In this document: piece after piece, positions 1 to 64,000 of the stretch | Layout: the number at the start of each line of letters is the position of its first letter | Position numbering within the stretch: position 1 is the first letter of the stretch | Assembly: GCA_965199715.1 (NCBI GenBank) | Contig: OZ241322.1 | Span: 2,016,001 to 2,080,000 of the forward strand | DNA length: 64,000 nt | DNA from: Vicinamibacteria bacterium | GTDB lineage: Bacteria; Acidobacteriota; Vicinamibacteria; Marinacidobacterales; Marinacidobacteraceae | Direction of reading: 5' to 3' | Made by a program: the position numbers and the translations under genes | Notes under the pieces: model-generated | Told to the model about the DNA's origin: nothing | Database searches by the model: none | What the model saw: the letters and a program-made list of their open reading frames with translations, nothing else

Positions 1-983
1 TCCACGGTGGCCGGGAGACGCTGATCCCGGGCCGCACCTACGGCGACGCGCTCATCACGCAGGGCATCGTGGCTTCGGTGCCCCCGGGCCGCGGGCTTCC
101 GCCCGGCGAGCCGGCCCGCCGCTTCGCGCTCCGGCACCCGGTCCGTCCCCCGGACTGGAACGGGACGCTCGTGATCGGAGCGCACCGGGGACTCGGCGGC
201 ATCCGCCGGGGAGACGGCGGGGCCGATCTCGGGACCGGCGAGACCGAACTGGACGACCTGATCGGCTGGTGGGCGCTGGATCAGGGGTTCGCGTGGGCCA
301 GCATGGACCGCGCCGGACTCGGGGCCAGTCCCGACGGGCTGCGCCTGACCGAGGCGTTCGCCCGCCTCATGTTCGACCAGCTCTTCCCCCGGCTCACTCG
401 CGACCCCGACCGGACCATCCTCTTCGGGTACGCCGAGGGCGGGGGGATCGCCCGCTACGCCGCTTCCGCCGAGGAGGACACCTTCGACGGAGTCGTGCTC
501 GTCGCCGCGACGCTCGGGGATCCCGAGGCCGCCCGCACGCGCCGCGAGGCCCGCCAGCGCGCCGGCGACCGGTCCTCGCCAGAGTACGTGCGGGCGGTGG
601 GCATGGGGGCCGCGGGCCGGCGCTTCTGGCCCTGGCATGACGCCATCGCGGCGTTCCCCGAGGCGGCTCCGCCCGCCCCGCCCGCGGCGCTCATCCGTCC
701 GGCGATCGAAGTGGTGGGCACGCTCGACGATCTGGTGCTGCCCGAAGTCCTCGCGTGGCGGGATCGCGTGCAGGCCGAGGGAGCCGCCGAACTCCACGAG
801 TTGCGGATGGTCGAGGGCGCGTGGGCGATCGGCCCCGACGACGACGCGCTGGAGGAGACCCGCGCCAGCGCCGCGACCCTCGGCCTCGCCCCCGAGGACA
901 TCGCCGCGCTCGGGACAGGCGAGAGCCTCGCGCCTGCCTCGCGCCGGGCTCTCACGGACCTCGACGCTCGCCTCCGCAACTGA
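1..983 (+). CDS. Alpha/beta-hydrolase-like protein, 5'-partial (frame is open to the window start)
   Basis: WNGTLVIGAH, GFAWAS, GYAEGG (GxSxGG-like elbow lacking Ser), FDGVV, VGTLDDLV; no stop upstream of 69 in this frame. Confidence 0.55.
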   Translation, partial: HGGRETLIPGRTYGDALITQGIVASVPPGRGLPPGEPARRFALRHPVRPPDWNGTLVIGAHRGLGGIRRGDGGADLGTGETELDDLIGWWALDQGFAWASMDRAGLGASPDGLRLTEAFARLMFDQLFPRLTRDPDRTILFGYAEGGGIARYAASAEEDTFDGVVLVAATLGDPEAARTRREARQRAGDRSSPEYVRAVGMGAAGRRFWPWHDAIAAFPEAAPPAPPAALIRPAIEVVGTLDDLVLPEVLAWRDRVQAEGAAELHELRMVEGAWAIGPDDDALEETRASAATLGLAPEDIAALGTGESLAPASRRALTDLDARLRN

Positions 984-2486
984 GTGCGCTACGACTCCCG
1001 CCGAGCGCTTGAGCTGCTGAGGCGGGGAACGCGTCGGGCGGACGCTCAGTTTCGCCAAGGGCAAGAGGAAGCCATCCGGCACCTCGTGGAGGCGCCGCGC
1101 CGACTGCTGGTCGTGGAGAAGACGGGCTGGGGCAAGAGCTTCGTGTACTTCATCGCGACGAAGCTGTTGCGGGAAGCCGGACACGGCCCGACGCTCCTTG
1201 TGAGTCCCCTGCTCGCTCTGATGCGGAACCAGATCTCTGCCGCGGAGCGCATGGGAGTCCGGGCGTTGACGATCAACTCCACCAACGCGGATGACTGGGA
1301 ACGTGTGGAATCCGACGTACGCACCCATCAAGTGGACATCCTCCTGATTGCGCCAGAGCGACTTGCGAATCAGCGCTTCCGGGAGCAGGTGCTGGCGGCG
1401 GTCGCGGCGCAAGTCGCCATGCTGGTGATCGACGAGGCGCACTGCATCTCCGATTGGGGCCACGATTTCCGGCAGTTGCGTGCGGAGGCTCGGACCGAGA
1501 ATCTCGGCTCGCGCAGCGTTGGGGACGAACTGATCGAATGGACCGAGGCCGTGGGTCGGCTCGCGGCCGCGGCGAAGCGCCCCGTCATCTCCGGGGATGC
1601 CCGGGGCGTGGACCAAGCCGCGATGCGGGGCGCTTTGAACGCTGACGGCCCCGTGACGGGTGTGCTCCCGGCGGCGCTGGATCGCGCCGTCACCCGCCGG
1701 GCGTACCGGGACGCCCAGATGGACGGGCGGCTCCTGCTGATCTCTTCCGAGGATCCGGCGGCTCGCTTCGACGTCGGACGGGCCATGAAGCGCAACCGGT
1801 TCATCTACGCACTGGCGGATGCGGCGCTCGTCGTTCATGTCAAGCACGGTACGGGCGGAACGTGGGCTGGCGCTGACGAACACCTCAAGAGAGACTGCTT
1901 CGTCCCGGTCTTTGTGCGCCCCTCCGGAGAGAGGAGCGACGGCTCGGCCGCGCTCATGGAACGCGGGGCGTATGCGTGGCCGGCCCCCGGAACCCCGGCC
2001 GATCTCAACGCGCTCCTGAATGAGCCGCCGGCCGCGAAGATGCATACGGAACCAGCGGCCGTCGCCGAAGCCTCGAGCCGCTACGACTGCGATGGTCGGG
2101 CGGAGCCGTCCGACGAGCTGTTCGCCAAGGTCCGCGAGCTGCTTCTCGGGATTCTGGTGGAACCACGTACGGGCGATGAGGCCGCCCGTGCGCTGAACGT
2201 AGAGCGGATCCAGGCCCGTACGTGGCTCAGGCGTTTGGAAGGGGAAGGCGCGGCCGCGCTTCACTCCAAGGGGCCGAACCGGTATCGGGCGACGGGCGCG
2301 CCACCCGATTCGTCCGGCTCCGACGATCCCGCGGCCGATCTGCGCGCCGTCGCCATCGGACTGGTTCGACGCCTTCAGAGCCAATCGCTCCCGGCTCGGA
2401 AAATGGCGAAAGCCCTCGCAGTTCAGGAAAAGCAGGCAGCGGCTTGGCGCAAGGATGCGAGCGGCGGCGAGCGCAGGTTGCTCTGA
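984..2486 (+). CDS. Chimeric RecQ helicase N-terminal domain fused to DprA/Smf-like (SLOG) domain with two C-terminal HTH-like segments
   Basis: RecQ motifs FRQGQ, KTGWGKS, VSPLLALMRNQ, DEAHCISDWGHDFR; then DprA motifs GSR, SGDARGVD, RNRFIYALADA, GGTWAGA. Confidence 0.85.
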   Translation: MRYDSRRALELLRRGTRRADAQFRQGQEEAIRHLVEAPRRLLVVEKTGWGKSFVYFIATKLLREAGHGPTLLVSPLLALMRNQISAAERMGVRALTINSTNADDWERVESDVRTHQVDILLIAPERLANQRFREQVLAAVAAQVAMLVIDEAHCISDWGHDFRQLRAEARTENLGSRSVGDELIEWTEAVGRLAAAAKRPVISGDARGVDQAAMRGALNADGPVTGVLPAALDRAVTRRAYRDAQMDGRLLLISSEDPAARFDVGRAMKRNRFIYALADAALVVHVKHGTGGTWAGADEHLKRDCFVPVFVRPSGERSDGSAALMERGAYAWPAPGTPADLNALLNEPPAAKMHTEPAAVAEASSRYDCDGRAEPSDELFAKVRELLLGILVEPRTGDEAARALNVERIQARTWLRRLEGEGAAALHSKGPNRYRATGAPPDSSGSDDPAADLRAVAIGLVRRLQSQSLPARKMAKALAVQEKQAAAWRKDASGGERRLL

Positions 2487-2490
2487 GCGC

Positions 2491-3723
2491 ATGGATCCCT
2501 CGCTCCGTCCGGCCCGGGCGCTCCTCGTACTCCTCGGCGGGGCGGTTTTGGGTTCGATCGCCTACCTCCTCGTCATCATCTCGATTCCGGTCGTGTCCGC
2601 CCGGTACCTTGGGGATTCGGCGTGGATCGGGGGGCCCAACGCGCTGCTCATCTTCGGGATCGCGGCGGGCGCGCCGGCGCTCTCGGCGCTCATCCCGCGC
2701 ATCGGCAGGCCGCGCACGCTCGCGACCGGATTCGCGCTCGCGTCGCTCGGGGCGCTGCTCTCGTCGTTCGCCGCCTCGAGGAACGACTCCTTCGCGCTTT
2801 ACCTCGCCGCCACGCTCATGGTGGGCGGAGGCCATGCGGCGTACCACCTGACCCGCTACGCGGCGGCGTTGCTCGTTCCGCCGAACCGGAGCGGCCGCGC
2901 CATCGGACTCGTCATCTGGGTCGCGATCGGCGGCAGCTTCGGGGCTCCGACGATCTTCGGCCTCGTCGAGGGCCTTCTCCCGCCGGGCAGCCCGTACGCC
3001 ATCCCGGTCGTGTACCTCGTATCGGGAACGCTGTTCGCGGCCGCCAGCGCGGTGGTCTTCCGCAGCCGCGCGCTCAAGGCGCAACGCTCGCTGCGCCGCG
3101 TCCGAAAGCGCCCGGCCGCGGCCGCGGCCGCCGTCGGCCCGGAGGAGGAGCCGCGCCGCTACCGGCTCGCGATCCTCGCGCTCGTCGCCGCGCAGGCGGC
3201 CATGATCCTGCTCATGAGCATGACCCCGCTGCACGTCGTCGAGACCGGGGGCTCGCTCACCGGCCTCGGCGCGGTCATGGGCGGGCACACCCTCGGCATG
3301 TTCCTGCTCTCGCCGCTCGTCGGAATCCTCTGCGACCGCTTCACCGAGCGCCCGGTGATCGCGCTCGGCGGCCTTGTCCTCATCGGGGCCGGTCTTCTCG
3401 CCGCCGTCGCCCCCGACGTGGGATGGCTGCTCGGGGTCTCCCTGTTCTTGCTCGGGCTGGGGTGGTGCCTCGCCTTCGTCGCGGCGAGCGCTCTCCTTTC
3501 GGAAGGGCGCGACCCGGCGCGAAAGCTCCGCCGGCAGGCGATCGCCGAGACTCTCAACTGGAGCACCGCCGGAGTCGCGAGCATCGCCGCCGGCGTGCTC
3601 ATGACCGGCTTCGACTACGTCACCCTCTCGCTCGTTTGCGCCGGGGTGGGAGCGGTCTCGCTGGTTTCGACGTTCGGGATCCCGCGGGAGGATCTGTCAG
3701 GCAGCCGCCACGCTCACAAGTAG
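2491..3723 (+). CDS. MFS transporter
   Basis: About 12 hydrophobic segments; HTLGMFLLSPLVGILCDRF motif; ATG at 2491. Confidence 0.85.
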   Translation: MDPSLRPARALLVLLGGAVLGSIAYLLVIISIPVVSARYLGDSAWIGGPNALLIFGIAAGAPALSALIPRIGRPRTLATGFALASLGALLSSFAASRNDSFALYLAATLMVGGGHAAYHLTRYAAALLVPPNRSGRAIGLVIWVAIGGSFGAPTIFGLVEGLLPPGSPYAIPVVYLVSGTLFAAASAVVFRSRALKAQRSLRRVRKRPAAAAAAVGPEEEPRRYRLAILALVAAQAAMILLMSMTPLHVVETGGSLTGLGAVMGGHTLGMFLLSPLVGILCDRFTERPVIALGGLVLIGAGLLAAVAPDVGWLLGVSLFLLGLGWCLAFVAASALLSEGRDPARKLRRQAIAETLNWSTAGVASIAAGVLMTGFDYVTLSLVCAGVGAVSLVSTFGIPREDLSGSRHAHK

Positions 3724-4226
3724 CGCCGTTCCAGCACCGTCCGGTGGTGGGCGGCGTGGCCCACGAGGAAATAGCAGATCGCCCGGACGGTGGACTGCGC
3801 TCCGCTGGCGGTCCCTCGCCGCCCGAGCTGCCCGGGATCGAGCGACCGCATCAAACTCACCGAAGCGCCCCGGACGAGCGCGAGCTCCTCCATCAGCGAC
3901 CGGAGCGACCGCTCGCCGTGCCGCGCCGCGCCCGCCCATTCGTCCTGATCCATCCCGGGCAGCGCCGCACCGTCGCCCCGGGCGAAGCTCAGCGCCCGGT
4001 AGGCCATGACCCGCTCGGTGTCGGTGATGTGTCCGACGACCTCGCGAATGGACCACTTCCCCGGCGCGTAGGCCCGCTTGGAGTCGGCTTCCGACAGTCC
4101 CGCGAGCAAGCCGGAGAGCCGGTCCATCTCGGCGAGCGCCGCTTCGGGAAGCGGCCCGTCGGGTACGAGCCGGGCGGCCCCGACGTAATACGGAGGGCAC
4201 TCGCCGGGCTGCGGCTTCGTCCACAT
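3714..4226 (-). CDS. DinB family protein
   Basis: YAPGKWSIREVVGHITDTERV and GHAAHH motifs. Confidence 0.9.
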   Translation of the reverse strand: MWTKPQPGECPPYYVGAARLVPDGPLPEAALAEMDRLSGLLAGLSEADSKRAYAPGKWSIREVVGHITDTERVMAYRALSFARGDGAALPGMDQDEWAGAARHGERSLRSLMEELALVRGASVSLMRSLDPGQLGRRGTASGAQSTVRAICYFLVGHAAHHRTVLERRYL

Positions 4227-4260
4227 GGCCGGCATGCTAGCCGGTAGTATCGCGGGCCTC

Positions 4261-4728
4261 ATGCGCACCTGTCTCGTCCTCGTCGTCTTCTCGCTCGCCT
4301 GCGGCGGTCCCCCGCCGGAGCCCGAGGAGATCGTCGTCGCCCAGCCAGTCGAGAAGACCCGTCTGAGCGGCCGGATTCCGCCGGTCGGCCCCTACTCGGC
4401 CGGCGTGGACGTGGGAGACACGGTCTTCCTCGCCGGTCAGATCGCGCTCAACCATGAGGGCGGCGGCCTCGTCGAGGGCGGGATCGCCGAGCAGACCCAC
4501 CAGGTCATGCAGAACCTGCAGGCGGTGCTGGAGGAGGCCGGACTGGGCTTCGCGGACGTCGTCCGGTCGGGCGTGTTCCTCGCGGACGTGAACGATTTCG
4601 CGGCGATGAACGAGGTGTACGCCTCGTACTTCCCCGAGGGCGCGATCCCGCCCGTGCGCACCACCGTCGCGGTCGCGGACATCCCGCTCGGGGCGCTCGT
4701 CGAGATCGACATGATCGCGGTGCGCTGA
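4261..4728 (+). CDS. RidA/YjgF family imine deaminase with lipoprotein signal peptide
   Basis: PVGPYS, AGQI, FAAMNEVY, PVRTTV (catalytic Arg), LVEIDMIA; N-terminus MRTCLVLVVFSLA-C. Confidence 0.9.
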   Translation: MRTCLVLVVFSLACGGPPPEPEEIVVAQPVEKTRLSGRIPPVGPYSAGVDVGDTVFLAGQIALNHEGGGLVEGGIAEQTHQVMQNLQAVLEEAGLGFADVVRSGVFLADVNDFAAMNEVYASYFPEGAIPPVRTTVAVADIPLGALVEIDMIAVR

Positions 4729-4741
4729 CCCGCCACCGGCC

Positions 4742-6031
4742 GTGACCGGCAGGCGCGCCGGGCTCTCGCTCGGGACCGCGGCCATGTTCGTGGTCGCGAA
4801 CATGATCGGGACCGGGGTGTTCACGAGCCTCGGATTCCAGGTCGCGGCGGTGCCTTCCGCGGTCCCGGCGCTGCTGCTGTGGGTCGTGGGCGGCCTCGTC
4901 GCGCTCTCGGGGGCGCTCGTGTACGGCGAGATGGGGGCGGCGATGCCCCGGTCCGGAGGCGAGTACGCGCTGCTGCGCCGGACGTTCCATCCGGCGATCG
5001 GGTTCGCCGCCGGGTGCCTCTCCGCGACCATGGGGTTCGCGGCCCCGACCGCGCTCGCCGCGGTCGCGATGGCCACCTATCTGAAGCCGCTCGTCCCGGC
5101 GCTCCCGGTCGCGCACGCAGCGGCCGCCGCCGTCCTCCTCTTCACCGCGGTCCACTCGCTGCGGGTCCGTTTCGGCAGCGGGGTCAACAACCTGCTGACC
5201 GCGCTCAAGATCGCACTGGTGGCCGCGTTCTGCGCGATGGGCCTCCTCGCGCACGGCGGCGGCCCGGCGAACGCCTTCGATTCGCCGGACCTCGGGCTGC
5301 TCGCGACTCCCGGCTTCGCGGTCTCGCTGGTCTATGTGTCCTACGCTTACACCGGCTGGAACGCCGCCGTGTACATCGTCGGCGACATGGAGCGCCCCGA
5401 ACGGCTGGCGCGGGCGCTGTTTTCGGGCACGCTGCTCGTGACCGTCCTCTACCTGCTCGTGAACCTCGTCATCCTGCGGGCGGTTCCCATTGAGGATCTT
5501 GCGGGCCGGATCGAGGTCGGCTACCTCGCCGCCGACCGGATTCTCGGCCCCGCCGCCGGGCGCGCCATGTCGGGAGTGCTCGCGCTCGTCCTCGCCTCCA
5601 CCGTGAGCGCCATGGTCTTCCTCGGCCCGCGGGTGGTCCGGGCGATGGGGGAGGACGAGGCCTTCCTCCGCCCGCTCGGCGCGGTCGGCAAGAACGGCGC
5701 CCCGCACCGGGCGCTCGCGTTCCAGTGCGGCGTCACGCTCCTGCTGATCTACACCGGAACCTTCGAGCAGATCCTGCTGTACGCCGGGTTCTCGCTGGGG
5801 CTATGCACCGCCGCCACGGTCGCCGGCGTCGTCGTGCTGCGGCGCGGTCGCGTGGAGGGCGCGATCCCGGGCCGCTTCCGGGCCCCGTTCCATCCGTGGA
5901 TTCCCGGCTTCTTCCTCCTCGCGACCGCGTGGACGCTCGGCTACACGCTGCTGGAGCGCCCGATCGAGTCCGCCCTCGGGCTTCTGACCGCGGGCGCGGG
6001 CGTGCTGCTCTACCGCCTGGCCCGGGCGTAG
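4742..6031 (+). CDS. APC family amino acid permease
   Basis: NMIGTGVF, PRSGGEY, YAYTGWN motifs; multiple TM helices. Confidence 0.92.
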   Translation: MTGRRAGLSLGTAAMFVVANMIGTGVFTSLGFQVAAVPSAVPALLLWVVGGLVALSGALVYGEMGAAMPRSGGEYALLRRTFHPAIGFAAGCLSATMGFAAPTALAAVAMATYLKPLVPALPVAHAAAAAVLLFTAVHSLRVRFGSGVNNLLTALKIALVAAFCAMGLLAHGGGPANAFDSPDLGLLATPGFAVSLVYVSYAYTGWNAAVYIVGDMERPERLARALFSGTLLVTVLYLLVNLVILRAVPIEDLAGRIEVGYLAADRILGPAAGRAMSGVLALVLASTVSAMVFLGPRVVRAMGEDEAFLRPLGAVGKNGAPHRALAFQCGVTLLLIYTGTFEQILLYAGFSLGLCTAATVAGVVVLRRGRVEGAIPGRFRAPFHPWIPGFFLLATAWTLGYTLLERPIESALGLLTAGAGVLLYRLARA

Positions 6032-6064
6032 GGGCCTTCCGGGCGCCGCCCGGTCGCGCGACGG

Positions 6065-6790
6065 CTACAGGCGGCGCCGCGGGTTCGCCATCGTCCTCCA
6101 CATGTGCGCGGTCGGGCTGTTGTCGTTGCCCAGGCCTTCCTTCGGCTGGCGGAAGTGCCGGCCGATCACGTCCGTGAACGGCTCGATGGAGACCTCGGCG
6201 TCGCGCTCGAAGCTGTAGTCGTCGTGGAGCGTGATCGACCGCGCCTCCATGTACCACTTGTGGTTGCGCGCGTAGTCGTGCGCCGCCTTGATGTAGGGCT
6301 CGGGTTCGTGGTCCGCGCCGAACATCCGGACGTACATCTCCGGGTACTCGTATCCGACCGACGGGTCGGGGAAGAACCGGAGCGCCTGGTGGTGCCGGAT
6401 GGCCCACGCGACCTTCTCGGGCACGTAGGGCTCGATCATCTGCGCGCACCACCAGCCGTGGTCCGCCCGCACGAGGTTCGTCACCGAGATGTCGTGCAGC
6501 AGGCAGGCGAGGACGATCTCCTCGCTCATCCCGAACTTCATCGCCCGGGTCGCGCTCTGGAGCACGTGCGAGGCCGGGGCGAAGCGATGCTCGAAGAAGT
6601 CGAGGAGCGTCGGCTTCTCCGGCATCGGGGAGAGCGCGTCCTCGCCGTCCGCCTTCGCGAGCGGCGGCCGCTCGGGCGCGTCCAGCAGGTGGATCATCTC
6701 GTGCTCGAGCGCCTCGGCCCGGTCGTTCACGCCCACGACGCCGGCCGCGCTCACCGCTGCGGAAGCCTTCAGAAAAAGTCTGCGATCCAT
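6065..6790 (-). CDS. Tat-exported HD-domain metalloprotein (PhnZ/TmpB-like ligand pattern)
   Basis: MDRRLFLK Tat signal; HVLQSATRA, LLHD, DHG, RHH, HDD; GGAGG RBS. Confidence 0.75.
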   Translation of the reverse strand: MDRRLFLKASAAVSAAGVVGVNDRAEALEHEMIHLLDAPERPPLAKADGEDALSPMPEKPTLLDFFEHRFAPASHVLQSATRAMKFGMSEEIVLACLLHDISVTNLVRADHGWWCAQMIEPYVPEKVAWAIRHHQALRFFPDPSVGYEYPEMYVRMFGADHEPEPYIKAAHDYARNHKWYMEARSITLHDDYSFERDAEVSIEPFTDVIGRHFRQPKEGLGNDNSPTAHMWRTMANPRRRL

Positions 6791-6825
6791 GGATCCGCCC
6801 TCCTGGCTGCGGGCTAGTATAGGGA

Positions 6826-7913
6826 ATCCCCGCGACGCCGTCCCGCCGCGCCCTCCTCGCCGCGGGCTGCGCCGTCCGTCCCGCGCCGCCGGCGCGCCCC
6901 GAGCCGACCTTCCGCCTCCCGCCCGTGGACGTCTCGCCCGACCGGGTGATCCGCACCGTCGTGGGGCTGCGGCCCTACCGCCCGTCGGGGTTCCGGGTGG
7001 AGCGCGAGGAGCTCGGCGGCGGCCGGATTCTGGTCCACAACTACGGGCACGGCGGCGGCGGGGTCAGCCTCTCGTGGGGCACCGCCTGGCTCGCCGTGGA
7101 GGAGCTGCTGGAGGGCGGGCCGCCGCCGGCGCGGGCGGCGGTGATCGGCTGCGGGGCCGTGGGGCTCGCCACCGCCCGCCTGCTGCAGCAGCGGGGCGTC
7201 GCGACGACCATCTACGCGAAGGACCCGCCGCCCCGGACCACCTCGAACGTGGCGTGCGCCCAGTGGGGGCCGTACTCGGTCTCGGACGCGCGGGTCCACA
7301 CGCCGGAGTACGTCGCCCGGCCCGCATTTCGCAGCGCATGTTCCAGGACCTCGTGGGAAGCCGTTATGGGGTCTCGTGGCTGCCCAATTACGCGCTGAGC
7401 GAGATCCCGTTCGGCGAATCCCCGCGCCCCGACCCGCTGGCCGACCTCTTCCCCGGATCGCGGCCGCACCCGCCCGGCGCCCATCCGTTCCCCATCCGCC
7501 ACGCCCGCGAGTTCATGACGATGATGATCGAGCCGCCGGCGTACCTCGGCGCGGTGATGCAGGACTTCCAGCTCGCCGGAGGCCGGATCCGCACCCGCGA
7601 GTTCCGCTCGCTCGACGACATCGCCGCGCTTCCCGAGCGCCGCGTCGTGAGCTGCACCGGAATCGGCGCCCGGGACCTCGTCGGCGACGAGGAGATCGTT
7701 CCGGTGAAGGGCCAGCTCACGGTCCTGCTGCCGCAACCCGAGATCCGCTACGTCGCGCTCATCCAGGGGTTGTGCATGACGCCGAGGGCGGACGGAATCC
7801 TCCTCGGGGGGACCCGGGAGCCCGGCGAGTGGTCGCTCGAGCCGAATCGGGAGGCGGAGGAGCGAATCCTCAAGGGTCACGGGGATTTCTTCGCCCGGAT
7901 GGCGAAGCTCTGA
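6826..7913 (+). pseudogene. Circularly permuted FAD-dependent D-amino acid oxidase, frameshifted near 7320
   Basis: First frame: GLRPYR, HNYGHGGGG, VIGCGAVGLATA, TTSNVA; second frame: VSCTGIGAR, PVKGQ, PRADGILLGGT. Confidence 0.85.
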
Positions 7914-8067
7914 TCCGGGTCGCTCCGCTCTCCGGCCTACCGGATTCCGAATCCGAATCGTTGGTGGATTCGCCCCCAAAGCGGCTTGCTTCAGATGTAG
8001 AATCAGTTGACTGAAAATGACTTGTGCTTGACATCCGGGGGTGGTCCGCTGCTTGCTCCCCAAGCGA

Positions 8068-8097
8068 TTGACGTGGAGCGCCGCCAACGGATACCAT
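8068..8097 (+). promoter_or_regulatory. Candidate sigma70 promoter of the TonB-dependent receptor gene
   Basis: TTGACG-N18-TACCAT in an AT-richer intergenic region; AGGAGG RBS before 8190. Confidence 0.5.
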
Positions 8098-8189
8098 TCC
8101 GCTTGAAATCCGTGCGAACTCTCTTTGCGTTCGTGTCGGAGTCGCGTCCCGGGGCGCCGACTGTTACCTCACCGATCTAGGAGGGATTC

Positions 8190-11100
8190 ATGAGATCTGT
8201 CTTGTTTAGGACCGCCGCGACGCTGGCAGTCCTTGGACTCGCGTCGGGGGCGTTGGCCCAGACGTTCCAGGGAAACGTCCGCGGCGTAGTGCGCGACAGC
8301 GATGGCGGCGTGCTTCCGGGGGTGACGGTCACTCTCGAGAACGCCGACACCGGCGCATCGCGCACCTCGGTGACCAGCGCCGTCGGCGAGTACGTCTTCG
8401 CCAACGTGCAGCCGGCCACCTACGATCTTCGGGCCGAGCTCAGCGGCTTCGCGCCGTTCGCGAGCGAAGGCCTGATCGTCGGCGTGTCCGCGGCTCTCGT
8501 CGTGGACGCCGCCCTCGCCGTCGGCGGCATCGAGGAAACGGTCACGGTCACCGGCGAGACGCCGCTGATCGAGACGGCCTCGGCCTCCGTGGCTTCCGGC
8601 GTGGACCGGGAGCAGCTCGAGGTGCTGCCGACTCCGGGCCGGAACGTCTTCATCATGTCGGTGGGCACCCCGAACGTGGTGCACACCGGCGACCCGTTCT
8701 GGGTGAAGCAGTCCGACCAGACGAACTCGTCCCTGCTGTCGCTGGGCGGTGGGCCGCTGCGAGGCAACAACTACACCGTGGACGGCATCTCCACCACCGA
8801 CCTGCGCAACCGCACCGTCATCATCCCGGTGTTCGAGGCCGTCCAGGAGATGAAGGTCCAGGTCAACACCTACGACGCGGAAATGGGCCGGACCGGCGGC
8901 GGGGTCTTCAACGTGATCCACCGCACCGGCACCAACAACTGGGGAGGCAGCGGCCTCTACCAGACCCGCCCGTCGGGACTCGGAAGCTTCCTTCGCGAGT
9001 ACTACTACCACACGCAGCAGAACATCGACAGCGGGCGGCTTTCCCCTGACGACGTGTCGGATCGTCCCTACGATCTGGCGGGCGGCTCCTTCGGCGGCCC
9101 GATCCTCCGCGATCGGACCTTCTTCTGGATTTCGGGCGAGGGATTCAACGACAACCAGGCGGCCAGCACCACGATCACCCTGCCGAGCGCGGCCGAGGCG
9201 GTGGGCGACTTCTCCCAGAGCGGAGTCACCATCTACAACCCCTTCGAGCGCGACGCCAACGGCAACCGGATGCCCTTCCCCGGCAACCGGATTCCCGCGA
9301 ACATGATCGACCCGGTCGGTTCGTCCTTCGCGCAGCTCCTGACCACGCTCGGTCCGGGCGGCGACGTGGCGGCCTCGGGCGTCCAGATCACGAAGGCGCG
9401 GCAGGCCACCGGAAACCTGAGCCACAGCTTCTCCGATTCGTGGCAGTCGTCGCTGACGTACCTCTACTACACGTCCGAGGAGCCGGCGTTCGGCCACTAC
9501 AAGGATCTGTTGAACGCGGACACGCACCCGGACTTCGGCATCGGCGCCGGCCTGCTCCGGCGCGACGTGCACGCGGTGGCCTTCAACAACACGCTGATCA
9601 CCGGGGACGCCTCGGTGCTGACGCTGCGCTACGGTCAGACGTACTTCAACGACTCGAACCAGAACCCGGTCTTCGACCAGTCGGCCTTCAGCGGCCTCGG
9701 GTTCCAGGGCAGCTTCATCGACGGTCTCTACGGGCAGGAAGGCTATGACGGCCAGTTCCCCTCGATCGGCATCGAGGAGTTCGGCGACAGCGGCTCCGCC
9801 CTCGGCTCGTGGGGCAACACCGACGTCCAGTGGACCTCGCGCGAGGTGGCGGGCACCTACTCCACCTTCATGGGCAACCACACGCTGAAGATCGGCGGCC
9901 AGTACCGCCGGATGGGCCTCCACTCGGTGGCCTTCTCCAACGGTCTCCAGATGAACTTCGACCGCAGCTTCACCCGCGGCCCCGCGCCGGACAACCCGGA
10001 TTCGGGTTCGGCGCTCGCCGACATGCTCCTCGGCATCCCCTCCGGCGGGCAGGTCACGATCGCGCAGCCGGCGGACGTGTTCATCGACTACTACGGCGGG
10101 TTCATCCAGGACGACTGGCGTCCCTCGCAGAACCTCGTCCTGAACATCGGCCTCCGCCTCGAGCACGAGACGGGACTCCAGGAGGACGACGACGGCTTCA
10201 CCGTCGGCTGGGATCGGACGAACCCGTTCCCTCTCCAGGTCAACCTCGATTCGAGCCTCGAAGGGTCGCTCCCCGGCTTCCCGCTGCGCGGCGGCCTGAT
10301 GTACGCCGGCGTGGATGGCAACCCCACCCACCAGTGGGATCCCCCGGGAATCAAGTTCGGCCCGCGCCTCGGCTTCGCCTACACGGTGAACCCCGAGACC
10401 GTGATCCGCGGCGGCTACGCCGTCTTCTGGGCTCCCTACGCGATTCCGAGCGGCGTCGGCGCGAGCCACGTGGGCACCTTCGGCTACACCGCGGTGACCA
10501 GCATCGCGACGAGCGTGGACGGCGTCACTCCGCCGACCGCGACCGCCTCCAACCCGTTCCCGAACGGCGCGGATCCAATCGAGGGCAACGCGAACGGTCG
10601 CTTCCAGAACATCGGCGGCAACGTCACGTTCAACGACCAGCACCGCCAGTCGCCCTACATTCACAAGTGGTCCCTCGACTTCCAGCGCGACATCGGGACG
10701 GACCTCGTGTTCAAGCTGGGCTACGTCGGAAGCTCCGGCGTGGACCTGCCGATCGGCGGCACGAACAACTCGACCATCAACATCAACCAGCTTGACAACC
10801 GCTACCTGTCGCTGGGCGATCGGCTGGACGAGCACTATCCGAACCCGTTCTACGGCGATTCGCGCTTCGGTTCCTTCTCGGGCGCCGAGACGCTCCCGCT
10901 CGGGCAGCTCCTCCGCCCGTACCCGCACTTCCGGAACGTCTTCGCCCGGCACGCCAGCGCCGGCAAGTCGCTCTACAATTCGATGCGCGTCGAGTTCGAG
11001 AAGCGGTTCCGAGGCAACTGGGGTTCGCGGATCAACTACACGTTCACGAACCACAAGGACAACATCTACGAGAGCAACACCCGTCTCTCGGATGAGGAGA

Positions 11101-11696
11101 GCACCATCTTCAACACGCCCGAGTCGTGCGTGACCGGCCCGTGCTCGGTGCTGGACGAGGACTACGGACCCTCGCGGATCCACGTGCCGCACCAGTTCAA
11201 CATCGCGTTCACCTACCGGACTCCCGGCGACAACGCGATCTTCAGCGGTTGGGCGATCTCGACCCAGACGATCCTGCGGAGCGGATTCCCCCTGACCATC
11301 AAGCAGGGCGCGAACATCCTCAGCTCCTACGGATACGACCACCAGCGTCCGACCAGCGGCGGCGTGACCGGCGGCGGCAACCCCCGCGACAACCACCTGA
11401 ACTACCTCAGCGCCGGTTCGATCGGGGAGACCTCCGGGTACCAGCTCGGAGCGGGCCCGCACACGACCGACGCGGTCCGCAGCCCCGTGCTGCAGACCTG
11501 GGACGTCGCGCTCGAGAAGTCCACGGTCCTGTACGCCGACCTGAACCTCACCCTCCGGTTCGAGATGCTGAACTTGTTCAACAGCCCGAACTGGAACGGT
11601 CCCCGGACCATCTACGGGAACAGCAACTTCGGTCAGATCACCGGCAGCGGCGGATTCCCCCGCACGCTCCAGTTCATGACCAAGATCACCTTCTAG
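8190..11696 (+). CDS. Oar-like TonB-dependent receptor with N-terminal carboxypeptidase-regulatory-like domain
   Basis: Signal peptide; GVVRDSDGGVLPGVTVTL; YDAEMGRTGGG plug; FIQDDWR; FGPRLGFAY; C-terminal RTLQFMTKITF. Confidence 0.93.
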   Translation: MRSVLFRTAATLAVLGLASGALAQTFQGNVRGVVRDSDGGVLPGVTVTLENADTGASRTSVTSAVGEYVFANVQPATYDLRAELSGFAPFASEGLIVGVSAALVVDAALAVGGIEETVTVTGETPLIETASASVASGVDREQLEVLPTPGRNVFIMSVGTPNVVHTGDPFWVKQSDQTNSSLLSLGGGPLRGNNYTVDGISTTDLRNRTVIIPVFEAVQEMKVQVNTYDAEMGRTGGGVFNVIHRTGTNNWGGSGLYQTRPSGLGSFLREYYYHTQQNIDSGRLSPDDVSDRPYDLAGGSFGGPILRDRTFFWISGEGFNDNQAASTTITLPSAAEAVGDFSQSGVTIYNPFERDANGNRMPFPGNRIPANMIDPVGSSFAQLLTTLGPGGDVAASGVQITKARQATGNLSHSFSDSWQSSLTYLYYTSEEPAFGHYKDLLNADTHPDFGIGAGLLRRDVHAVAFNNTLITGDASVLTLRYGQTYFNDSNQNPVFDQSAFSGLGFQGSFIDGLYGQEGYDGQFPSIGIEEFGDSGSALGSWGNTDVQWTSREVAGTYSTFMGNHTLKIGGQYRRMGLHSVAFSNGLQMNFDRSFTRGPAPDNPDSGSALADMLLGIPSGGQVTIAQPADVFIDYYGGFIQDDWRPSQNLVLNIGLRLEHETGLQEDDDGFTVGWDRTNPFPLQVNLDSSLEGSLPGFPLRGGLMYAGVDGNPTHQWDPPGIKFGPRLGFAYTVNPETVIRGGYAVFWAPYAIPSGVGASHVGTFGYTAVTSIATSVDGVTPPTATASNPFPNGADPIEGNANGRFQNIGGNVTFNDQHRQSPYIHKWSLDFQRDIGTDLVFKLGYVGSSGVDLPIGGTNNSTININQLDNRYLSLGDRLDEHYPNPFYGDSRFGSFSGAETLPLGQLLRPYPHFRNVFARHASAGKSLYNSMRVEFEKRFRGNWGSRINYTFTNHKDNIYESNTRLSDEESTIFNTPESCVTGPCSVLDEDYGPSRIHVPHQFNIAFTYRTPGDNAIFSGWAISTQTILRSGFPLTIKQGANILSSYGYDHQRPTSGGVTGGGNPRDNHLNYLSAGSIGETSGYQLGAGPHTTDAVRSPVLQTWDVALEKSTVLYADLNLTLRFEMLNLFNSPNWNGPRTIYGNSNFGQITGSGGFPRTLQFMTKITF

Positions 11697-11716
11697 AAGG
11701 CTGATCGTCCCTCCGG

Positions 11717-11766
11717 GCCGTCGTCCGGGAGCTCGGGCTCCCGGGCGGCGGTCCTTTCTCCTTTCT
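11717..11766 (+). terminator. Stem-loop / intrinsic terminator after the receptor gene
   Basis: 16-bp stem GCCGTCGTCCGGGAGC-TCGG-GCTCCCGGGCGGCGGT (with G-U pairs) followed by CCTTTCTCCTTTCT. Confidence 0.65.
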
Positions 11767-11817
11767 GCGGCGCTGCTGCTGGCGATCGCTCCGGCCTTCG
11801 CGCAGGCCCCGCCCCCG

Positions 11818-13002
11818 GTGGAGCCGCAGGTCCGGGCGCTGCTCGACGACCTCGCCGGGCGCGCCGGCGACGACCCCGCCGGCCGGCTCGCGCTCGCGGA
11901 GACCCTCCACGCGCACGGCCTGATCGACGAGGCGGTGGCGGCCTACCGGGAGGTCCTCGGCTCCGTTCGGCCGGGAGACGCCCTCGCGTTTCAGGCGGCC
12001 TACCTGCTGGCCCACGCAGTCCGGACCCGCGCCCCCGACGAGGCGGCGGCGACGCTCGCGGACGCGCTCCGGGACAGGCCCGGGTATCCGGCGGCGCAGG
12101 CGCTTCTCGGGGAGATCCGCGAGGAGCTGGGCGATCCCGACGGCGCCGAGGCCGCGTACCGGGAGGCGCTTGGGGTCGAGCCGGGCTCGGCGCTCGCGCT
12201 CTTCCGGCTCGGATCGCTCGCGCTGCGCCGGGGCCGGATCGCGGACGCGGTCGAGCTTCTGAAGAGCGCGCTGGACCGGGCTCCGCAAGCGGGCGCGGTC
12301 CGCGCCGCGCTCGCGCAGGCGTTGAACGCCTCGGGCGACCGGGAGCGCGCCCGCGAGGTCCTCGGAACCGGAATGGACGCGCGCCTTCCCGCGGTCGGCG
12401 ATCCGATCCACTTCCGGATGACCGAGCGGGACGTCTCCTCGCCCCGCCTCCTCGAGCGGGGCCGCGCCGCCCGGGAGGCCGGACGCCTCCGGGAGGCGGA
12501 GCGCTGGTATCGGGATCTCCTCGGCGTGCGTCCCCGGGACCCCCTCGTCCTCGCCGAGCTGGGCGCGGTCCTCCACGCCGGCGGGCAGTCGGAAGAAGCC
12601 GAGCGGCTCTTTCGGGACGCAGTCGCGCTGGATCCGGACCAGGCCCTCGCCCGATTCGGGCTGGGACTCGTGGCGACGGCCGCGGGCGATCTCTCCGGGG
12701 CCGAGTTCCACCTCCGAACCGCGCTCGACGCACGCCCGGACGACCCGAAGGCGCTCGTGGCGCTCGCCGACGTCCTGCTCCGCCAAAGGCGCGTCGGCGA
12801 GGGCCTCGAAGCGCTCGACCGCGCCCTGGGCCACGATTCGGACGACGGCTCCATCCACGTCCGCCGCGCCGCCGCGCTCGCCGAGCTGGGCCGCTTCGAC
12901 GACGCCTGGGAAGCGGTCGGGGCCGCTCGCGCCGCCGGCGCCGAGCCCCCGCCGGCCTTCCTCGACGCGCTCCGGGCGCGGCGGCCCGAACCCGGCGCCT
13001 GA
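11818..13002 (+). CDS. Tetratricopeptide repeat protein (true start may be upstream, see findings)
   Basis: Repeated TPR patterns such as AEAAYREALGVEP, AERLFRDAVALDP, LRTALDARPDD. Confidence 0.88.
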   Translation: MEPQVRALLDDLAGRAGDDPAGRLALAETLHAHGLIDEAVAAYREVLGSVRPGDALAFQAAYLLAHAVRTRAPDEAAATLADALRDRPGYPAAQALLGEIREELGDPDGAEAAYREALGVEPGSALALFRLGSLALRRGRIADAVELLKSALDRAPQAGAVRAALAQALNASGDRERAREVLGTGMDARLPAVGDPIHFRMTERDVSSPRLLERGRAAREAGRLREAERWYRDLLGVRPRDPLVLAELGAVLHAGGQSEEAERLFRDAVALDPDQALARFGLGLVATAAGDLSGAEFHLRTALDARPDDPKALVALADVLLRQRRVGEGLEALDRALGHDSDDGSIHVRRAAALAELGRFDDAWEAVGAARAAGAEPPPAFLDALRARRPEPGA

Positions 13003-13020
13003 CTGCTACGCTCCCGCAGC

Positions 13021-13512
13021 GTGCGCCTCGCCCTGAAGCTCCTCGCCCTCGCCGCGTTGGTTCTCGCCGCCTTCGGCGCCGGCTGGTTCGCCTCGGGCTT
13101 CGGGATCGGCCGGACCGTCCCCGAGGACGCGCTCGACGTCCCGGAGCGCGCCTTCGCCGAACGCATGGAGAACGTCGTCCTCGACGGCAAGTTCACGGTC
13201 GCGTGGCCGGAGTCTCGGGACGGGACCTTCGAGGATCGCTACGACGTGGCGAGCGCGACGCCGCTCGAGGACGGGCGCTGGCGCTTCTCGGTCCGCATCC
13301 GCTACGGAAGCGTGGACGCCACGCTTCCGGTCGTGGTTCCCGTCGAGTGGGCGGGAGACTTGCCGGTCGTCCGGCTCCGGGACGCCGCGATTCCGGGGCT
13401 CGGCGAGGAGTTCGGTGCGACGGTCCTCTTCGGCGACGGCCACTACGCGGGGGTTTGGAACCACGGTCCCGTCGGCGGATTCATGTGGGGAACCATCGGG
13501 CGCGGGGAGTGA
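13021..13512 (+). CDS. Membrane-anchored or secreted hypothetical protein
   Basis: Hydrophobic N-terminus, beta-rich body ending YAGVWNHGPVGGFMWGTI; coupled to the next gene by GTGA overlap. Confidence 0.75.
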   Translation: MRLALKLLALAALVLAAFGAGWFASGFGIGRTVPEDALDVPERAFAERMENVVLDGKFTVAWPESRDGTFEDRYDVASATPLEDGRWRFSVRIRYGSVDATLPVVVPVEWAGDLPVVRLRDAAIPGLGEEFGATVLFGDGHYAGVWNHGPVGGFMWGTIGRGE

Positions 13513-15083
13513 GGTTTCCGGGGGGCCTGCTCGCCGTTCTCCTGCTGTCCCCGGCGGCGCCGGCCCAGCCCGCGCTCATGGACGTCACCGAGGGGTCGGG
13601 GGTGGATTTCGTCCACGATCCGGGAGGGTTTGAGGGCTTTCCGCTGCCCGCCATCATGGGCGGCGGCGCCGCGCTCTTCGACGGGAACGGCGACGGGTTC
13701 CTCGACCTGTACCTGATCCAGTCGGAAGGCGCGAACCGCTTCTTCGTCGGCTCGGGCGACGGACGCTTCCGCGACGCGACCGAAGAGAGCGGCCTCGGCG
13801 AACCCGGCTGGGGATTCGGGGCGGCCGTCGGCGACGCGGACGGCGACGGCGACCCCGACGTCTTCGTCTCCAACCTCGGCGAGGACGCGCTCTACCTCGG
13901 CGAGGCGGGGCGCTTCGAGCGAAGGGCGCTGCCCGGCGTCCGCTGGTCGTCGTCCGCCGCGTTTTGCGACTACGACGGCGACGCCGACCTCGACCTCTAC
14001 GTGGGCGGCTACGTGCGCCACGACCCCGAACGGGAGTGCGTTTCCGCCTCGGGAGCGCCCGACTTCTGCGAGCCGGCCAGCCTTCCCTACGAGCGCGACG
14101 TTCTCTGGCGCAACCGGGGCGACGGCACCTTCGAGGACGTTTCGGACACCGCCGGGATCCTCGGGCGCGCGCTTCCCGCGCTGGGCGTCCTCTGCCACGA
14201 CTTCACCGGCGACGGCCGCCTCGACTTCTACGTCGCGAACGACGGCGAGCCCAACCTGCTCTGGGAACAGCGTCCCGACGGAACCTTCGAGGAGAGCGGT
14301 CTCCTCACCGGGGTCGCGCTGAACGCGCAGGGGCGGGCGGAAGCGAGCATGGGCGTGTTGCTGGGCGACTTCGACCACGACGCCGACCTCGACCTCTTCA
14401 TGACCCACCTCCGGTCCCAGACGAACACGCTCTACCGCAACCAGGGAAACACGTTCATCGACGACACGCCGTCGTTCGGGCTGGGGCTGCCGAGCCTTCC
14501 GTGGACCGGGTTCGGGACCGCCTTCCTCGATCTCGAGCACGACGGCGACGCGGACCTGCTCGTCGTGAACGGCGCGGTCGCCCGCGCCGCCGGCGCGCCG
14601 GTGGAGCCGAACCTCGACGCCTACCGGGAGCCGGCCCAGGTCTTCCTGTCCGACGGTCTGGGCCGCTTCGAGCCCGCGCACGCCGGAGACTTCTCGAACC
14701 TGACCGCCTCGGGCCGGGGCCTCGCCGCCGGAGATTGGGACCGGGACGGCGACCTCGACCTCGTGGTCACCGCCGTCGGCGAGCCGGCGCGCCTGTTCGA
14801 GAACCGCTCGGCGCGGGAGGGGAATTTCGTGATCCTCGAGCCGCGCGAGTTCGGGCGCTCCTGCCCCGGCGCGGTCGTGACGCTCGCGCTCGACGATCGC
14901 GAGCTGGTGCGCGCGCTCCAGCCGTCGGCGGGGTACCTCACCGCGAGCGAGCCCACGGCGCACTTCGGGACGCCGCCCGCCGCCACGGTGACCGGAGTTC
15001 GGGTGCGCTGGCCCGACGGCGTCGTGGAGTCGTTCCCGCCGCCGGAGATCGGCCGGCGGACGCGCCTCGTCCGGACCCGCTGA
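13509..15083 (+). CDS. CRTAC1 family FG-GAP repeat / ASPIC-UnbV domain protein
   Basis: Repeated D-x-D-G-D-x-D-x-D motifs; GRAEASMG; GRGLAAGDWDRDGDLD; C-terminal GYLTASE..AHFG..VRWPDG. Confidence 0.92.
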   Translation: MRFPGGLLAVLLLSPAAPAQPALMDVTEGSGVDFVHDPGGFEGFPLPAIMGGGAALFDGNGDGFLDLYLIQSEGANRFFVGSGDGRFRDATEESGLGEPGWGFGAAVGDADGDGDPDVFVSNLGEDALYLGEAGRFERRALPGVRWSSSAAFCDYDGDADLDLYVGGYVRHDPERECVSASGAPDFCEPASLPYERDVLWRNRGDGTFEDVSDTAGILGRALPALGVLCHDFTGDGRLDFYVANDGEPNLLWEQRPDGTFEESGLLTGVALNAQGRAEASMGVLLGDFDHDADLDLFMTHLRSQTNTLYRNQGNTFIDDTPSFGLGLPSLPWTGFGTAFLDLEHDGDADLLVVNGAVARAAGAPVEPNLDAYREPAQVFLSDGLGRFEPAHAGDFSNLTASGRGLAAGDWDRDGDLDLVVTAVGEPARLFENRSAREGNFVILEPREFGRSCPGAVVTLALDDRELVRALQPSAGYLTASEPTAHFGTPPAATVTGVRVRWPDGVVESFPPPEIGRRTRLVRTR

Positions 15084-15084
15084 T

Positions 15085-16125
15085 TCAGCGGGCGATCGGC
15101 GTGGAGAGCGTGCCGATCCCCTCGATCTCGATGTGGACGGTCTGTCCCGGCTGGAGGTACTCGGGCGGCTCCCGGGCCGTGCCCACCCCGTCCGGGGTCC
15201 CGGTGGCGATCACGTCCCCGGGGTGCAGCGTCAGGATCGAGCTGGCGTAGGCCACGAGCTGCCGGACGCTGTAGATCATGCTGGAGGTGTGGCCGTCCTG
15301 CACCACCCGGTCGTCGATCCGGGTCACGAGGCGCAGCGCCTGCGGGTCGGGAAGGAAGGCGGCCGGGGTCACGACCGGGCCCATCGGCGCGGCGCGGTCG
15401 CCGCCCTTCCCGGAGAACCAGTCCGGACCGGGAAGCATCGGGTTCTCCCGGTAGCGCCCGCCCCGGTCGCTCACGTCGAACACGACGGTGTATCCGAACA
15501 CGTGGTCGAGCGCGTCCTCCGGAGACACGTGCCGGGCGGCCGCTCCGATCACCACGCCGAGCTCGCCTTCCCAGTCGATGTTCTCGCGTCCCGGAGGAAT
15601 CCGGTACTCCTCGCCGGTCCCGATGATCCCCGAGCGCGGCGACTTGAAGAAGAGATACGGCGCGTCGCGCTCCGGGTCCACCGCCTGCTCCACGTCCATC
15701 TCGGCGGCGTGCGAGCGGTAGTTTGCGGCCGCGGCGATGACGTGCGCCGGATACTGGAGCGGCGGCCCGAGCCGGTGCGGCTCCACCCGGAACCGCAGTC
15801 CCGAAGCCCGTTCGCCGAGGTGGTTCGCGATCTGGTGCAGCCGCCTGAGCGCCGGCTCGCCCCCGGCGATCACGCCGACCAGGTTCGGGGCGAGCGCTCG
15901 GGGGCCGGCGCCGGTCTCGCTGGCGAAGAGCGCGTCCGCCGCCGCGAGGTCGAGGATCGCGCCGCCCACGACGATCGCCGGGCGCGGCGCGCCGTCGCCG
16001 GCGTCGGACGCCCGGTAGGTCGCGAGCTGAAAGGGAACGTCCGGCGCGTCGGAGACGGAAACGGCCGCTCCGCCGCCGCAGCGAAGGAGCGCGAGCGCGG
16101 CGGCGGCGATGGCGATTCGGGTCAC
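15085..16125 (-). CDS. Fumarylacetoacetate hydrolase family protein with signal peptide
   Basis: IDWEGELGVVIG, FDVSDR, LHPGDVIATGTPDGVG; N-terminus ...AAAALALLRC. Confidence 0.9.
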   Translation of the reverse strand: MTRIAIAAAALALLRCGGGAAVSVSDAPDVPFQLATYRASDAGDGAPRPAIVVGGAILDLAAADALFASETGAGPRALAPNLVGVIAGGEPALRRLHQIANHLGERASGLRFRVEPHRLGPPLQYPAHVIAAAANYRSHAAEMDVEQAVDPERDAPYLFFKSPRSGIIGTGEEYRIPPGRENIDWEGELGVVIGAAARHVSPEDALDHVFGYTVVFDVSDRGGRYRENPMLPGPDWFSGKGGDRAAPMGPVVTPAAFLPDPQALRLVTRIDDRVVQDGHTSSMIYSVRQLVAYASSILTLHPGDVIATGTPDGVGTAREPPEYLQPGQTVHIEIEGIGTLSTPIAR

Positions 16126-16162
16126 TCGGGATAGCCTATCCAACCACCCGGAGGACCGCCCC

Positions 16163-16540
16163 GTGATTCGACTTCTCGCCCCCCTCGCCGTCTGCCTGCT
16201 CGTGGGTTACGCCGCCGGCGCCGCGTTCGGCGGCGGGCAGGAGGAGCAGCGCAGCCGCCGCATCCCGCAGTTCGAGAACGAGCGCCTCAAGGTCTGGAAG
16301 ACGATCGTCGTTCCGAACCAGCCGCTCTCCATGCACCGCCACGAGTACGGTCGCGCCATCGTCGCCCTCAAGGGCGGCACGCTTCACGTCGTCACCGAGG
16401 ACGGCGAGGAGAAGCCCATGCATTGGGAGACCGGGAGCGCCTACTGGCTCGGCCCCGATCCCCCGGACGAGCTGCACGGCGACGTGAACAAGGGCGACGA
16501 GCCGATCGAGGTGATCGTCGTTGAACTGAAGGAGAACTGA
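16163..16540 (+). CDS. Secreted cupin-domain protein
   Basis: FENERLKV, MHRHE, LHGDVN, VIVVELK; GGAGG RBS before GTG 16163. Confidence 0.82.
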   Translation: MIRLLAPLAVCLLVGYAAGAAFGGGQEEQRSRRIPQFENERLKVWKTIVVPNQPLSMHRHEYGRAIVALKGGTLHVVTEDGEEKPMHWETGSAYWLGPDPPDELHGDVNKGDEPIEVIVVELKEN

Positions 16541-16544
16541 GGCC

Positions 16545-17774
16545 TCAGCCCCGGTCGATCGCGAGGAGCGCCCGCCGCAGGAGGTCCACGCCGTTCGCGC
16601 AATCCTCCCACGAGGTCCATTCCTGCGGGGAATGGCTGATTCCGCCGCGGCTGGGGACGAAGATCATCGCGGTGGGAATCCCGTGCCGCGCGAGGTTCTG
16701 GGAGTCGTGCCCGGCGCGGCTCGGCATCGCGATCGGCTCGTGCCCTGCCTCCCGTGCGACCCGGGCGAGGATCGCCCGCAGACCGGGGTCCATCGCGGCT
16801 GCCGGCTCGCGCAGGCTGCGGCCGATGCGGGTTCGGCAGCCGGTCGCCCGATCGAGGCCGGCCGCTCGCGCCTCGATCCGCCCGATCACGTCGGCGACCA
16901 CGGCGTCGTCGAGGTCGCGCAGCTCGATCGGGAACCGCACGAGGCCGGGAACCACGTTGGCGGCGTCCGGCACGACCGACAACTGGCCCACGTTGCCGAC
17001 CTGCTCGCCGGGGCGTCCGCGGATCTCCTCGTGGGTCGCCACGATGAGCCGCGCCGCCGCGAGCATCGCATCCTGGCGCTCGGCCATCGGCGTGGTGCCG
17101 GCGTGGTTCTGGAAGCCCTCGATCCGCGCCTCGAACCGGTGGATCCCGACGATCCCCTCGACCACCCCCACCCGGCAGCCGGACTTCTCCAGCGTCCCGC
17201 CCTGCTCGATGTGGAGCTCGACGGCGGCCCGCACCCGCCTCGGGTCCAGCACCGCCCGGTCGAGATCATCCGGTTCGAGCCGGTAGCGGACCATCCAGTC
17301 GTGGAGGCTCTGGCCCTCGGCGTCGGTCCGGTGGAGCTCGTCTTCGGAAACGCCCGAGGTCGCGGCACGGCTCCCGAAGAGCCCGTTTCCGAAGTGCGCC
17401 CCCTCCTCGTCGCACCACACGACCATCTCCAGCGGATGGCGGGTCTCGACGCCCTGCTCGTGGAGCGACCGGAGCGCCTCGAGCGCCCCGAGCACGCCGA
17501 GAGTTCCGTCGTAGTGGCCGCCTCGCGGGACCGTGTCGAGGTGCGATCCGAACAGGATCGCCGGAAGCGGTTCCCGTCCGGGCCGCCGCCCGAAGAGGTT
17601 GCCCGCGGCGTCGGCGCGCACCTGAAGGCCTGCGTCCCGCATCTCGGAGACGATCCAGCGCCGCGCCGCCAGCTCGTCCTCGCTGAATGCGATCCGGCGG
17701 GCGCCCCCTTCGGGATGCAGCCCGAATCGGGCGAGCGCCTCGAGAGACCCCCGGAGGCGCTCCGCGTCGATCAT
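16545..17774 (-). CDS. M20 Zn-dependent amidohydrolase (allantoate / N-carbamoyl-amino-acid hydrolase)
   Basis: GSHLDTV, GHYDG, DEEG, ELHIEQG, NHAGTTPM, AGHD, SHSPQE. Confidence 0.93.
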   Translation of the reverse strand: MIDAERLRGSLEALARFGLHPEGGARRIAFSEDELAARRWIVSEMRDAGLQVRADAAGNLFGRRPGREPLPAILFGSHLDTVPRGGHYDGTLGVLGALEALRSLHEQGVETRHPLEMVVWCDEEGAHFGNGLFGSRAATSGVSEDELHRTDAEGQSLHDWMVRYRLEPDDLDRAVLDPRRVRAAVELHIEQGGTLEKSGCRVGVVEGIVGIHRFEARIEGFQNHAGTTPMAERQDAMLAAARLIVATHEEIRGRPGEQVGNVGQLSVVPDAANVVPGLVRFPIELRDLDDAVVADVIGRIEARAAGLDRATGCRTRIGRSLREPAAAMDPGLRAILARVAREAGHEPIAMPSRAGHDSQNLARHGIPTAMIFVPSRGGISHSPQEWTSWEDCANGVDLLRRALLAIDRG

Positions 17775-18760
17775 GCGGCGAAGGGGCGCGAGCGGGTTGC
17801 GATCCAGACGAACGCCGGCGCGCCGATCAGGGCGGCGACGACCCCGAGGTTCAGCTCCGACACGGTGGGCAGGACGCGCACTGCGACGTCGGCGAGGACG
17901 AGCAGCGCGCCGCCGAAGAGCGCCGAGGGAACGAGCGTCCGCGCCGGATCGTGCCCGACGAGCGGGCGCATGAGGTGCGGCGCCACGATTCCCACGAAGC
18001 CGATCGCGCCGGCGAGCGCCACCGAGGCGCCGGTCGCGAGTCCGGACCCCACGACCACCGAAAGGCGCAGCCGCCGGAGGTCCAGCCCCACGCCGGTCGC
18101 CGCCTCCTCGCCGAGCGTCAGCGCCGACAGGCCGCGGCGGGCGCGGAAGAGGAGCGCGACGCCGAGGAGCATGAGCGGCGCGGCCAGCAGCAGGTCCTCG
18201 TGGCTGCGGTTCGCGACCGAACCCAGCGTCCAGTTGACCATCTCGAAGAGCGAGAACGGGTGCGGCGCGAGGCTCAGCAGCAGCGCCATCACCGCGCCGG
18301 CGAGGCTCGACACCCCCACGCCGACGAGGATCAGGCTCACCATCGAGCGCGTGCGGGTCGCCGCCGCCGCGAGCAGCGCGGTGACGGCGAGCGCCCCCGC
18401 GACCGCGGCTGCGGGAACCGCCCAGTACACGAGCGTTCCCAGTCCGTAGTACAGCGTCAGCGTCGCCCCGAGCGCCGCCCCGGCCGAGACGCCGAGCACG
18501 CCGGGCTCGGCGAGGGGGTTGCGGAACAGGCCCTGAAGGGCGGCCCCGCTGACTCCGAGGGCGCCGCCGACGAGGAACGCCGCGAGCGCGCGCGGCAGCC
18601 GGATCTGCTGGACGACGACCGTGTCCCCCGCGCTCCCGAAGCCCAGCAGCGAAGCCGCGGCGCGGTCGGGAGGAAGCGGCGTCGAGCCGAGCAGGCAGGC
18701 GAGGAAGATCGCGAGCGCCCCGAACCCGGCGAGCGCCGGGAGAAGCCCCCGCCCGATCAT
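17771..18760 (-). CDS. FecCD/BtuC family ABC permease
   Basis: RLPRAL, LQGLFRNPLAEPGVLGVS, GAIGFVGIVAPH. Confidence 0.93.
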   Translation of the reverse strand: MIGRGLLPALAGFGALAIFLACLLGSTPLPPDRAAASLLGFGSAGDTVVVQQIRLPRALAAFLVGGALGVSGAALQGLFRNPLAEPGVLGVSAGAALGATLTLYYGLGTLVYWAVPAAAVAGALAVTALLAAAATRTRSMVSLILVGVGVSSLAGAVMALLLSLAPHPFSLFEMVNWTLGSVANRSHEDLLLAAPLMLLGVALLFRARRGLSALTLGEEAATGVGLDLRRLRLSVVVGSGLATGASVALAGAIGFVGIVAPHLMRPLVGHDPARTLVPSALFGGALLVLADVAVRVLPTVSELNLGVVAALIGAPAFVWIATRSRPFAA

Positions 18761-19503
18761 TCGACGGCGGCCAGCGCTTCCACCGCGTCCAGCAGGAACC
18801 AGCCGCCGCAGGCGGTCCAGGCTCCGGGAATCACGCTGACCGGAAGTTCGCCGAGCGCCGCCTGCGCGACCGGATGCCGGATCGCGCTCCACGAACCCGG
18901 AATCCGTCCGTCGGTCTCGAAGTCACCGACCGCGATCCGGTCCGGGCGCTCGTAGGCGAGCCGCTCGAGGGGCAGGGGGCGCCAGCCGGGATCGCGCTGG
19001 AAGTTCTCGAACCCGCTCGCCCGGATCATGTCGTGGATCCGGGTTCCGGGGCCGGTGGTGACGCCGCCGGCGGTCATGTAGAGCAGCGTCCGCTCGCGGG
19101 TCTTGCGGGCCAGCGCCGCCTCGCGCTTCTCCACCTCCCGAACGAGCTCCTCGGCGCGCCGGACGGCCCCGAGCGCCGCCCCCATCCTCCGCAGCACCTC
19201 CTTCGGATCTCCGGATCTCACCTCGACGAGCTCCACGCCGGCGCGGTCCAGAAACGCACGGAGGTTCGGTCCGCCGGCGTAGGAACGCACCACGAGGTCG
19301 GGCTCGAGCACGAGGAAGTCCTCGGCGCGAGGTCGGACCCGGGGAACGCCCTCGGCGGCTTCCCGCATGTAGGAGAAGCTCTTCCCGGCGTCCGGCGAGA
19401 CCGCGAGGATGCGGTCCGGCTCCGCAAGCCGCAGGACGTACTGGTCGGCGCAGTAGTCGAGGCTGACGATGCGGGACGCCAGGACCAGCAGGAGCGCGCC
19501 CAC
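18757..19503 (-). CDS. BtuF-like cobalamin/iron ABC substrate-binding protein
   Basis: RIVSLDYCADQYVL, EPDLVV, LPLERL, WTACGG; GTG start inferred. Confidence 0.85.
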   Translation of the reverse strand: MGALLLVLASRIVSLDYCADQYVLRLAEPDRILAVSPDAGKSFSYMREAAEGVPRVRPRAEDFLVLEPDLVVRSYAGGPNLRAFLDRAGVELVEVRSGDPKEVLRRMGAALGAVRRAEELVREVEKREAALARKTRERTLLYMTAGGVTTGPGTRIHDMIRASGFENFQRDPGWRPLPLERLAYERPDRIAVGDFETDGRIPGSWSAIRHPVAQAALGELPVSVIPGAWTACGGWFLLDAVEALAAVE

Positions 19504-19507
19504 CGCC

Positions 19508-20179
19508 TCAGCGCCGCCCCACCACCACGGTGTTCGGCGCATCCCGCCAGACGCACCGGGCGTCGAATCCCGCGCCCCGCATGCCGGCCAGCTCGTCCTC
19601 GAGCGGGAAGTACGTGTCCTCATCGGCCCATTCGGCGAAGTGCGCGAAGGCGCGTTCCTCGTCGATCCCGCAGGAGACGAGGTGCGCCGCCCAGATCCGG
19701 TAGCTCTCGGCCTGTCCCGCCGGGTCCGCGCTCATGGTCACGTCGGCGTTCACGAGAACCCCGCCCGGACGCAGCGCGTCGAAGATCCGCCGGTAGAGCG
19801 CTCGCTTGCGTTCGAGCGTCGGGACGTGGTGCAGCGCGAGCGAGGCCGCGACCGCGTCGCACGCGGGCAGCGGATCTTCGAAGGCGGCCCGCCGCATGCG
19901 CGCCCGGTCGCCGAACCGGCGAAGCCGCGTCCGCGCCTGCTCCAGCATCTCGGGATCGATATCCACGGCCTCGAGCGCGCCCACTTCGGGCCGCTCGAGG
20001 ATCGCCTCGCTGAGCGCGCCGGTTCCCGCGCCGAGATCGACCACGAGCGCCGGCCGCGCCGAGCCGACCTCCCGGGCGGCGCGGGCGAGCCCCTCCTCGT
20101 ATCCGGGGACGAACGTGCGGATGGCCGCGTCGTACGCATCGATCTCGACGCGCAGGTGGCTCCGCACCGAGTGGGCCAT
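19508..20179 (-). CDS. Class I SAM-dependent methyltransferase
   Basis: VVDLGAGTG, SLALHH, LRPGGVLVNAD. Confidence 0.9.
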   Translation of the reverse strand: MAHSVRSHLRVEIDAYDAAIRTFVPGYEEGLARAAREVGSARPALVVDLGAGTGALSEAILERPEVGALEAVDIDPEMLEQARTRLRRFGDRARMRRAAFEDPLPACDAVAASLALHHVPTLERKRALYRRIFDALRPGGVLVNADVTMSADPAGQAESYRIWAAHLVSCGIDEERAFAHFAEWADEDTYFPLEDELAGMRGAGFDARCVWRDAPNTVVVGRR

Positions 20180-20204
20180 TGCCGGATTATGCTCCCTGAC
20201 CGCG

Positions 20205-20897
20205 ATGTTCTTCTTCGATCCGCTCTATTTCGTCATCATCGCGCCGGGGCTCGCGCTCACGCTGTGGGCGACGTTCAAGGTCAAGCGCACCTTCCGGCGT
20301 TTCCACAAGGTTCCGGTGCGCAGCGGCCGGAGCGGGCGCGAGACCGCCGAGGCGCTGCTGTTCCGGACCGGAATCCGGATCCCGGTCGAGGAGCACCCCG
20401 GCGAGCTCTCCGACCACTACGACCCGAGGGTCCGGACGCTCCGGCTCTCGCCGGACGTGTACCACGGCCGGACGGTGGGGGCCGTCGCGGTCGCCGCCCA
20501 CGAGGTCGGGCACGCGATGCAGCACGCCTCGGGATACCAGCCGCTGATGTTCCGCCAGGCGCTCGCGCCGGCGGCGGGATTCGCGTCGAGCGCGTCCTGG
20601 ATCATCATCATGGGCGGCTTCCTGTTCAGCGCGGTGAGCCTCGTCGAGGTCGGCGTCGCGCTCTTCTCGCTGGTCGTGCTCTTCCAGGTGGTCACGCTGC
20701 CGGTGGAGCTGGACGCTTCGCGGCGGGCGAAGCGGCTCGTGTACGAGACCGGGATCGTGACCCGGGAAGAACGGCCCGGCGTCAGCCGGGTGCTGAGCGC
20801 CGCGGCGATGACCTACGTCGCAGCGGCCTTGACCAGCGTGCTGACGCTGGCGTACTACCTGCTGCGCCTCGGCGTCCTCGGCGGCGGCGACGACTGA
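20205..20897 (+). CDS. YugP-like membrane zinc metallopeptidase
   Basis: LSDHYDP, AAHEVGHAMQH, TLPVELDASRRA, AAAMTYVAAA. Confidence 0.92.
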   Translation: MFFFDPLYFVIIAPGLALTLWATFKVKRTFRRFHKVPVRSGRSGRETAEALLFRTGIRIPVEEHPGELSDHYDPRVRTLRLSPDVYHGRTVGAVAVAAHEVGHAMQHASGYQPLMFRQALAPAAGFASSASWIIIMGGFLFSAVSLVEVGVALFSLVVLFQVVTLPVELDASRRAKRLVYETGIVTREERPGVSRVLSAAAMTYVAAALTSVLTLAYYLLRLGVLGGGDD

Positions 20898-20933
20898 GGC
20901 CTCCCGCCCGGGGAGGCCCCACTCGCGCGGCGG

Positions 20934-22589
20934 CTACTGCTGGCCGGTGGTCGCCTCGCCGACGGCGTCGAGCGCATCGGAGAGTCCGGGGAGGTCGTCG
21001 CCCCGCTCGGGGGTCCCGAGCAGTTCCCGGTAGTAACGCTCGGCCGCCTCGTCCATTCCGGCCGCGCTCGCCGCCTGCGCCGCCCCGTGGAGGGACCGCG
21101 CCCGCTTCGCGGTCCGCATCAGCGAGGTCTCGAACACGGCGAGCGCGCCCTCGGCGTCGCCCGACGCCAGCAGCATCTCGCCCAGAAGCTCGTGCGGCGG
21201 CTGGATGGGCGCGTCGATCGGCGACTCGCCCGGAGGACCGGACGGCGGCTCCATGGCCTCGGCGACCTTGGCCGCCTTGCGGAACGCCGCGGTCGCGCCG
21301 TCCGCGTCGCCGTCGGCCTTCGCGATCAGGCCCTCCATCTCGTGGGCCATCACCAGCGCCTGTTCGGCGCCGCGCGGGTTCTCCGAGCCGGCGAGCATCT
21401 CGTGGATCTTCATGAGGCCGGCGTGCGCCCTCTGGGCCGACTCGGCGTCGCCGGTCTCGGCCGCGCTCGCGCCCCGGGCGTAGAGCACCGCGCCCGCGGT
21501 GCGGTGGCCCATCTCCGGCTCCTCGGCGTCGAGCTGCGCTATGACCTCGTCCACCGGCTCCGGCTTCCAGTTGCGGGTCTCCACCGTGTTCAGCGCGTCC
21601 ATGCGCATCCACGTCTCCTTCATGCCGCCGGTGACCTCGTCCCGCTCGGTCAGCATGCCGAAGTCGGCGAGCACCTGAGCGCCCTCCTCGTAGCGGCCCT
21701 CCTGCAAGTAGGCGTAGAGCAGCCAGTAGAGCGCGTGGTACGAGTACCGCGCCGGCGAGAGTCCCTTCCGCTCGGCGCGGTCCACCGAGGCCTGGTAGGA
21801 ACGGTCGTTGAGGCCGCGCACGTGATCCCACATGCCGTGCTGCAGGAAGATGTGCGACGGCATGTGGAGCGCGTGGACCGCCGCCGGGGCGATGTCCGCG
21901 TACTTCTCGGCGGCGTAGAGGGCGACCGGGGCGTGGACCGGGTCGTCGTAGGCGTGGATCACGTAGTGCGCCGCGCCCGGGTGATCCGGGTTCTCGCGGA
22001 ACACGCGCTGCGCGATTGCGCCGGCGCGCATGTCCACCCGCCGGCTCGCCTCGCCGCGGACCCTCGTCCGCATGAGCGCGAGCGAGTGGAAGGCCGCGGC
22101 CTCCAGGTCCTCGGGATAGGCCGCCGACAGCTCGGCCAGCGCCTGCTCGTAGCCGTCCGAGCGCTCTTGCAGGTCGCCGGGGCCGTAGAGGATGTGGACC
22201 GAGTCGAGGTAGCGCTTCTCGCGGTCGGTCGGGGCCTTTTCGAGTCGCGCCGCGCGGGTGTCCCCGAGCTTGCGGATCGCGTCGCGGGCTTCCGACATGT
22301 CCTGGCCGGGCGGGTAGTGGTGTCCGCCGGTGTGGCTGAGCGCCTCGCCCCAGTAGGCGAGCGCGAAGTCCGGATCCGCCTCCTGCGCCCGCTGGAACGC
22401 CTCGGCGGCATCCTCCCATTCGAAGCTGTGGAGCAGCCGCACGCCGTCGAGGAAATCTCTCTGGGCGGCTTCGTTCCCCGAATTCGGGAAGTCGATGGTG
22501 CCGAGTCCGCTCCCCTGGGCGAGCGCGATCCCGGCGGACAGACAGGCGGCGACGGCGACGGGCGCCGCGCGGACGATGAGGCGAATCAT
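20934..22589 (-). CDS. Secreted TPR-like protein
   Basis: Signal peptide; HPGAAHYVIHAYD, HALHMPSHIF; AGGAG RBS. Confidence 0.85.
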   Translation of the reverse strand: MIRLIVRAAPVAVAACLSAGIALAQGSGLGTIDFPNSGNEAAQRDFLDGVRLLHSFEWEDAAEAFQRAQEADPDFALAYWGEALSHTGGHHYPPGQDMSEARDAIRKLGDTRAARLEKAPTDREKRYLDSVHILYGPGDLQERSDGYEQALAELSAAYPEDLEAAAFHSLALMRTRVRGEASRRVDMRAGAIAQRVFRENPDHPGAAHYVIHAYDDPVHAPVALYAAEKYADIAPAAVHALHMPSHIFLQHGMWDHVRGLNDRSYQASVDRAERKGLSPARYSYHALYWLLYAYLQEGRYEEGAQVLADFGMLTERDEVTGGMKETWMRMDALNTVETRNWKPEPVDEVIAQLDAEEPEMGHRTAGAVLYARGASAAETGDAESAQRAHAGLMKIHEMLAGSENPRGAEQALVMAHEMEGLIAKADGDADGATAAFRKAAKVAEAMEPPSGPPGESPIDAPIQPPHELLGEMLLASGDAEGALAVFETSLMRTAKRARSLHGAAQAASAAGMDEAAERYYRELLGTPERGDDLPGLSDALDAVGEATTGQQ

Positions 22590-22670
22590 GGTTTGCTCCT
22601 TGAGCCGGTAAGGAATGGGCCGAACCCCGTATTTTGTCCTACCGCCGGTCGCGGGCGCAAAACCAGCGGG

Positions 22671-23495
22671 TCAGCGCGTCCGCACCCGCAGTTCGAGCCG
22701 TCCCGCGCGCCTGGCGGACTCGGGGAAGCGCCAGCCGCGGACCAGCCCGACGATCCGTGGAACCACCTCCGGCAGCGTGGTCTCCTCGACGTCCACGGAC
22801 TCGGGGGCTCCCGCTTCGTCGAGCCGCACGCGCAGCCGCACCGTGCCCTCGCCGGAGCCGATGAGCGGGCTTTCCAGCTCCATGAGGGCCGGGTCGTCGG
22901 GCGGCTCGAGCCGGACCGGCGGCCCCGAGTCGGGATCGGATTCCGGGAGGCTGATTCCCACCACGAGGAAGACGTTCCGGTTCCGCAGCCGTTCGTAAAG
23001 CGCCTCCCGTTGGGCGCCGGTCCCGGGTTCGCGGAACCACGACAGGTAGCGGCTCAGCGTGAGCTCGAACTCTCGCCCGGAGGCGATCGCCGTGCCGCCC
23101 GCCATCGCCTCGACCTCGCGCCGCATCTCCTGCACCACCGCTCCGTCCTGGAGGAGGCGCACGGCCACCGTCACGTCCGGCCCGGCGCTGCGGAGGAGCT
23201 CGACCGAGATGGACCGCCGGCCCCGGTCCAGCGACCGTTTCGTTTCGTCCGGGCCGAATCGCAGCGTGGCGAGCTGGGCGAGATACGCCCCGGGCACGCG
23301 TCGCGCCAGCGTGGCCAACCAGTGCTCGAGGCGCACGCCCCGCCCGTCGGTCCGAATCCGGAACGAGAGGTTCTCCATCGGCGAGAAGTCGGAGTTCGCG
23401 CGTCGGACCTCGAAGATCCGCACGTCGGCGGTCGGAGCCGCGTCCGCGGGGAGCGCCGCGCCGAGGAGCAGCAGGCCGGCGAGCGCGCACAGCAT
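22671..23495 (-). CDS. Secreted hypothetical protein with possible TonB-C-like C-terminal domain
   Basis: Signal peptide; EGTVRLRVRLDEAG...VRGWRFP. Confidence 0.6.
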   Translation of the reverse strand: MLCALAGLLLLGAALPADAAPTADVRIFEVRRANSDFSPMENLSFRIRTDGRGVRLEHWLATLARRVPGAYLAQLATLRFGPDETKRSLDRGRRSISVELLRSAGPDVTVAVRLLQDGAVVQEMRREVEAMAGGTAIASGREFELTLSRYLSWFREPGTGAQREALYERLRNRNVFLVVGISLPESDPDSGPPVRLEPPDDPALMELESPLIGSGEGTVRLRVRLDEAGAPESVDVEETTLPEVVPRIVGLVRGWRFPESARRAGRLELRVRTR

Positions 23496-23540
23496 TCCCG
23501 GAGTCTATGGGGCGGGCCGATCCGCTGGTAGGCTGCCCGG

Positions 23541-24869
23541 ATGCAGCGACCCGGCGCCGTCCGATTCCGCACGCCCGAACCCGCGGCCGTCCACGGCATT
23601 CTCCGGCGGCACCTCATCGCCGACGGGCTGGATCTCGTGATGGATCTGGAGCGGAGCCGGGGTCCGTGGCTCCACTGCGCGAAGTCCGGACGCGACTGGT
23701 TCGACGTGTTCTCGTACTTCGCGACGAACCCGATCGGCCACAACCATCCGGGGATGTCGGATCCGGAGTTCCGGGAGCGGCTCGGCCGGGTCGCCGTCCA
23801 CAACCCCTCCAACTCCGACTTCTACACCGTGGAGATGGGACGGTTCCTCGACACGTTCTCGCAGGTCGTCGTGCCGCCCGAGCTTCCCCACGCGTTCTTC
23901 GTCGCCGGCGGCGCGGTGGCGGTCGAGAACGCGCTCAAGGTCGCCTTCGACTGGAAGGCGCGAAAAAACTTGGTCGCCGGGCGTCCCGAGGCCGGAAGCC
24001 GGATCCTCCACCTTCGCGACGCCTTCCACGGCCGCACCGGCTACGCGCTCTCGCTCACGAACACCGAGCCCATGAAGGTGGCCTACTTCCCCCGGTTTGA
24101 CTGGCCCCGGATCGAGAACCCGGCGATCCGCTGGCCCGAGGCCGAGCGCCTGGCCGAGACCGAAGCCGCCGAGGATCGCGCCATCGCCCAGATCGAGGCG
24201 GCCGTCCGGACCCACGGCCACGATATCGCCGGCCTCATCCTCGAGCCGATCCAGGGCGAGGGCGGCGACCACCACTTCCGCCCGCGCTTTCTTGAGGCGG
24301 CGCGCCGCCTCGCCGACGAGCACGAGTTCCTGCTCATCTTCGACGAGGTCCAGACCGGGATTGGCATGACCGGAAAGATGTGGTGCTTCCAGCACTTCGG
24401 CGCAGTTCCCGACGTGCTCGCGTTCGGCAAGAAGACGCAGGTCTGCGGCGTGCTCGCCGGCCCCCGCATCGACGAGGTCGAGGACAACGTCTTCCAGCTC
24501 TCGTCCAGGATCAACTCCACCTGGGGCGGCAATCTGGTGGATATGGTCCGGTTCGGGCGCTACCTCGAGATCATCGAGGAGGAGGGCCTCGTCGAGAACT
24601 CCGCCCGCGTCGGGAAGCCGCTGCTGGCCGAACTCCACGAGCTCGCCCGCGACTTCCCGGACGCGGTCGGCGCGGTGCGCGGGCGCGGCCTCATGTGCGC
24701 CTTCGACATGCCCGACCAGAAGGCGCGCGACGCCTTCCTCGCCCGCGCCTACGACAACGGCCTCCTGATCCTCGGCTGCGGACCGCGGTCGGTGCGCTTC
24801 CGGCCCACGCTCAGCTTCACCGAGGAGGACGTCGCCACGGCGATGGAACTCGTGCGGCGGTCGCTCTGA
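23541..24869 (+). CDS. lat: L-lysine 6-transaminase
   Basis: NPSNSDFYT, GAVAVENALKVAFDWK, FDEVQTG, FGKKTQVCG, SRINSTWGGNLVDMVR. Confidence 0.92.
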   Translation: MQRPGAVRFRTPEPAAVHGILRRHLIADGLDLVMDLERSRGPWLHCAKSGRDWFDVFSYFATNPIGHNHPGMSDPEFRERLGRVAVHNPSNSDFYTVEMGRFLDTFSQVVVPPELPHAFFVAGGAVAVENALKVAFDWKARKNLVAGRPEAGSRILHLRDAFHGRTGYALSLTNTEPMKVAYFPRFDWPRIENPAIRWPEAERLAETEAAEDRAIAQIEAAVRTHGHDIAGLILEPIQGEGGDHHFRPRFLEAARRLADEHEFLLIFDEVQTGIGMTGKMWCFQHFGAVPDVLAFGKKTQVCGVLAGPRIDEVEDNVFQLSSRINSTWGGNLVDMVRFGRYLEIIEEEGLVENSARVGKPLLAELHELARDFPDAVGAVRGRGLMCAFDMPDQKARDAFLARAYDNGLLILGCGPRSVRFRPTLSFTEEDVATAMELVRRSL

Positions 24870-24870
24870 C

Positions 24871-26271
24871 TCAGTCCGCCGGGTTGCGGATCGAGTAGAG
24901 GTTCCCCCGGGTCCGGATCAGCAGCCGGTCGCCCACGATCGCCGGCGACGCGAGGGCCCAGTCGTCGAGCGGGTTCACCCCGACGAGGCGGTACTCCTCG
25001 CCGGCCTCGATGACGAAGGTGTTCCCCTCCTCGCCGAGCGCGAATACGTAGCCGCCGTAGGCCCACGGCGACGAGGTGAACGCCGCCGCGCCGGGCGCGA
25101 TCCGGGCGCGGAAGACCCGTTCGCCGGTCTCCACGTCGTGGCGGGCCACGATGCCCCGCGAGTACAGCACCCACAGCGCGCCCTCGTAGATGACCGGCGT
25201 GGGCAGGTACGTGCCCCCGGCGATCCGCTCGTACCACGCCACGTGCTCGCTTTCGGTCTCGCCGTCGAGCGGGGCGATCTCGCCCGATCCCCCCGGCCGG
25301 ATCGAGACCAGCGGGCGCTGGTCGCCGCCGGACGCGCCCGAGGCGACGTAGAGGGAGCCGTTCCACGCGAATGGGCTCTGGATCGGCGATCCGCCCATCC
25401 GGGACATCCGCCAGAGCGGGTTCCCGTCGAGGTCGTAGCTGACGAGCGCGCCCGGCCCCGAAGTCACGATCTCGGCGCGGAGTTCGTTCTCCCACACGAG
25501 CGGCGTGGACCAGCCGGTCTTTCGGCGGGCCTCGGTCGCGCGCTCGGCGCGCCAGAGCTCCTCGCCGGTCCGCTTGTCGAAGGCGGCGAGGAAGCCGGCC
25601 TCCTCGTTGTCGTTGAGGACGTAGATCCGATCCCCGTGGAGCGCGGGGGAGGCGCCGGTCCCGAAGTCGCGCACGGTGGGAAGGGAGGCGAGCGGCGAGC
25701 TCCACAGCGGCTCGCCCTCCATGTCGAACGCGAAGAGGCCGTGCTGGGTGAAGTAGGCGTACACCGCGGTTCCGTCCGTCACCGGAGTCTCCGAGGCGTA
25801 GCTGTTCTTGCGGTGCCGTCCCCCGCCCGGCGGCCCCCGATGGACCTCCCGCTCCCAGAGCGTTTCTCCCGTCTTGAGGCCGAGGCACAGCACCCGGAGA
25901 CTCACCTCCACCTCGCTCGGAAGCTCCCGGTCTCGGGCGTACAGGCGGCGATTCACCTCCTCGGGGGGGAGGCCCTCGGCCTGCAGCTCGGCGATGTAGT
26001 CGTTGCTGAAGTCGGTCCCGAGCGACGGCCCCTTCATCTCCTGCTCGCTGGCGGCCGACGTGAGGAAGACGCGGTCGCCCCAGACCACCGGCGAGGACCA
26101 GCCCACGCCGGGGACGGAAGCCGCCCACTCCACGTTCTCGGTCGTCGTCCAGCGGATGGGCAGGTTCGGGTGGTCGCCCACGGGGTTCGCTTCCGGACCC
26201 CGGAACCCGGGCCAGTTGGGCTCCTCGGCGGCTGCGGGAAGCGCGAGCAGCGCCAGAATGAGCAGCCTCAT
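24871..26271 (-). CDS. PQQ-binding-like beta-propeller protein (secreted)
   Basis: NWPGFRGP, GWSSPVVWGD, ASETPVTDG, repeated TGExxW. Confidence 0.88.
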   Translation of the reverse strand: MRLLILALLALPAAAEEPNWPGFRGPEANPVGDHPNLPIRWTTTENVEWAASVPGVGWSSPVVWGDRVFLTSAASEQEMKGPSLGTDFSNDYIAELQAEGLPPEEVNRRLYARDRELPSEVEVSLRVLCLGLKTGETLWEREVHRGPPGGGRHRKNSYASETPVTDGTAVYAYFTQHGLFAFDMEGEPLWSSPLASLPTVRDFGTGASPALHGDRIYVLNDNEEAGFLAAFDKRTGEELWRAERATEARRKTGWSTPLVWENELRAEIVTSGPGALVSYDLDGNPLWRMSRMGGSPIQSPFAWNGSLYVASGASGGDQRPLVSIRPGGSGEIAPLDGETESEHVAWYERIAGGTYLPTPVIYEGALWVLYSRGIVARHDVETGERVFRARIAPGAAAFTSSPWAYGGYVFALGEEGNTFVIEAGEEYRLVGVNPLDDWALASPAIVGDRLLIRTRGNLYSIRNPAD

Positions 26272-27131
26272 TCGGGGATCACCGAGGGGGGCACGCCCGT
26301 GCGCCGGCTGCCGGCGTCCTTCCAGGCGTCGTAGCGCAGTCGCAGGGTGCGCACCGGGTTCGCGTTCTCGTGCGGCTGGACGTCCTCGTCGGTCACGCTC
26401 AGGTACGCGTAGTAGTCGCCGTCGTTGTGCGACTCGCCGAGCGCGTCGTCCCGGTTCGCGATCGCGATGTAGGCGACGTGCGAGGTCTTGCCGTCGCAGG
26501 GCGCCGCCGGCTTCGGAGCCTCCTCGCAGGTGCAGCGCCGGTCCCCTCCCGCCGCGTCGGCGGCCTCCATGGCGGCCATCACCCGGTCGGCGAGCGTTCC
26601 CTTCGCCCGGGTGAACGCGAGCACCGCGTCCTCCGCCACGTCATCGTCGGAGAGGATGTTGCCCTGCACCTGGACGAGCACGTCGTCGCCGGCCTGTCCG
26701 AACACATGGAGCGCCGCCGCGCCGTTGCCGTCGCCGCTGAAGCCGGCGCTGCGCCCCTGAAGGTCGAGGATGCCGAACTGGCGCCGCTCCATCTGCGACT
26801 CCGCCTTGCGCTCCTCCTGCTCGCGGAGCAGCTCGAGGATGCGCTCCGGATCGGTGCCCTTCCTCAGCTCCTCGTACACGAGCCGCTGGTTCGCGCGCGT
26901 GTTGTCCACCCCCGCCTGGCACGCCGCGACCCCGACCCCGGGCACGATCACCGCCTGGATGTCCATGAGGTCGCGCGACGGGCGCGGCGGGAAGCGGGAC
27001 TGCCGCACGCAGGTCGCCGAGGCGATGATGACCTGCCCGGAATTCCGGTCCACCGCGATCACCGACCAGGTCGCGAGCGCGGCGGCGGGAGCGAGCAGCG
27101 AGAGGGCGAGGAGGACGCCGATTCGTCTCAT
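26268..27131 (-). CDS. DUF1028 family Ntn-hydrolase-like secreted protein
   Basis: Signal peptide then TWSVIAVD; RQFGILD, QGNIL, AGGDRRC. Confidence 0.85.
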   Translation of the reverse strand: MRRIGVLLALSLLAPAAALATWSVIAVDRNSGQVIIASATCVRQSRFPPRPSRDLMDIQAVIVPGVGVAACQAGVDNTRANQRLVYEELRKGTDPERILELLREQEERKAESQMERRQFGILDLQGRSAGFSGDGNGAAALHVFGQAGDDVLVQVQGNILSDDDVAEDAVLAFTRAKGTLADRVMAAMEAADAAGGDRRCTCEEAPKPAAPCDGKTSHVAYIAIANRDDALGESHNDGDYYAYLSVTDEDVQPHENANPVRTLRLRYDAWKDAGSRRTGVPPSVIPE

Positions 27132-27154
27132 GGTCCGCCAATGGTGCCAGAAGC

Positions 27155-27844
27155 TCACCCGATCCCGAGCGCGGCCTCGCTGACGGCGAGCAGCAGGTAG
27201 AGGATTCCCGCGCTTCCGAGCGGCACGGTGAGGTTGTCGGTTCCGAAGGGGCTGACCGCCTCGAGCCCGGCGGCGGCGGTGCCGACCACGAGCCCGAACG
27301 CCGCCGCCGGGTGCGGCTCGAGCGCGCCCATCCCCCACAGCGTTCCCGCGATGGCGGCCCCCGAGACGAGGAACATCGCGAGGCTCCCCTCCATCGTCCG
27401 CGACGCGCCGAAGATCGAGAAGCGGCGGGTCCCGTAGCGCTTGCCGCACACGTTCGCCGCCGCGTCGCCGAGCGCCATGGCGAGCAGGCCGGCCACCGCG
27501 ACGTGCGCCAGGTCGTCCGGCGATCCGGGCCGGAAGCAGAGCGCGAGGAGCGCCGCGAAGGAGATGGGGAAGAACACGATCCCCGGATTCGTGGGATCGT
27601 CGCCGAGCGTCGGGACCAGCCGGAACCGATAGATCGCGAAGTTGACCGCGGTGAAGACGAGCGGCGGGATCACGGCCATGCGCCACCCCGAGAACAGCAG
27701 CACCGTGGGGATCGCGACGAGGCCGATCCCGACGTGGACGAAGGTGCGGGCGCTCTCCCCACGGAGGACTCCGCGCCGGCGCAGCAGCTCCGCCGCGAGA
27801 GCGACGGCTCCGACGTACCCGAAGGTCAGCGCCAGCGGGATCAC
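27155..27844 (-). CDS. Phytol/dolichol kinase-like (CTP-dependent) membrane protein
   Basis: RTFVHI, GDAAANVCG, RTMEGS, GTDNLTVP. Confidence 0.85.
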   Translation of the reverse strand: MIPLALTFGYVGAVALAAELLRRRGVLRGESARTFVHVGIGLVAIPTVLLFSGWRMAVIPPLVFTAVNFAIYRFRLVPTLGDDPTNPGIVFFPISFAALLALCFRPGSPDDLAHVAVAGLLAMALGDAAANVCGKRYGTRRFSIFGASRTMEGSLAMFLVSGAAIAGTLWGMGALEPHPAAAFGLVVGTAAAGLEAVSPFGTDNLTVPLGSAGILYLLLAVSEAALGIG

Positions 27845-28419
27845 GCCGGCGCCCCCGGAACCGGAATCCCGCCGTCGGCGGCGAGCCGGAGGACCAGCTC
27901 CGGCGGCAGCCCCACGACCCCCGTGAACGAGCCCCGGATCGCGGCGCCGAGCGTCCCTCCCTGGCCCTGGAGCCCGTAGCCGCCCGCCTTGTCGCGGCCT
28001 TCTCCCGACGCGGCGTACCGTGCGATCTCGCCCTCGCCGAGCTTCCGGAAGCGCACCTCGGTGGATCCGGTCGTCGAACGGGTCGCGCCTCCCGCGACCC
28101 CGGTATGCGCCCGGTGCGCCCGCCCGGAGAGGAGCCGCAGCATGTCCCGGTGCGCGACGACCGATTCGGGCTTGCCGAGAATCCGGTCCCCCACCGCGAC
28201 CAAGTTGTCCGCGCCCAGCACGACGGCCGAGGGCCGCAGCGCCGCGACCGTCTCCGCCTTGAGCCGGGCGAGGCGCTCGGTCAACCGATCCGGCGGTTCG
28301 CCCGGCAGCCGCGCCTCGTCCACGTCGGGAGCGTCCACCACGTGCGGCACCCCGAGATCGCGCCGCAGCGCGGTCCGCCGGGGCGAGGATGAGCCGAGCA
28401 CCCACGCCGCGGCGGTCAT
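27841..28419 (-). CDS. maf: Maf family nucleotide pyrophosphatase
   Basis: LGSSSPRR, GADNLV, LGKP, LSGRAH, DKAGGYGLQG. Confidence 0.9.
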   Translation of the reverse strand: MTAAAWVLGSSSPRRTALRRDLGVPHVVDAPDVDEARLPGEPPDRLTERLARLKAETVAALRPSAVVLGADNLVAVGDRILGKPESVVAHRDMLRLLSGRAHRAHTGVAGGATRSTTGSTEVRFRKLGEGEIARYAASGEGRDKAGGYGLQGQGGTLGAAIRGSFTGVVGLPPELVLRLAADGGIPVPGAPA

Positions 28420-29048
28420 CCGGCGGTCTCCCGCGCGCGGAGGTACTCGTCCCAGGCGTCCACGTCGAGAAGCTCGCGGGCGTCCGCCCGCGCGATCGCG
28501 ACCCGCTCCCAACGTTTCCGAAGGAGGGCGGCGGCTCCGCGGTCCGCGTCGCGCGACCCCGCGAGCTCGGGGAGCAGCTTGCGGGCGAGCGCCACCGGAT
28601 GCCCCCACGAACCGGCCCGCTCCATGTCCTCGGTGGCGGCCGCCGCGGCGACCGCATCCGGCCTCCGCGCCCCGAGCACCCGCCGCACGAGTTCCGCCGA
28701 CAGGTACGGCTGGTCCGCCGGAGCGATCACGAACCACCCGGCCCCCGAGCGCCGGGCCGCCTCCCGCGCCCCGCAGCGTAGCGAGGAGAGCATCCCCGAG
28801 CGCCACGCTGGATTGAGCGCGACCCGAACTTCGGGGACGCCCTTCAGCGCGCGGCTCACCTCTCGACTCCGGCAGCCGAGCACGGCGACGACGGGCCGGA
28901 GCCCGGCCTCCGCCAGCGCTTCCGCGGCGGCCCGGACCAAGGGACGGCCGGAGCGGTCGGGATGCGGCAGCAGCGCCTTGGCGCGGCCCCCCATCCGCCG
29001 CGACTCGCCGGCGGCGAGGAGGATCGCCGCCGCCCCGTCAGTGCTCGC
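28416..29048 (-). CDS. Molybdenum cofactor cytidylyltransferase (MocA/YgfJ-like); start codon anomalous
   Basis: ILLAAGESRRMG..KALL, GMLSSL, ADQP, GHPV, DRGA, DVD. Confidence 0.85.
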   Translation of the reverse strand, partial: ASTDGAAAILLAAGESRRMGGRAKALLPHPDRSGRPLVRAAAEALAEAGLRPVVAVLGCRSREVSRALKGVPEVRVALNPAWRSGMLSSLRCGAREAARRSGAGWFVIAPADQPYLSAELVRRVLGARRPDAVAAAAATEDMERAGSWGHPVALARKLLPELAGSRDADRGAAALLRKRWERVAIARADARELLDVDAWDEYLRARETAG

Positions 29049-29694
29049 CTTCGCCCTCCACGACGAAGCCGATCGTGAGTCCCCCCGCCCACGGCCAGCC
29101 GAGGGCGTAGCCGCCGGCGTCGTCCTCGAAGATCGTCGGCTCGGCGATGCCCGCGTAGTTGGGAGTGATGCTCATCACCGCCGGATGGCCGAGGCCGGTC
29201 GCGGCGAAGCTCATGACGTTCAGGTCGGCCTGCCCCCATCCCGCCTCCAGCGCGGAGTCCTCGGCGACCGGAACCAGCAGCACGAAGTCGAGATGCACCG
29301 AGACGCCCATGTGGTTCCCGTCCTCGGGCCGGTTGCCGTACCGCATCGTGAACACGCCCGGCTCGATCCGGTTGCCCTTGTAGTCGGACCACGTCCCGTC
29401 GATCCGGACCACGCCGACGAGCGTCCCCACCCCGAGCTCGGGGAAGCTCGCTCCCTGGCTCGCGTTCTCGCCCGAGGGCTGGTCGGCGCGCAGCCAGAAG
29501 TCGAGGTTCACGCCGGATTCGAGCGTCGCACGAACCCCGTCGGCGTGCAGCGCGTCGCGGATTTCCGCCGCGATCTCCCCGGGCGGGGGGCCGTCGGCGG
29601 CGCCCAGCGTCGGCTCGGCGGCCGCCGGACTCGCGAGCGCGCCAGCGAGGGCAAGCAGAACGGGGCGAAGCCCACGGAACATCGACGGACCCAT
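29038..29694 (-). CDS. Secreted hypothetical protein in Mo-enzyme operon
   Basis: Signal peptide; PGVFTMRY, PEDGNHMGVS, DFVLL, GHPAVM. Confidence 0.75.
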   Translation of the reverse strand: MGPSMFRGLRPVLLALAGALASPAAAEPTLGAADGPPPGEIAAEIRDALHADGVRATLESGVNLDFWLRADQPSGENASQGASFPELGVGTLVGVVRIDGTWSDYKGNRIEPGVFTMRYGNRPEDGNHMGVSVHLDFVLLVPVAEDSALEAGWGQADLNVMSFAATGLGHPAVMSITPNYAGIAEPTIFEDDAGGYALGWPWAGGLTIGFVVEGEGEH

Positions 29695-29705
29695 CCTCTC
29701 CGGAA

Positions 29706-30377
29706 TCAGCGGACGAAGCTGCCGACGAACGCGCTGCGCTTCAGCGGACAGCTCCACGTGGCGTTGAAGTCGTCGCCCCGGAACGCGTGCTTCTCGGTGT
29801 ACGCCGGAACCGCGCTCTCCACGTCGGTCAGCGGGTCGTAGTACACGAACTCGCTGCCGCAGAGGTGATCCTTGTGACCGATGGCGCGCGTCTCCAGATC
29901 GACCAGCTCGCCGGCCTTCAGCGAGGCGTAGCCCGGACGGCCGTCGAACTCGGTTTCCACGGTTTCGTCGTGGATCCCCCGGACCCGGTCGAGCAGCTCG
30001 CCGCCCATTTCGCGGGCGAACTGGATGAGCGCGGTCCGCTGGTCGGAATCCGCGTTCCGGTCCACGATCAGCACGGAATCGGCCGGATACGGAGTCGCGT
30101 GCGGATCGCCGAGCGTCGCCTTCGCCTTCACGACCGCGACGACGTTGAGCCCGGCGAGCGGTACGCCCTCGTAGCTCCCCTCGGAGATGCTCCAGGCGAG
30201 GATGGCCTCCCGCCCGGCGAGGCCCACCTCGCTGTTCGCGAAGCAGTGCCCGGCGTACACGTCCGCCGTCCGCGCCTCGAGGTACAGGCCCTCGAGCGTG
30301 GAATCCGATTCGGCGGCGCCGGCGGCCCCGCCGAGAAAAAGCGCCGCGAAACCGACGCTGACGAGCTTCCTGACCAT
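29706..30377 (-). CDS. DUF1326-like secreted protein
   Basis: Signal peptide; GLYLEARTADVYAGHCFANSE, HLCGSE, RSAFVGSF. Confidence 0.75.
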   Translation of the reverse strand: MVRKLVSVGFAALFLGGAAGAAESDSTLEGLYLEARTADVYAGHCFANSEVGLAGREAILAWSISEGSYEGVPLAGLNVVAVVKAKATLGDPHATPYPADSVLIVDRNADSDQRTALIQFAREMGGELLDRVRGIHDETVETEFDGRPGYASLKAGELVDLETRAIGHKDHLCGSEFVYYDPLTDVESAVPAYTEKHAFRGDDFNATWSCPLKRSAFVGSFVR

Positions 30378-30454
30378 GAGGTGTCTCCGATCCGAAGGGC
30401 GGGCGGAGGCCCCGCCCGGAAGTTGGCTGACTCTAGCGCAGTCGTCGGGCGCGC

Positions 30455-30715
30455 TCACCACGCCCGCTCGAAGCACGGACGCCCGGCGCCCTCGGAGCAG
30501 CGGTCGCGGTCCGCGACCCTGCCGTCCGGGCCGAGGCAGTTCTGGGTGTGGGCGCACCAGAAGTAGCCGTCCCCGGGGACGCCTCCCGGCACCGTGGGGT
30601 CGTACTCCACGTCCATGTACATGGCCTTGGAGCGCAGCCGATGGCACATCGACAGCGCGGCCCGTCCGGCGGCCCCGGGAACCGCGGTCTTCGCAGTGGC
30701 GGTCAGCTTGGCCAT
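30455..30715 (-). CDS. Small cysteine-rich protein (5 Cys)
   Basis: CHRLRSK, FWCAHTQNCLGPDG, C..., RPCF; starts 4 nt after the FAD subunit stop with GGAGG RBS. Confidence 0.75.
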   Translation of the reverse strand: MAKLTATAKTAVPGAAGRAALSMCHRLRSKAMYMDVEYDPTVPGGVPGDGYFWCAHTQNCLGPDGRVADRDRCSEGAGRPCFERAW

Positions 30716-30719
30716 CGTG

Positions 30720-31670
30720 TCAGCCCTCCATGGCTGCGAGCGCGGCGCGCTTCACCGCGACCCGCGTCAACTGGATCTTGTAGCCGTTGCCCGACAGCGC
30801 CGTCGCGCCGGAGACCGCGGCGTCGCCCGCGGCGCTGGCGGACGCTTCCGAGATCCCCCCGGCGAGCGCGTCGCCCGCAGCGGTCGCGATCCACGGAGCG
30901 GGCGCGACCTGTCCCAGCACGACCCGCGCGCCGCCGTCGCGGGCGGCCACGCTCGCGGTCGCGAGCGGCCAATCGAAGCCCTTGCGGTTCTTCACCGCGT
31001 AGCTGGCGTTCCGGCTCGATCCCATCGGGATCGTCACGGCGGTCACGATCTCTCCGGCGGCGAGCGTGAACTCGCTCTCGTCGCTCGAGGCCGGCGTGCG
31101 GTAGAGATCCTCGAGCGGCATGGTCCGTTCGCCGTCCGGTCCGAACACGCTCGCCGTCGCGCCGAGCGCCACCAGCGGCGGGGCCACGATCGAGGGGTTC
31201 ACGAATGCCGCGGCGCCCGAGTTCCCCAAGATCGCGTGGTACCGGTTGTCGCCCTTCTTCGGCATGGACTCGCCCTCATGCATCGGGACGAGGCCGAAGC
31301 CGGCGCGGAAGTACCAGCAGCGGGGACGGTGGCAGAGGTCGCCGCCGAGCGTGCGCATCGTCAGCACCTGCCGGCTGCCGATGCTGTCGATGGCCTGCGC
31401 CAGCGCGGGGAACCGGGACTGGATCGAGCGGGACTCGGCCAGCGGGCCGAGCCGGGTGGTCGCGCCGATCCGGAACCCGTCCCCGGTCTCGCCGGCGCCC
31501 TCGAGGTCGGCGATCCCCTTCAGGTTGACGAGCCGGGAAGGCGCGACCGCGCCGTCCTTCATCAGGCTCAGCAGGTCGCTTCCCCCGGCGAACGCGACCG
31601 CGCCCGGCATGGCGAGGTGCTGGACCGCCTCCTCGGCAGTCCGGGGGCTCACGTACTCGAAGGCTCGCAT
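30720..31670 (-). CDS. Xanthine dehydrogenase family FAD-binding subunit (PaoB/YagS-like)
   Basis: MRAFEY, AGGSDLLSLMK, TLGGDLCHRPRCWYFR, NRYHAI, NGYKIQL. Confidence 0.93.
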   Translation of the reverse strand: MRAFEYVSPRTAEEAVQHLAMPGAVAFAGGSDLLSLMKDGAVAPSRLVNLKGIADLEGAGETGDGFRIGATTRLGPLAESRSIQSRFPALAQAIDSIGSRQVLTMRTLGGDLCHRPRCWYFRAGFGLVPMHEGESMPKKGDNRYHAILGNSGAAAFVNPSIVAPPLVALGATASVFGPDGERTMPLEDLYRTPASSDESEFTLAAGEIVTAVTIPMGSSRNASYAVKNRKGFDWPLATASVAARDGGARVVLGQVAPAPWIATAAGDALAGGISEASASAAGDAAVSGATALSGNGYKIQLTRVAVKRAALAAMEG

Positions 31671-33796
31671 CAGGCATTCCCTCCCGCATCGAGGGCGGCG
31701 AGCACCCTCTCCGGTGTCATGGGCATCTCGTTGATCGGGACTCCGGCGGCGTTGCTGGCCGCGTTCGCGATCGCCGCGCCGGGGGCGATCACCGGCGGTT
31801 CGCCGAGACCGATCACGCCGCGTTCGTCGTAGCCGGGGCCGGTCATCATGTGGACGATCATCTCGCCCACGTCGGCGATGCCGGCCAGCTTGTAGAACTC
31901 CATCTCGGCGTTCAGCATCCTCCCGCTGACCGGATCGAAGATCCGCTCCTCGGTGAGCGCGTACGTGACGCCCATGATGAGCGCCCCGTACACCTGGCTC
32001 TCGGCGGTCTTCATGTCGAGGATCAGCCCGCAGTCCTGGACCGCCACCAGCCGGTTGATGGACACCACGCCGGTCTCCGTGTCCACGCTCACGTCGGCCA
32101 TCTGGACGCCGCCGACGCCGCTGTCGGTGAGTTGGCCCGGCCCCGGGTTGGCGCCGGTCGCCATGACCGGGTTCACGCCGACGAGCGCCGCCGCCCGCCG
32201 CCACGGCATCGGCGGATTGGACCCGTCCATGAACCGCAGCTCGCCGTCCTTGAGCATCAGGTTCGCCGGCTCGGTCCCGAGGCGCGGCGCGATCCGCTCG
32301 AACAGCGCGTCCACCGCGTTCAGCGCGGCCCGCCGGGTGGCGCCGCTGACGCCGCCCACGGTGGTGCTGCCCCCCGAAGCGCCCGAGGCCGGAAGCACGC
32401 TCCGGCCCATCGTCACCTTGACCTCGTCGATGCCGAGGCCGAAGGTGTCGGCGAGCACGATCCCGATTACGGTCCGGGTGCCGGTTCCGAGGTCCTGGCT
32501 GCCGATCCGGGCTTCCACGAGCCCGTCCCGATAGACGAGCACCTCGCAGTTGCTGCGGTGGCCGCGTCCGCCCCAGGTGTGGAGCGCGAGGCCGAGCCCG
32601 GACTTGACGGTTCCCGAAGAGGAGCCCCGGGGCCGCCAGCGTTCGCGCCAGCCCATGAGCTCCGCGCCCTTCTCCAGCTCGTCCACGTAGGTCTGGGAGC
32701 GATCGCCGGTCGTCCCGATGTTCTTCAGGAAGAAGTCGAGCGGATCCATGCCCGCGGCGTGCGCGAGGTCGTCGAGCGCCCGCATCGTGACGAAGCACGC
32801 CTGCGGGTGGTTCGGGGCCCGCCACGCCCGCGCCGGCCCGGTGTTCGTCGGGACCGAGGTGTGGGCGTGGGTCTGGTTCGCGAACTCGAACACGTAGGGA
32901 ATCGGGGGCGAACCCGCGCCGGCCGGACCGCCGGAACCCCAGCTCTTCGAGTTCCACCCGACCACGTTGCCTTCGGCGTCGGCGCCGAGCGTCACCTCGG
33001 CGTGGGTCGAGGGCCGGGAGCCGGCCACCGAGACTTCCTGGTCCCGGTCGAGCATCAGCTTCACCGGGCGTCCGGTCATCCGGGCCAGCTCCACGCCGAC
33101 GACGCCCCAGCGGTCGGCGCTGAACTTGCTCCCGAATCCGCCGCCCATGTACTGGGTCTCGACGTGGACGTTCGACGCCGGAATCCCGATCGCCTCGCCC
33201 AACTGGGACGCGACGCCGCTGATCGCCTGGGTCGACGCCCACACGGTGACGGACTCCTCGTCCTCCCACTCGGCGACCTGCCCATGGGACTCGAGCGAGC
33301 AGTGCGCGATCTGCGCCGCGTGGTAGCTGCCGCTCGCGGTGGTCGCGGCGGAAGCGAGCGCGGTATCGGGATCGCCGGTCGTCTCGGCCTGCGCTTCCTG
33401 CGGATCGGGCGCGTCGGCCAAGTTCCGCTCGGTGACGAAGTGGGGGAGCACCTCGTACTCGACGACCACCGCGTCGGCGCCGTCCCGCGCCGCTTCCTCG
33501 GAAGTCGCGGCGACGGCCACGATCTCGTCGTGCGCCCACTGGATCTCGGTGCCGACGTCCTGGATCACGTGCACCTTGACCACGCCGGGCATGGCCTCGG
33601 CGGCGGACGCGTCGATGCGGGTGATCCGGGCGTGCGCGTGCGGCGACTGGACCATGATGGCCCACAGCATCGCGAGCCGGTTCTTGTCGTAGGCGTACTT
33701 CGCGCGCCCGGTCGCCTTCACCGGCCCGTCCACCCGGTTCAGCCGGGAGCCGATGAGGCGCCGGTCGGAAGCTGCCGGCCAGACGTACTCAGCCAT
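31670..33796 (-). CDS. Xanthine dehydrogenase family molybdopterin-binding subunit
   Basis: SPHAHA, GGGFGSK, QDLGTGTRT, SGGSTT, GLGEPP (catalytic Glu). Confidence 0.95.
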   Translation of the reverse strand: MAEYVWPAASDRRLIGSRLNRVDGPVKATGRAKYAYDKNRLAMLWAIMVQSPHAHARITRIDASAAEAMPGVVKVHVIQDVGTEIQWAHDEIVAVAATSEEAARDGADAVVVEYEVLPHFVTERNLADAPDPQEAQAETTGDPDTALASAATTASGSYHAAQIAHCSLESHGQVAEWEDEESVTVWASTQAISGVASQLGEAIGIPASNVHVETQYMGGGFGSKFSADRWGVVGVELARMTGRPVKLMLDRDQEVSVAGSRPSTHAEVTLGADAEGNVVGWNSKSWGSGGPAGAGSPPIPYVFEFANQTHAHTSVPTNTGPARAWRAPNHPQACFVTMRALDDLAHAAGMDPLDFFLKNIGTTGDRSQTYVDELEKGAELMGWRERWRPRGSSSGTVKSGLGLALHTWGGRGHRSNCEVLVYRDGLVEARIGSQDLGTGTRTVIGIVLADTFGLGIDEVKVTMGRSVLPASGASGGSTTVGGVSGATRRAALNAVDALFERIAPRLGTEPANLMLKDGELRFMDGSNPPMPWRRAAALVGVNPVMATGANPGPGQLTDSGVGGVQMADVSVDTETGVVSINRLVAVQDCGLILDMKTAESQVYGALIMGVTYALTEERIFDPVSGRMLNAEMEFYKLAGIADVGEMIVHMMTGPGYDERGVIGLGEPPVIAPGAAIANAASNAAGVPINEMPMTPERVLAALDAGGNA

Positions 33797-34451
33797 TGGT
33801 CGTTCCTCCTCCGGAGACGCGGGCGACAGCCGCCCGGATCCCGGCGTAGGTGCCGCAGCGGCAGAGGTTGCCGCCCAGCTCCCGATGGGTCGTCTCGAGG
33901 TCGGGGTTCGGATGCCGGTCGAGCAGCGCGGCGCTCGCGACCACGAAGCCCGGCGTGCAGAAGCCGCACTGCTGGGCGTCGTGGTCCACGAAGGCCTGCT
34001 GCAGGGGATGCATGTCGTCCGGCGAGCCGATCCCCTCGATCGTCGTGACGTCGCGCCCCTGCGCCTCGATCGCGAGGACCGAGCAGGCGTAGGCCGGCGC
34101 GCCGTCCAGAAGGACCGTGCACGCCCCGCAGGTGCCCCGGTCGCACACCTTCTTGGAGCCGGTCAGGTCGAGGTGGTTCCGCAGCGCGTCCAGCAGCGTC
34201 ACCCTCGGCTCGACGGTCGCGACGTACGCCTCGCCGTTGATCCGGAAGGCCATGTCCACCGGATCCGGGCCGACGACGGCGGCTCCCTCCTGGGCTTCGG
34301 CGGCGTCGAGGAGCCCGCCGAGCGCGCCCGCCGAAACCGCTCCGGCGGCGGCGCTTCCCTGAAGAAACGCCCGTCGAGAGAAGGGCCCGGGGCGCGTGGG
34401 AGCGTCCGGCGCCTCCCCCCGCGCAACGTCAGGATTCTTGCCTTCGGCCAT
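33789..34451 (-). CDS. (2Fe-2S) subunit with Tat signal (PaoA/YagT-like)
   Basis: SRRAFLQG; CDRGTCGAC, QCGFCTPG, NLCRCGTY. Confidence 0.95.
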   Translation of the reverse strand: MAEGKNPDVARGEAPDAPTRPGPFSRRAFLQGSAAAGAVSAGALGGLLDAAEAQEGAAVVGPDPVDMAFRINGEAYVATVEPRVTLLDALRNHLDLTGSKKVCDRGTCGACTVLLDGAPAYACSVLAIEAQGRDVTTIEGIGSPDDMHPLQQAFVDHDAQQCGFCTPGFVVASAALLDRHPNPDLETTHRELGGNLCRCGTYAGIRAAVARVSGGGTTNG

Positions 34452-34536
34452 CAAGGTTCCTCCAGAAGTCACGAAGCGTGACGGCTCCCAACTATACCAA
34501 CGGGAACCCGGCGGGCGGGGCGATAGCATCAGTCCG

Positions 34537-34854
34537 ATGCCGGGGCGGTCCTCCCATCGGAAGCGGCGCGATCCGGCCCCGCTCTCCGCGCTGCTGGGCC
34601 TCGCGCTCCCGCGGAAGCTCCAGAAGCGTTTTCTCGATCTGGAGCTTCTGTCCGACGCGTTCCGGGAGGTCGCGCCGGACCGGATGGTGCTGGAACTGGA
34701 GCCGGTCTCGTTCGAGCGCGGCGTCCTCACGCTGCAGGGCGCGGACCCCGATCCGACGTCCCCCCGAGAGCGGGCGGCGCTCGCCCGGCGCGTGCTGGAG
34801 GCCGCCGGCGCGCCCGCCGCGTCGCTTCGGATCCGCATCGTGGCCGGAACGTGA
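34537..34854 (+). CDS. Small hypothetical protein, possibly DciA/DUF721-like
   Basis: 105 aa; FREVAP...PVSFERGVLTL pattern; GTGA overlap with thiolase. Confidence 0.5.
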   Translation: MPGRSSHRKRRDPAPLSALLGLALPRKLQKRFLDLELLSDAFREVAPDRMVLELEPVSFERGVLTLQGADPDPTSPRERAALARRVLEAAGAPAASLRIRIVAGT

Positions 34855-36002
34855 CCGCGCCGGTCTGGATCGCGAGCGCGGTCCGCGCGCCGATCGGACG
34901 GTTCCTCGGCGCGCTCGCCGAAGTTCCGGCTCCCCGCCTCGGCGCCCTCGTCGCGGCCGAGGCGGCGCGCCGCGCCGGAGTCCCCCCGGAGGCGGTCGAT
35001 GAGGTGATTCTCGGGAACGTCCTGAGCGCCGGACTCGGCCAGAACCCGGCGCGGCGGGCCGCGCTCGGGGCTGGGTTTCCCCCCGGGGTCTCCGCGTTCT
35101 CGGTGAACAAGGTCTGCGGCTCCGGGCTGAAGGCGGTGATGCTGGCCCGCCAGGCGATCCTCGCCGGCGACGCCGAGATCGTCGTGGCCGGCGGCATGGA
35201 GTCCATGTCGCGCGCGCCCCACCTCGTCTCCCGGCTGCGCGAGGGCCGGAAGCTGGGCGACCTGCCGCTCGTGGACGCGGCCGTGCACGACGGGCTCACC
35301 GACGCCGGTTTGGGCATCCACATGGGAGAGACCGCGGAGCGGGTCGCCGACCGCTACGGGATCTCCCGCGAGGAGATGGACGAGGCGGCGCTCGAGAGCC
35401 ACCGCCGGGCCGCCGCCGCCCAAGCCGGCGGCCGATTCGCGGCGGAAATTCTACCGGTGGGGGGCCTCGACGGGGACGAGCCGGTGCGCGCCGACCAGAC
35501 GATGCAGGCGCTGGGGCGGCTTCGCCCGGCGTTCCGCAAGGACGGGCGGGTGACCGCCGGCAACGCCCCGGGCCTCAGCGACGGGGCCGCGGCGCTCGTG
35601 ATCGCGTCGGATCGCGCGGTCCGGTCCCGCGGCCTCCCCCGTCTCGCGCGCCTGCGCGCCCAGTCCGTATCCGGACTCGAGCCCGAGTGGGTGATGATGA
35701 CCCCGGTTCCGGCGGTGCGGACGCTCTTGGAGCGGCTCGACTGGACGGTGGACTCGGTCGCCCGGTTCGAGATCAACGAGGCCTTCGCGGTCCAGGGGAT
35801 CGCCGTCCGGCGCGAACTGGGGCTGCCCGAGGAGCGCACGAACGCGAACGGCGGGGCGGTCGCGCTCGGGCACCCGATCGGGGCCAGCGGCGCCCGCGTG
35901 CTGACCACGCTGGTCCACGCCCTGCCCGAAGGGAGCCGGGGCGTGGCCAGCTTGTGCCTCGGAGGCGGCAACGGCGTCGCCGTGGGAGTGGAACGTGTCT
36001 GA
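34851..36002 (+). CDS. Acetyl-CoA C-acetyltransferase (thiolase)
   Basis: [32 protein letters not shown]. Confidence 0.96.
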
Positions 36003-36849
36003 CCGAGTCGCGGTGCTGGGCGCCGGAACCATGGGGGCGGGGATCGCGCAGGTCTTTTCGGTCGCCGGGTACCGGGTGGATCTGCTCGACGTGTCCGAAG
36101 AGCTGAGCGCTCGCGGCATGGACGCGATCCGGGCGAGCCTCCGGCGGGTGGAGAAGAAGGGCCGGATCGCCGGGCCCGACGCCCGCGCCGCGCTCGACCG
36201 GATCCGCCCGGGCGCGGGAGTCGCGCCGGTCGCCGGGGCGTCCTTCGTCGTGGAGGCGGTGGTCGAGCGCGAATCGGTGAAGCAGGAGCTCTACCGGGGG
36301 ATCGCCGGACTCGTCCCCGAAAGCGCCGTCCTCGCCTCGAACACGTCGTCGATCTCGATCACGCGCCTCGGCCGAGCCTCGGGACGAGCCGACCGGTTCA
36401 TCGGGATGCACTTCATGAACCCGGTTCCGGTCATGAAGCTGGTCGAGGTGATCGCGGGGCTCGAGACCTCGCCCGAGACGGTGCGCCGGACCGTCGCGCT
36501 GGCCAGGGAGCTCGGCAAGACCCCGTGCGTCGTCCGGGACGCTCCCGGATTCGTGTCCAACCGCGTGCTCGTTCCCATGATCAACGAGGCGATCGGCGCC
36601 CTCGCCGAAGGCGTCGGCGCGCCCGAGGACATCGACCGCATCATGAAGCTCGGGATGGGGCACCCGATGGGGCCGCTGGCGCTCGCCGATCTGATCGGGC
36701 TCGACGTCGTGCTCGACATCCTCCGCGTGCTTCAGTCCGGCTTCGGCGACCCGCGCTACCGGCCCTCGCCGCTGCTGGTCCAGATGGTGGACGCCGGCCG
36801 CCTCGGGCGGAAGACCGGCCGGGGATTCTTCGATTACGAGGGGGAATGA
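35995..36849 (+). CDS. hbd: 3-hydroxybutyryl-CoA dehydrogenase
   Basis: [36 protein letters not shown]. Confidence 0.93.
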
Positions 36850-36965
36850 CGCGCCGGTTTTCCACAATGCGCGCCCGGGCTGCACATTTTTCGCTCGCGT
36901 TACGTGTTTAACGAGTAGCGGTTTTGGCCGCCCAGCTCTTCCCCATTCCCACGGAGTTCCTTCGC

Positions 36966-37973
36966 ATGCCCAAGAATCCCAAGAGCCCCAAGGGGCTTGA
37001 ACTCGCGCTGGAAAAAATCCAGCGCAACCACGGCAAGGGCGCCATCATGTCGCTCAACGCCCGTGCGCTCGACATTTCCTCGATCCCGACCGGAATCCTC
37101 TCGGTGGACGCCGCGCTCGGCGTGGGCGGCTTTCCCCGGGGGCGGGTCGTCGAGGTCTATGGCCCCGAGTCCTCGGGCAAGACCACCCTCGCGCTCACCG
37201 TGGCCGCCTCGGCGCAGGCCGGCGGCGGCGTCGCCGCCGTCGTGGACGCCGAGCACGCGCTGGACCCGGTGTACGCCGGCGCGCTCGGCGTGGACACCGA
37301 TCAGCTCCTCGTCTCGCAGCCCGACGACGGCGAGCAGGCGCTCGAGATCACCGAGACGCTCGTGCGCAGCGGATCCATCGACGTGGTGGTCGTGGATTCG
37401 GTCGCGGCGCTCGTCCCCCGGTCCGAGCTCGACGGCGAGATGGGCGACTCGCAGGTCGGGCTCCAGGCGCGGCTCATGTCGAAGGCGCTGCGCAAGCTCA
37501 CCGGCGCGGTCGCCAAGTCGGACACCTGCCTCATCTTCATCAACCAGCTCCGGGAGAAGATCGGGGTCATGTTCGGCAACCCGGAGACCCAGCCGGGGGG
37601 CCGCGCCCTCAAGTTCTACTCCTCGGTCCGCATCGACATCCGCCGGATCGGCGCGATCAAGGAAGGCGACCGCCCCATCGGGAACCGCACCCGGGTGAAG
37701 GTGGTGAAGAACAAGGTGGCGCCGCCCTTCCGCCAGGCCGAGTTCGACGTCCTCTACGGCGTGGGCATCTCCCGCATCGGCGACCTCATCGACCTGGCGG
37801 TCGCGAACCGGATCATCGAGAAGGCCGGAGCCTGGTATTCGTTCGACGGCGAGCAAGTGGGGCAGGGCCGGGAACGCGCCCGCCGCACGCTGGGCGAGAA
37901 CGAGGAGATGCGCGCGGCCGTTGAGTCCCGGGTCAAGAAGGCGCTCGGGATGGAGAAGGACGAGGAGGAGTAG
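36966..37973 (+). CDS. recA: Recombinase RecA
   Basis: [43 protein letters not shown]. Confidence 0.99.
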
Positions 37974-38612
37974 TCAGAACAGCGCGGGCTGCCGCCGGAC
38001 CGCGTCCAGCAAGTCCGGCCCGTCGTTCCTCGGCGAGTTGACCCGCGCGCTCACCGGACGGACCCCGAATCCCGCCTTGGGGGTTCGGGCGAGGTCCAGG
38101 AGGCGCTCCGGAGCCGCGTCCGGGTCCAGCCACTCCGCGACCGCGTCGCCCGTGAGCGCCGCCGGTTGGCGGTGGTGGATTTCGGCGAGCGCCTCGCTGG
38201 CCCTCGTCGTGAGCACCGCGAAGGTTCCGCGCTCCTCGATTCCCGCCAGGAAGATCGGCGCTCCGCCGGCGTGGATGAAGTACGGCTGCTTCCGGCGCCA
38301 CTCGAACCATCCTCGGATCGGGGCCACGCATCGCGTCCGGCGGAAGGACTCCCGGAACGTCGCCTTGTGGTGCACGGTCTCGGCCCGGGCGTTGATCGGC
38401 GGCGGAATCCCGCTCGGCGGAACGGCCGGGACAAGCCCCCAGCGCAGCGTCCCGAGCGTCCGCCGACCCGAATCCGTCCGGCAAACGACGAAGTCCTGCC
38501 CGGGGCATCCGTTGTAGCGCCGCCGGAGCGACAGATCCGGGGCGGGAGCGCCCTCGAGGCAGGCTTCGGACAGCTCGTCGAGGTCGAAGTCCTGCGTCAT
38601 CCGTCCGCACAT
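37974..38612 (-). CDS. SOS response-associated peptidase (SRAP/YedK) family protein
   Basis: MCGR N-terminus, WGLVP, INARAET, EW, IHHRQP, VNS. Confidence 0.93.
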   Translation of the reverse strand: MCGRMTQDFDLDELSEACLEGAPAPDLSLRRRYNGCPGQDFVVCRTDSGRRTLGTLRWGLVPAVPPSGIPPPINARAETVHHKATFRESFRRTRCVAPIRGWFEWRRKQPYFIHAGGAPIFLAGIEERGTFAVLTTRASEALAEIHHRQPAALTGDAVAEWLDPDAAPERLLDLARTPKAGFGVRPVSARVNSPRNDGPDLLDAVRRQPALF

Positions 38613-38674
38613 GGCGGGGTCACCTTACGCCCTTCGGGGACCCGCGCTCTGTGCGAAACTACCCGCCGCGCCGG

Positions 38675-38747
<73 letters not shown>

Positions 38748-38755
38748 CCCCGGGC

Positions 38756-40444
38756 CTAATTCGGCTCCCGCGAATCCGCGGTCGAGGTCGTGAGCTGCCC
38801 GAGCGTGCGCACGTAATCGTTGATCCCGTCGGCGATGGCCGCCGAGATCTTGTCCCGGTACGCGGAGTCGCGCAGCAGCCGGGCCTCGGCGCGGTTGGAC
38901 ACGAACCCGAGCTCCAGCAGGATCGCCGGCATCCGCGCCCCGAGGAGGACGTGGAACCCGGCGGTCTTGACCCCCCGGTTGTGCGAGCTGCGGGGATTGT
39001 CGAGCAGCCGCTCGACCAGCGCGTCCTGCGCCGCGTTCGCGAGCGCCCGCGACTCCTCCAGCCGGTTGTTGTTCATGATCCGCTGGACGAGCTTCGGCAC
39101 GTCCGCCATGGGGACGCCGCCGGCCGAGGCGTTCTCCCGCGCCGCCACCGATTCGGCGTCGGGCGAGGTCGCGAAGTTCAGGTAGTAGGTCTCGACGCCG
39201 CGGGCGTTGCGGTTGCGGGCGGCGTTCACGTGGATCGACACGAACAGGTCCGCCTCGCCGCTGTTGGCGAGGAACGCGCGCTTCTCCAGCGGGATGAACA
39301 CGTCGGTCTCGCGGGTCATTACGACCTCGTAGCCGTCCGCTTCGAGCAGCTCCCGGACCCGCAGCGCCACGTCCAGCACGATGTCCTTTTCCCGCAGCGA
39401 TCCCGAGAGCGTCCCCGGATCCTTGCCCCCGTGCCCGGCGTCCAGAACGATCCGCCGCACCCCGGCGCCGAGCTGGCGCGCGATCGAGAAACCGTTCTCG
39501 GTCGGCTGCGCCGCCTCGGGAGCGGCGGCAGCGTCCTCGGGGGCCCTCGGGGGCGGGCGCGGCCTGGCTTCCGCCGTGACCACGGGCCGTTCGCCCTCGC
39601 TGTCCACGACCACCCGATACGGGTTCGGCAGCACGAAGACGTTCGTCTTGGTCACGCTGCCGAAGTCCAGCACCACCCGCACCACGTCTCCCTCGCGGGC
39701 GCCGACCCGGATGCGCGTCAGGTGCGATCCCTCGATCGGAAACACCCGCGCGGCCAGCTCCTCGGAAAGGCGGGCGCCGTGGAAGTCGAGGAACACCCGC
39801 TCCGGATCGGAGAGCTTCCCCTCCACGTGGGGAACCTCGCCGTCGAAGTCGATGACCACCCGGGTGTGCGAGTCGCCGACCCAGTGGCGCACGTCCAGCA
39901 CCGACCGGTGCGGGTTCGCCGGCACGATCGCCGGCGGGGCGGGGGCGGTCTCGACCGGCGGCGCGGGCGGATCGAGCGCCGCCGTCGCCCGCCGCCACGC
40001 CGGCGTTCCCGCCGCGATCCGCCGGCTCGCGCGTTCGGCCCGGGCGCGGTCGTCCAGCGGGTCGAGCCAGAGCTGGACCGTCTCGGCGAGCGCGTCCGGA
40101 ACCCACTTGCTCGACGGGTAGCCGTTCGTCAGCAGGGTGAAGGCGTTCACCGCCGAAACGGCGAGTTCCCGGCTCTCGAATCGATGGGCCGCCTCCCGCA
40201 GCAGGAGGCCCCGGCTGTGGAGCGCGTCGTCGCAGTAGCCGCTCCGGGGCCAGGTGCGCACGACCTTCTGGTACAGATCCGCCGCGTGCGTCCACTCCCG
40301 CCGCGACTCCATCCGGGACTCCGAGCCCCTCAGGCGCGCTTCCGCGGTCCGCGCCTCGTCGTACAGCTGCTTCGCCGGCTGGGCGGCCGCCGGCGCGGGG
40401 GCGAGGAGCGCCGCAACCAGCGCGAGCGATCCGCGGAACCTCAT
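38756..40444 (-). CDS. N-acetylmuramoyl-L-alanine amidase with TPR-like and AMIN domains
   Basis: LDAGHGGKDPG, FVSIHVNA, ILLELGFVSN; two RVVID/RVVLD AMIN-like segments. Confidence 0.95.
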   Translation of the reverse strand: MRFRGSLALVAALLAPAPAAAQPAKQLYDEARTAEARLRGSESRMESRREWTHAADLYQKVVRTWPRSGYCDDALHSRGLLLREAAHRFESRELAVSAVNAFTLLTNGYPSSKWVPDALAETVQLWLDPLDDRARAERASRRIAAGTPAWRRATAALDPPAPPVETAPAPPAIVPANPHRSVLDVRHWVGDSHTRVVIDFDGEVPHVEGKLSDPERVFLDFHGARLSEELAARVFPIEGSHLTRIRVGAREGDVVRVVLDFGSVTKTNVFVLPNPYRVVVDSEGERPVVTAEARPRPPPRAPEDAAAAPEAAQPTENGFSIARQLGAGVRRIVLDAGHGGKDPGTLSGSLREKDIVLDVALRVRELLEADGYEVVMTRETDVFIPLEKRAFLANSGEADLFVSIHVNAARNRNARGVETYYLNFATSPDAESVAARENASAGGVPMADVPKLVQRIMNNNRLEESRALANAAQDALVERLLDNPRSSHNRGVKTAGFHVLLGARMPAILLELGFVSNRAEARLLRDSAYRDKISAAIADGINDYVRTLGQLTTSTADSREPN

Positions 40445-42678
40445 GGCTGCACCAGAACTTCGCGGGCCTGGGCCCCGCGCTGCGGGCCGACCACGCCCTG
40501 ACGCTCGAGCGCCGCGACGATCCGCCGCGAACGCTGGTATCCCAGTCCGAGTTCGGTCTGGAGCATCGACGTGGAGGCCTTCCGCTCCCGTACGAAGATG
40601 TCCCGCGCCGCCGGAAGCATCTCGTCTTCCTTCCGATCGCCGCCCACAGCCGGCGCCGCCGCTCCGTTCGTTCCCGCCGCCTCCGGACCGTCGAGGCTCT
40701 CCAGCATCCCGTCGTCGAACGCCGGCTCGCCTGCCTTGGCCCAAAAGCGCGTGAGCTGCTTCACTTCCTTCTCGGTCACGAACGCGCCCTGCGCCCGCGG
40801 CATCTCGGCTCCGCCGCGCATCATGAGCATGTCTCCCTTGCCGATGAGGTGTTCGGCCCCGCTGCGGTCGAGGATCACCTTGGAATCCACTTGGGTCGCC
40901 ACGCGGAAGGCGATCCGGGAGGGAAGGTTGGCCTTCAGGGTCCCGCTGATGACGTCGGTCGAGGGGCGCTGGGTGGCGAGCACGAGATGGATGCCCTCGG
41001 CGCGCCCCAGCGCCAGCAGGCGCTGGATCGCGGGGGTCACCTCGGCCCGCGCATGCGCGAACAGATCCTGGAGCTCGTCGATCACGACCACGAGCCGCGA
41101 CAGCGGCTCCGGCAGCTCCTCGTCCGCACCGCGCTTGTGCGCCTGCGCCTCGCCGAGGCTGCGCACGTACTGGTTGTAGCCGGTGATGTTGCGCACCCTA
41201 GCCTCCTCGAGGAGGCGCATCCGCCGATCCATCTCCCGGCACGCCCGCAGCAGCACGATCTTCGCCTTCTCCGGGTCCTTGATGAGCGGAGTCAGCAGGT
41301 GGGGGATCGACTCGTAGGGCTGCAGCTCCATCCGTTTCATGTCCACGAGGATCAGCCGCAGCTCGTCCGGAGTCCGGCGGTACAGCAGCGAGCAGAGCAG
41401 CGCGTTGAGCAGCACCGACTTTCCCGCGCCGGTGGCCCCGGCCACGAGCAGGTGCGGCATCTCCACCAGATCGCGGACCAGCGGCCGGCCGTCCACCAGC
41501 CGGCCGACCGCGATCGGCAGCTCCCCGCTCTCCTCGGCGAACGCCGGATCCTCGAGAAGTTCCCGCAGGCCGACCATCGCCGGATCCTCGTTCGGAACCT
41601 CGACCCCGACGACGTCGCGTCCCCGGACCCGCTCCACTCGGATGCTCGGCGCCCTGAGCGCCATGCAGATTTCCTCGCGCAGGCCCTGAAGCCGCTTCAG
41701 CGCCTGTCCTTCGCCCAACCGATACTCGAACGTGGTCACGACCGGCCCGGGCTGGATCTGCACGACCTCTCCCCGGACCCGGTGCTGCTCGCACGCCTCC
41801 TCGAGCGCCATCCGGCGCGCCGCCAGGAGCTTCCGGGACGGACCCGGCTGGTGCGCGCGGCGAGTGAAAATCCGGATCGAGGGCAGCTTCCAGTCGCCGC
41901 TTCCGGCCTCGTCCGGCTTCGGGTTCCCGAGCGGCAGGGTCCGCGGTCGCGTCCGCTTGCGGCTCCGCTTCGGCGCAGCCGCCGGCGCCGCGACGGCAGG
42001 CGCCCGCGGGGGCTTCCGGCGCCTCTGGATGCGGGCGACGAACCGCCGCGCGGTCTCCTCGCGCTCGCGCCGCCGCCGCATCGCCCCGATCCAGCGCCGC
42101 GTCCAGGCGACCGGCCGGAAGCGGAACGTTTCGGGCGCCTCCGTCGCGGCCCGTCCGAACCCGCGGAACGCCCCGGCCGCGATCACCGCGAAGGCGGTGA
42201 GCGTCACTCCGGTCCCGACCTCGCCCATGGCGCTCGCGAGGCCGCGCTGGAGCAGCGCTCCTAGATACCCGCCCCATGGGATCTGCGCGGTCGCGACGCT
42301 CCCGAACCGGGCCTGCGCGAGCCCGAGAAGCCCGGCGACGCTGACGACCAGGCTGGCGACGAGGAGCGCCCGCACGCCGGCCGCCGGCGGCTCGGCCTCC
42401 CCGGTCGGGCGCAACCGGCGGATTCCGCCGAGGAGCATCAGGATGGGGACGACCACCGCGACCGCGCCGACGAGCTGGAAGGCGATTTCGGCGACGAGGG
42501 CGCCGGTCGGTCCGAGCAGGTTGGACGTGACCGGATCGCCGGCGCTCAGCAGCGGCACCGGGTCGTCGGGCGACCACGACGCCAGCGCGAGGGCGAAGAG
42601 CGCGCCGCCGGCGACCAACGCGACGCCGGCCGCGAAGCGGTGTCCGAACCCAGCCTTAACCGCTGGCCAGACCGACAC
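40441..42678 (-). CDS. ftsK: DNA translocase FtsK
   Basis: N-terminal TMs; MPHLLVAGATGAGKS, IDE, ATQRPS, GAEHLIGKGDML; gamma domain. Confidence 0.96.
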   Translation of the reverse strand: MSVWPAVKAGFGHRFAAGVALVAGGALFALALASWSPDDPVPLLSAGDPVTSNLLGPTGALVAEIAFQLVGAVAVVVPILMLLGGIRRLRPTGEAEPPAAGVRALLVASLVVSVAGLLGLAQARFGSVATAQIPWGGYLGALLQRGLASAMGEVGTGVTLTAFAVIAAGAFRGFGRAATEAPETFRFRPVAWTRRWIGAMRRRREREETARRFVARIQRRRKPPRAPAVAAPAAAPKRSRKRTRPRTLPLGNPKPDEAGSGDWKLPSIRIFTRRAHQPGPSRKLLAARRMALEEACEQHRVRGEVVQIQPGPVVTTFEYRLGEGQALKRLQGLREEICMALRAPSIRVERVRGRDVVGVEVPNEDPAMVGLRELLEDPAFAEESGELPIAVGRLVDGRPLVRDLVEMPHLLVAGATGAGKSVLLNALLCSLLYRRTPDELRLILVDMKRMELQPYESIPHLLTPLIKDPEKAKIVLLRACREMDRRMRLLEEARVRNITGYNQYVRSLGEAQAHKRGADEELPEPLSRLVVVIDELQDLFAHARAEVTPAIQRLLALGRAEGIHLVLATQRPSTDVISGTLKANLPSRIAFRVATQVDSKVILDRSGAEHLIGKGDMLMMRGGAEMPRAQGAFVTEKEVKQLTRFWAKAGEPAFDDGMLESLDGPEAAGTNGAAAPAVGGDRKEDEMLPAARDIFVRERKASTSMLQTELGLGYQRSRRIVAALERQGVVGPQRGAQAREVLVQP

Positions 42679-43471
42679 CGATCCCCCCCGCCGCGAGGCA
42701 GTACCAGCCGAAGGCGTGGAAGCGTTCCCGCGTCAGCGCCGAGAACACCCAGCGCAGCGCGAGCAGTCCGAATCCGAACGCGGCGGCGAACCCGACCGCG
42801 AGCTCGGGCGCGGCGCCCGTCCACGCCGCGGTCCGCGTCGCGTGGAGCGTCTCGAGCGTCGCCGCTCCGAGGATCACCGGCGCGGACAGCAGGAAGCTGA
42901 AGCGGGCGGCGTCCGCCCCGCCGAGTCCGGCGAGCCGCCCGGTCACGATGGTGATTCCCGAACGGGAGATCCCGGGAAAGATCGCGACCGCCTGCGCCGC
43001 CCCGATGACGAGCGCGTCCCGAACCCCGCGGGGCAGGCGCGGCAGCGCACGCTCGGTTTCGCCGCCCGACGTCCGCTTTCCGGCGAGGAGCAGCAGCGCG
43101 CCGGTGCCCAGCAGGCCGAGCCCGGCGAAGCCGGCGTCGCCGAAGGCGGTGCGGATGACCCCGGCGAGGAGGAAGCCCACCACGATCGCCGGGACCGAGC
43201 CGACGGACAGCAGGACGAGCAGCCGCCGGCTCTCGGGCGGGCCGGAAGGGCCAAGGCCGCGCAGCAGCGTCCGAAGCTCGCGGCGCAGCCAGATCGTCGC
43301 GGCGGCGAGCGTTCCCAGATGCACGACCGCCTCGAACAGAATCCCGGGAGTGGAGACAGCCCCTTCGGGAAGCAGCGCCTCGGCGAGCACGAGGTGTCCG
43401 GAACTCGAGACCGGCAGGAACTCGGTAAGGCCCTGAAGTGTTCCGAGCAGCAGCGCCGCGAGGATTTCCAT
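42656..43471 (-). CDS. uppP: Undecaprenyl-diphosphate phosphatase
   Basis: QGLTEFLPVSSSGH, PGISRSG, ARFSFLL. Confidence 0.96.
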   Translation of the reverse strand: MEILAALLLGTLQGLTEFLPVSSSGHLVLAEALLPEGAVSTPGILFEAVVHLGTLAAATIWLRRELRTLLRGLGPSGPPESRRLLVLLSVGSVPAIVVGFLLAGVIRTAFGDAGFAGLGLLGTGALLLLAGKRTSGGETERALPRLPRGVRDALVIGAAQAVAIFPGISRSGITIVTGRLAGLGGADAARFSFLLSAPVILGAATLETLHATRTAAWTGAAPELAVGFAAAFGFGLLALRWVFSALTRERFHAFGWYCLAAGGIGVGLASG

Positions 43472-43521
43472 GACGTGTTTATCCCGCTATTCCCCGTGTT
43501 TAGGCTATCAACCCTAAAGTA

Positions 43522-44364
43522 ATGCCGCAAGAATTGGAGACGCCGTTCTTCCCCACCCGCGCCCGGGGCCAGAACTTTCTGCACGACCGGGGAGCGGCGC
43601 GGCGCTTCGCGCTCGCCGCGCTCGGCGACGCGCCGCCGGAGTCCGTCGTCGAGATCGGTCCGGGGAAGGGGGCGCTGACGGTTCCGCTGCTCGAGGCCGG
43701 GGCGCGCGTGCTCGGGGTCGAGCTGGACGGTCGCCTCGCCCGGGTCGCTCGGGAGCGCGCGGACCGGCTCGGCTTCGGGGAACGGCTCCGGATCGTCGAG
43801 GGCGACGTCCTCCGGCTCGACCTGGCCGGGACGCTTCGCGACGCCGGGATCGAGCCGCCAGCGCCGCTCGTCGGGAACTTGCCGTTTTCCGTGGCGTCGG
43901 TGCTGTTGCTGCGGCTCCTGCCCGACGGCGCGCCGCTGTTCGCCCCGATGACGCTCTCGTTCCAGCGCGAGGTGGCGGCCCGCGTGACCGCCGCTCCCGG
44001 CGACCCCGACTACGGGGCGCTCAGCGTGGTCGTCGGACAGGCGCTCGTCGCCGATTCATGTTTCCGCATCCACCCGGCCGCGTTCCGCCCGCGTCCCCGG
44101 GTCGTGGCCGAGGTCGTGAAGCTGACCCCCCGACCCGACCCGCCGGACGCGGGCGATCCCGACCGCTTCCGCCGGCTCGTGCGCGGGCTGTTCGCCCACC
44201 GCCGAAAGACGCTGCGGAACTGCATCCTCCGGCTTCCCGACCGGGAGCTCGGGGAGCGGGTGGAGGCGGCCCGGAACGAGCTCGGCATCGACCCCGAACT
44301 GCGGCCGGATCAGCTTGCGGTCGAGGCGTTCGCGGCGATTTCGAGGCTCGCATCCCCGTGTTAG
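43522..44364 (+). CDS. rsmA: 16S rRNA adenine dimethyltransferase
   Basis: GQNFL, EIGPGKGALT, GNLPF, QREVA, F.PRPRV, RRKTLRN. Confidence 0.93.
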   Translation: MPQELETPFFPTRARGQNFLHDRGAARRFALAALGDAPPESVVEIGPGKGALTVPLLEAGARVLGVELDGRLARVARERADRLGFGERLRIVEGDVLRLDLAGTLRDAGIEPPAPLVGNLPFSVASVLLLRLLPDGAPLFAPMTLSFQREVAARVTAAPGDPDYGALSVVVGQALVADSCFRIHPAAFRPRPRVVAEVVKLTPRPDPPDAGDPDRFRRLVRGLFAHRRKTLRNCILRLPDRELGERVEAARNELGIDPELRPDQLAVEAFAAISRLASPC

Positions 44365-44379
44365 TCTCCGCCCCGGCGC

Positions 44380-45336
44380 ATGCCCGCGGAAGCCTCCCGA
44401 ATCCTCATCGTGGGCAGCGGCCCCGCCGGATACACCGCGGCGCTGTACGCCGCCAGGGCTGAGCTAAAGCCGGTCCTGCTCGCCGGGTCCGGCCTCGATC
44501 CGGACATCGGGCTCCCCGGCGGCCAACTCATGCTTACGACCGACGTGGAGAACTATCCCGGCTTCCCCGACGGGGTCACCGGGGCCGAGATGATGGACCT
44601 GTTCCGCCGCCAGGCGGAGCGTTTCGGGACCGAGATCCACCAGGTGGACGCCACCCGGGTGGACCTGTCCTCGCGCCCGTTCCGGGTCGAGACCGAGGAG
44701 CGCCGGTTCGCCGCCGACGCCCTGATCGCCGCGACCGGCGCCCGCGCCCGCTGGCTCGGCCTGCCGTCCGAGCAGGCGTTCCTGAACCGCGGGGTCTCCG
44801 CCTGCGCGACCTGCGACGGCGCGCTGTACCGGGGAAGCGAGATCGCCGTCGTCGGCGGCGGCGACACCGCGATGGAGGAGGCGCTGTTTCTCACCCGGTT
44901 CGCCACGACCGTCCACGTCATCCACCGGCGCGACGCGCTGCGGGCTTCGCGGATCATGGCCCGCCGCGCCATGGCCCACCCGAAGATCCGCTTCGTGTGG
45001 GATTCGGTGGTCGAGGAAGTCGTCGGCGACGACGACGGCGTGACCGGGTTGAAGCTGAAGAACGTCCGCACGGGCGCCCCATCCGGGCTGGACGTCGGAG
45101 CGCTCTTCCTCGCCATCGGGCACGTCCCGAACACCGAGCTGTTCACCGGGAAGCTGGATCTCGATCCGGTCGGCTACATTCGCGTGCGGCCGGGGACGAC
45201 GAACACCTCGGTCGAGGGGGTGTTCGCGTGCGGCGACGTCATGGATCCCACGTGGCGCCAGGCGGTGACCGCCGCCGGAACCGGCTGCATGGCGGCCATC
45301 GCCAGCGAGCGGTGGCTCGCCGAACAGGAATCATGA
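44380..45336 (+). CDS. trxB: Thioredoxin-disulfide reductase
   Basis: GSGPAGYTAA, CATCDG, GGGDTAMEEA, FACGDV. Confidence 0.97.
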   Translation: MPAEASRILIVGSGPAGYTAALYAARAELKPVLLAGSGLDPDIGLPGGQLMLTTDVENYPGFPDGVTGAEMMDLFRRQAERFGTEIHQVDATRVDLSSRPFRVETEERRFAADALIAATGARARWLGLPSEQAFLNRGVSACATCDGALYRGSEIAVVGGGDTAMEEALFLTRFATTVHVIHRRDALRASRIMARRAMAHPKIRFVWDSVVEEVVGDDDGVTGLKLKNVRTGAPSGLDVGALFLAIGHVPNTELFTGKLDLDPVGYIRVRPGTTNTSVEGVFACGDVMDPTWRQAVTAAGTGCMAAIASERWLAEQES

Positions 45337-45833
45337 GACCCCGACCCGCGCTCGTCCTCCTCGGCTTCCTTCTCCTCGGCGCCCAACCCCGGGGGGTGAT
45401 CGGGGAGCTCGCTCCCGACGTGGAGCTGCCCGCGCTCGACGGCGAACCGGTCTCGCTGCGCGGATTCCCCGGCAAGGTCGTGGTGTACGACTTCTGGGCG
45501 GTGTGGTGCGGTCCCTGTGAGGACTCGCTGCCGTTCTACCAGGATCTCCAGGATCGGTACGGGGACGACGGCCTCGTCGTGGTCGGGCTCCACGTGGACG
45601 ACCGCATCCCGCCGATCGAGGAGGTCCGCGCCTACATGGAGAAGCACGGCGTCAGCTACCTGAACGTCATCTCCAGCGCCGAGGCCGACGAGGCCTTCCG
45701 GATCTTCGCCATGCCGACGACCTACATCACCGACCGGGACGGCGTCATCCAGGTGCGCCACATCGGGTTCAACCCGGAACGCACGCCCGCGCGCCTCGAA
45801 GAGGAAGTGCGGGATCTGCTCGGCCTCGAATAG
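45333..45833 (+). CDS. TlpA family disulfide reductase
   Basis: DFWAVWCGPC, MPTTY; signal peptide. Confidence 0.9.
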   Translation: MRPRPALVLLGFLLLGAQPRGVIGELAPDVELPALDGEPVSLRGFPGKVVVYDFWAVWCGPCEDSLPFYQDLQDRYGDDGLVVVGLHVDDRIPPIEEVRAYMEKHGVSYLNVISSAEADEAFRIFAMPTTYITDRDGVIQVRHIGFNPERTPARLEEEVRDLLGLE

Positions 45834-45861
45834 GCGCGGGCGGAAGCCGGGCGGGAGGCGG

Positions 45862-47142
45862 ATGCCCGGACTCGCGGTCGTCGGCACCCAGTGGGGGGAC
45901 GAGGGCAAGGGCAAGTTCGTGGATCTGCTGGCGCCGCGCTTCCACAGCGTGGTCCGGTTCGGCGGGGGCCACAACGCCGGCCACACGGTGGTCGTCGGCG
46001 GCCGCTCGGTGATCCTCCACCTGCTCCCGTCGGCGGTCCTGCATGAGGGAGTGCGCTCGATCGTCGGGAACGGCTGCGTCGTGGATCCCACGGCGCTTCT
46101 GGACGAGATGGCGAGCCTGAGGGCGGCCGGGCTCGCCCCCGAACGGGATCTGGTGCTCTCCGACCGGGCGCAGATCATCCTCCCCATCCACCGCGAGGTC
46201 GAGGCGTACGAGGAGACCTGGCTGGGCGGGCGCCGGATCGGCACCACGGGGCGGGGCATCGGTCCGGCGTACGAGGACAAGGCGGGCCGCCGGGGGCTGC
46301 GCCTCGGCGATCTGCGCTACCCCGAGAACCGGGATCTCCGCCTCGCGCACCTGATCGGATTCCGCGCCCGCCTGCTGGAGTGGGACGCGGCCCGCCGGGA
46401 CGCCGAAATCCGGGAGACGCGGGCGCTCCTCGACGACTTCGCCGCGCGCATCCTGCCGCTGGTCCAGGACACGTCGCTGCTGATCCACGAGACGCTCGCG
46501 GCGGGGCGCGACGTTCTCTTCGAGGGCGCGCAGGCGGCGCTATTGGACGTGGACCACGGGACGTATCCGTTCGTGACCTCGGGAAGCGCGGTTGCCGGGG
46601 CGGCCGCCGTCGGCGCCGGCGTGGGGCCGCAAGCGGTCGCTCGCGTGCTCGGCGTGGCGAAGGCGTACCAGACCCGCGTCGGGGAGGGGCCTTTGCCGAC
46701 CGCGATGGAGGGTCCGGTCGGACGCGCGATCCAGGAGCGCGGGCGCGAGTTCGGCGCGACGACCGGGCGCCCGCGCCGCTGCGGCTGGTTCGACGGCGTG
46801 GTGCTCCGCTACGCGCGCCGGGTCAACGGGATCGACGAGCTCGCGATCACCAAGCTGGACGTCCTCGACGGGCTGCCCGAAATCCGGGTCGGCGTGGGCT
46901 ACCGGCTGGACGGCGAGCCGGTGGCCGAGTTCCCCGGCGAGCACGGCGCCCTCGCCCGCTGCGAGCCCGAGTTCCGCGTCCTGCCGGGCTGGGACCGGCC
47001 CTGCCGGGGCGTCCGCCGGCTCGCCGACCTGGCGCCCGAGGCGCGCGCCTACCTCGACGCCGTCGAGGAATTCGTGGGCGTTCCCATCACCATGGTCTCG
47101 ACGGGTCCCGACCGCGCCGACTCCATCTTTCGGACCGGCTGA
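45862..47142 (+). CDS. purA: Adenylosuccinate synthetase
   Basis: QWGDEGKGK, GHT, GTYPFVTS, TTGRPRRCGWFD, TKLDVL. Confidence 0.98.
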   Translation: MPGLAVVGTQWGDEGKGKFVDLLAPRFHSVVRFGGGHNAGHTVVVGGRSVILHLLPSAVLHEGVRSIVGNGCVVDPTALLDEMASLRAAGLAPERDLVLSDRAQIILPIHREVEAYEETWLGGRRIGTTGRGIGPAYEDKAGRRGLRLGDLRYPENRDLRLAHLIGFRARLLEWDAARRDAEIRETRALLDDFAARILPLVQDTSLLIHETLAAGRDVLFEGAQAALLDVDHGTYPFVTSGSAVAGAAAVGAGVGPQAVARVLGVAKAYQTRVGEGPLPTAMEGPVGRAIQERGREFGATTGRPRRCGWFDGVVLRYARRVNGIDELAITKLDVLDGLPEIRVGVGYRLDGEPVAEFPGEHGALARCEPEFRVLPGWDRPCRGVRRLADLAPEARAYLDAVEEFVGVPITMVSTGPDRADSIFRTG

Positions 47143-47177
47143 GCGCCCGACCGGGCTGCTAGAATTTCGGGTTCGCC

Positions 47178-47250
47178 GGGCCGTTAGCTCAGTCGGCAGA
47201 GCGCTCGCCTTTTAAGCGAGATGTCGCAGGTTCGAAACCTGCACGGCCTA
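47178..47250 (+). tRNA. tRNA-Lys(TTT)
   Basis: Acceptor GGGCCGT/ACGGCCT; CTCGC-CTTTTAA-GCGAG; GGTTCGAAACC; TGCTAGAAT promoter-like motif upstream. Confidence 0.97.
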
Positions 47251-47259
47251 CCCCTTCGG

Positions 47260-47332
47260 GTCCCCATCGTCTAGCGGTCCAGGACATCGCCCTTTCACGG
47301 CGAAAACACGGGTTCGAGTCCCGTTGGGGACG
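47260..47332 (+). tRNA. tRNA-Glu(TTC)
   Basis: Acceptor GTCCCCA/TGGGGAC; TCGCC-CTTTCAC-GGCGA; GGTTCGAGTCC. Confidence 0.97.
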
Positions 47333-47369
47333 CGCCTGAGCGACTCCCGATCCACCGCACCGCCCCGTC

Positions 47370-50300
47370 TTGACCTTCCTTCGGCCTCCCCGGGCGGTTT
47401 CCGAGGTTCCCGAGGTCGAGGCCGAGATCGCCCGGTTCTGGAAGGAGCGGCGGATCTTCGAGCGCAGCGTCGAGGCGCGGCGGGGCGGCAAGCCTTGGAT
47501 CTGGCACGACGGCCCTCCCACGGCGAACGGCCTGCCGCACAACGGCCACGTCCTCACCCGCGTCTTCAAGGACGTGTTCCCCCGCTACTGGACCATGCGG
47601 GGCCGCCACGTGGAGCGCAAGGCGGGCTGGGACACCCACGGCCTTCCGGTCGAGGTCGAGGTCGAGCGCGCGCTCGGGATCCACGGCCGCGCCGGCATCG
47701 AGGAGTACGGCGTCGGGCCGTTCGTCGAGCGGTGCATGGCGAGCGTCTTCCGCTACATCCGGAACTGGGAGGACATGACGGCCCGGATCGGGCACTGGGT
47801 GGACCTCGAGGACGCCTACGTCACCTACCGGACCGCCTACGTGGAGAGCGTCTGGTGGGCGCTGTCGGAGCTGCGCCGGAAGGGGTTGCTCTACCGGGGC
47901 GAGAAGGTCGTGTGGTGGTGGGCGCAGGGGGGCACCGCGCTCTCCTCCGCCGAGGTCGGGCTCGGCTACCGCGAGGTCGAGGACCCGGCCGTCTATGTCG
48001 CGCTGCCGCTCGAGGACGACCCGGGCGCCTCGCTCGTCGCGTGGACCACGACCCCGTGGACCCTGCCGTCCAACCTGTACGCCGCGGTGCGTCCGGGCGT
48101 GACCTACGCCGAGGTCGAGGACGGGACGCGCCGGCTGATCCTCGCCGACGCGCTCGTCGAGGATCTCCAGGGGCGCCTCGGTCGGCCGCTGCGCCGGCTG
48201 CGGACGCTCGGGGCGGAGGAGCTCGTCGGGCGCCGCTATCGGCCCCCGTTCGAGGACTACTGGAACCGCTTCCGGAACCTCGACGGCGTCCTCCCCGACG
48301 GGAGCCGCGTCCCCGCGTTCTGGCGGGTGCTGGCCGCCGACTTCGTCGAGCTGGACCAGGGCGCCGGCCTCGTCCATGAGGCTCCGGCGTTCGGCGAGGT
48401 GGATCACGAGCTCCACAAGAAGACCGTCTCCGCCTACGCGAACGCCCATGAGATTCCGCTGCCCTGCGCGGTCGGGCCGGACGGGCGCTTCACCGCCGAC
48501 GCGCCGGACCTCGAGGGGCTGTGGGTCAAGGACGCCGACGCCCGGATCCTGCGCATCCTGCGGGAACGGGGGCTCCTCGTGCACCGGGAGACGATCCGGC
48601 ACGAGTACCCGTTCTGCTGGCGCGCCGACGAGGATCCGCTCATCCAGTACGCCCGCCCGGCGTGGTTCATCCGCACCACTCGGCGCAAGGACGAGGCGCT
48701 GCGCAACAGCGGGGCCGTGGACTGGCGCCCCGAGCACATCCGCGAGGGGCGCTTCGGCGACTTCCTGCGCAACAACGTGGATTGGGCGCTCTCGCGGGAG
48801 CGCTTCTGGGGCACGCCGCTGAACATCTGGATCAACGACGAGACCGGCGCCCTCGACATGCCCGCGTCGGTGCGGGAGATCGAGGCGCGCAATCCGGACG
48901 CCTTCCGCGCGTTCCACGAGGAGCGAAAGCGGCGGCCCGAGCTCGATCCCGACCTGATGGTGCACAAGCCGTGGGTGGATCACGTGACCTGGACCCGTCC
49001 GGGCGAGCCCGGCACCTACCGCCGGGTTCCCGAAGTGATCGACTGCTGGTTCGACTCGGGCGCGATGCCGTTCGCCCAGTGGGGGTTCCCGCATCGGAAC
49101 CGGGACCGCTTCCTCCAGTCGTTCCCGGCCGACTACATCACCGAGGCGGTGGACCAGACGCGGGGCTGGTTCTACTCGCTGCTGATGATCTCGACGCTGC
49201 TCTTCGACCGGGACACCTGCGCCCGGCTCGAGATCCCTTCGCCCGAGGGGTCGCATCCCTACCGCTCGTGCCTCGTCCTCGGCCACGTCACCGACCCCGA
49301 GGGACGCAAGGAATCCAAGTCGCGCGGGAACTACACGCCGCCCGAGCGCACGCTGGGCGAGGCCGGCGCCGACGCCTTCCGCTGGTTCTTCCTCGCCGGG
49401 GCCACCCCGTGGGGCGGCAAGCGGCACTCGCTCGACAACGTCCGCGCCGCCGCCCGCGAGTTCCCGCTGCGGGTGCGCAACGTGCTCTCGTTCTTCACCA
49501 TCTACGCCGGGATCGACCGGTTCGACCCGCGCCGCGACGAGGCGCGGCCGGTCTCGGAGCGCTCCCCGCTGGACCGCTGGATCCTCTCCCACCTCGAGGA
49601 GACCACGCTCGCGGTCCGCGATGGACTCGGCTCGATCCGCGCCTACGAGGCGGCGCGCGCCCTCGCCGGGTTCACCGAGTCGCTCTCCAACTGGTGGCTG
49701 CGGCGCAGCCGCCGTCGTTTTTGGGAGTCCGGGCGCGGCCCGGACAAGCTGGACGCCTTCCGCACGCTCTACGACGCGCTCGTCCGGCTGTCCCGGCTCG
49801 CGGCCCCCTTCACGCCGTTCCTCGCCGAGGAGATGCACCGCGCGCTCGTGCCCGGTCCCGACCCCGAGAGCGTGCACCTCGCCGACTGGCCGGAGCCCGA
49901 GTTTCCGCTGGACGCGGCGCTGAACGAGGAGATGCGGCTGCTGCGCGAGGCCGCCTCGCTGGGCCTCAGGGTCCGCACCGAGCGCGGCGTCCGCACCCGG
50001 CAGCCGCTCGCCGCGGCACGGGTGGGGGTCGCCGACGCGGCGCTGCGGGAGCGGCTGGCTCCGCACCGGGAGCTGCTCGCCGGCGAGCTCAACGTCAAGA
50101 CGATCGAGTTCGCCGGGGACTTCGGCGACGCCATGGACGTCCGGGTCAAGCCCCGCTTCCGCCGGCTCGGCCCCCGGCTCGGTCGCGACATGGCCGAGGT
50201 GGCGCGGACGCTCGCCCGGACGCCGGGCCGGGAGATCCGCGACCGGGTGGACGCACAAGGCGGCCTGACCGTCGCGCTCGGCGGCGGCCGCGAGGCGCGC

Positions 50301-50681
50301 CTCGAACCCGACGACCTCGAGATTTCCTCGGCGCCCCGCGACGGCGTAGCGATCGCCGCCGACAGCCGTCTGGGCCTCTCGGTGGCGCTCGAGACCGAGC
50401 TCACCGACGAACTCGTGGAGGAGGGCCGGTACCGGGAGCTGCTGAACCGGGTCCAGAACCTGCGCAAGGACTTCGACCTCCCGTACGACGCCCGCATCCG
50501 GGTGTCGCTTTCGGGATCGCCGCGCCTGCTCGCGCTCGCCCGGGGGCGCGAGGAGCACTTTCGCGCCGAGACGCTCGCGGTGGATCTCGGCGACGGCGAG
50601 CTCGGGACCGGCGCGGCCCGCGAGATCGAGGTCGAGGGCGAGCGGGCCCGGCTCGAAATCCGCCAGGAGGGGACGGCGTGA
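47370..50681 (+). CDS. ileS: Isoleucine--tRNA ligase, type 2
   Basis: DGPPTANGLPHNGH, GWDTHGLPVE, WTTTPWTLPSN, DWALSRERFWGTP, DQTRGWFY; no C-terminal zinc finger. Confidence 0.97.
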   Translation: MTFLRPPRAVSEVPEVEAEIARFWKERRIFERSVEARRGGKPWIWHDGPPTANGLPHNGHVLTRVFKDVFPRYWTMRGRHVERKAGWDTHGLPVEVEVERALGIHGRAGIEEYGVGPFVERCMASVFRYIRNWEDMTARIGHWVDLEDAYVTYRTAYVESVWWALSELRRKGLLYRGEKVVWWWAQGGTALSSAEVGLGYREVEDPAVYVALPLEDDPGASLVAWTTTPWTLPSNLYAAVRPGVTYAEVEDGTRRLILADALVEDLQGRLGRPLRRLRTLGAEELVGRRYRPPFEDYWNRFRNLDGVLPDGSRVPAFWRVLAADFVELDQGAGLVHEAPAFGEVDHELHKKTVSAYANAHEIPLPCAVGPDGRFTADAPDLEGLWVKDADARILRILRERGLLVHRETIRHEYPFCWRADEDPLIQYARPAWFIRTTRRKDEALRNSGAVDWRPEHIREGRFGDFLRNNVDWALSRERFWGTPLNIWINDETGALDMPASVREIEARNPDAFRAFHEERKRRPELDPDLMVHKPWVDHVTWTRPGEPGTYRRVPEVIDCWFDSGAMPFAQWGFPHRNRDRFLQSFPADYITEAVDQTRGWFYSLLMISTLLFDRDTCARLEIPSPEGSHPYRSCLVLGHVTDPEGRKESKSRGNYTPPERTLGEAGADAFRWFFLAGATPWGGKRHSLDNVRAAAREFPLRVRNVLSFFTIYAGIDRFDPRRDEARPVSERSPLDRWILSHLEETTLAVRDGLGSIRAYEAARALAGFTESLSNWWLRRSRRRFWESGRGPDKLDAFRTLYDALVRLSRLAAPFTPFLAEEMHRALVPGPDPESVHLADWPEPEFPLDAALNEEMRLLREAASLGLRVRTERGVRTRQPLAAARVGVADAALRERLAPHRELLAGELNVKTIEFAGDFGDAMDVRVKPRFRRLGPRLGRDMAEVARTLARTPGREIRDRVDAQGGLTVALGGGREARLEPDDLEISSAPRDGVAIAADSRLGLSVALETELTDELVEEGRYRELLNRVQNLRKDFDLPYDARIRVSLSGSPRLLALARGREEHFRAETLAVDLGDGELGTGAAREIEVEGERARLEIRQEGTA

Positions 50682-51883
50682 GATTCTCGAGGGTCGCCGA
50701 GCGGCTCGAAGCCGGCGCCGCGGTCACCGACATCCTGAAACTGGCCGAGCGTCCGGACATCCTCTCGCTCGCCGGCGGGCTGCCCGATCCGGCGGTCTTC
50801 CGCATCGAGGACACCGCCGAGGCGATGGACGCCGTGCTCGGCCGGTCGGCGGCGGCGGCGCTCAACTACTCGCCGGCGGCGGGCGTGACCGCGCTTCGGG
50901 AGTACCTCGCCGACCGCACCGAACGCCGCTTCGGCGTCCCGGCGGATCCGGACGAAATCATGATCTCGAGCGGCGGACTCGAGGGAATCCGGCTAGCGCT
51001 GGCCGCGCTCCTCGACCCCGGCGACGCGCTGCTGCTGGAGAACCCGACCTACATGGCGGTCCTCCACCTGTGCCGCGAGATGGATTTCGTCCCGGTCGGG
51101 GTTCCCGTCGATCGGGACGGCCCGCTGCCCGACGGGCTCGACGCGCGCATCCGCGATCTGGCGGGGCGCGGCATGGCTCCCCGCGTGTTCTACGCGATCC
51201 CCTCGTTCCAGAACCCCACCGGGCGCACGTGGAGCCTCTCCCGCCGCCGGGAAGCGCTGGCGGTGCTCGAACGCCACGGCGTGACCGTCGTGGAGGACCA
51301 CGCCTACGCCGAGCTCGGATACGACGGCGGCCCGCTCCCGCCGCTGAAGGCGCTGGCGCCGGAGCGGACGGTGCTCGTCCACACCTTCTCCAAGATCTTC
51401 GGTCCCGGGCTCCGCCTCGGCTTCGCGGTCGCGGACCCGGAACTGGTGCGCCGGCTCGGGGTCGTCAAGCTGGGAACCGACCAGTGCACCGGCGCCCTCG
51501 TCCAGAGCCTCGCGCTGGCCTACGCGCGGACCGGGGCCCTCGAGCGGCAGGTCGAGGGCGCCCGCGAGCTCTACCGGGGCAAGCGGGACGCGATGCTGGA
51601 GGCCGTCCGGGAGACGTTTCCCGACGGCCCCGAACCCGACCGCCCGGCCGGGGGATTCTTCGTCTGGCTGGACTTCGGGGACCGGCCGCTGCGGGCGGAC
51701 ACGACGAGCCTGCTGCGCGAGGCGGCCGAAACGCACCGGGTCGCGTGGGTGGGCGGCTCCTGCTTCTTCGCCGACCCCGACGATCCGGTCGGAGCGAGGT
51801 CGATCCGGCTCTCGTTCAGCTTCCTCCCGGAAGACCGGCTCCGGGAGGGCGTGCGCCGGGTCGGGGCGGCCATCCAGGGGTGA
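50678..51883 (+). CDS. PLP-dependent aminotransferase class I/II (LysN/2-aminoadipate transaminase-like)
   Basis: SLAGGLPDP, FQNPTG, EDHAY, TFSKIFGPGLRLG, IRLSFS. Confidence 0.92.
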   Translation: MRFSRVAERLEAGAAVTDILKLAERPDILSLAGGLPDPAVFRIEDTAEAMDAVLGRSAAAALNYSPAAGVTALREYLADRTERRFGVPADPDEIMISSGGLEGIRLALAALLDPGDALLLENPTYMAVLHLCREMDFVPVGVPVDRDGPLPDGLDARIRDLAGRGMAPRVFYAIPSFQNPTGRTWSLSRRREALAVLERHGVTVVEDHAYAELGYDGGPLPPLKALAPERTVLVHTFSKIFGPGLRLGFAVADPELVRRLGVVKLGTDQCTGALVQSLALAYARTGALERQVEGARELYRGKRDAMLEAVRETFPDGPEPDRPAGGFFVWLDFGDRPLRADTTSLLREAAETHRVAWVGGSCFFADPDDPVGARSIRLSFSFLPEDRLREGVRRVGAAIQG

Positions 51884-52431
51884 TGGCGGGCCGGCTCTTC
51901 GTCGTCTCCGGCCCCTCCGGGGTCGGCAAGTCCACGATCCTCCGGCGGGTCACGGCGGCGGATCCCGACCTGCGTTTCGCCGTGTCCCACACGACCCGGC
52001 CCGAGCGCAACGGCGAGGTGGACGGGCGCGACTACCACTTCGTCACCGCGGACGAGTTCCGGCGGATGGTCGCGGCCTGCGCGTTCGTGGAGCACGCGGA
52101 GGTCCATGGCCACCGGTACGGCACGAGCCGCGCCGCGCTGCGCGCCGGGGGTTCGGAAGACCTGCTCATCGAGGTGGACGTTCAGGGAGCGGCGGCGCTG
52201 CGCGGCCTACCCGGCGTGGTCACGATCTTCATCGCCCCGCCTTCGGTCGAAGATCTTGAATCGAGGCTCCGGGGGCGGGGCCGCGACTCCGCCGAGGCGA
52301 TCCAGGGCCGCCTCGCCGCCGCGCCCGGCGAACTGGACGAGCGCGAACGCTACGACCGGGTGGTCGTGAACGAACACCTCGACGAAGCCGTCGACGAGCT
52401 CGCCCGCGTCATCGCCGAAGCCCGGCGCTGA
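51883..52431 (+). CDS. gmk: Guanylate kinase
   Basis: SGPSGVGKST, SHTTR, DGRDYHFV, YGT, DVQG. Confidence 0.96.
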   Translation: MAGRLFVVSGPSGVGKSTILRRVTAADPDLRFAVSHTTRPERNGEVDGRDYHFVTADEFRRMVAACAFVEHAEVHGHRYGTSRAALRAGGSEDLLIEVDVQGAAALRGLPGVVTIFIAPPSVEDLESRLRGRGRDSAEAIQGRLAAAPGELDERERYDRVVVNEHLDEAVDELARVIAEARR

Positions 52432-52432
52432 C

Positions 52433-54589
52433 TCAGTACTCGGCGAGCCGGACGATTTCCGCCGTCAGGTCCTCGACCTGGGGCAGGGTGGCCGCCTCGA
52501 GCGCCGGGTTGTAGGCGATCCACGTGTCCTTCGCGGCGGCCCGCCGCACCGGCGCGTCGAGATCCTCGAAGAGCTCGTCGGCGATGCGGGCCGCGATCTC
52601 GGCGCCGTAGCCGAAGCTGCGCGTGTCCTCGTAGGCCACGAGCGCCCGGTTCGTCTTCCGCACGCTCGCCGCGATCGCGTCCCAGTCGTAGGGCGCGAGC
52701 GACCGCAGGTCGAGGATCTCCACCGAGATCCCCTCGTCGGCGAGCGCCTTCCGGGCGGCGAGCTCGGCCCGGTGCACCAGCGCCCCGAAAGTCACCACCG
52801 TCAGGTCAGTACCGCTCTGGACGGTCCGCGCCTTGCCGAACGGGATCGTGAAGTCGGGGCCGGGATCGGGGCTCTTGTTGTAGGTCTGCCGGTACAGGTG
52901 CTTGTGCTCGAGGAAGATCACCGGGTCGTCGCTGCGGATCGCGGTCCGCAGCAACCCGGCGGCGTCGAGCGCCGTCGCCGGCATCACCACCCGCAGGCCG
53001 GGCAGGTGCGTGAAGAGCGCCTCCGCCGACTGGCTGTGGTACACCGCGCCTCCGGTCAGGTATCCGCCGGACGGAACCCGCATCACGAGCGGGGCCGAGT
53101 ACGCCCCGTTCGCCCGCCAACGCAGGCTCGCGATCTCGTTGCGGATCTGCATGTAGGCCGGCCAGATGTAGTCGAGGAACTGGATCTCCGCCACGGGGCG
53201 GATCCCCGTCAGCGACATCCCGCAGGCGACCCCGGCGATCGTGGCCTCGGCCAACGGCGTGTTGAACACCCGCTCCGACCCGAACTCGCGCTGGAGCCCC
53301 TGGCTCACCTTGAATACGCCGCCCTTGCCCTTGACCTCGCCGAGGTGCTCCTCCCGGCTCATGTCGGCCACGTCCTGCCCGAAGAGCACCACTCGCGGAT
53401 CGCGCTCCATTTCCTGGCGCAGGGTCAGGTTGACGAGATCCACCATGGTTCCCGGCTTGGCGCCGGGCGCGAAACGCGGCTCGGCGGCGAAGGCGTCCGA
53501 GCACGGATCCACGTTCGAGCTGTAGAGGTGCTCGTGGACGGTCTCCGGAGCGGGCCACGGCAGGGCGAGCGCGGCGCTCGCCGCGTCGGCCACCTCGTCC
53601 TTCACTTCGGATTCGAGCGCCGCGAGCTCCTCTGCGGACGCGCCGCCCGAATCCACGACGCGACGGCTCAGCAGCCGGATCGGATCGCGGGCGCGCTCGC
53701 GGTCCAGCTCGTCCGGGGTCTTGTAGTCGCGGTCGTCGTCCGAGAGCGAGTGGGACAGGAACCGCACGACCGACGCCTGCACCACCGCCGGCCCCGCGCC
53801 CGAGCGGACGTGGTCCACGGCCTCGGCCATCGTCCGCCAAGATTCCTCGTAGTCGCAGCCGTCGCAGGCGAGCACCTTCAGGCCCGGGTGGCCGCGCACC
53901 AACCCGGCGATGGAGCCGCCGGCGGTCTGGTGCTCCACCGGCACCGAGATCGCGTACCCGTTGTCCTCGATCAGGAAGATCACCGGGAGGTTGCGCAGGC
54001 ACGCGCTGTTGAGCGCTTCCCAGAACTCGCCCTCGCTGGTCGCGCCGTCGCCGGCGCACACCATCACGAGCGCGTCCGGGTGCTTTCGCTGCAGCCGAAG
54101 ACCGTGCGCGACCCCCACCGCGTGGAGGAACTGGGTGCCCACGCAGCTCGAATGGACCGCAAGGCCCAATTCCCGCTTGACGAAGTGGGACGGCATCTGA
54201 CGTCCGCCCGACGACGGGTCGGCGGCGGCGCCCCACGCCGCGGCGAACATCTCCGTCGGGGTCAACCCGAGCCGCAGCGCGAGCGCCCGGTCCCGGTAGT
54301 ACCCGAAGACCCAGTCCGTGGCCGGGCGCAGGAACGCGCCGGCGGCCGCGCCGATGGCCTCGTGGCCGGCGCCGCTGATCTGGAAGAACGACTTGTTCTG
54401 GCGCTTGAGGGTGATTTCCCGCAGGTCCACCGCCCTCGATACATGCATCAACCGCAGGACGTCCAGCAGCGCGGCGGACGTGAACGCCGCCTCTTCTCCG
54501 GACGCGCCGCTAGGGCCCCCGGACCCCTCCCAAGCCCCTCCCGAGTCCTCGGCCGCGCCGTTGCTGCGGGTGAGGTCGGGATCAGTCAA
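52433..54589 (-). CDS. Fused E1 alpha/beta 2-oxoacid (2-oxoisovalerate-type) dehydrogenase
   Basis: GDGATSEG...N ThDP motif, HSLSDD, NTPLAE, EIQF, HSQS, DLRSL. Confidence 0.93.
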
Positions 54590-54629
54590 TCGTCAGGAGG
54601 CGATGGCTCTCGGCCGAATCGGGCCGACG

Positions 54630-54635
54630 ATTATA
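54630..54635 (-). promoter_or_regulatory. Consensus -10 box upstream of the E1 gene
   Basis: TATAAT on the minus strand in the 80-bp intergenic gap. Confidence 0.5.
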
Positions 54636-54669
54636 GGCCGGAGGTCCGCTCCGGCCGCCCCCCGGGATC

Positions 54670-55020
54670 TCAGCGCGCGAGCGCTTCGCCCGGCTTCTTC
54701 CGGTACTGCCGGTATTCGTAGGTCCGGTCGCGGTCCTCGGCGAGCCGCATCCCCTCGTCGTACTTGAACATGTGGATCGCGTCGTAGTCCGGCGGACAGA
54801 ACTTGGCGCACAGTTGGCAGCCGATGCAGGTCTCGACGTTGACCTCGCAGATTTCCCCCACCGCCTTCGGCTCGGGATCGGGGACGAGCGTGATGCAGTC
54901 CTTGACCGGGCAGACCGCGATGCACATCTCGCAGCCGCGCCCGAAGCACTTTCCGGCATCCACGTAGGCGAGGATTTTCGGCTGCCGCTTCCTCGGTCCG
55001 GTGATCAGGACATCCTGCAT
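54670..55020 (-). CDS. 4Fe-4S dicluster ferredoxin-like protein
   Basis: CFGRGCEMCIAVCP and CIGCQLCAKFCP. Confidence 0.9.
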   Translation of the reverse strand: MQDVLITGPRKRQPKILAYVDAGKCFGRGCEMCIAVCPVKDCITLVPDPEPKAVGEICEVNVETCIGCQLCAKFCPPDYDAIHMFKYDEGMRLAEDRDRTYEYRQYRKKPGEALAR

Positions 55021-55052
55021 GACGCCGTCAGAGTACCATTAGGGACGTTCCC

Positions 55053-56282
55053 ATGAGTCCTGCATCCGCCCTCGGTCGTCCCGAGCCGAAACCCGGAACG
55101 CACTACCGCCGGGGCCTCGGACTCCACGACGAGATCATCGGCGATGTCCAGCAGGATTACTCCGGGAGCGTCGTCCGGTTCGCCCGCGAGAACGGGTTTC
55201 GGTTCCGTGCCGGGGCGGTCCGGTTCCGGCTCGCCCGCGAGTTCGGATTCTGCTACGGAGTGGACCGAGCGATCGAGTACGCCTACGAGGCGAATCGCCG
55301 TTTCCCCGACCGGCGCATCTTCATCACCGGCGAGATCATCCACAACCCCTACGTGAACCGCCGGCTCTCCGGCATGGGGATCCGGTTCCTCGAGGGCGAG
55401 CCCGCCAGCGAGGCCAAGTTCGAGGGCATCGGGCCCGAGGACGTGGTCCTGCTGCCGGCGTTCGGGGTGGACACGACGGAACTCGAGATCCTGCGCCGCC
55501 GCCGCGCCGTGCTCGTCGATACGACCTGCGGCTCGGTGATGAACGTCTGGAAGAACGTGGAGCGCTACCGCCGCGACTCGCGCACCGCGGTCGTGCACGG
55601 CAAGGCCTCGCACGAGGAGACCCGCGCCACGACGTCCCGCGCCGGCACGTTCATCGTGCTTCTGGACATGGCCGAGGCCGAGATCGCCTGCCACCAGATC
55701 CGGAACCCGGGCGCCCTGTCGCCCGAAGCGTTCCGGGCGCGGTTCGAGGGGGCGCTCTCGCCCGGTTTCGACCCGGAGACGGATCTGGGCCGGATCGGGC
55801 TCGCGAACCAGACCACGATGCTCTCGGGCGAGTCGCTCGAGATCGCGCGGGTGCTGGGCGAGGCGCTTCGGGATCGCTACGGCGAGGAGGAGCTTCCCGA
55901 CCGGTTCCGCTCCTTCGACACGATCTGCAGCGCCACGCAGGAGCGGCAGGACGCCGTGGAGCAGCTCCTCGACGAGGAGAAGATGGACCTCGTCCTGGTG
56001 GTCGGCGGCTTCAACTCGTCGAACACCTCCCACCTCGAGGAGATCTGCTCGCGCGAGCTTCCCGCCTTCCACGTCTCGGGCCCCGAGGACTTGGAGTCGG
56101 GGGGCCGGATCCGCTGCCGCCGGGAGGGTTCGGTCGGCGAGGAGACCGACTGGCTGCCCGACGGGCCGGTCACCATCGGGCTCACGTCCGGAGCCTCCAC
56201 TCCCGACCTGAAGCTCGAGGAGACGGTTCTCCGGGTGCTCCAGCTCCGCGGCCTCGATCCGGCGGACATCGTTCCGGACTGA
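55053..56282 (+). CDS. ispH: 4-hydroxy-3-methylbut-2-enyl diphosphate reductase (long form)
   Basis: GFCYGVDRA, IIHNP, DTTC, HEET, NQTT, TICSATQERQ, SSNT, GASTP. Confidence 0.96.
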   Translation: MSPASALGRPEPKPGTHYRRGLGLHDEIIGDVQQDYSGSVVRFARENGFRFRAGAVRFRLAREFGFCYGVDRAIEYAYEANRRFPDRRIFITGEIIHNPYVNRRLSGMGIRFLEGEPASEAKFEGIGPEDVVLLPAFGVDTTELEILRRRRAVLVDTTCGSVMNVWKNVERYRRDSRTAVVHGKASHEETRATTSRAGTFIVLLDMAEAEIACHQIRNPGALSPEAFRARFEGALSPGFDPETDLGRIGLANQTTMLSGESLEIARVLGEALRDRYGEEELPDRFRSFDTICSATQERQDAVEQLLDEEKMDLVLVVGGFNSSNTSHLEEICSRELPAFHVSGPEDLESGGRIRCRREGSVGEETDWLPDGPVTIGLTSGASTPDLKLEETVLRVLQLRGLDPADIVPD

Positions 56283-56288
56283 CCGGCG

Positions 56289-58379
56289 GTGCGCACCGTC
56301 GGCCCGGCTGATCGGGCCGCCGCGCACGCCCGCCCGGGGATTCCGCAGCGGGTCGCCTCCCGCGCCTTCCGGGTGCGCAGCCAGTTCCGTCCGGCCGGCG
56401 GCCAGGAGGCCGCGATCGACGCGCTGGTCGGGGGCCTCGACCGGGGCGACCCGCTGCAGGTGCTGCTCGGGGTGACCGGTTCGGGCAAGACCTACACCGT
56501 GGCGAAGGTCATCGAGGCCGTGAACCGCCCGGCGCTGGTGGTCGCCCACAACAAGACCCTCGCGGCGCAGCTCTACCAGGAGTTCCGGCAGTTCTTACCC
56601 GACAACGCCGTCGAGTACTTCGTCAGCTACTACGACTATTACCAGCCGGAGGCCTACGTCCCCCAGAGCGACACGTACATCGAGAAGGAGGCCACGATCA
56701 ACGAGGAGATCGACCGGCTCCGCCTGTCCGCGACCCGTTCGCTCTTCGAGCGCGACGACGTCCTGATCGTCGCGAGCGTCTCGTGCATCTACGGCCTCGG
56801 CTCCCCCGAGGCCTACTACGGGATGCTCGTGGCGTTCGAGGAGGGCGCGTCGTTTCCGTCGCGCCGGGCGCTGCTCGCCAAGCTCGTGGAGATGCAGTAC
56901 GTCCGCAACGACTTCGCGCTGGAGCGGGGGCGGTTCCGGGTGCGCGGCGACACGGTGGAGATCGTGCCCGGCTACGACGACGTCGGCCTGCGCATCCGTC
57001 TCTTCGGCGACGAAGTGGAGCGCATCTCCCGGTTCGACCCGCTCACCGGGCGCGAGCACTCGCGCGAGAGCCGGGTCACGCTCTTCCCCCGCACGCACTA
57101 CGTGGCGGCGGCGGAGGATCTGAACCGGGCGCTCGGGTCCATCCGCGCCGAACTGGACGAGCGCCACCCCGAGCTGCTGCGGCGGGATAAGCGGCTCGAG
57201 GCGCAGCGGCTCATGCAGCGGACGCTCTTCGACCTCGACATGCTGGCCGAGACCGGCCATTGCCACGGCATCGAGAACTACTCGCGTCACTTCACCGGGC
57301 GCGCCCCGGGCGAGCCGCCCCCGACGCTCATGGACTACCTGCCCCGAAACACGCTCGTGGTCGTGGACGAGAGCCACCAGACGCACCCGCAGATCCGCGG
57401 CATGTACGCCGGCGACCAGGCCCGCAAGCGCGTTCTCGTGGAGCACGGCTTCCGCCTCCCGTCGGCGCTCGACAACCGCCCGCTCAACTTCGAGGAGTGG
57501 GAGCGGCGGATCGGTCAGGTGATCGCGGTCTCCGCGACTCCGGGGCCCTACGAGCTGGACGCCGCCGGCGGCTCGGTGGTCGAGCAGATCATCCGTCCCA
57601 CCGGACTCGTGGATCCGGCGGTCGAGGTGCGCCCGGCGGGGAATCAGGTGGACGACCTGCTGGAGGAGATCCGCACCACTGTCGGGAACGGCGAGCGGGT
57701 GCTCGTGACCACCCTCACCAAGCGCATGGCGGAGGATCTCGCCGAGTATCTCCACGAGCTCGGCGTGCGCTGCCGGTACATGCACGCCGACATCGACACC
57801 CTCGAACGCATCCAGATCCTGCGCTCGCTGCGGCTCGGCGAGTTCGACGTGCTCGTCGGGATCAACCTGCTGCGGGAGGGCCTCGACCTGCCCGAGGTGT
57901 CGCTGGTGGCGATCCTCGACGCGGACCGCGAGGGGTATCTGCGATCCGAGGGCGCCCTGATCCAGACGATCGGACGCGCGGCCCGCAACGTCGCCGGGCG
58001 GGCCATCCTCTACGCCGACCGAGTGACCGGATCGATGGAGCGCGCGATCGGCGAAACCCGCCGCCGCCGGGCGCTCCAGGAGGAGCACAACCGGGAGCAC
58101 GGGATCGTTCCGCAGACGGTGGTCAAGGACGTCGCGACGCACCTCGTCGGCGAGACGGCGGACGCCGCCGCGATCGACGAGGACGACTGGGCGCGGGCCG
58201 TCGGCCTCCTCGAATCGCCCGAGGGAAGCCCCGAAGAGGTCGAGAAGACCGTGGTCCGCCTCCGCAGGGAGATGAAGAAGGCGTCGCGCGAGCTGGAGTT
58301 CGAGCGCGCCGCCAAGATTCGCGACCGCATCCGGGAGCTCCAGCAGTTCGCGTTGCTCCGCGACGCCGGCGAGGTCTGA
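56289..58379 (+). CDS. uvrB: Excinuclease ABC subunit B
   Basis: [52 protein letters not shown]. Confidence 0.99.
58335..58379 (+). repeat. Direct repeat copy 1: last 45 nt of uvrB
   Basis: 43/45 identical to 59119-59163. Confidence 0.95.
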
Positions 58380-58408
58380 CGAGGAACGTCGCCTGCTACC
58401 TTGTCGCG

Positions 58409-58971
58409 ATGAGCCTCTTGTGCGGCGATGAACCCTTCCACGCCAGCGGAATGCCGCGCAATGTCTCCCTGAGGGACTACTGGCGCCGGTCTTCGTCCAA
58501 CCTTCTGAACGACATCGAACGCGCCGCCCTCGTTCACGGTCTGGTCCGTCGTGTGTTCGGGCAGCCCACGGAGCCACGCGATCGTTGGGAGGCGCATGAC
58601 TTGGAGACCTCAGGCGGGATCAAGGTCGCCGTACGGACCACGGCCTACTTCTGTCGTGGGGTGACGGCCCGGCAGATCCAACGGGAATGGAGTTCGCCAT
58701 CGCTCCGCCCAAAGGGGGGACAAGGCGCACGACCGACGTGTACGTTTTCTGTGTGCTGGGAGACCCCGAAGCGACGGAACCTGATCCTCTGGACCTCGAC
58801 CAATGGGAGTTCTCCGTCCTTGGCGGGGCGATTCTGCACCGTGAGGCGGAGGGCCAGAAGAACATCAGCATTCGCCCGCTGGAGCGGCTCGTGAAAGCCG
58901 CGCCCGGGGCGGGACCCGTGAGGTACGACCGTCTCCGAGCGGCAATCGAGCGGCTTGCGTCGGCTGGATGA
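58409..58971 (+). pseudogene. Frameshifted homologue of the downstream PD-(D/E)XK-like protein
   Basis: DYWRRSSSNLL..HDL..AYF in one frame, then SW..DVYVFC..PDPLDLDQW..QKNIS in another; shift near 58652. Confidence 0.85.
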
Positions 58972-59118
58972 CCTCTCGCCGAACGAGGGCGGGGCGGTCC
59001 GAAAGAATTTCGCCCCGCCGCTCCAGACCCTCGGGGATCCCACTCCCGGTCGATGGCGGGCGCTCTCAGGGCGCGAGATCGATTCGTGACGAGAGTTGAC
59101 CCGCTGAGGGCGTCGGCC

Positions 59119-59163
59119 GAGCTCCTGCAGTTCGCGCTGCTCCGCGACGCCGGCGAGGTCTGA
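59119..59163 (+). repeat. Direct repeat copy 2: orphan uvrB 3' end including TGA
   Basis: Reads [14 protein letters not shown] versus [14 protein letters not shown] in uvrB. Confidence 0.95.
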
Positions 59164-59178
59164 GACCATCCGCGCGCC

Positions 59179-59784
59179 ATGCCTCGCCGAACCTTCCGCA
59201 AACGCGCTCCGCGGCGGCTGCTCGGCGGGGACCAGTCGTTCTGCGCTGGGGGCGCGCCACTCCGCTTCAGACCAGGGGATTACTGGCGCTGGTCCGGCTC
59301 CGATCTCCTGGGGAACACGGGGCGCGGCGTCCTTGCGGAATATCTGGTCGGATGCGCGCTCGACGCGGTGCGCGGTCCTCGCTTGGAGTGGGGCGCCCAC
59401 GACCTGCTCTTCGGCGCGGTCAAGGTCGAAGTGAAGAGCGCCGCGTACTTCCAATCGTGGCCCCAGAAGCGCGCTTCGCCCATCAGATTCGGAGTCGGGC
59501 GCCGCCGTCATGCGTGGGATTCCGAAACGGGTACGGAGGAGCGCGCCGACCCGCCGCAGCGGTGGGCCGACGTGTACGTCTTCTGCGAGCTCGGCGAACC
59601 AGGCGGCACGGAACCCGACCCGTTCAACCTCGACGAATGGCGGTCCTACGTCGCCAGTCGGGCCGTCCTGGACGAGGAGTCGGGAGATCAGAAGACCGTT
59701 TCCCGGCGCCGGCTCGGAGAAATGGGGTGCGCCGCATTGCCCTGCGACCAAATCCGCGCCGCGGTCGAGCGGGCCGCCCGATGA
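59179..59784 (+). CDS. Uncharacterised PD-(D/E)XK-like nuclease-fold protein
   Basis: RGVLAEYLV (E), HDL (D), VEVKSAAY (ExK), ADVYVFC. Confidence 0.75.
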   Translation: MPRRTFRKRAPRRLLGGDQSFCAGGAPLRFRPGDYWRWSGSDLLGNTGRGVLAEYLVGCALDAVRGPRLEWGAHDLLFGAVKVEVKSAAYFQSWPQKRASPIRFGVGRRRHAWDSETGTEERADPPQRWADVYVFCELGEPGGTEPDPFNLDEWRSYVASRAVLDEESGDQKTVSRRRLGEMGCAALPCDQIRAAVERAAR

Positions 59785-61073
59785 GCCTCGCCGACACGAT
59801 CCGCGAAAAGCACGACCGGTACGTGCTGCCGGCCGTCCAGACCTTCTACGACCAGCCCATGCCGGTCGTGAAGGGGGCCGGGAAGCACGTCTGGGACGCC
59901 GACGGGACCCGCTACCTCGACTTTTTCGGCGGCATCGTCACCGTCGGGCTCGGTCACTGCCACCCGGAAGTGAACGCCGCCGTCAAGGAGCAGGTGGACA
60001 CCCTCCAGCACTGCTCCACGCTGCTGCCGAACCAGCCGATGGTGGACGTGGCCGAACGCCTCGCCGCCGTGGCCCCCGGCGACTGCGACCGCAGCTTCTT
60101 CACGAACTCGGGCACCGAGGCCAACGAGATGGCCATCCTGCTCGCCGAGCTGCACACCGGGAGCAACGAGCTCATCACGCTCCGCCACGGCTACGCCGGA
60201 CGCAGCCTGATGACCATGAGCGCCACCGGGCAGGCGCCCTGGCGGCTCGGCGGCACCCACGTGCCCGGCATGAAGGTCGTGGCGAACGCCTACTGCTATC
60301 GCTGCCCCTTCGGCCTCGAGTACCCGTCCTGCGACCTGCGCTGCGCCCGCGACATCGAGGACGTCATCCAGACCACCACCTCGGGCCGCGTGGCCGGCTT
60401 CATCGCCGAGCCGATCCAGGGGGTCGGCGGCTTCATCACGCCGCCGCCCGGCTACTTCGAGGTCGCCGTCGAGATCGTGCGCCGCTACGGCGGGGTCTTC
60501 ATCTGCGACGAGATCCAGACCGGCTGGGGCCGCACCGGGACCCTCAACGGCATCGAGCACTGGGACGTGACCCCCGACGTCGTCACCTACGCCAAGGCGC
60601 TCGGCAACGGCGTTCCGGTGGGCGCGACCGTGGCCAGCGGCGCGATCGGCGCGGCGGTCACGGGAAGCACGCTCTCGACCTTCGGCGGCAATCCGGTGAG
60701 CATGGCCGCCGCCCGCACCGTGATCGACGTGGTGCGGCGCGACCGCCTCCACGAGAACGCCGAGCGCGTCGGCCGGCACTTCCGCGAGGGACTCGAGGAG
60801 CTGCAGGCGGCCCACCCGGTGATCGGCGAGGTCCGCGGCAAGGGCCTGATGCTCGCGCTGGAGCTGGTGAAGGACCGCGAGAGCCGCACGCCCGCTCCGG
60901 CCTTCACCGCCCGTTTGCTCGGGGCGGCGCGGGACGAGGGCCTGCTCATCGGCAAGGCGGGCCTGCACCGCAACTGCGTCCGCCTCTCGCCCCCGCTGAA
61001 CATCACCCGGGCGGACGCCGACGAGGCGCTGCGGCTCCTCGGGCGGGCGCTTGCCGCCGCCGCGCATCCGTGA
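59781..61073 (+). CDS. Class III PLP aminotransferase (AGXT2/GabT-like)
   Basis: FTNSGTEANE, AEPIQGVGG, DEIQTGWGRTG, AKALGNG, STFGGNP. Confidence 0.93.
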   Translation: MSLADTIREKHDRYVLPAVQTFYDQPMPVVKGAGKHVWDADGTRYLDFFGGIVTVGLGHCHPEVNAAVKEQVDTLQHCSTLLPNQPMVDVAERLAAVAPGDCDRSFFTNSGTEANEMAILLAELHTGSNELITLRHGYAGRSLMTMSATGQAPWRLGGTHVPGMKVVANAYCYRCPFGLEYPSCDLRCARDIEDVIQTTTSGRVAGFIAEPIQGVGGFITPPPGYFEVAVEIVRRYGGVFICDEIQTGWGRTGTLNGIEHWDVTPDVVTYAKALGNGVPVGATVASGAIGAAVTGSTLSTFGGNPVSMAAARTVIDVVRRDRLHENAERVGRHFREGLEELQAAHPVIGEVRGKGLMLALELVKDRESRTPAPAFTARLLGAARDEGLLIGKAGLHRNCVRLSPPLNITRADADEALRLLGRALAAAAHP

Positions 61074-62230
61074 GCGGCGCCGGCCCGCTCGCGGGCGTCC
61101 GGATTCTCGATCTCTCGCGGGTGCTCGCCGGCCCCTACGCGACCATGATGCTCGCCGACCTCGGCGCCGAGGTCGTCAAGGTCGAGTCGCCCGCCGGCGA
61201 CGACACCCGGACGTGGGGCCCGCCCTTCAAGGCGGGCGAGAGCGCGTACTTCCTCGCGGTGAACCGGGGCAAGAGGAGCGTCGCGCTCGACCTCAAGACC
61301 GAAGCCGGCAAGGATCGGCTTCGGCGGCTCCTCGAACGCAGCGACGTTCTGGTCGAGAACTTCCGGCCCGGCGCGATGGCCCGCCTCGGCTTCGCTCCGG
61401 AGGAGACCATGGCGCGCCATCCCCGCCTCGTCTGGTGCTCGGTCTCAGCCTACGGGCAGTACGGGCCGAAATCGCGCTCCCCCGGCTACGACGCGATCAT
61501 GCAGGGCGAGGCCGGCTGGATGAGCCTCACCGGTCCGGCGGAGGGACCGCCCTCCAAGGTGGGAGCCTCGCTCGCCGACATCACCGCCGGCATGATGGCC
61601 AGCTCCGGGATTCTCGCCGCGCTCTTCGCGCGGGAACGCGACGGACGGGGCCGCCGGGTGGACGTCGCGCTGTTCGACGCGGTCGTGGCCACGCTGTGCT
61701 ACCAGGCCCAGGGCTACCTGCTCACCGGCGAGCCGCCCGCGCGCAGCGGCAACAGCCATCCGGCGCTGACCCCCTACGAGAGCTTCGAGGCGAGCGACGG
61801 GCACGTCATCGTGGGGGTCGGCAACGACGCGACGTGGGCCCGATTCTGCGCCGTCGCCTGCCCCGAGCTGGACGCGCCGCGCTTCTCGAAGAACCCGGAC
61901 CGAGTGCGCCAGCGCCCGGAATTGCGCTCGCTCCTCGAGCCGGTCTTCCGGGCGCGCTCCGTCGGCGCGTGGGAGACGCTGCTCGGCGACGCCGGGGTGC
62001 CGGTCGGGCGCGTGCGCAGCGTCGCCGACATCCTCGACGGCGAGCAGCTCCGGGCGCGGGGGATGCTGGTCGAGCGGGACCACCCGGCGGTCGGCCGGCT
62101 TCGCCTCGTCGGCAACCCGGTCCAGATCGACGGAGCGAGCCGGACCGCGGCGCTTCCGCCCCCGACGCGCGGCCAGCACACCGCGGAGGTGCTCGCCTCG
62201 CTCGGAGGCGACGCGCTCGGCCGCTGCTAG
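61070..62230 (+). CDS. CaiB/BaiF family III CoA-transferase
   Basis: DLSRVLAGP, GDDTRTWGPP, NRGKRS, ENFRPG, GYD, ADITAG. Confidence 0.94.
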   Translation: MSGAGPLAGVRILDLSRVLAGPYATMMLADLGAEVVKVESPAGDDTRTWGPPFKAGESAYFLAVNRGKRSVALDLKTEAGKDRLRRLLERSDVLVENFRPGAMARLGFAPEETMARHPRLVWCSVSAYGQYGPKSRSPGYDAIMQGEAGWMSLTGPAEGPPSKVGASLADITAGMMASSGILAALFARERDGRGRRVDVALFDAVVATLCYQAQGYLLTGEPPARSGNSHPALTPYESFEASDGHVIVGVGNDATWARFCAVACPELDAPRFSKNPDRVRQRPELRSLLEPVFRARSVGAWETLLGDAGVPVGRVRSVADILDGEQLRARGMLVERDHPAVGRLRLVGNPVQIDGASRTAALPPPTRGQHTAEVLASLGGDALGRC

Positions 62231-62264
62231 CATTGGGCCGAAGGGTGGGGACTTCGATCGCGCC

Positions 62265-63179
62265 ATGGCTTCCGAAGAACGCGCCCGTTCCCGATTCCTC
62301 GCCGGGCTGACCTCGGGCGGGGCCGGGTCCGACGCGGTTCCGATCTGGAAGGAACGGTCGGCGTTGGCTTCCTTCGGCCTGCATCTGGGCCTCGCGGCGC
62401 TGCTCTTCCTCCCCGGATTCGCCGCGTTCCTCGATTCCGAGACCGCGCTCACCGCGGCGCCGCGCTTCCAGTTCGACGTGGCCGGCGGCGAGGGCCTCGG
62501 CGGCGGGGGAGGCGGCGGCGGGAGCGGCGGGAACCGCATCAGCGCCTACATTCCCGAGCGGGCGGAGACGCCGCCGGCTCCCGAGCCGCAGCGGGAGGCG
62601 CCCATCGCGCCGCGCAAGCCCCGCCCGCTGCGCTTCGAGGATCTCGAGAACCTCGAGGACGATCCCGACCGCATCGACTCGTTCCTCGGGAACGTGTTCT
62701 CCCCGCAGGCGGTGGACTCTCCCGGTCTCTCCCTGACCGATTTCGAGGATCGCGGCGGGCGGGACGCGGAACGCAGCGCCGGAACCGGAGGCGGGATCGG
62801 CGGAGGCGACGGAACCGGGGTCGGCGAGGGGCAGGGATGGGGCGTGGGCCCCGGCTACGGCGGCGGTTCGGGCGGCGGCGCGTACAGCCCGGGCGGCTAC
62901 GACGTGGAGCCGCGGCTCATCTTCGAGCCGGACGAGCCGCCCTACCCGGATTCGGCCCGCCGCCGCCGCATCACCGGCGAGGTCATGCTGCAGGTGCTGG
63001 TCAAGGTGGACGGAAGCACCGAAGTGCTCGGGGTCATCAAGTCCGGCTGCCGGGTCTGCGTCGAGACCGCCCGGGTGCACGCCCGCAAGTACCGCTGGCG
63101 GCCGGCGCTCAAGGACGGGAAGCCGGTCGAGGCGCTCGGCGTCATCACCGTCACCTTCGGCCTGTTCCCGGTCTCCTGA
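62265..63179 (+). CDS. Energy transducer TonB family protein
   Basis: N-terminal TM with SxxLH, Gly/Pro-rich linker, PYPDSARRRRITGEV, WRPALKDGKPV. Confidence 0.88.
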   Translation: MASEERARSRFLAGLTSGGAGSDAVPIWKERSALASFGLHLGLAALLFLPGFAAFLDSETALTAAPRFQFDVAGGEGLGGGGGGGGSGGNRISAYIPERAETPPAPEPQREAPIAPRKPRPLRFEDLENLEDDPDRIDSFLGNVFSPQAVDSPGLSLTDFEDRGGRDAERSAGTGGGIGGGDGTGVGEGQGWGVGPGYGGGSGGGAYSPGGYDVEPRLIFEPDEPPYPDSARRRRITGEVMLQVLVKVDGSTEVLGVIKSGCRVCVETARVHARKYRWRPALKDGKPVEALGVITVTFGLFPVS

Positions 63180-63186
63180 TCCCGCC

Positions 63187-63732
63187 GTGGCGCGTCCCGA
63201 GCAACTGCTGTCGGAGGAGTCCATCGACGAGCGGGTCCGGGAACTCGCCGCGGACGTCGTCGCCGCCGCCGGGACGGACCTGCACCTGCTCGTCGTGCTG
63301 CGGGGCGCCTTCGTCTTCGCCGCCGACCTGGCCCGAAGGCTCTCCGACGAGGGCGCCGAGGTCACGATCGACTTCTGCCGGGTCGTCTCCTACCGGGACG
63401 GGACCGAGGCGGGCCCGGTGGAGCTCGAGGGGCTGCGCGTCGAATCGCTCGCCGGCAAGGACGTGCTGATCGTCGAGGACATCATGGACACCGGAGGGGC
63501 GGCGCGGGCGCTCCTCGAGGCCATTCCCCCGGATTTGCCGCGTTCGCTGCGCACCGCCGCGCTGCTCGACAAGCCGGCCCGCCGCCGCCACGACCTGACC
63601 CCGGACTTCGTCGGCTTCGTGATTCCCGACTGCTTCGTCGTCGGGTACGGCCTCGATTTCGCCGGCCGGCACCGGCACCTACCGTACGTGGGCCGCCTCG
63701 ACGGAGGTCCCGACGGCGTCAGTCGGACCTGA
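63187..63732 (+). CDS. hpt: Hypoxanthine phosphoribosyltransferase
   Basis: [35 protein letters not shown]. Confidence 0.93.
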
Positions 63733-64000
63733 ACTCCGGCTCGGCGGCGATCGCGGCGATCAGCCGCGTGAGCCTGGGGCTCGCCGCCTGGCCGGCCTCG
63801 TTCACGTGCGCGGCGTCGATCGCGCCGCCGCCCAGACCGGCCGCGAGATTGGACACGAACGCGAGGCCGGCGACCCGCATGCCCGCGTGCCGCGCCGCGA
63901 TCGCCTCCAGCACGATCGACATCCCCACGACGTCCGCCCCCATGGCCCGCAGCATGCGGATCTCGGCCGGAGTCTCCAGCTCGGGTCCGCGCACGCCGGC
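63719..64000 (-). CDS. Purine-nucleoside phosphorylase, C-terminal part (runs off the window)
   Basis: [32 protein letters not shown]. Confidence 0.9.

Follow-up and report, generated by a model that had tools for sequence, protein, structure and literature searches.

Layout of the uvrB-aminotransferase junction

The question raised by this locus of a sponge-associated bacterium is how two genes of a single nuclease family, one of them dead and the other intact, and both foreign in appearance, came to be lodged between uvrB and the gene that follows it. The window referred to below is the whole 64-kb stretch of DNA that was analysed, and all features described are located on its + strand.

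The uvrB gene (56289..58379; Pfam domains UvrB_inter, UvrB, Helicase_C and UVR) terminates in a 45-nt segment, R1 (58335..58379), which represents the functional 3' end of the gene including its stop codon. A 29-nt linker, L1 (58380..58408), leads from this stop codon to the ATG of the first nuclease gene, gene 1 (58409..58971). On the 3' side of gene 1 are a stem-loop with a 9-bp G+C stem (58988..59019; -16 kcal/mol, z -2.2, with 3/200 shuffles folding equally well) and a spacer of ~100 nt (59020..59118), which has no second copy in the genome and no homology to the downstream gene. The second repeat copy, R2 (59119..59163), is a displaced copy of the uvrB tail that differs from R1 at two bases, and is separated by a 15-nt linker, L2 (59164..59178), which is unlike L1, from the ATG of the second nuclease gene, gene 2 (59179..59784). 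The latter encodes an intact 201-aa protein, and its stop codon overlaps the start (ATGA) of AT, a class-III aminotransferase gene (59781..61073; Pfam Aminotran_3, E 1.3e-103), whose orthologues in relatives lie directly 3' of uvrB. Comparison with these relatives delimits a lineage-specific stretch of ~1.42 kb (58362-59780).

The insert consists of two tandem units, each of which copies the native junction, i.e., the uvrB tail (R), a linker and the AT start (T). The nuclease bodies are fused behind an AT start codon, inside the first AT codons, and are not merely located 'at the uvrB 3' end', where the preliminary description of this DNA had placed them, while each nuclease ORF terminates at the TGA of the following ATGA. 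Gene 2 is probably read through from uvrB, and is predicted to be translationally coupled to AT.

Repeated ends of the flanking genes

The recurrence of the uvrB tail with its stop codon had already been noticed, and is upheld here: R1 and R2 are 43/45 identical at a start-to-start distance of 784 nt, 0/100 shuffles gave a comparable match, and in-register identity just outside the sharp borders of the repeat is 7-23% on both sides. A family member does follow each copy within 30 nt, as had been claimed, with the ATG at 58409 coming 29 nt after R1 and that at 59179 coming 15 nt after R2. A search of the whole 2.66-Mb genome returned only R1 and R2 as copies of the 45-mer, and no decayed uvrB homology was found upstream of R2. 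The repeat end carries five codons (DAGEV) and a stop that are missing from the uvrB gene of every relative examined, these genes ending in ...ALLR*, and the C-terminal tail motif was found in 0/54 other genomes of the order and in no metagenome contig. No R-like sequence was found upstream of 77 other family members (best match 26/45, versus 25/45 in controls), on which ground R as the conserved end of a cassette family was rejected. R as a structured attC-like integron site was also rejected, since the 45-mers with their flanks fold like shuffles (z -0.6 to +1.2).

The AT start, too, is present in copies. An exact 11-nt copy of it, T1 (58407..58417; CGATGAGCCTC), provides gene 1 with its ATG and first three codons, and this 11-mer occurs only twice in the window, at 58407 and 59779, where 0.07 occurrences are expected. 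The first codons of gene 2 represent a diverged copy, T3 (59179..59205), in which 24 of the first 31 AT bases are matched with three small gaps. T3 is the closest to the AT start among 963 ATG-anchored 36-mers, its alignment score of 13 being reached by only two of these, which, judging from the scores, were taken to be the AT start itself and T3. The first bases of AT, designated T4, are the native copy of the duplicated start. A possible decayed copy, T2 (58966..58991; GGATGACCTCTCGCCGAACGA), overlaps the gene 1 stop codon, although its score was reached by 69/5000 random pairs and by 93/963 ATG-anchored 36-mers. The spacer was considered as a decayed 5' region of AT and rejected as such, as local and global alignments and a diagonal scan show nothing past the first ~20 nt except the weak T2. 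The duplication of the AT start, like the lack of the five terminal uvrB codons in relatives and the frameshift and catalytic loss of gene 1 described below, had been missed in the preliminary description.

One dead and one intact nuclease gene

The uvrB-proximal gene 1 is a dead pseudogene of PF26887 type. Its N-terminal part (58409-58651) and C-terminal part (58654-58971) are in different frames, with a frameshift at 58652/58653 where one base is missing after the TTC at 58651, and ~15 codons have been lost in an internal deletion. The catalytic tetrad of gene 1 reads H-D-A-R as opposed to E-D-E-K in the family, and it therefore lacks the catalytic-residue feature, while no catalytically dead subfamily that could house it was found among 269 sequences. 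The C-terminal half forms a 94-aa ORF (58687..58971), whose ATG is at family position I102 and which retains 9/10 invariant positions of its half.

The source genome is metagenome-derived and consists of two contigs, so that a chimera of two strains, which the preliminary description had itself raised, or a sequencing error behind the frameshift had to be considered. However, single contigs of 10,844 nt at a depth of 36-149, from runs belonging to two studies, extend across the entire stretch; they show 0 or 3 differences, and no indel is present at 58652. In a third study the stretch is represented piecewise, with 0 differences. Because the two-unit arrangement, frameshift included, recurs in assemblies from three studies (one strain exhibiting 3 SNPs in 2501 nt), it is not an assembly chimera, and the probability left to such an artefact is negligible. 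The two-unit form was present in 8/8 runs, in the contigs of which, rare variants being dropped from contigs, no single-unit or empty allele of the source species was seen. Similarly, a joint skipping the 784 nt, as expected of an excised circle or a deleted form, was absent from the contigs of four runs, contigs being prone to miss rare forms.

Gene 2, by its sequence, is a member of the PF26887 family (Phage_T4_End_IV), i.e., a T4 endonuclease IV (DenB)-like protein with a PD-(D/E)XK core, and the label of an uncharacterised family formerly given to it is superseded as far as the name is concerned. This membership is derived from the precomputed labels of homologues and from Atlas clusters that also bear the PF26887 name, and not from a direct model match: about 100 of 120 homologues among the matches listed carry the label, with E values to gene 2 down to 2.9e-47. 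Neither gene 2 nor five of its homologues found such a match in the copy of Pfam that was searched, which is devoid of the PF26887 model; gene 2 was also without a match in NCBIfam, PADLOC and PHROGs, while one homologue weakly matched mREase_II in PADLOC (E 0.007). A profile of gene 2 yielded 0 matches to PDB sequences at E<=10. Alignment of the family to T4 DenB by hhalign returned a probability of 6.8% (E 0.0054) over 46 columns that cover both catalytic motifs, and a tblastn search of 50,697 phage records failed to recover T4.

The earlier PD-(D/E)XK-like assignment is substantiated by both the residues and the fold. Gene 2 possesses the catalytic residues E54, D75, E84 and K86 and retains the invariant positions of the family, in which E-D-E-K is present in 258/269 aligned sequences (gene 1 and gene 2 counted among them). 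The folds nearest to its predicted structure (pLDDT 87) are those of NhoI (Z 7.5, rmsd 4.2 A, 130 aligned residues), the N-domain of Eco15I (Z 7.5, rmsd 3.8 A, 118 aligned residues), I-Ssp6803I (Z 7.2, rmsd 4.5 A, 118 aligned residues, 17% identity) and PvuII (Z 5.2), with Foldseek E values of 5e-3 to 2e-2 for the best matches; Z values of 7.2-7.5 are in the range that the fold-comparison tool calls common. The gene 2 product is probably an active metal-dependent DNA endonuclease that may serve in defence or be purely selfish, while a role in repair, which had been suggested, found no support.

The PF26887 family comprises at least 2020 clusters at 50% identity and has members in phages and some archaea as well as in many bacterial phyla. 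Its genes stand alone, and none of the neighbours examined is a methyltransferase partner; these neighbours are diverse, and the gene is vertically inherited in some lineages. Within the order of the source bacterium the family is rare, being present in 5/61 genomes (G000 included), where many copies are broken or partial, and in 27/27 same-family genomes it was not found.

Relation between the two genes

The six motifs previously reported as shared, DYWRxSxSxLL, HDL, AYF, DVYVFC, EPDP and QK, are all present in both proteins. The genes are nevertheless far more diverged than the repeat, as had also been stated, with 40% protein identity and 66.9% DNA identity over 526 aligned columns as compared to 96% for R1 and R2, and the best 45-column window of their alignment contains 34 matches. 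Both genes exhibit a GC3 of 0.72-0.80 versus 0.92-0.96 in host genes, and on this compositional evidence look foreign.

Duplication in situ of one acquired unit, followed by divergence of the genes while gene conversion kept the 45-mers alike, would account for the tandem layout and for the similar GC3 of the two genes. In a quick tree both genes are found on long branches from one unresolved node, because of which a sister relationship is possible. Yet gene 1 and gene 2 each score higher to outside homologues than to one another (for gene 1, 145 bits to homologue P0051 versus 115 bits to gene 2), and share one rare residue, whereas three to four are shared between each and its best family partners. 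Furthermore, the insert is missing from congeners with AT proteins of 86-90% identity, although the two genes are only 40% identical, and the linkers cannot be aligned beside a 96% identical repeat. Such a duplication is very improbable, in agreement with the earlier view that the locus is not a simple tandem duplication.

The junction in relatives and other family loci

The uvrB gene is followed directly by AT in 3/3 congeners and in 18/26 family-level loci, which thus represent empty sites, with a gap of 8-322 nt between the two genes and with uvrB ending in ALLR* in 16/18 cases. The possibility that all relatives carry the identical two-gene arrangement, which would have spoken against the preliminary description, is therefore not realized. 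In other genera the junction contains unrelated inserts, namely an IS transposase in one case and an exonuclease with a channel gene in another, and because of these the uvrB/AT junction appears to be a generally permissive site, as far as the compared sequences suggest. A survey of gene neighbourhoods found 0/86 other family loci beside uvrB; this, together with the unrelated inserts, leaves the proposal that the uvrB tail is a dedicated landing pad for nuclease cassettes unsupported.

The absence of an integrase from the window, as first reported, was confirmed: neither tyrosine nor serine recombinase domains (PF00589, PF00239) were matched, and no recombinase ORF is located between the repeats. 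The genome does encode eight PF00589 tyrosine-recombinase domains above cut-off, all elsewhere and six of them in adjacent pairs. It could thus be envisaged that the 45-mer is the att core of an integrative element served by a recombinase encoded elsewhere, in which case the 739 nt between the copies would constitute a tiny or eroded element, bracketed by direct repeats that contain the target gene's 3' terminus. Against this, the nearest above-cut-off recombinase (C1:760737) is >1.2 Mb from the window (a weak sub-cut-off match being ~0.32 Mb away), no third copy of the repeat follows gene 2, and the 45-mer is found nowhere else in the genome, the order or metagenome contigs. The AT-start copies would also be left unexplained, and it would be a coincidence that a homologue lies immediately beyond the 'element'; we regard this reading as highly unlikely. 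The present locus differs from integrase-borne islands, in which a direct repeat likewise regenerates the target gene 3' end, in its lack of an integrase within the element, its tiny content, the absence of a third att copy, a core that was found nowhere else, and the additional duplication of the downstream gene start.

Copies of flanking sequence were also seen at other family loci. At a locus in Spirochaetia the family gene is present in 3/15 relatives, starting directly after the livM stop codon, and its far junction contains a 34-nt copy of a livM segment situated 1.3 kb upstream, with TCCGG microhomology. The empty site contains a small ORF that gave no Pfam match at E<=1e-5 and that may resemble a toxin gene. 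At the L032 locus, the sequence past the nuclease gene includes a 142-nt copy of part of a GNAT gene; no DNA match was found in 25 relatives, so no empty site can be defined. Across the family, flanking direct repeats were detected at 6/78 loci versus 1/78 mismatched controls, among which other accessory genes are not represented. Diverged flank duplications were detected by tblastx at 7/76 loci versus 1/76 mismatched controls, mostly paralogues or known cases, and the signal is modest.

Origin of the two-unit arrangement

The explanation that we tentatively favour, although it falls somewhat short of being probable, is that the two genes were acquired separately and came to be stacked when junction alleles recombined, without a recombinase of their own. 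Gene 2 would first have entered the initial ~30 nt of AT, this stretch being duplicated in the process (T3/T4, since diverged) such that AT was left intact. In a subsequent step, another junction allele, which came from the chromosome of a close relative and already bore the different and inactive gene 1 after AT codon 3, would have recombined in front of gene 2 through a crossover in uvrB and an illegitimate joint 45 nt before the resident uvrB stop codon. R1 would then be the incoming tail that now completes uvrB and R2-L2-T3 the displaced resident junction, the repeats being junction copies with no involvement of a dedicated recombinase. As to which event came first, the sole indication is the greater divergence of T3/T4 relative to R1/R2 and T1/T4, and the choice of native flank copy is likewise inferred. 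The earlier proposal that a foreign unit was added before a resident one agrees with the low GC3 and the empty sites as regards foreign origin, while its order of events is one of the two considered here.

Several observations sit uneasily with stacking. L1 and L2 are dissimilar despite the 96% identity of R1 and R2, which fits poorly with their being alleles of a single species; the support for T2 is weak; and ~100 nt (59020-59118) are unexplained. Moreover, the postulated related donor must be unsampled, because the uvrB tail was found nowhere else among the 54 genomes of the order and the metagenome contigs. If stacking was passive, the locus is a clean natural example of foreign genes that borrow a host start codon and read-through transcription, with short duplications keeping both neighbouring genes intact.

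The events may also have occurred in the reverse order, with gene 1 as an old decayed resident and R2-L2-gene 2 appended later on the 5' side of AT, R2 and T3 then being short templated copies of nearby sequence at an illegitimate break-repair junction. The functional state fits such an order, since the dead gene would be the older and the intact gene the newer of the two, and R is sharp-edged and unstructured (fold z near 0). The Spirochaetia copy of sequence from 1.3 kb upstream lies exactly at the insertion junction, and the GNAT fragment copy is found beyond the L032 nuclease gene, both as expected of templated joints. Templated fillers of 45 nt are unusual, however, and the greater divergence of T3/T4 suggests that the gene 2/AT junction is the older one; we consider the reverse order rather unlikely.

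A further reading, to which we assign a similarly low likelihood, is homing-like: a family nuclease would cut the empty uvrB/AT junction and break repair would copy the gene together with replacement flanks, gene 1 being a spent invader. The locus does exhibit precise empty sites as well as flank copies (R1/R2 and T1/T3/T4), in a layout that fits mitochondrial mobile-ORF hybrids, and two deeply diverged members of an order-rare family are found within a few tens of nucleotides of one site. Consistent with homing are also the fold proximity to the PD-(D/E)XK homing endonuclease I-Ssp6803I, the presence/absence polymorphism with a livM copy at the second, unrelated Spirochaetia site, the excess of flanking direct repeats, and the many broken or partial copies in the order. 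On the other hand, homologues at the same site in other genomes are lacking (0/86 loci, with the tail absent from 54 genomes and from metagenome contigs), no R-like sequence precedes 77 other members, neighbours are diverse and inheritance is vertical in some lineages. The Z values are within the common range of the tool, IS and unrelated genes occupy the same junction in other genera, and the direct-repeat control leaves out other accessory genes. The T4 namesake, moreover, is reported to cut single-stranded dC-DNA with low sequence specificity.

Extended to the family, this would imply that bacterial PF26887 genes are free-standing homing-type elements that cut a conserved junction and are copied with both replacement flanks, re-invasion stacking dead copies, a proposition that we consider doubtful. 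If true, the mitochondrial mobile-ORF hybrids would have a counterpart in bacterial chromosomes that is built on a different nuclease fold. If nuclease action does make the flank copies, a large and widespread family would gain a selfish-element function, and the locus would illustrate how a lone gene can get into a tight junction between housekeeping genes with neither an integrase nor a transposase.

Comparison with known systems

In the fungal mitochondrial mobile ORFs (mORFs) described in PMC3630166, an endonuclease ORF is inserted where a host gene ends and brings its own version of that end, the native version coming to lie farther downstream; gene hybrids of this kind are formed in Allomyces atp6 and in Glomus atp6, atp9, cox2 and nad3. 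These endonucleases are of LAGLIDADG or GIY-YIG type and located in organelles, and inserted and native ends are 64-81% identical. The uvrB/AT layout resembles these hybrids by analogy, as the uvrB end is copied ahead of a nuclease while the other copy is displaced downstream. It differs in its bacterial chromosomal location, its PD-(D/E)XK nuclease, and a tail of only 45 nt with 96% identity, in the additional duplication of the downstream gene start, and in that the enclosed nuclease is dead and its mobility putative.

For the nucleases matched by structure, the resemblances are at the level of the fold. I-Ssp6803I is intron-encoded, and its likeness to gene 2 is not accompanied by a sequence-level relation (0 PDB-sequence profile matches at E<=10). 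The same search revealed no relation to PvuII or to the BisI-family modification-dependent restriction endonucleases (NhoI and Eco15I). Like these enzymes, gene 2 is solitary, no methyltransferase partner being present among the neighbours examined.

As regards the namesake of the family, DenB comes from a phage whereas gene 2 is a bacterial chromosomal gene in a setting of ordinary DNA, and the direct relation between the two is weak (hhalign 6.8%, E 0.005). DenB is reported to cleave single-stranded DNA that contains dC and to kill E. coli. In a profile-sequence alignment the two proteins match at the AE[YF] helix and the VEVK strand, and they are also similar in size at about 185-200 aa.

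Insertion between uvrB and an aminotransferase gene

The final 45 nt of uvrB, stop codon included (58335-58379), recur 784 nt further on (59119-59163) with 43 of 45 positions matching, as had been noted in the preliminary description, and a match to this repeat was obtained in 0 of 100 shuffles. The edges of the repeat are sharp, with an in-register identity of 7-23% immediately 5' and 3', and folding revealed no attC-like structure at the repeat. The genome-wide search for further 45-mers envisaged in that description returned the two known copies, here termed R1 and R2, and no further one in the entire 2.66 Mb. A linker of 29 nt separates R1 from the ATG at which gene 1 (58409-58971) starts, and one of 15 nt separates R2 from the ATG of gene 2 (59179-59784); both ORFs belong to one nuclease family, and the motifs previously listed as common to them are indeed present in both.

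Comparison of the locus downstream of uvrB in relatives revealed empty sites. The aminotransferase gene (AT) that lies beyond the insert directly follows uvrB in all three complete congeners, and uvrB is located 8-322 nt upstream of the AT orthologue in 18 of 26 loci from the same bacterial family. The five DAGEV codons and the stop that close the repeat are absent from uvrB of relatives, in which the protein instead ends in ALLR* (3/3 congeners and 16 of the 18 readable family-level loci). No member of the nuclease family was found in 27 genomes of the same bacterial family, and four of 33 other searched genomes contain six copies, mostly partial or broken. These order-level copies (L008 and L012 in genome G042, L009 in G041, L010 in G049 and L011 in G030) include one with a frameshift, one with two stop codons, two that are partial and, as the only such copy of the six, one that is apparently full-length. 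Furthermore, the third-position GC content (GC3) of gene 1 (0.72-0.79) and gene 2 (0.80) is below that of uvrB, AT and ispH (0.92-0.96).

The stretch is present in eight public runs from three studies of sponge metagenomes, one of which runs may be where the assembly came from. In two studies the whole stretch is crossed by single contigs of 10,844 nt, which show either 0 or 3 differences and lack any indel at the gene 1 frameshift; the third study covers it piecewise with 0 differences. These single contigs counter the chimera of two strains that had been considered as a source of artefact. The three differences, found over 2501 nt in the strain of one study, are a synonymous change at 59454 (gene 2 Q92), a replacement of A99 of gene 2 by P at 59473 and a change in the spacer at 59068; the repeats and the frameshift site are unaffected. 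Among the contigs, in which rare forms cannot appear, this organism showed neither an empty site nor a single unit, and no contig carried a joint skipping the 784 nt. The uvrB/AT insert is a real insertion.

Layout of the two units

The stack is real, and more intricate than first described. Within the window, the sequence CGATGAGCCTC is confined to two places (0.07 expected), the start of gene 1 (58407; T1) and the start of AT itself, a class-III aminotransferase gene (59779; T4). The first ~27 nt of gene 2 are a diverged copy (T3) in which 24 of the first 31 AT bases are matched, with three small gaps; its alignment score was reached by 2 of 963 ATG-anchored 36-mers, which must be the AT start and T3 themselves. 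A possible third copy over the gene 1 stop (T2) is weak, its score being reached by 69 of 5000 random pairs and also by 93 of the 963 ATG-anchored 36-mers. The stop of each nuclease ORF is the TGA within an ATGA, and nuclease homology in both genes starts just ahead of the first conserved motif, G-[DE]-x-x-F. The uvrB-tail and AT-start duplications together thus define each unit as uvrB tail, linker (L1 or L2), AT start and nuclease body.

Gene 1 is broken, which the preliminary description had missed. Its N-terminal part is read from 58409 and its C-terminal part from 58654, one base having been lost where gene 2 reads TTC CAA TCG TGG and gene 1 reads TTC TG TCG TGG, and ~15 codons have been lost inside the gene. 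The catalytic positions are H-D-A-R, as opposed to the E-D-E-K found in 258 of the 269 sequences aligned, both genes of the insert counted; each of the other ten deviants is altered at no more than two of the four positions. Twelve of 29 invariant columns are altered, 11 of 19 in the N-terminal half and 1 of 10 in the C-terminal half (Fisher p 0.019). A 94-aa ORF (58687-58971), whose ATG lies at the family-invariant I102, corresponds to this C-terminal half and retains 9/10 invariant positions; it could be due to chance or be a retained functional fragment, e.g., an inhibitor of gene 2.

The uvrB/AT site and possible nuclease-driven homing

That a family which is locally rare has two strongly diverged members here, both no more than a few tens of nt away from a single site, calls for targeting or selection and counts in favour of homing driven by the nuclease itself. 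The insert also shares its layout with the mobile endonuclease ORFs of fungal mitochondria, which supply the host gene with a replacement C-terminus and push the native one aside (PMC3630166). It is thus a variant of the known endonuclease cassettes with replacement flanks, here with a T4 endonuclease IV-like nuclease on a bacterial chromosome. Moreover, direct repeats flank 6/78 other family members versus 1/78 mismatched controls, the strongest cases being the loci L030/L026, L032 and L097. We nevertheless regard homing as rather improbable: the family is not bound to uvrB elsewhere (0/86 other loci), the gene is vertically inherited in many lineages, the namesake enzyme DenB of phage T4 reportedly has little sequence specificity, and the uvrB/AT junction is occupied by unrelated insertions in other genera. 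For example, a 2.3-kb gap in G011 (C1:4047600-4050500) contains two genes, one for an ion-transport protein and the other for an RNase_T-type exonuclease that includes a TerB-like region, a 2.7-kb gap in G015 (C1:3877200-3880400) contains a DDE transposase gene, and a gap of 2.2 kb is found in G006 (C1:665300-668100), while uvrB and AT are far apart in G007 and G014. The junction is thus a generally permissive site, and the evidence falls short of a dedicated landing pad at the uvrB tail, as put forward previously.

Two of the repeat-flanked loci were resolved as follows. In three Spirochaetia genomes (L030, 3277-3310 and 4591-4624) a family member directly follows a livM-type permease gene, 12 related genomes being without it; the insertion took the place of the intergenic region together with the 5' portion of a small ORF (empty site L118:2842-3021), and it terminates in 34 nt copied from inside livM, with TCCGG microhomology at the joint. 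In a Dehalococcoidia locus (L032, 671-815 and 1870-2014) a family member has an intact convergent GNAT acetyltransferase gene on one side and, on the other, a 142-nt duplicate (95% identity) of an internal piece of this acetyltransferase gene.

Origin of the stack

The repeat is 96% identical, whereas the two genes share 66.9% identity in DNA and 40% in protein, and the chance of 43/45 matches at the identity level of the genes is 4e-6. This disparity excludes a recent in-situ duplication and bears out the earlier contention that the arrangement is not a simple tandem duplication. An old in-situ duplication is unlikely, as congeners with an AT of 86-90% protein identity lack the insert, only one rare residue is common to the two nuclease genes, each of these matches outside homologues with a higher score than it does its partner, and the linkers are unalignable next to a conserved repeat. 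A quick tree, in which both genes form long branches in one unresolved clade, does not decide this question. There is no support for reading the repeat as an att site used by an integrase: the insert has no recombinase within or near it, in line with the integrase-less stack of variant nuclease units described initially, a third copy is missing, the core was seen nowhere else in the genome, the order or metagenome contigs, and the copies of the AT start would be left without explanation.

At three places of the source genome (G000) two tyrosine-recombinase genes lie side by side (C2:10024-11366, C1:759392-760737 and C2:305465-306810); two of these pairs, with identical scores, probably represent a repeated element on both contigs.

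What remains is recombination of two versions of the junction, each with a different nuclease gene within the first AT codons. Gene 2 would have been resident first, R2-L2-T3 being the displaced native junction, and the R1-L1-T1-gene 1 unit would have been added in front later, through a single crossover within uvrB plus an illegitimate joint placed 45 nt ahead of the resident stop. This order is favoured from the sequences because T3 has diverged from T4, whereas divergence is slight or absent within the pairs R1/R2 and T1/T4, although it leaves unexplained the unlike linkers and ~100 nt at 59020-59118, and a donor is absent among the sampled sequences. The reverse order, in which gene 2 was appended and R2 is templated filler, is a less likely alternative. 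At the Spirochaetia locus a short copy of this sort, the livM one derived from 1.3 kb upstream, lies exactly at the insertion junction. If gene 2 did come first, the two R1/R2 differences would be allelic and provide no clock, so that gene 1 may have been dead on arrival.

The nuclease family and the putative function of gene 2

A word-indexed search returned 881 homologues of gene 2 at E<=1e-3, and an exhaustive search gave 2020 clusters (50% identity). Relatives are encoded in no fewer than 561 stretches of species-representative genomes, which belong to a wide range of bacterial phyla and to some archaea, and in at least 92 stretches of viral contigs. About 100 of 120 listed homologues carry Pfam PF26887 (Atlas name Phage_T4_End_IV), a label that rests on the annotations of these homologues, as the Pfam copy searched was without this model; T4 DenB itself aligns weakly to the family profile, across both catalytic motifs.

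All conserved residues are kept in gene 2, and its AlphaFold model is confident (pLDDT 87, pTM 0.87). The closest solved folds are NhoI and Eco15I-N of the BisI family (Z 7.5), the homing endonuclease I-Ssp6803I (Z 7.2) and PvuII (Z 5.2), where a Z under 8 can, as the tool remarks, reflect a common arrangement; no sequence relation of gene 2 to any solved structure was found. Given these residues and the predicted PD-(D/E)XK fold, the product is probably an active metal-dependent DNA endonuclease. No promoter-like site was detected in 58200-59900, gene 2 starts 15 nt past a stop codon, and its own stop shares bases with the AT start; it is therefore likely to be transcribed by read-through from uvrB and to be coupled to AT in translation. 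By analogy with the BisI-family enzymes, which act in phage defence, or with DenB, which degrades DNA and is lethal to E. coli, gene 2 may serve phage defence or DNA degradation, or it may be purely selfish; a link to UvrB-dependent repair is backed by nothing other than the adjacency to uvrB.

The neighbours in 35 other family loci are diverse and mostly housekeeping genes, with some Uma2, PIN, HNH and AIPR genes, and no conserved partner, dedicated DNA methyltransferase or integrase was found among them. The upstream ORF is co-directional in 25/35 loci and often abuts the family member, some of these ORFs possibly not being genuine genes. Four Latescibacterota loci have a common upstream outer-membrane barrel gene, and in three (L036, L041 and L045) a Uma2-type putative restriction endonuclease gene lies 3' of the family member, L039 being without a Uma2 match; PIN-domain and HNH genes adjoin family members in several other loci. 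Many of the viral contigs (L158-L237) belong to a single group of gut phage contigs, 50-70 kb long and related to the match in Faecalibacterium phage FP_Brigit; in this group the gene is often located no more than a few kb from a contig end.
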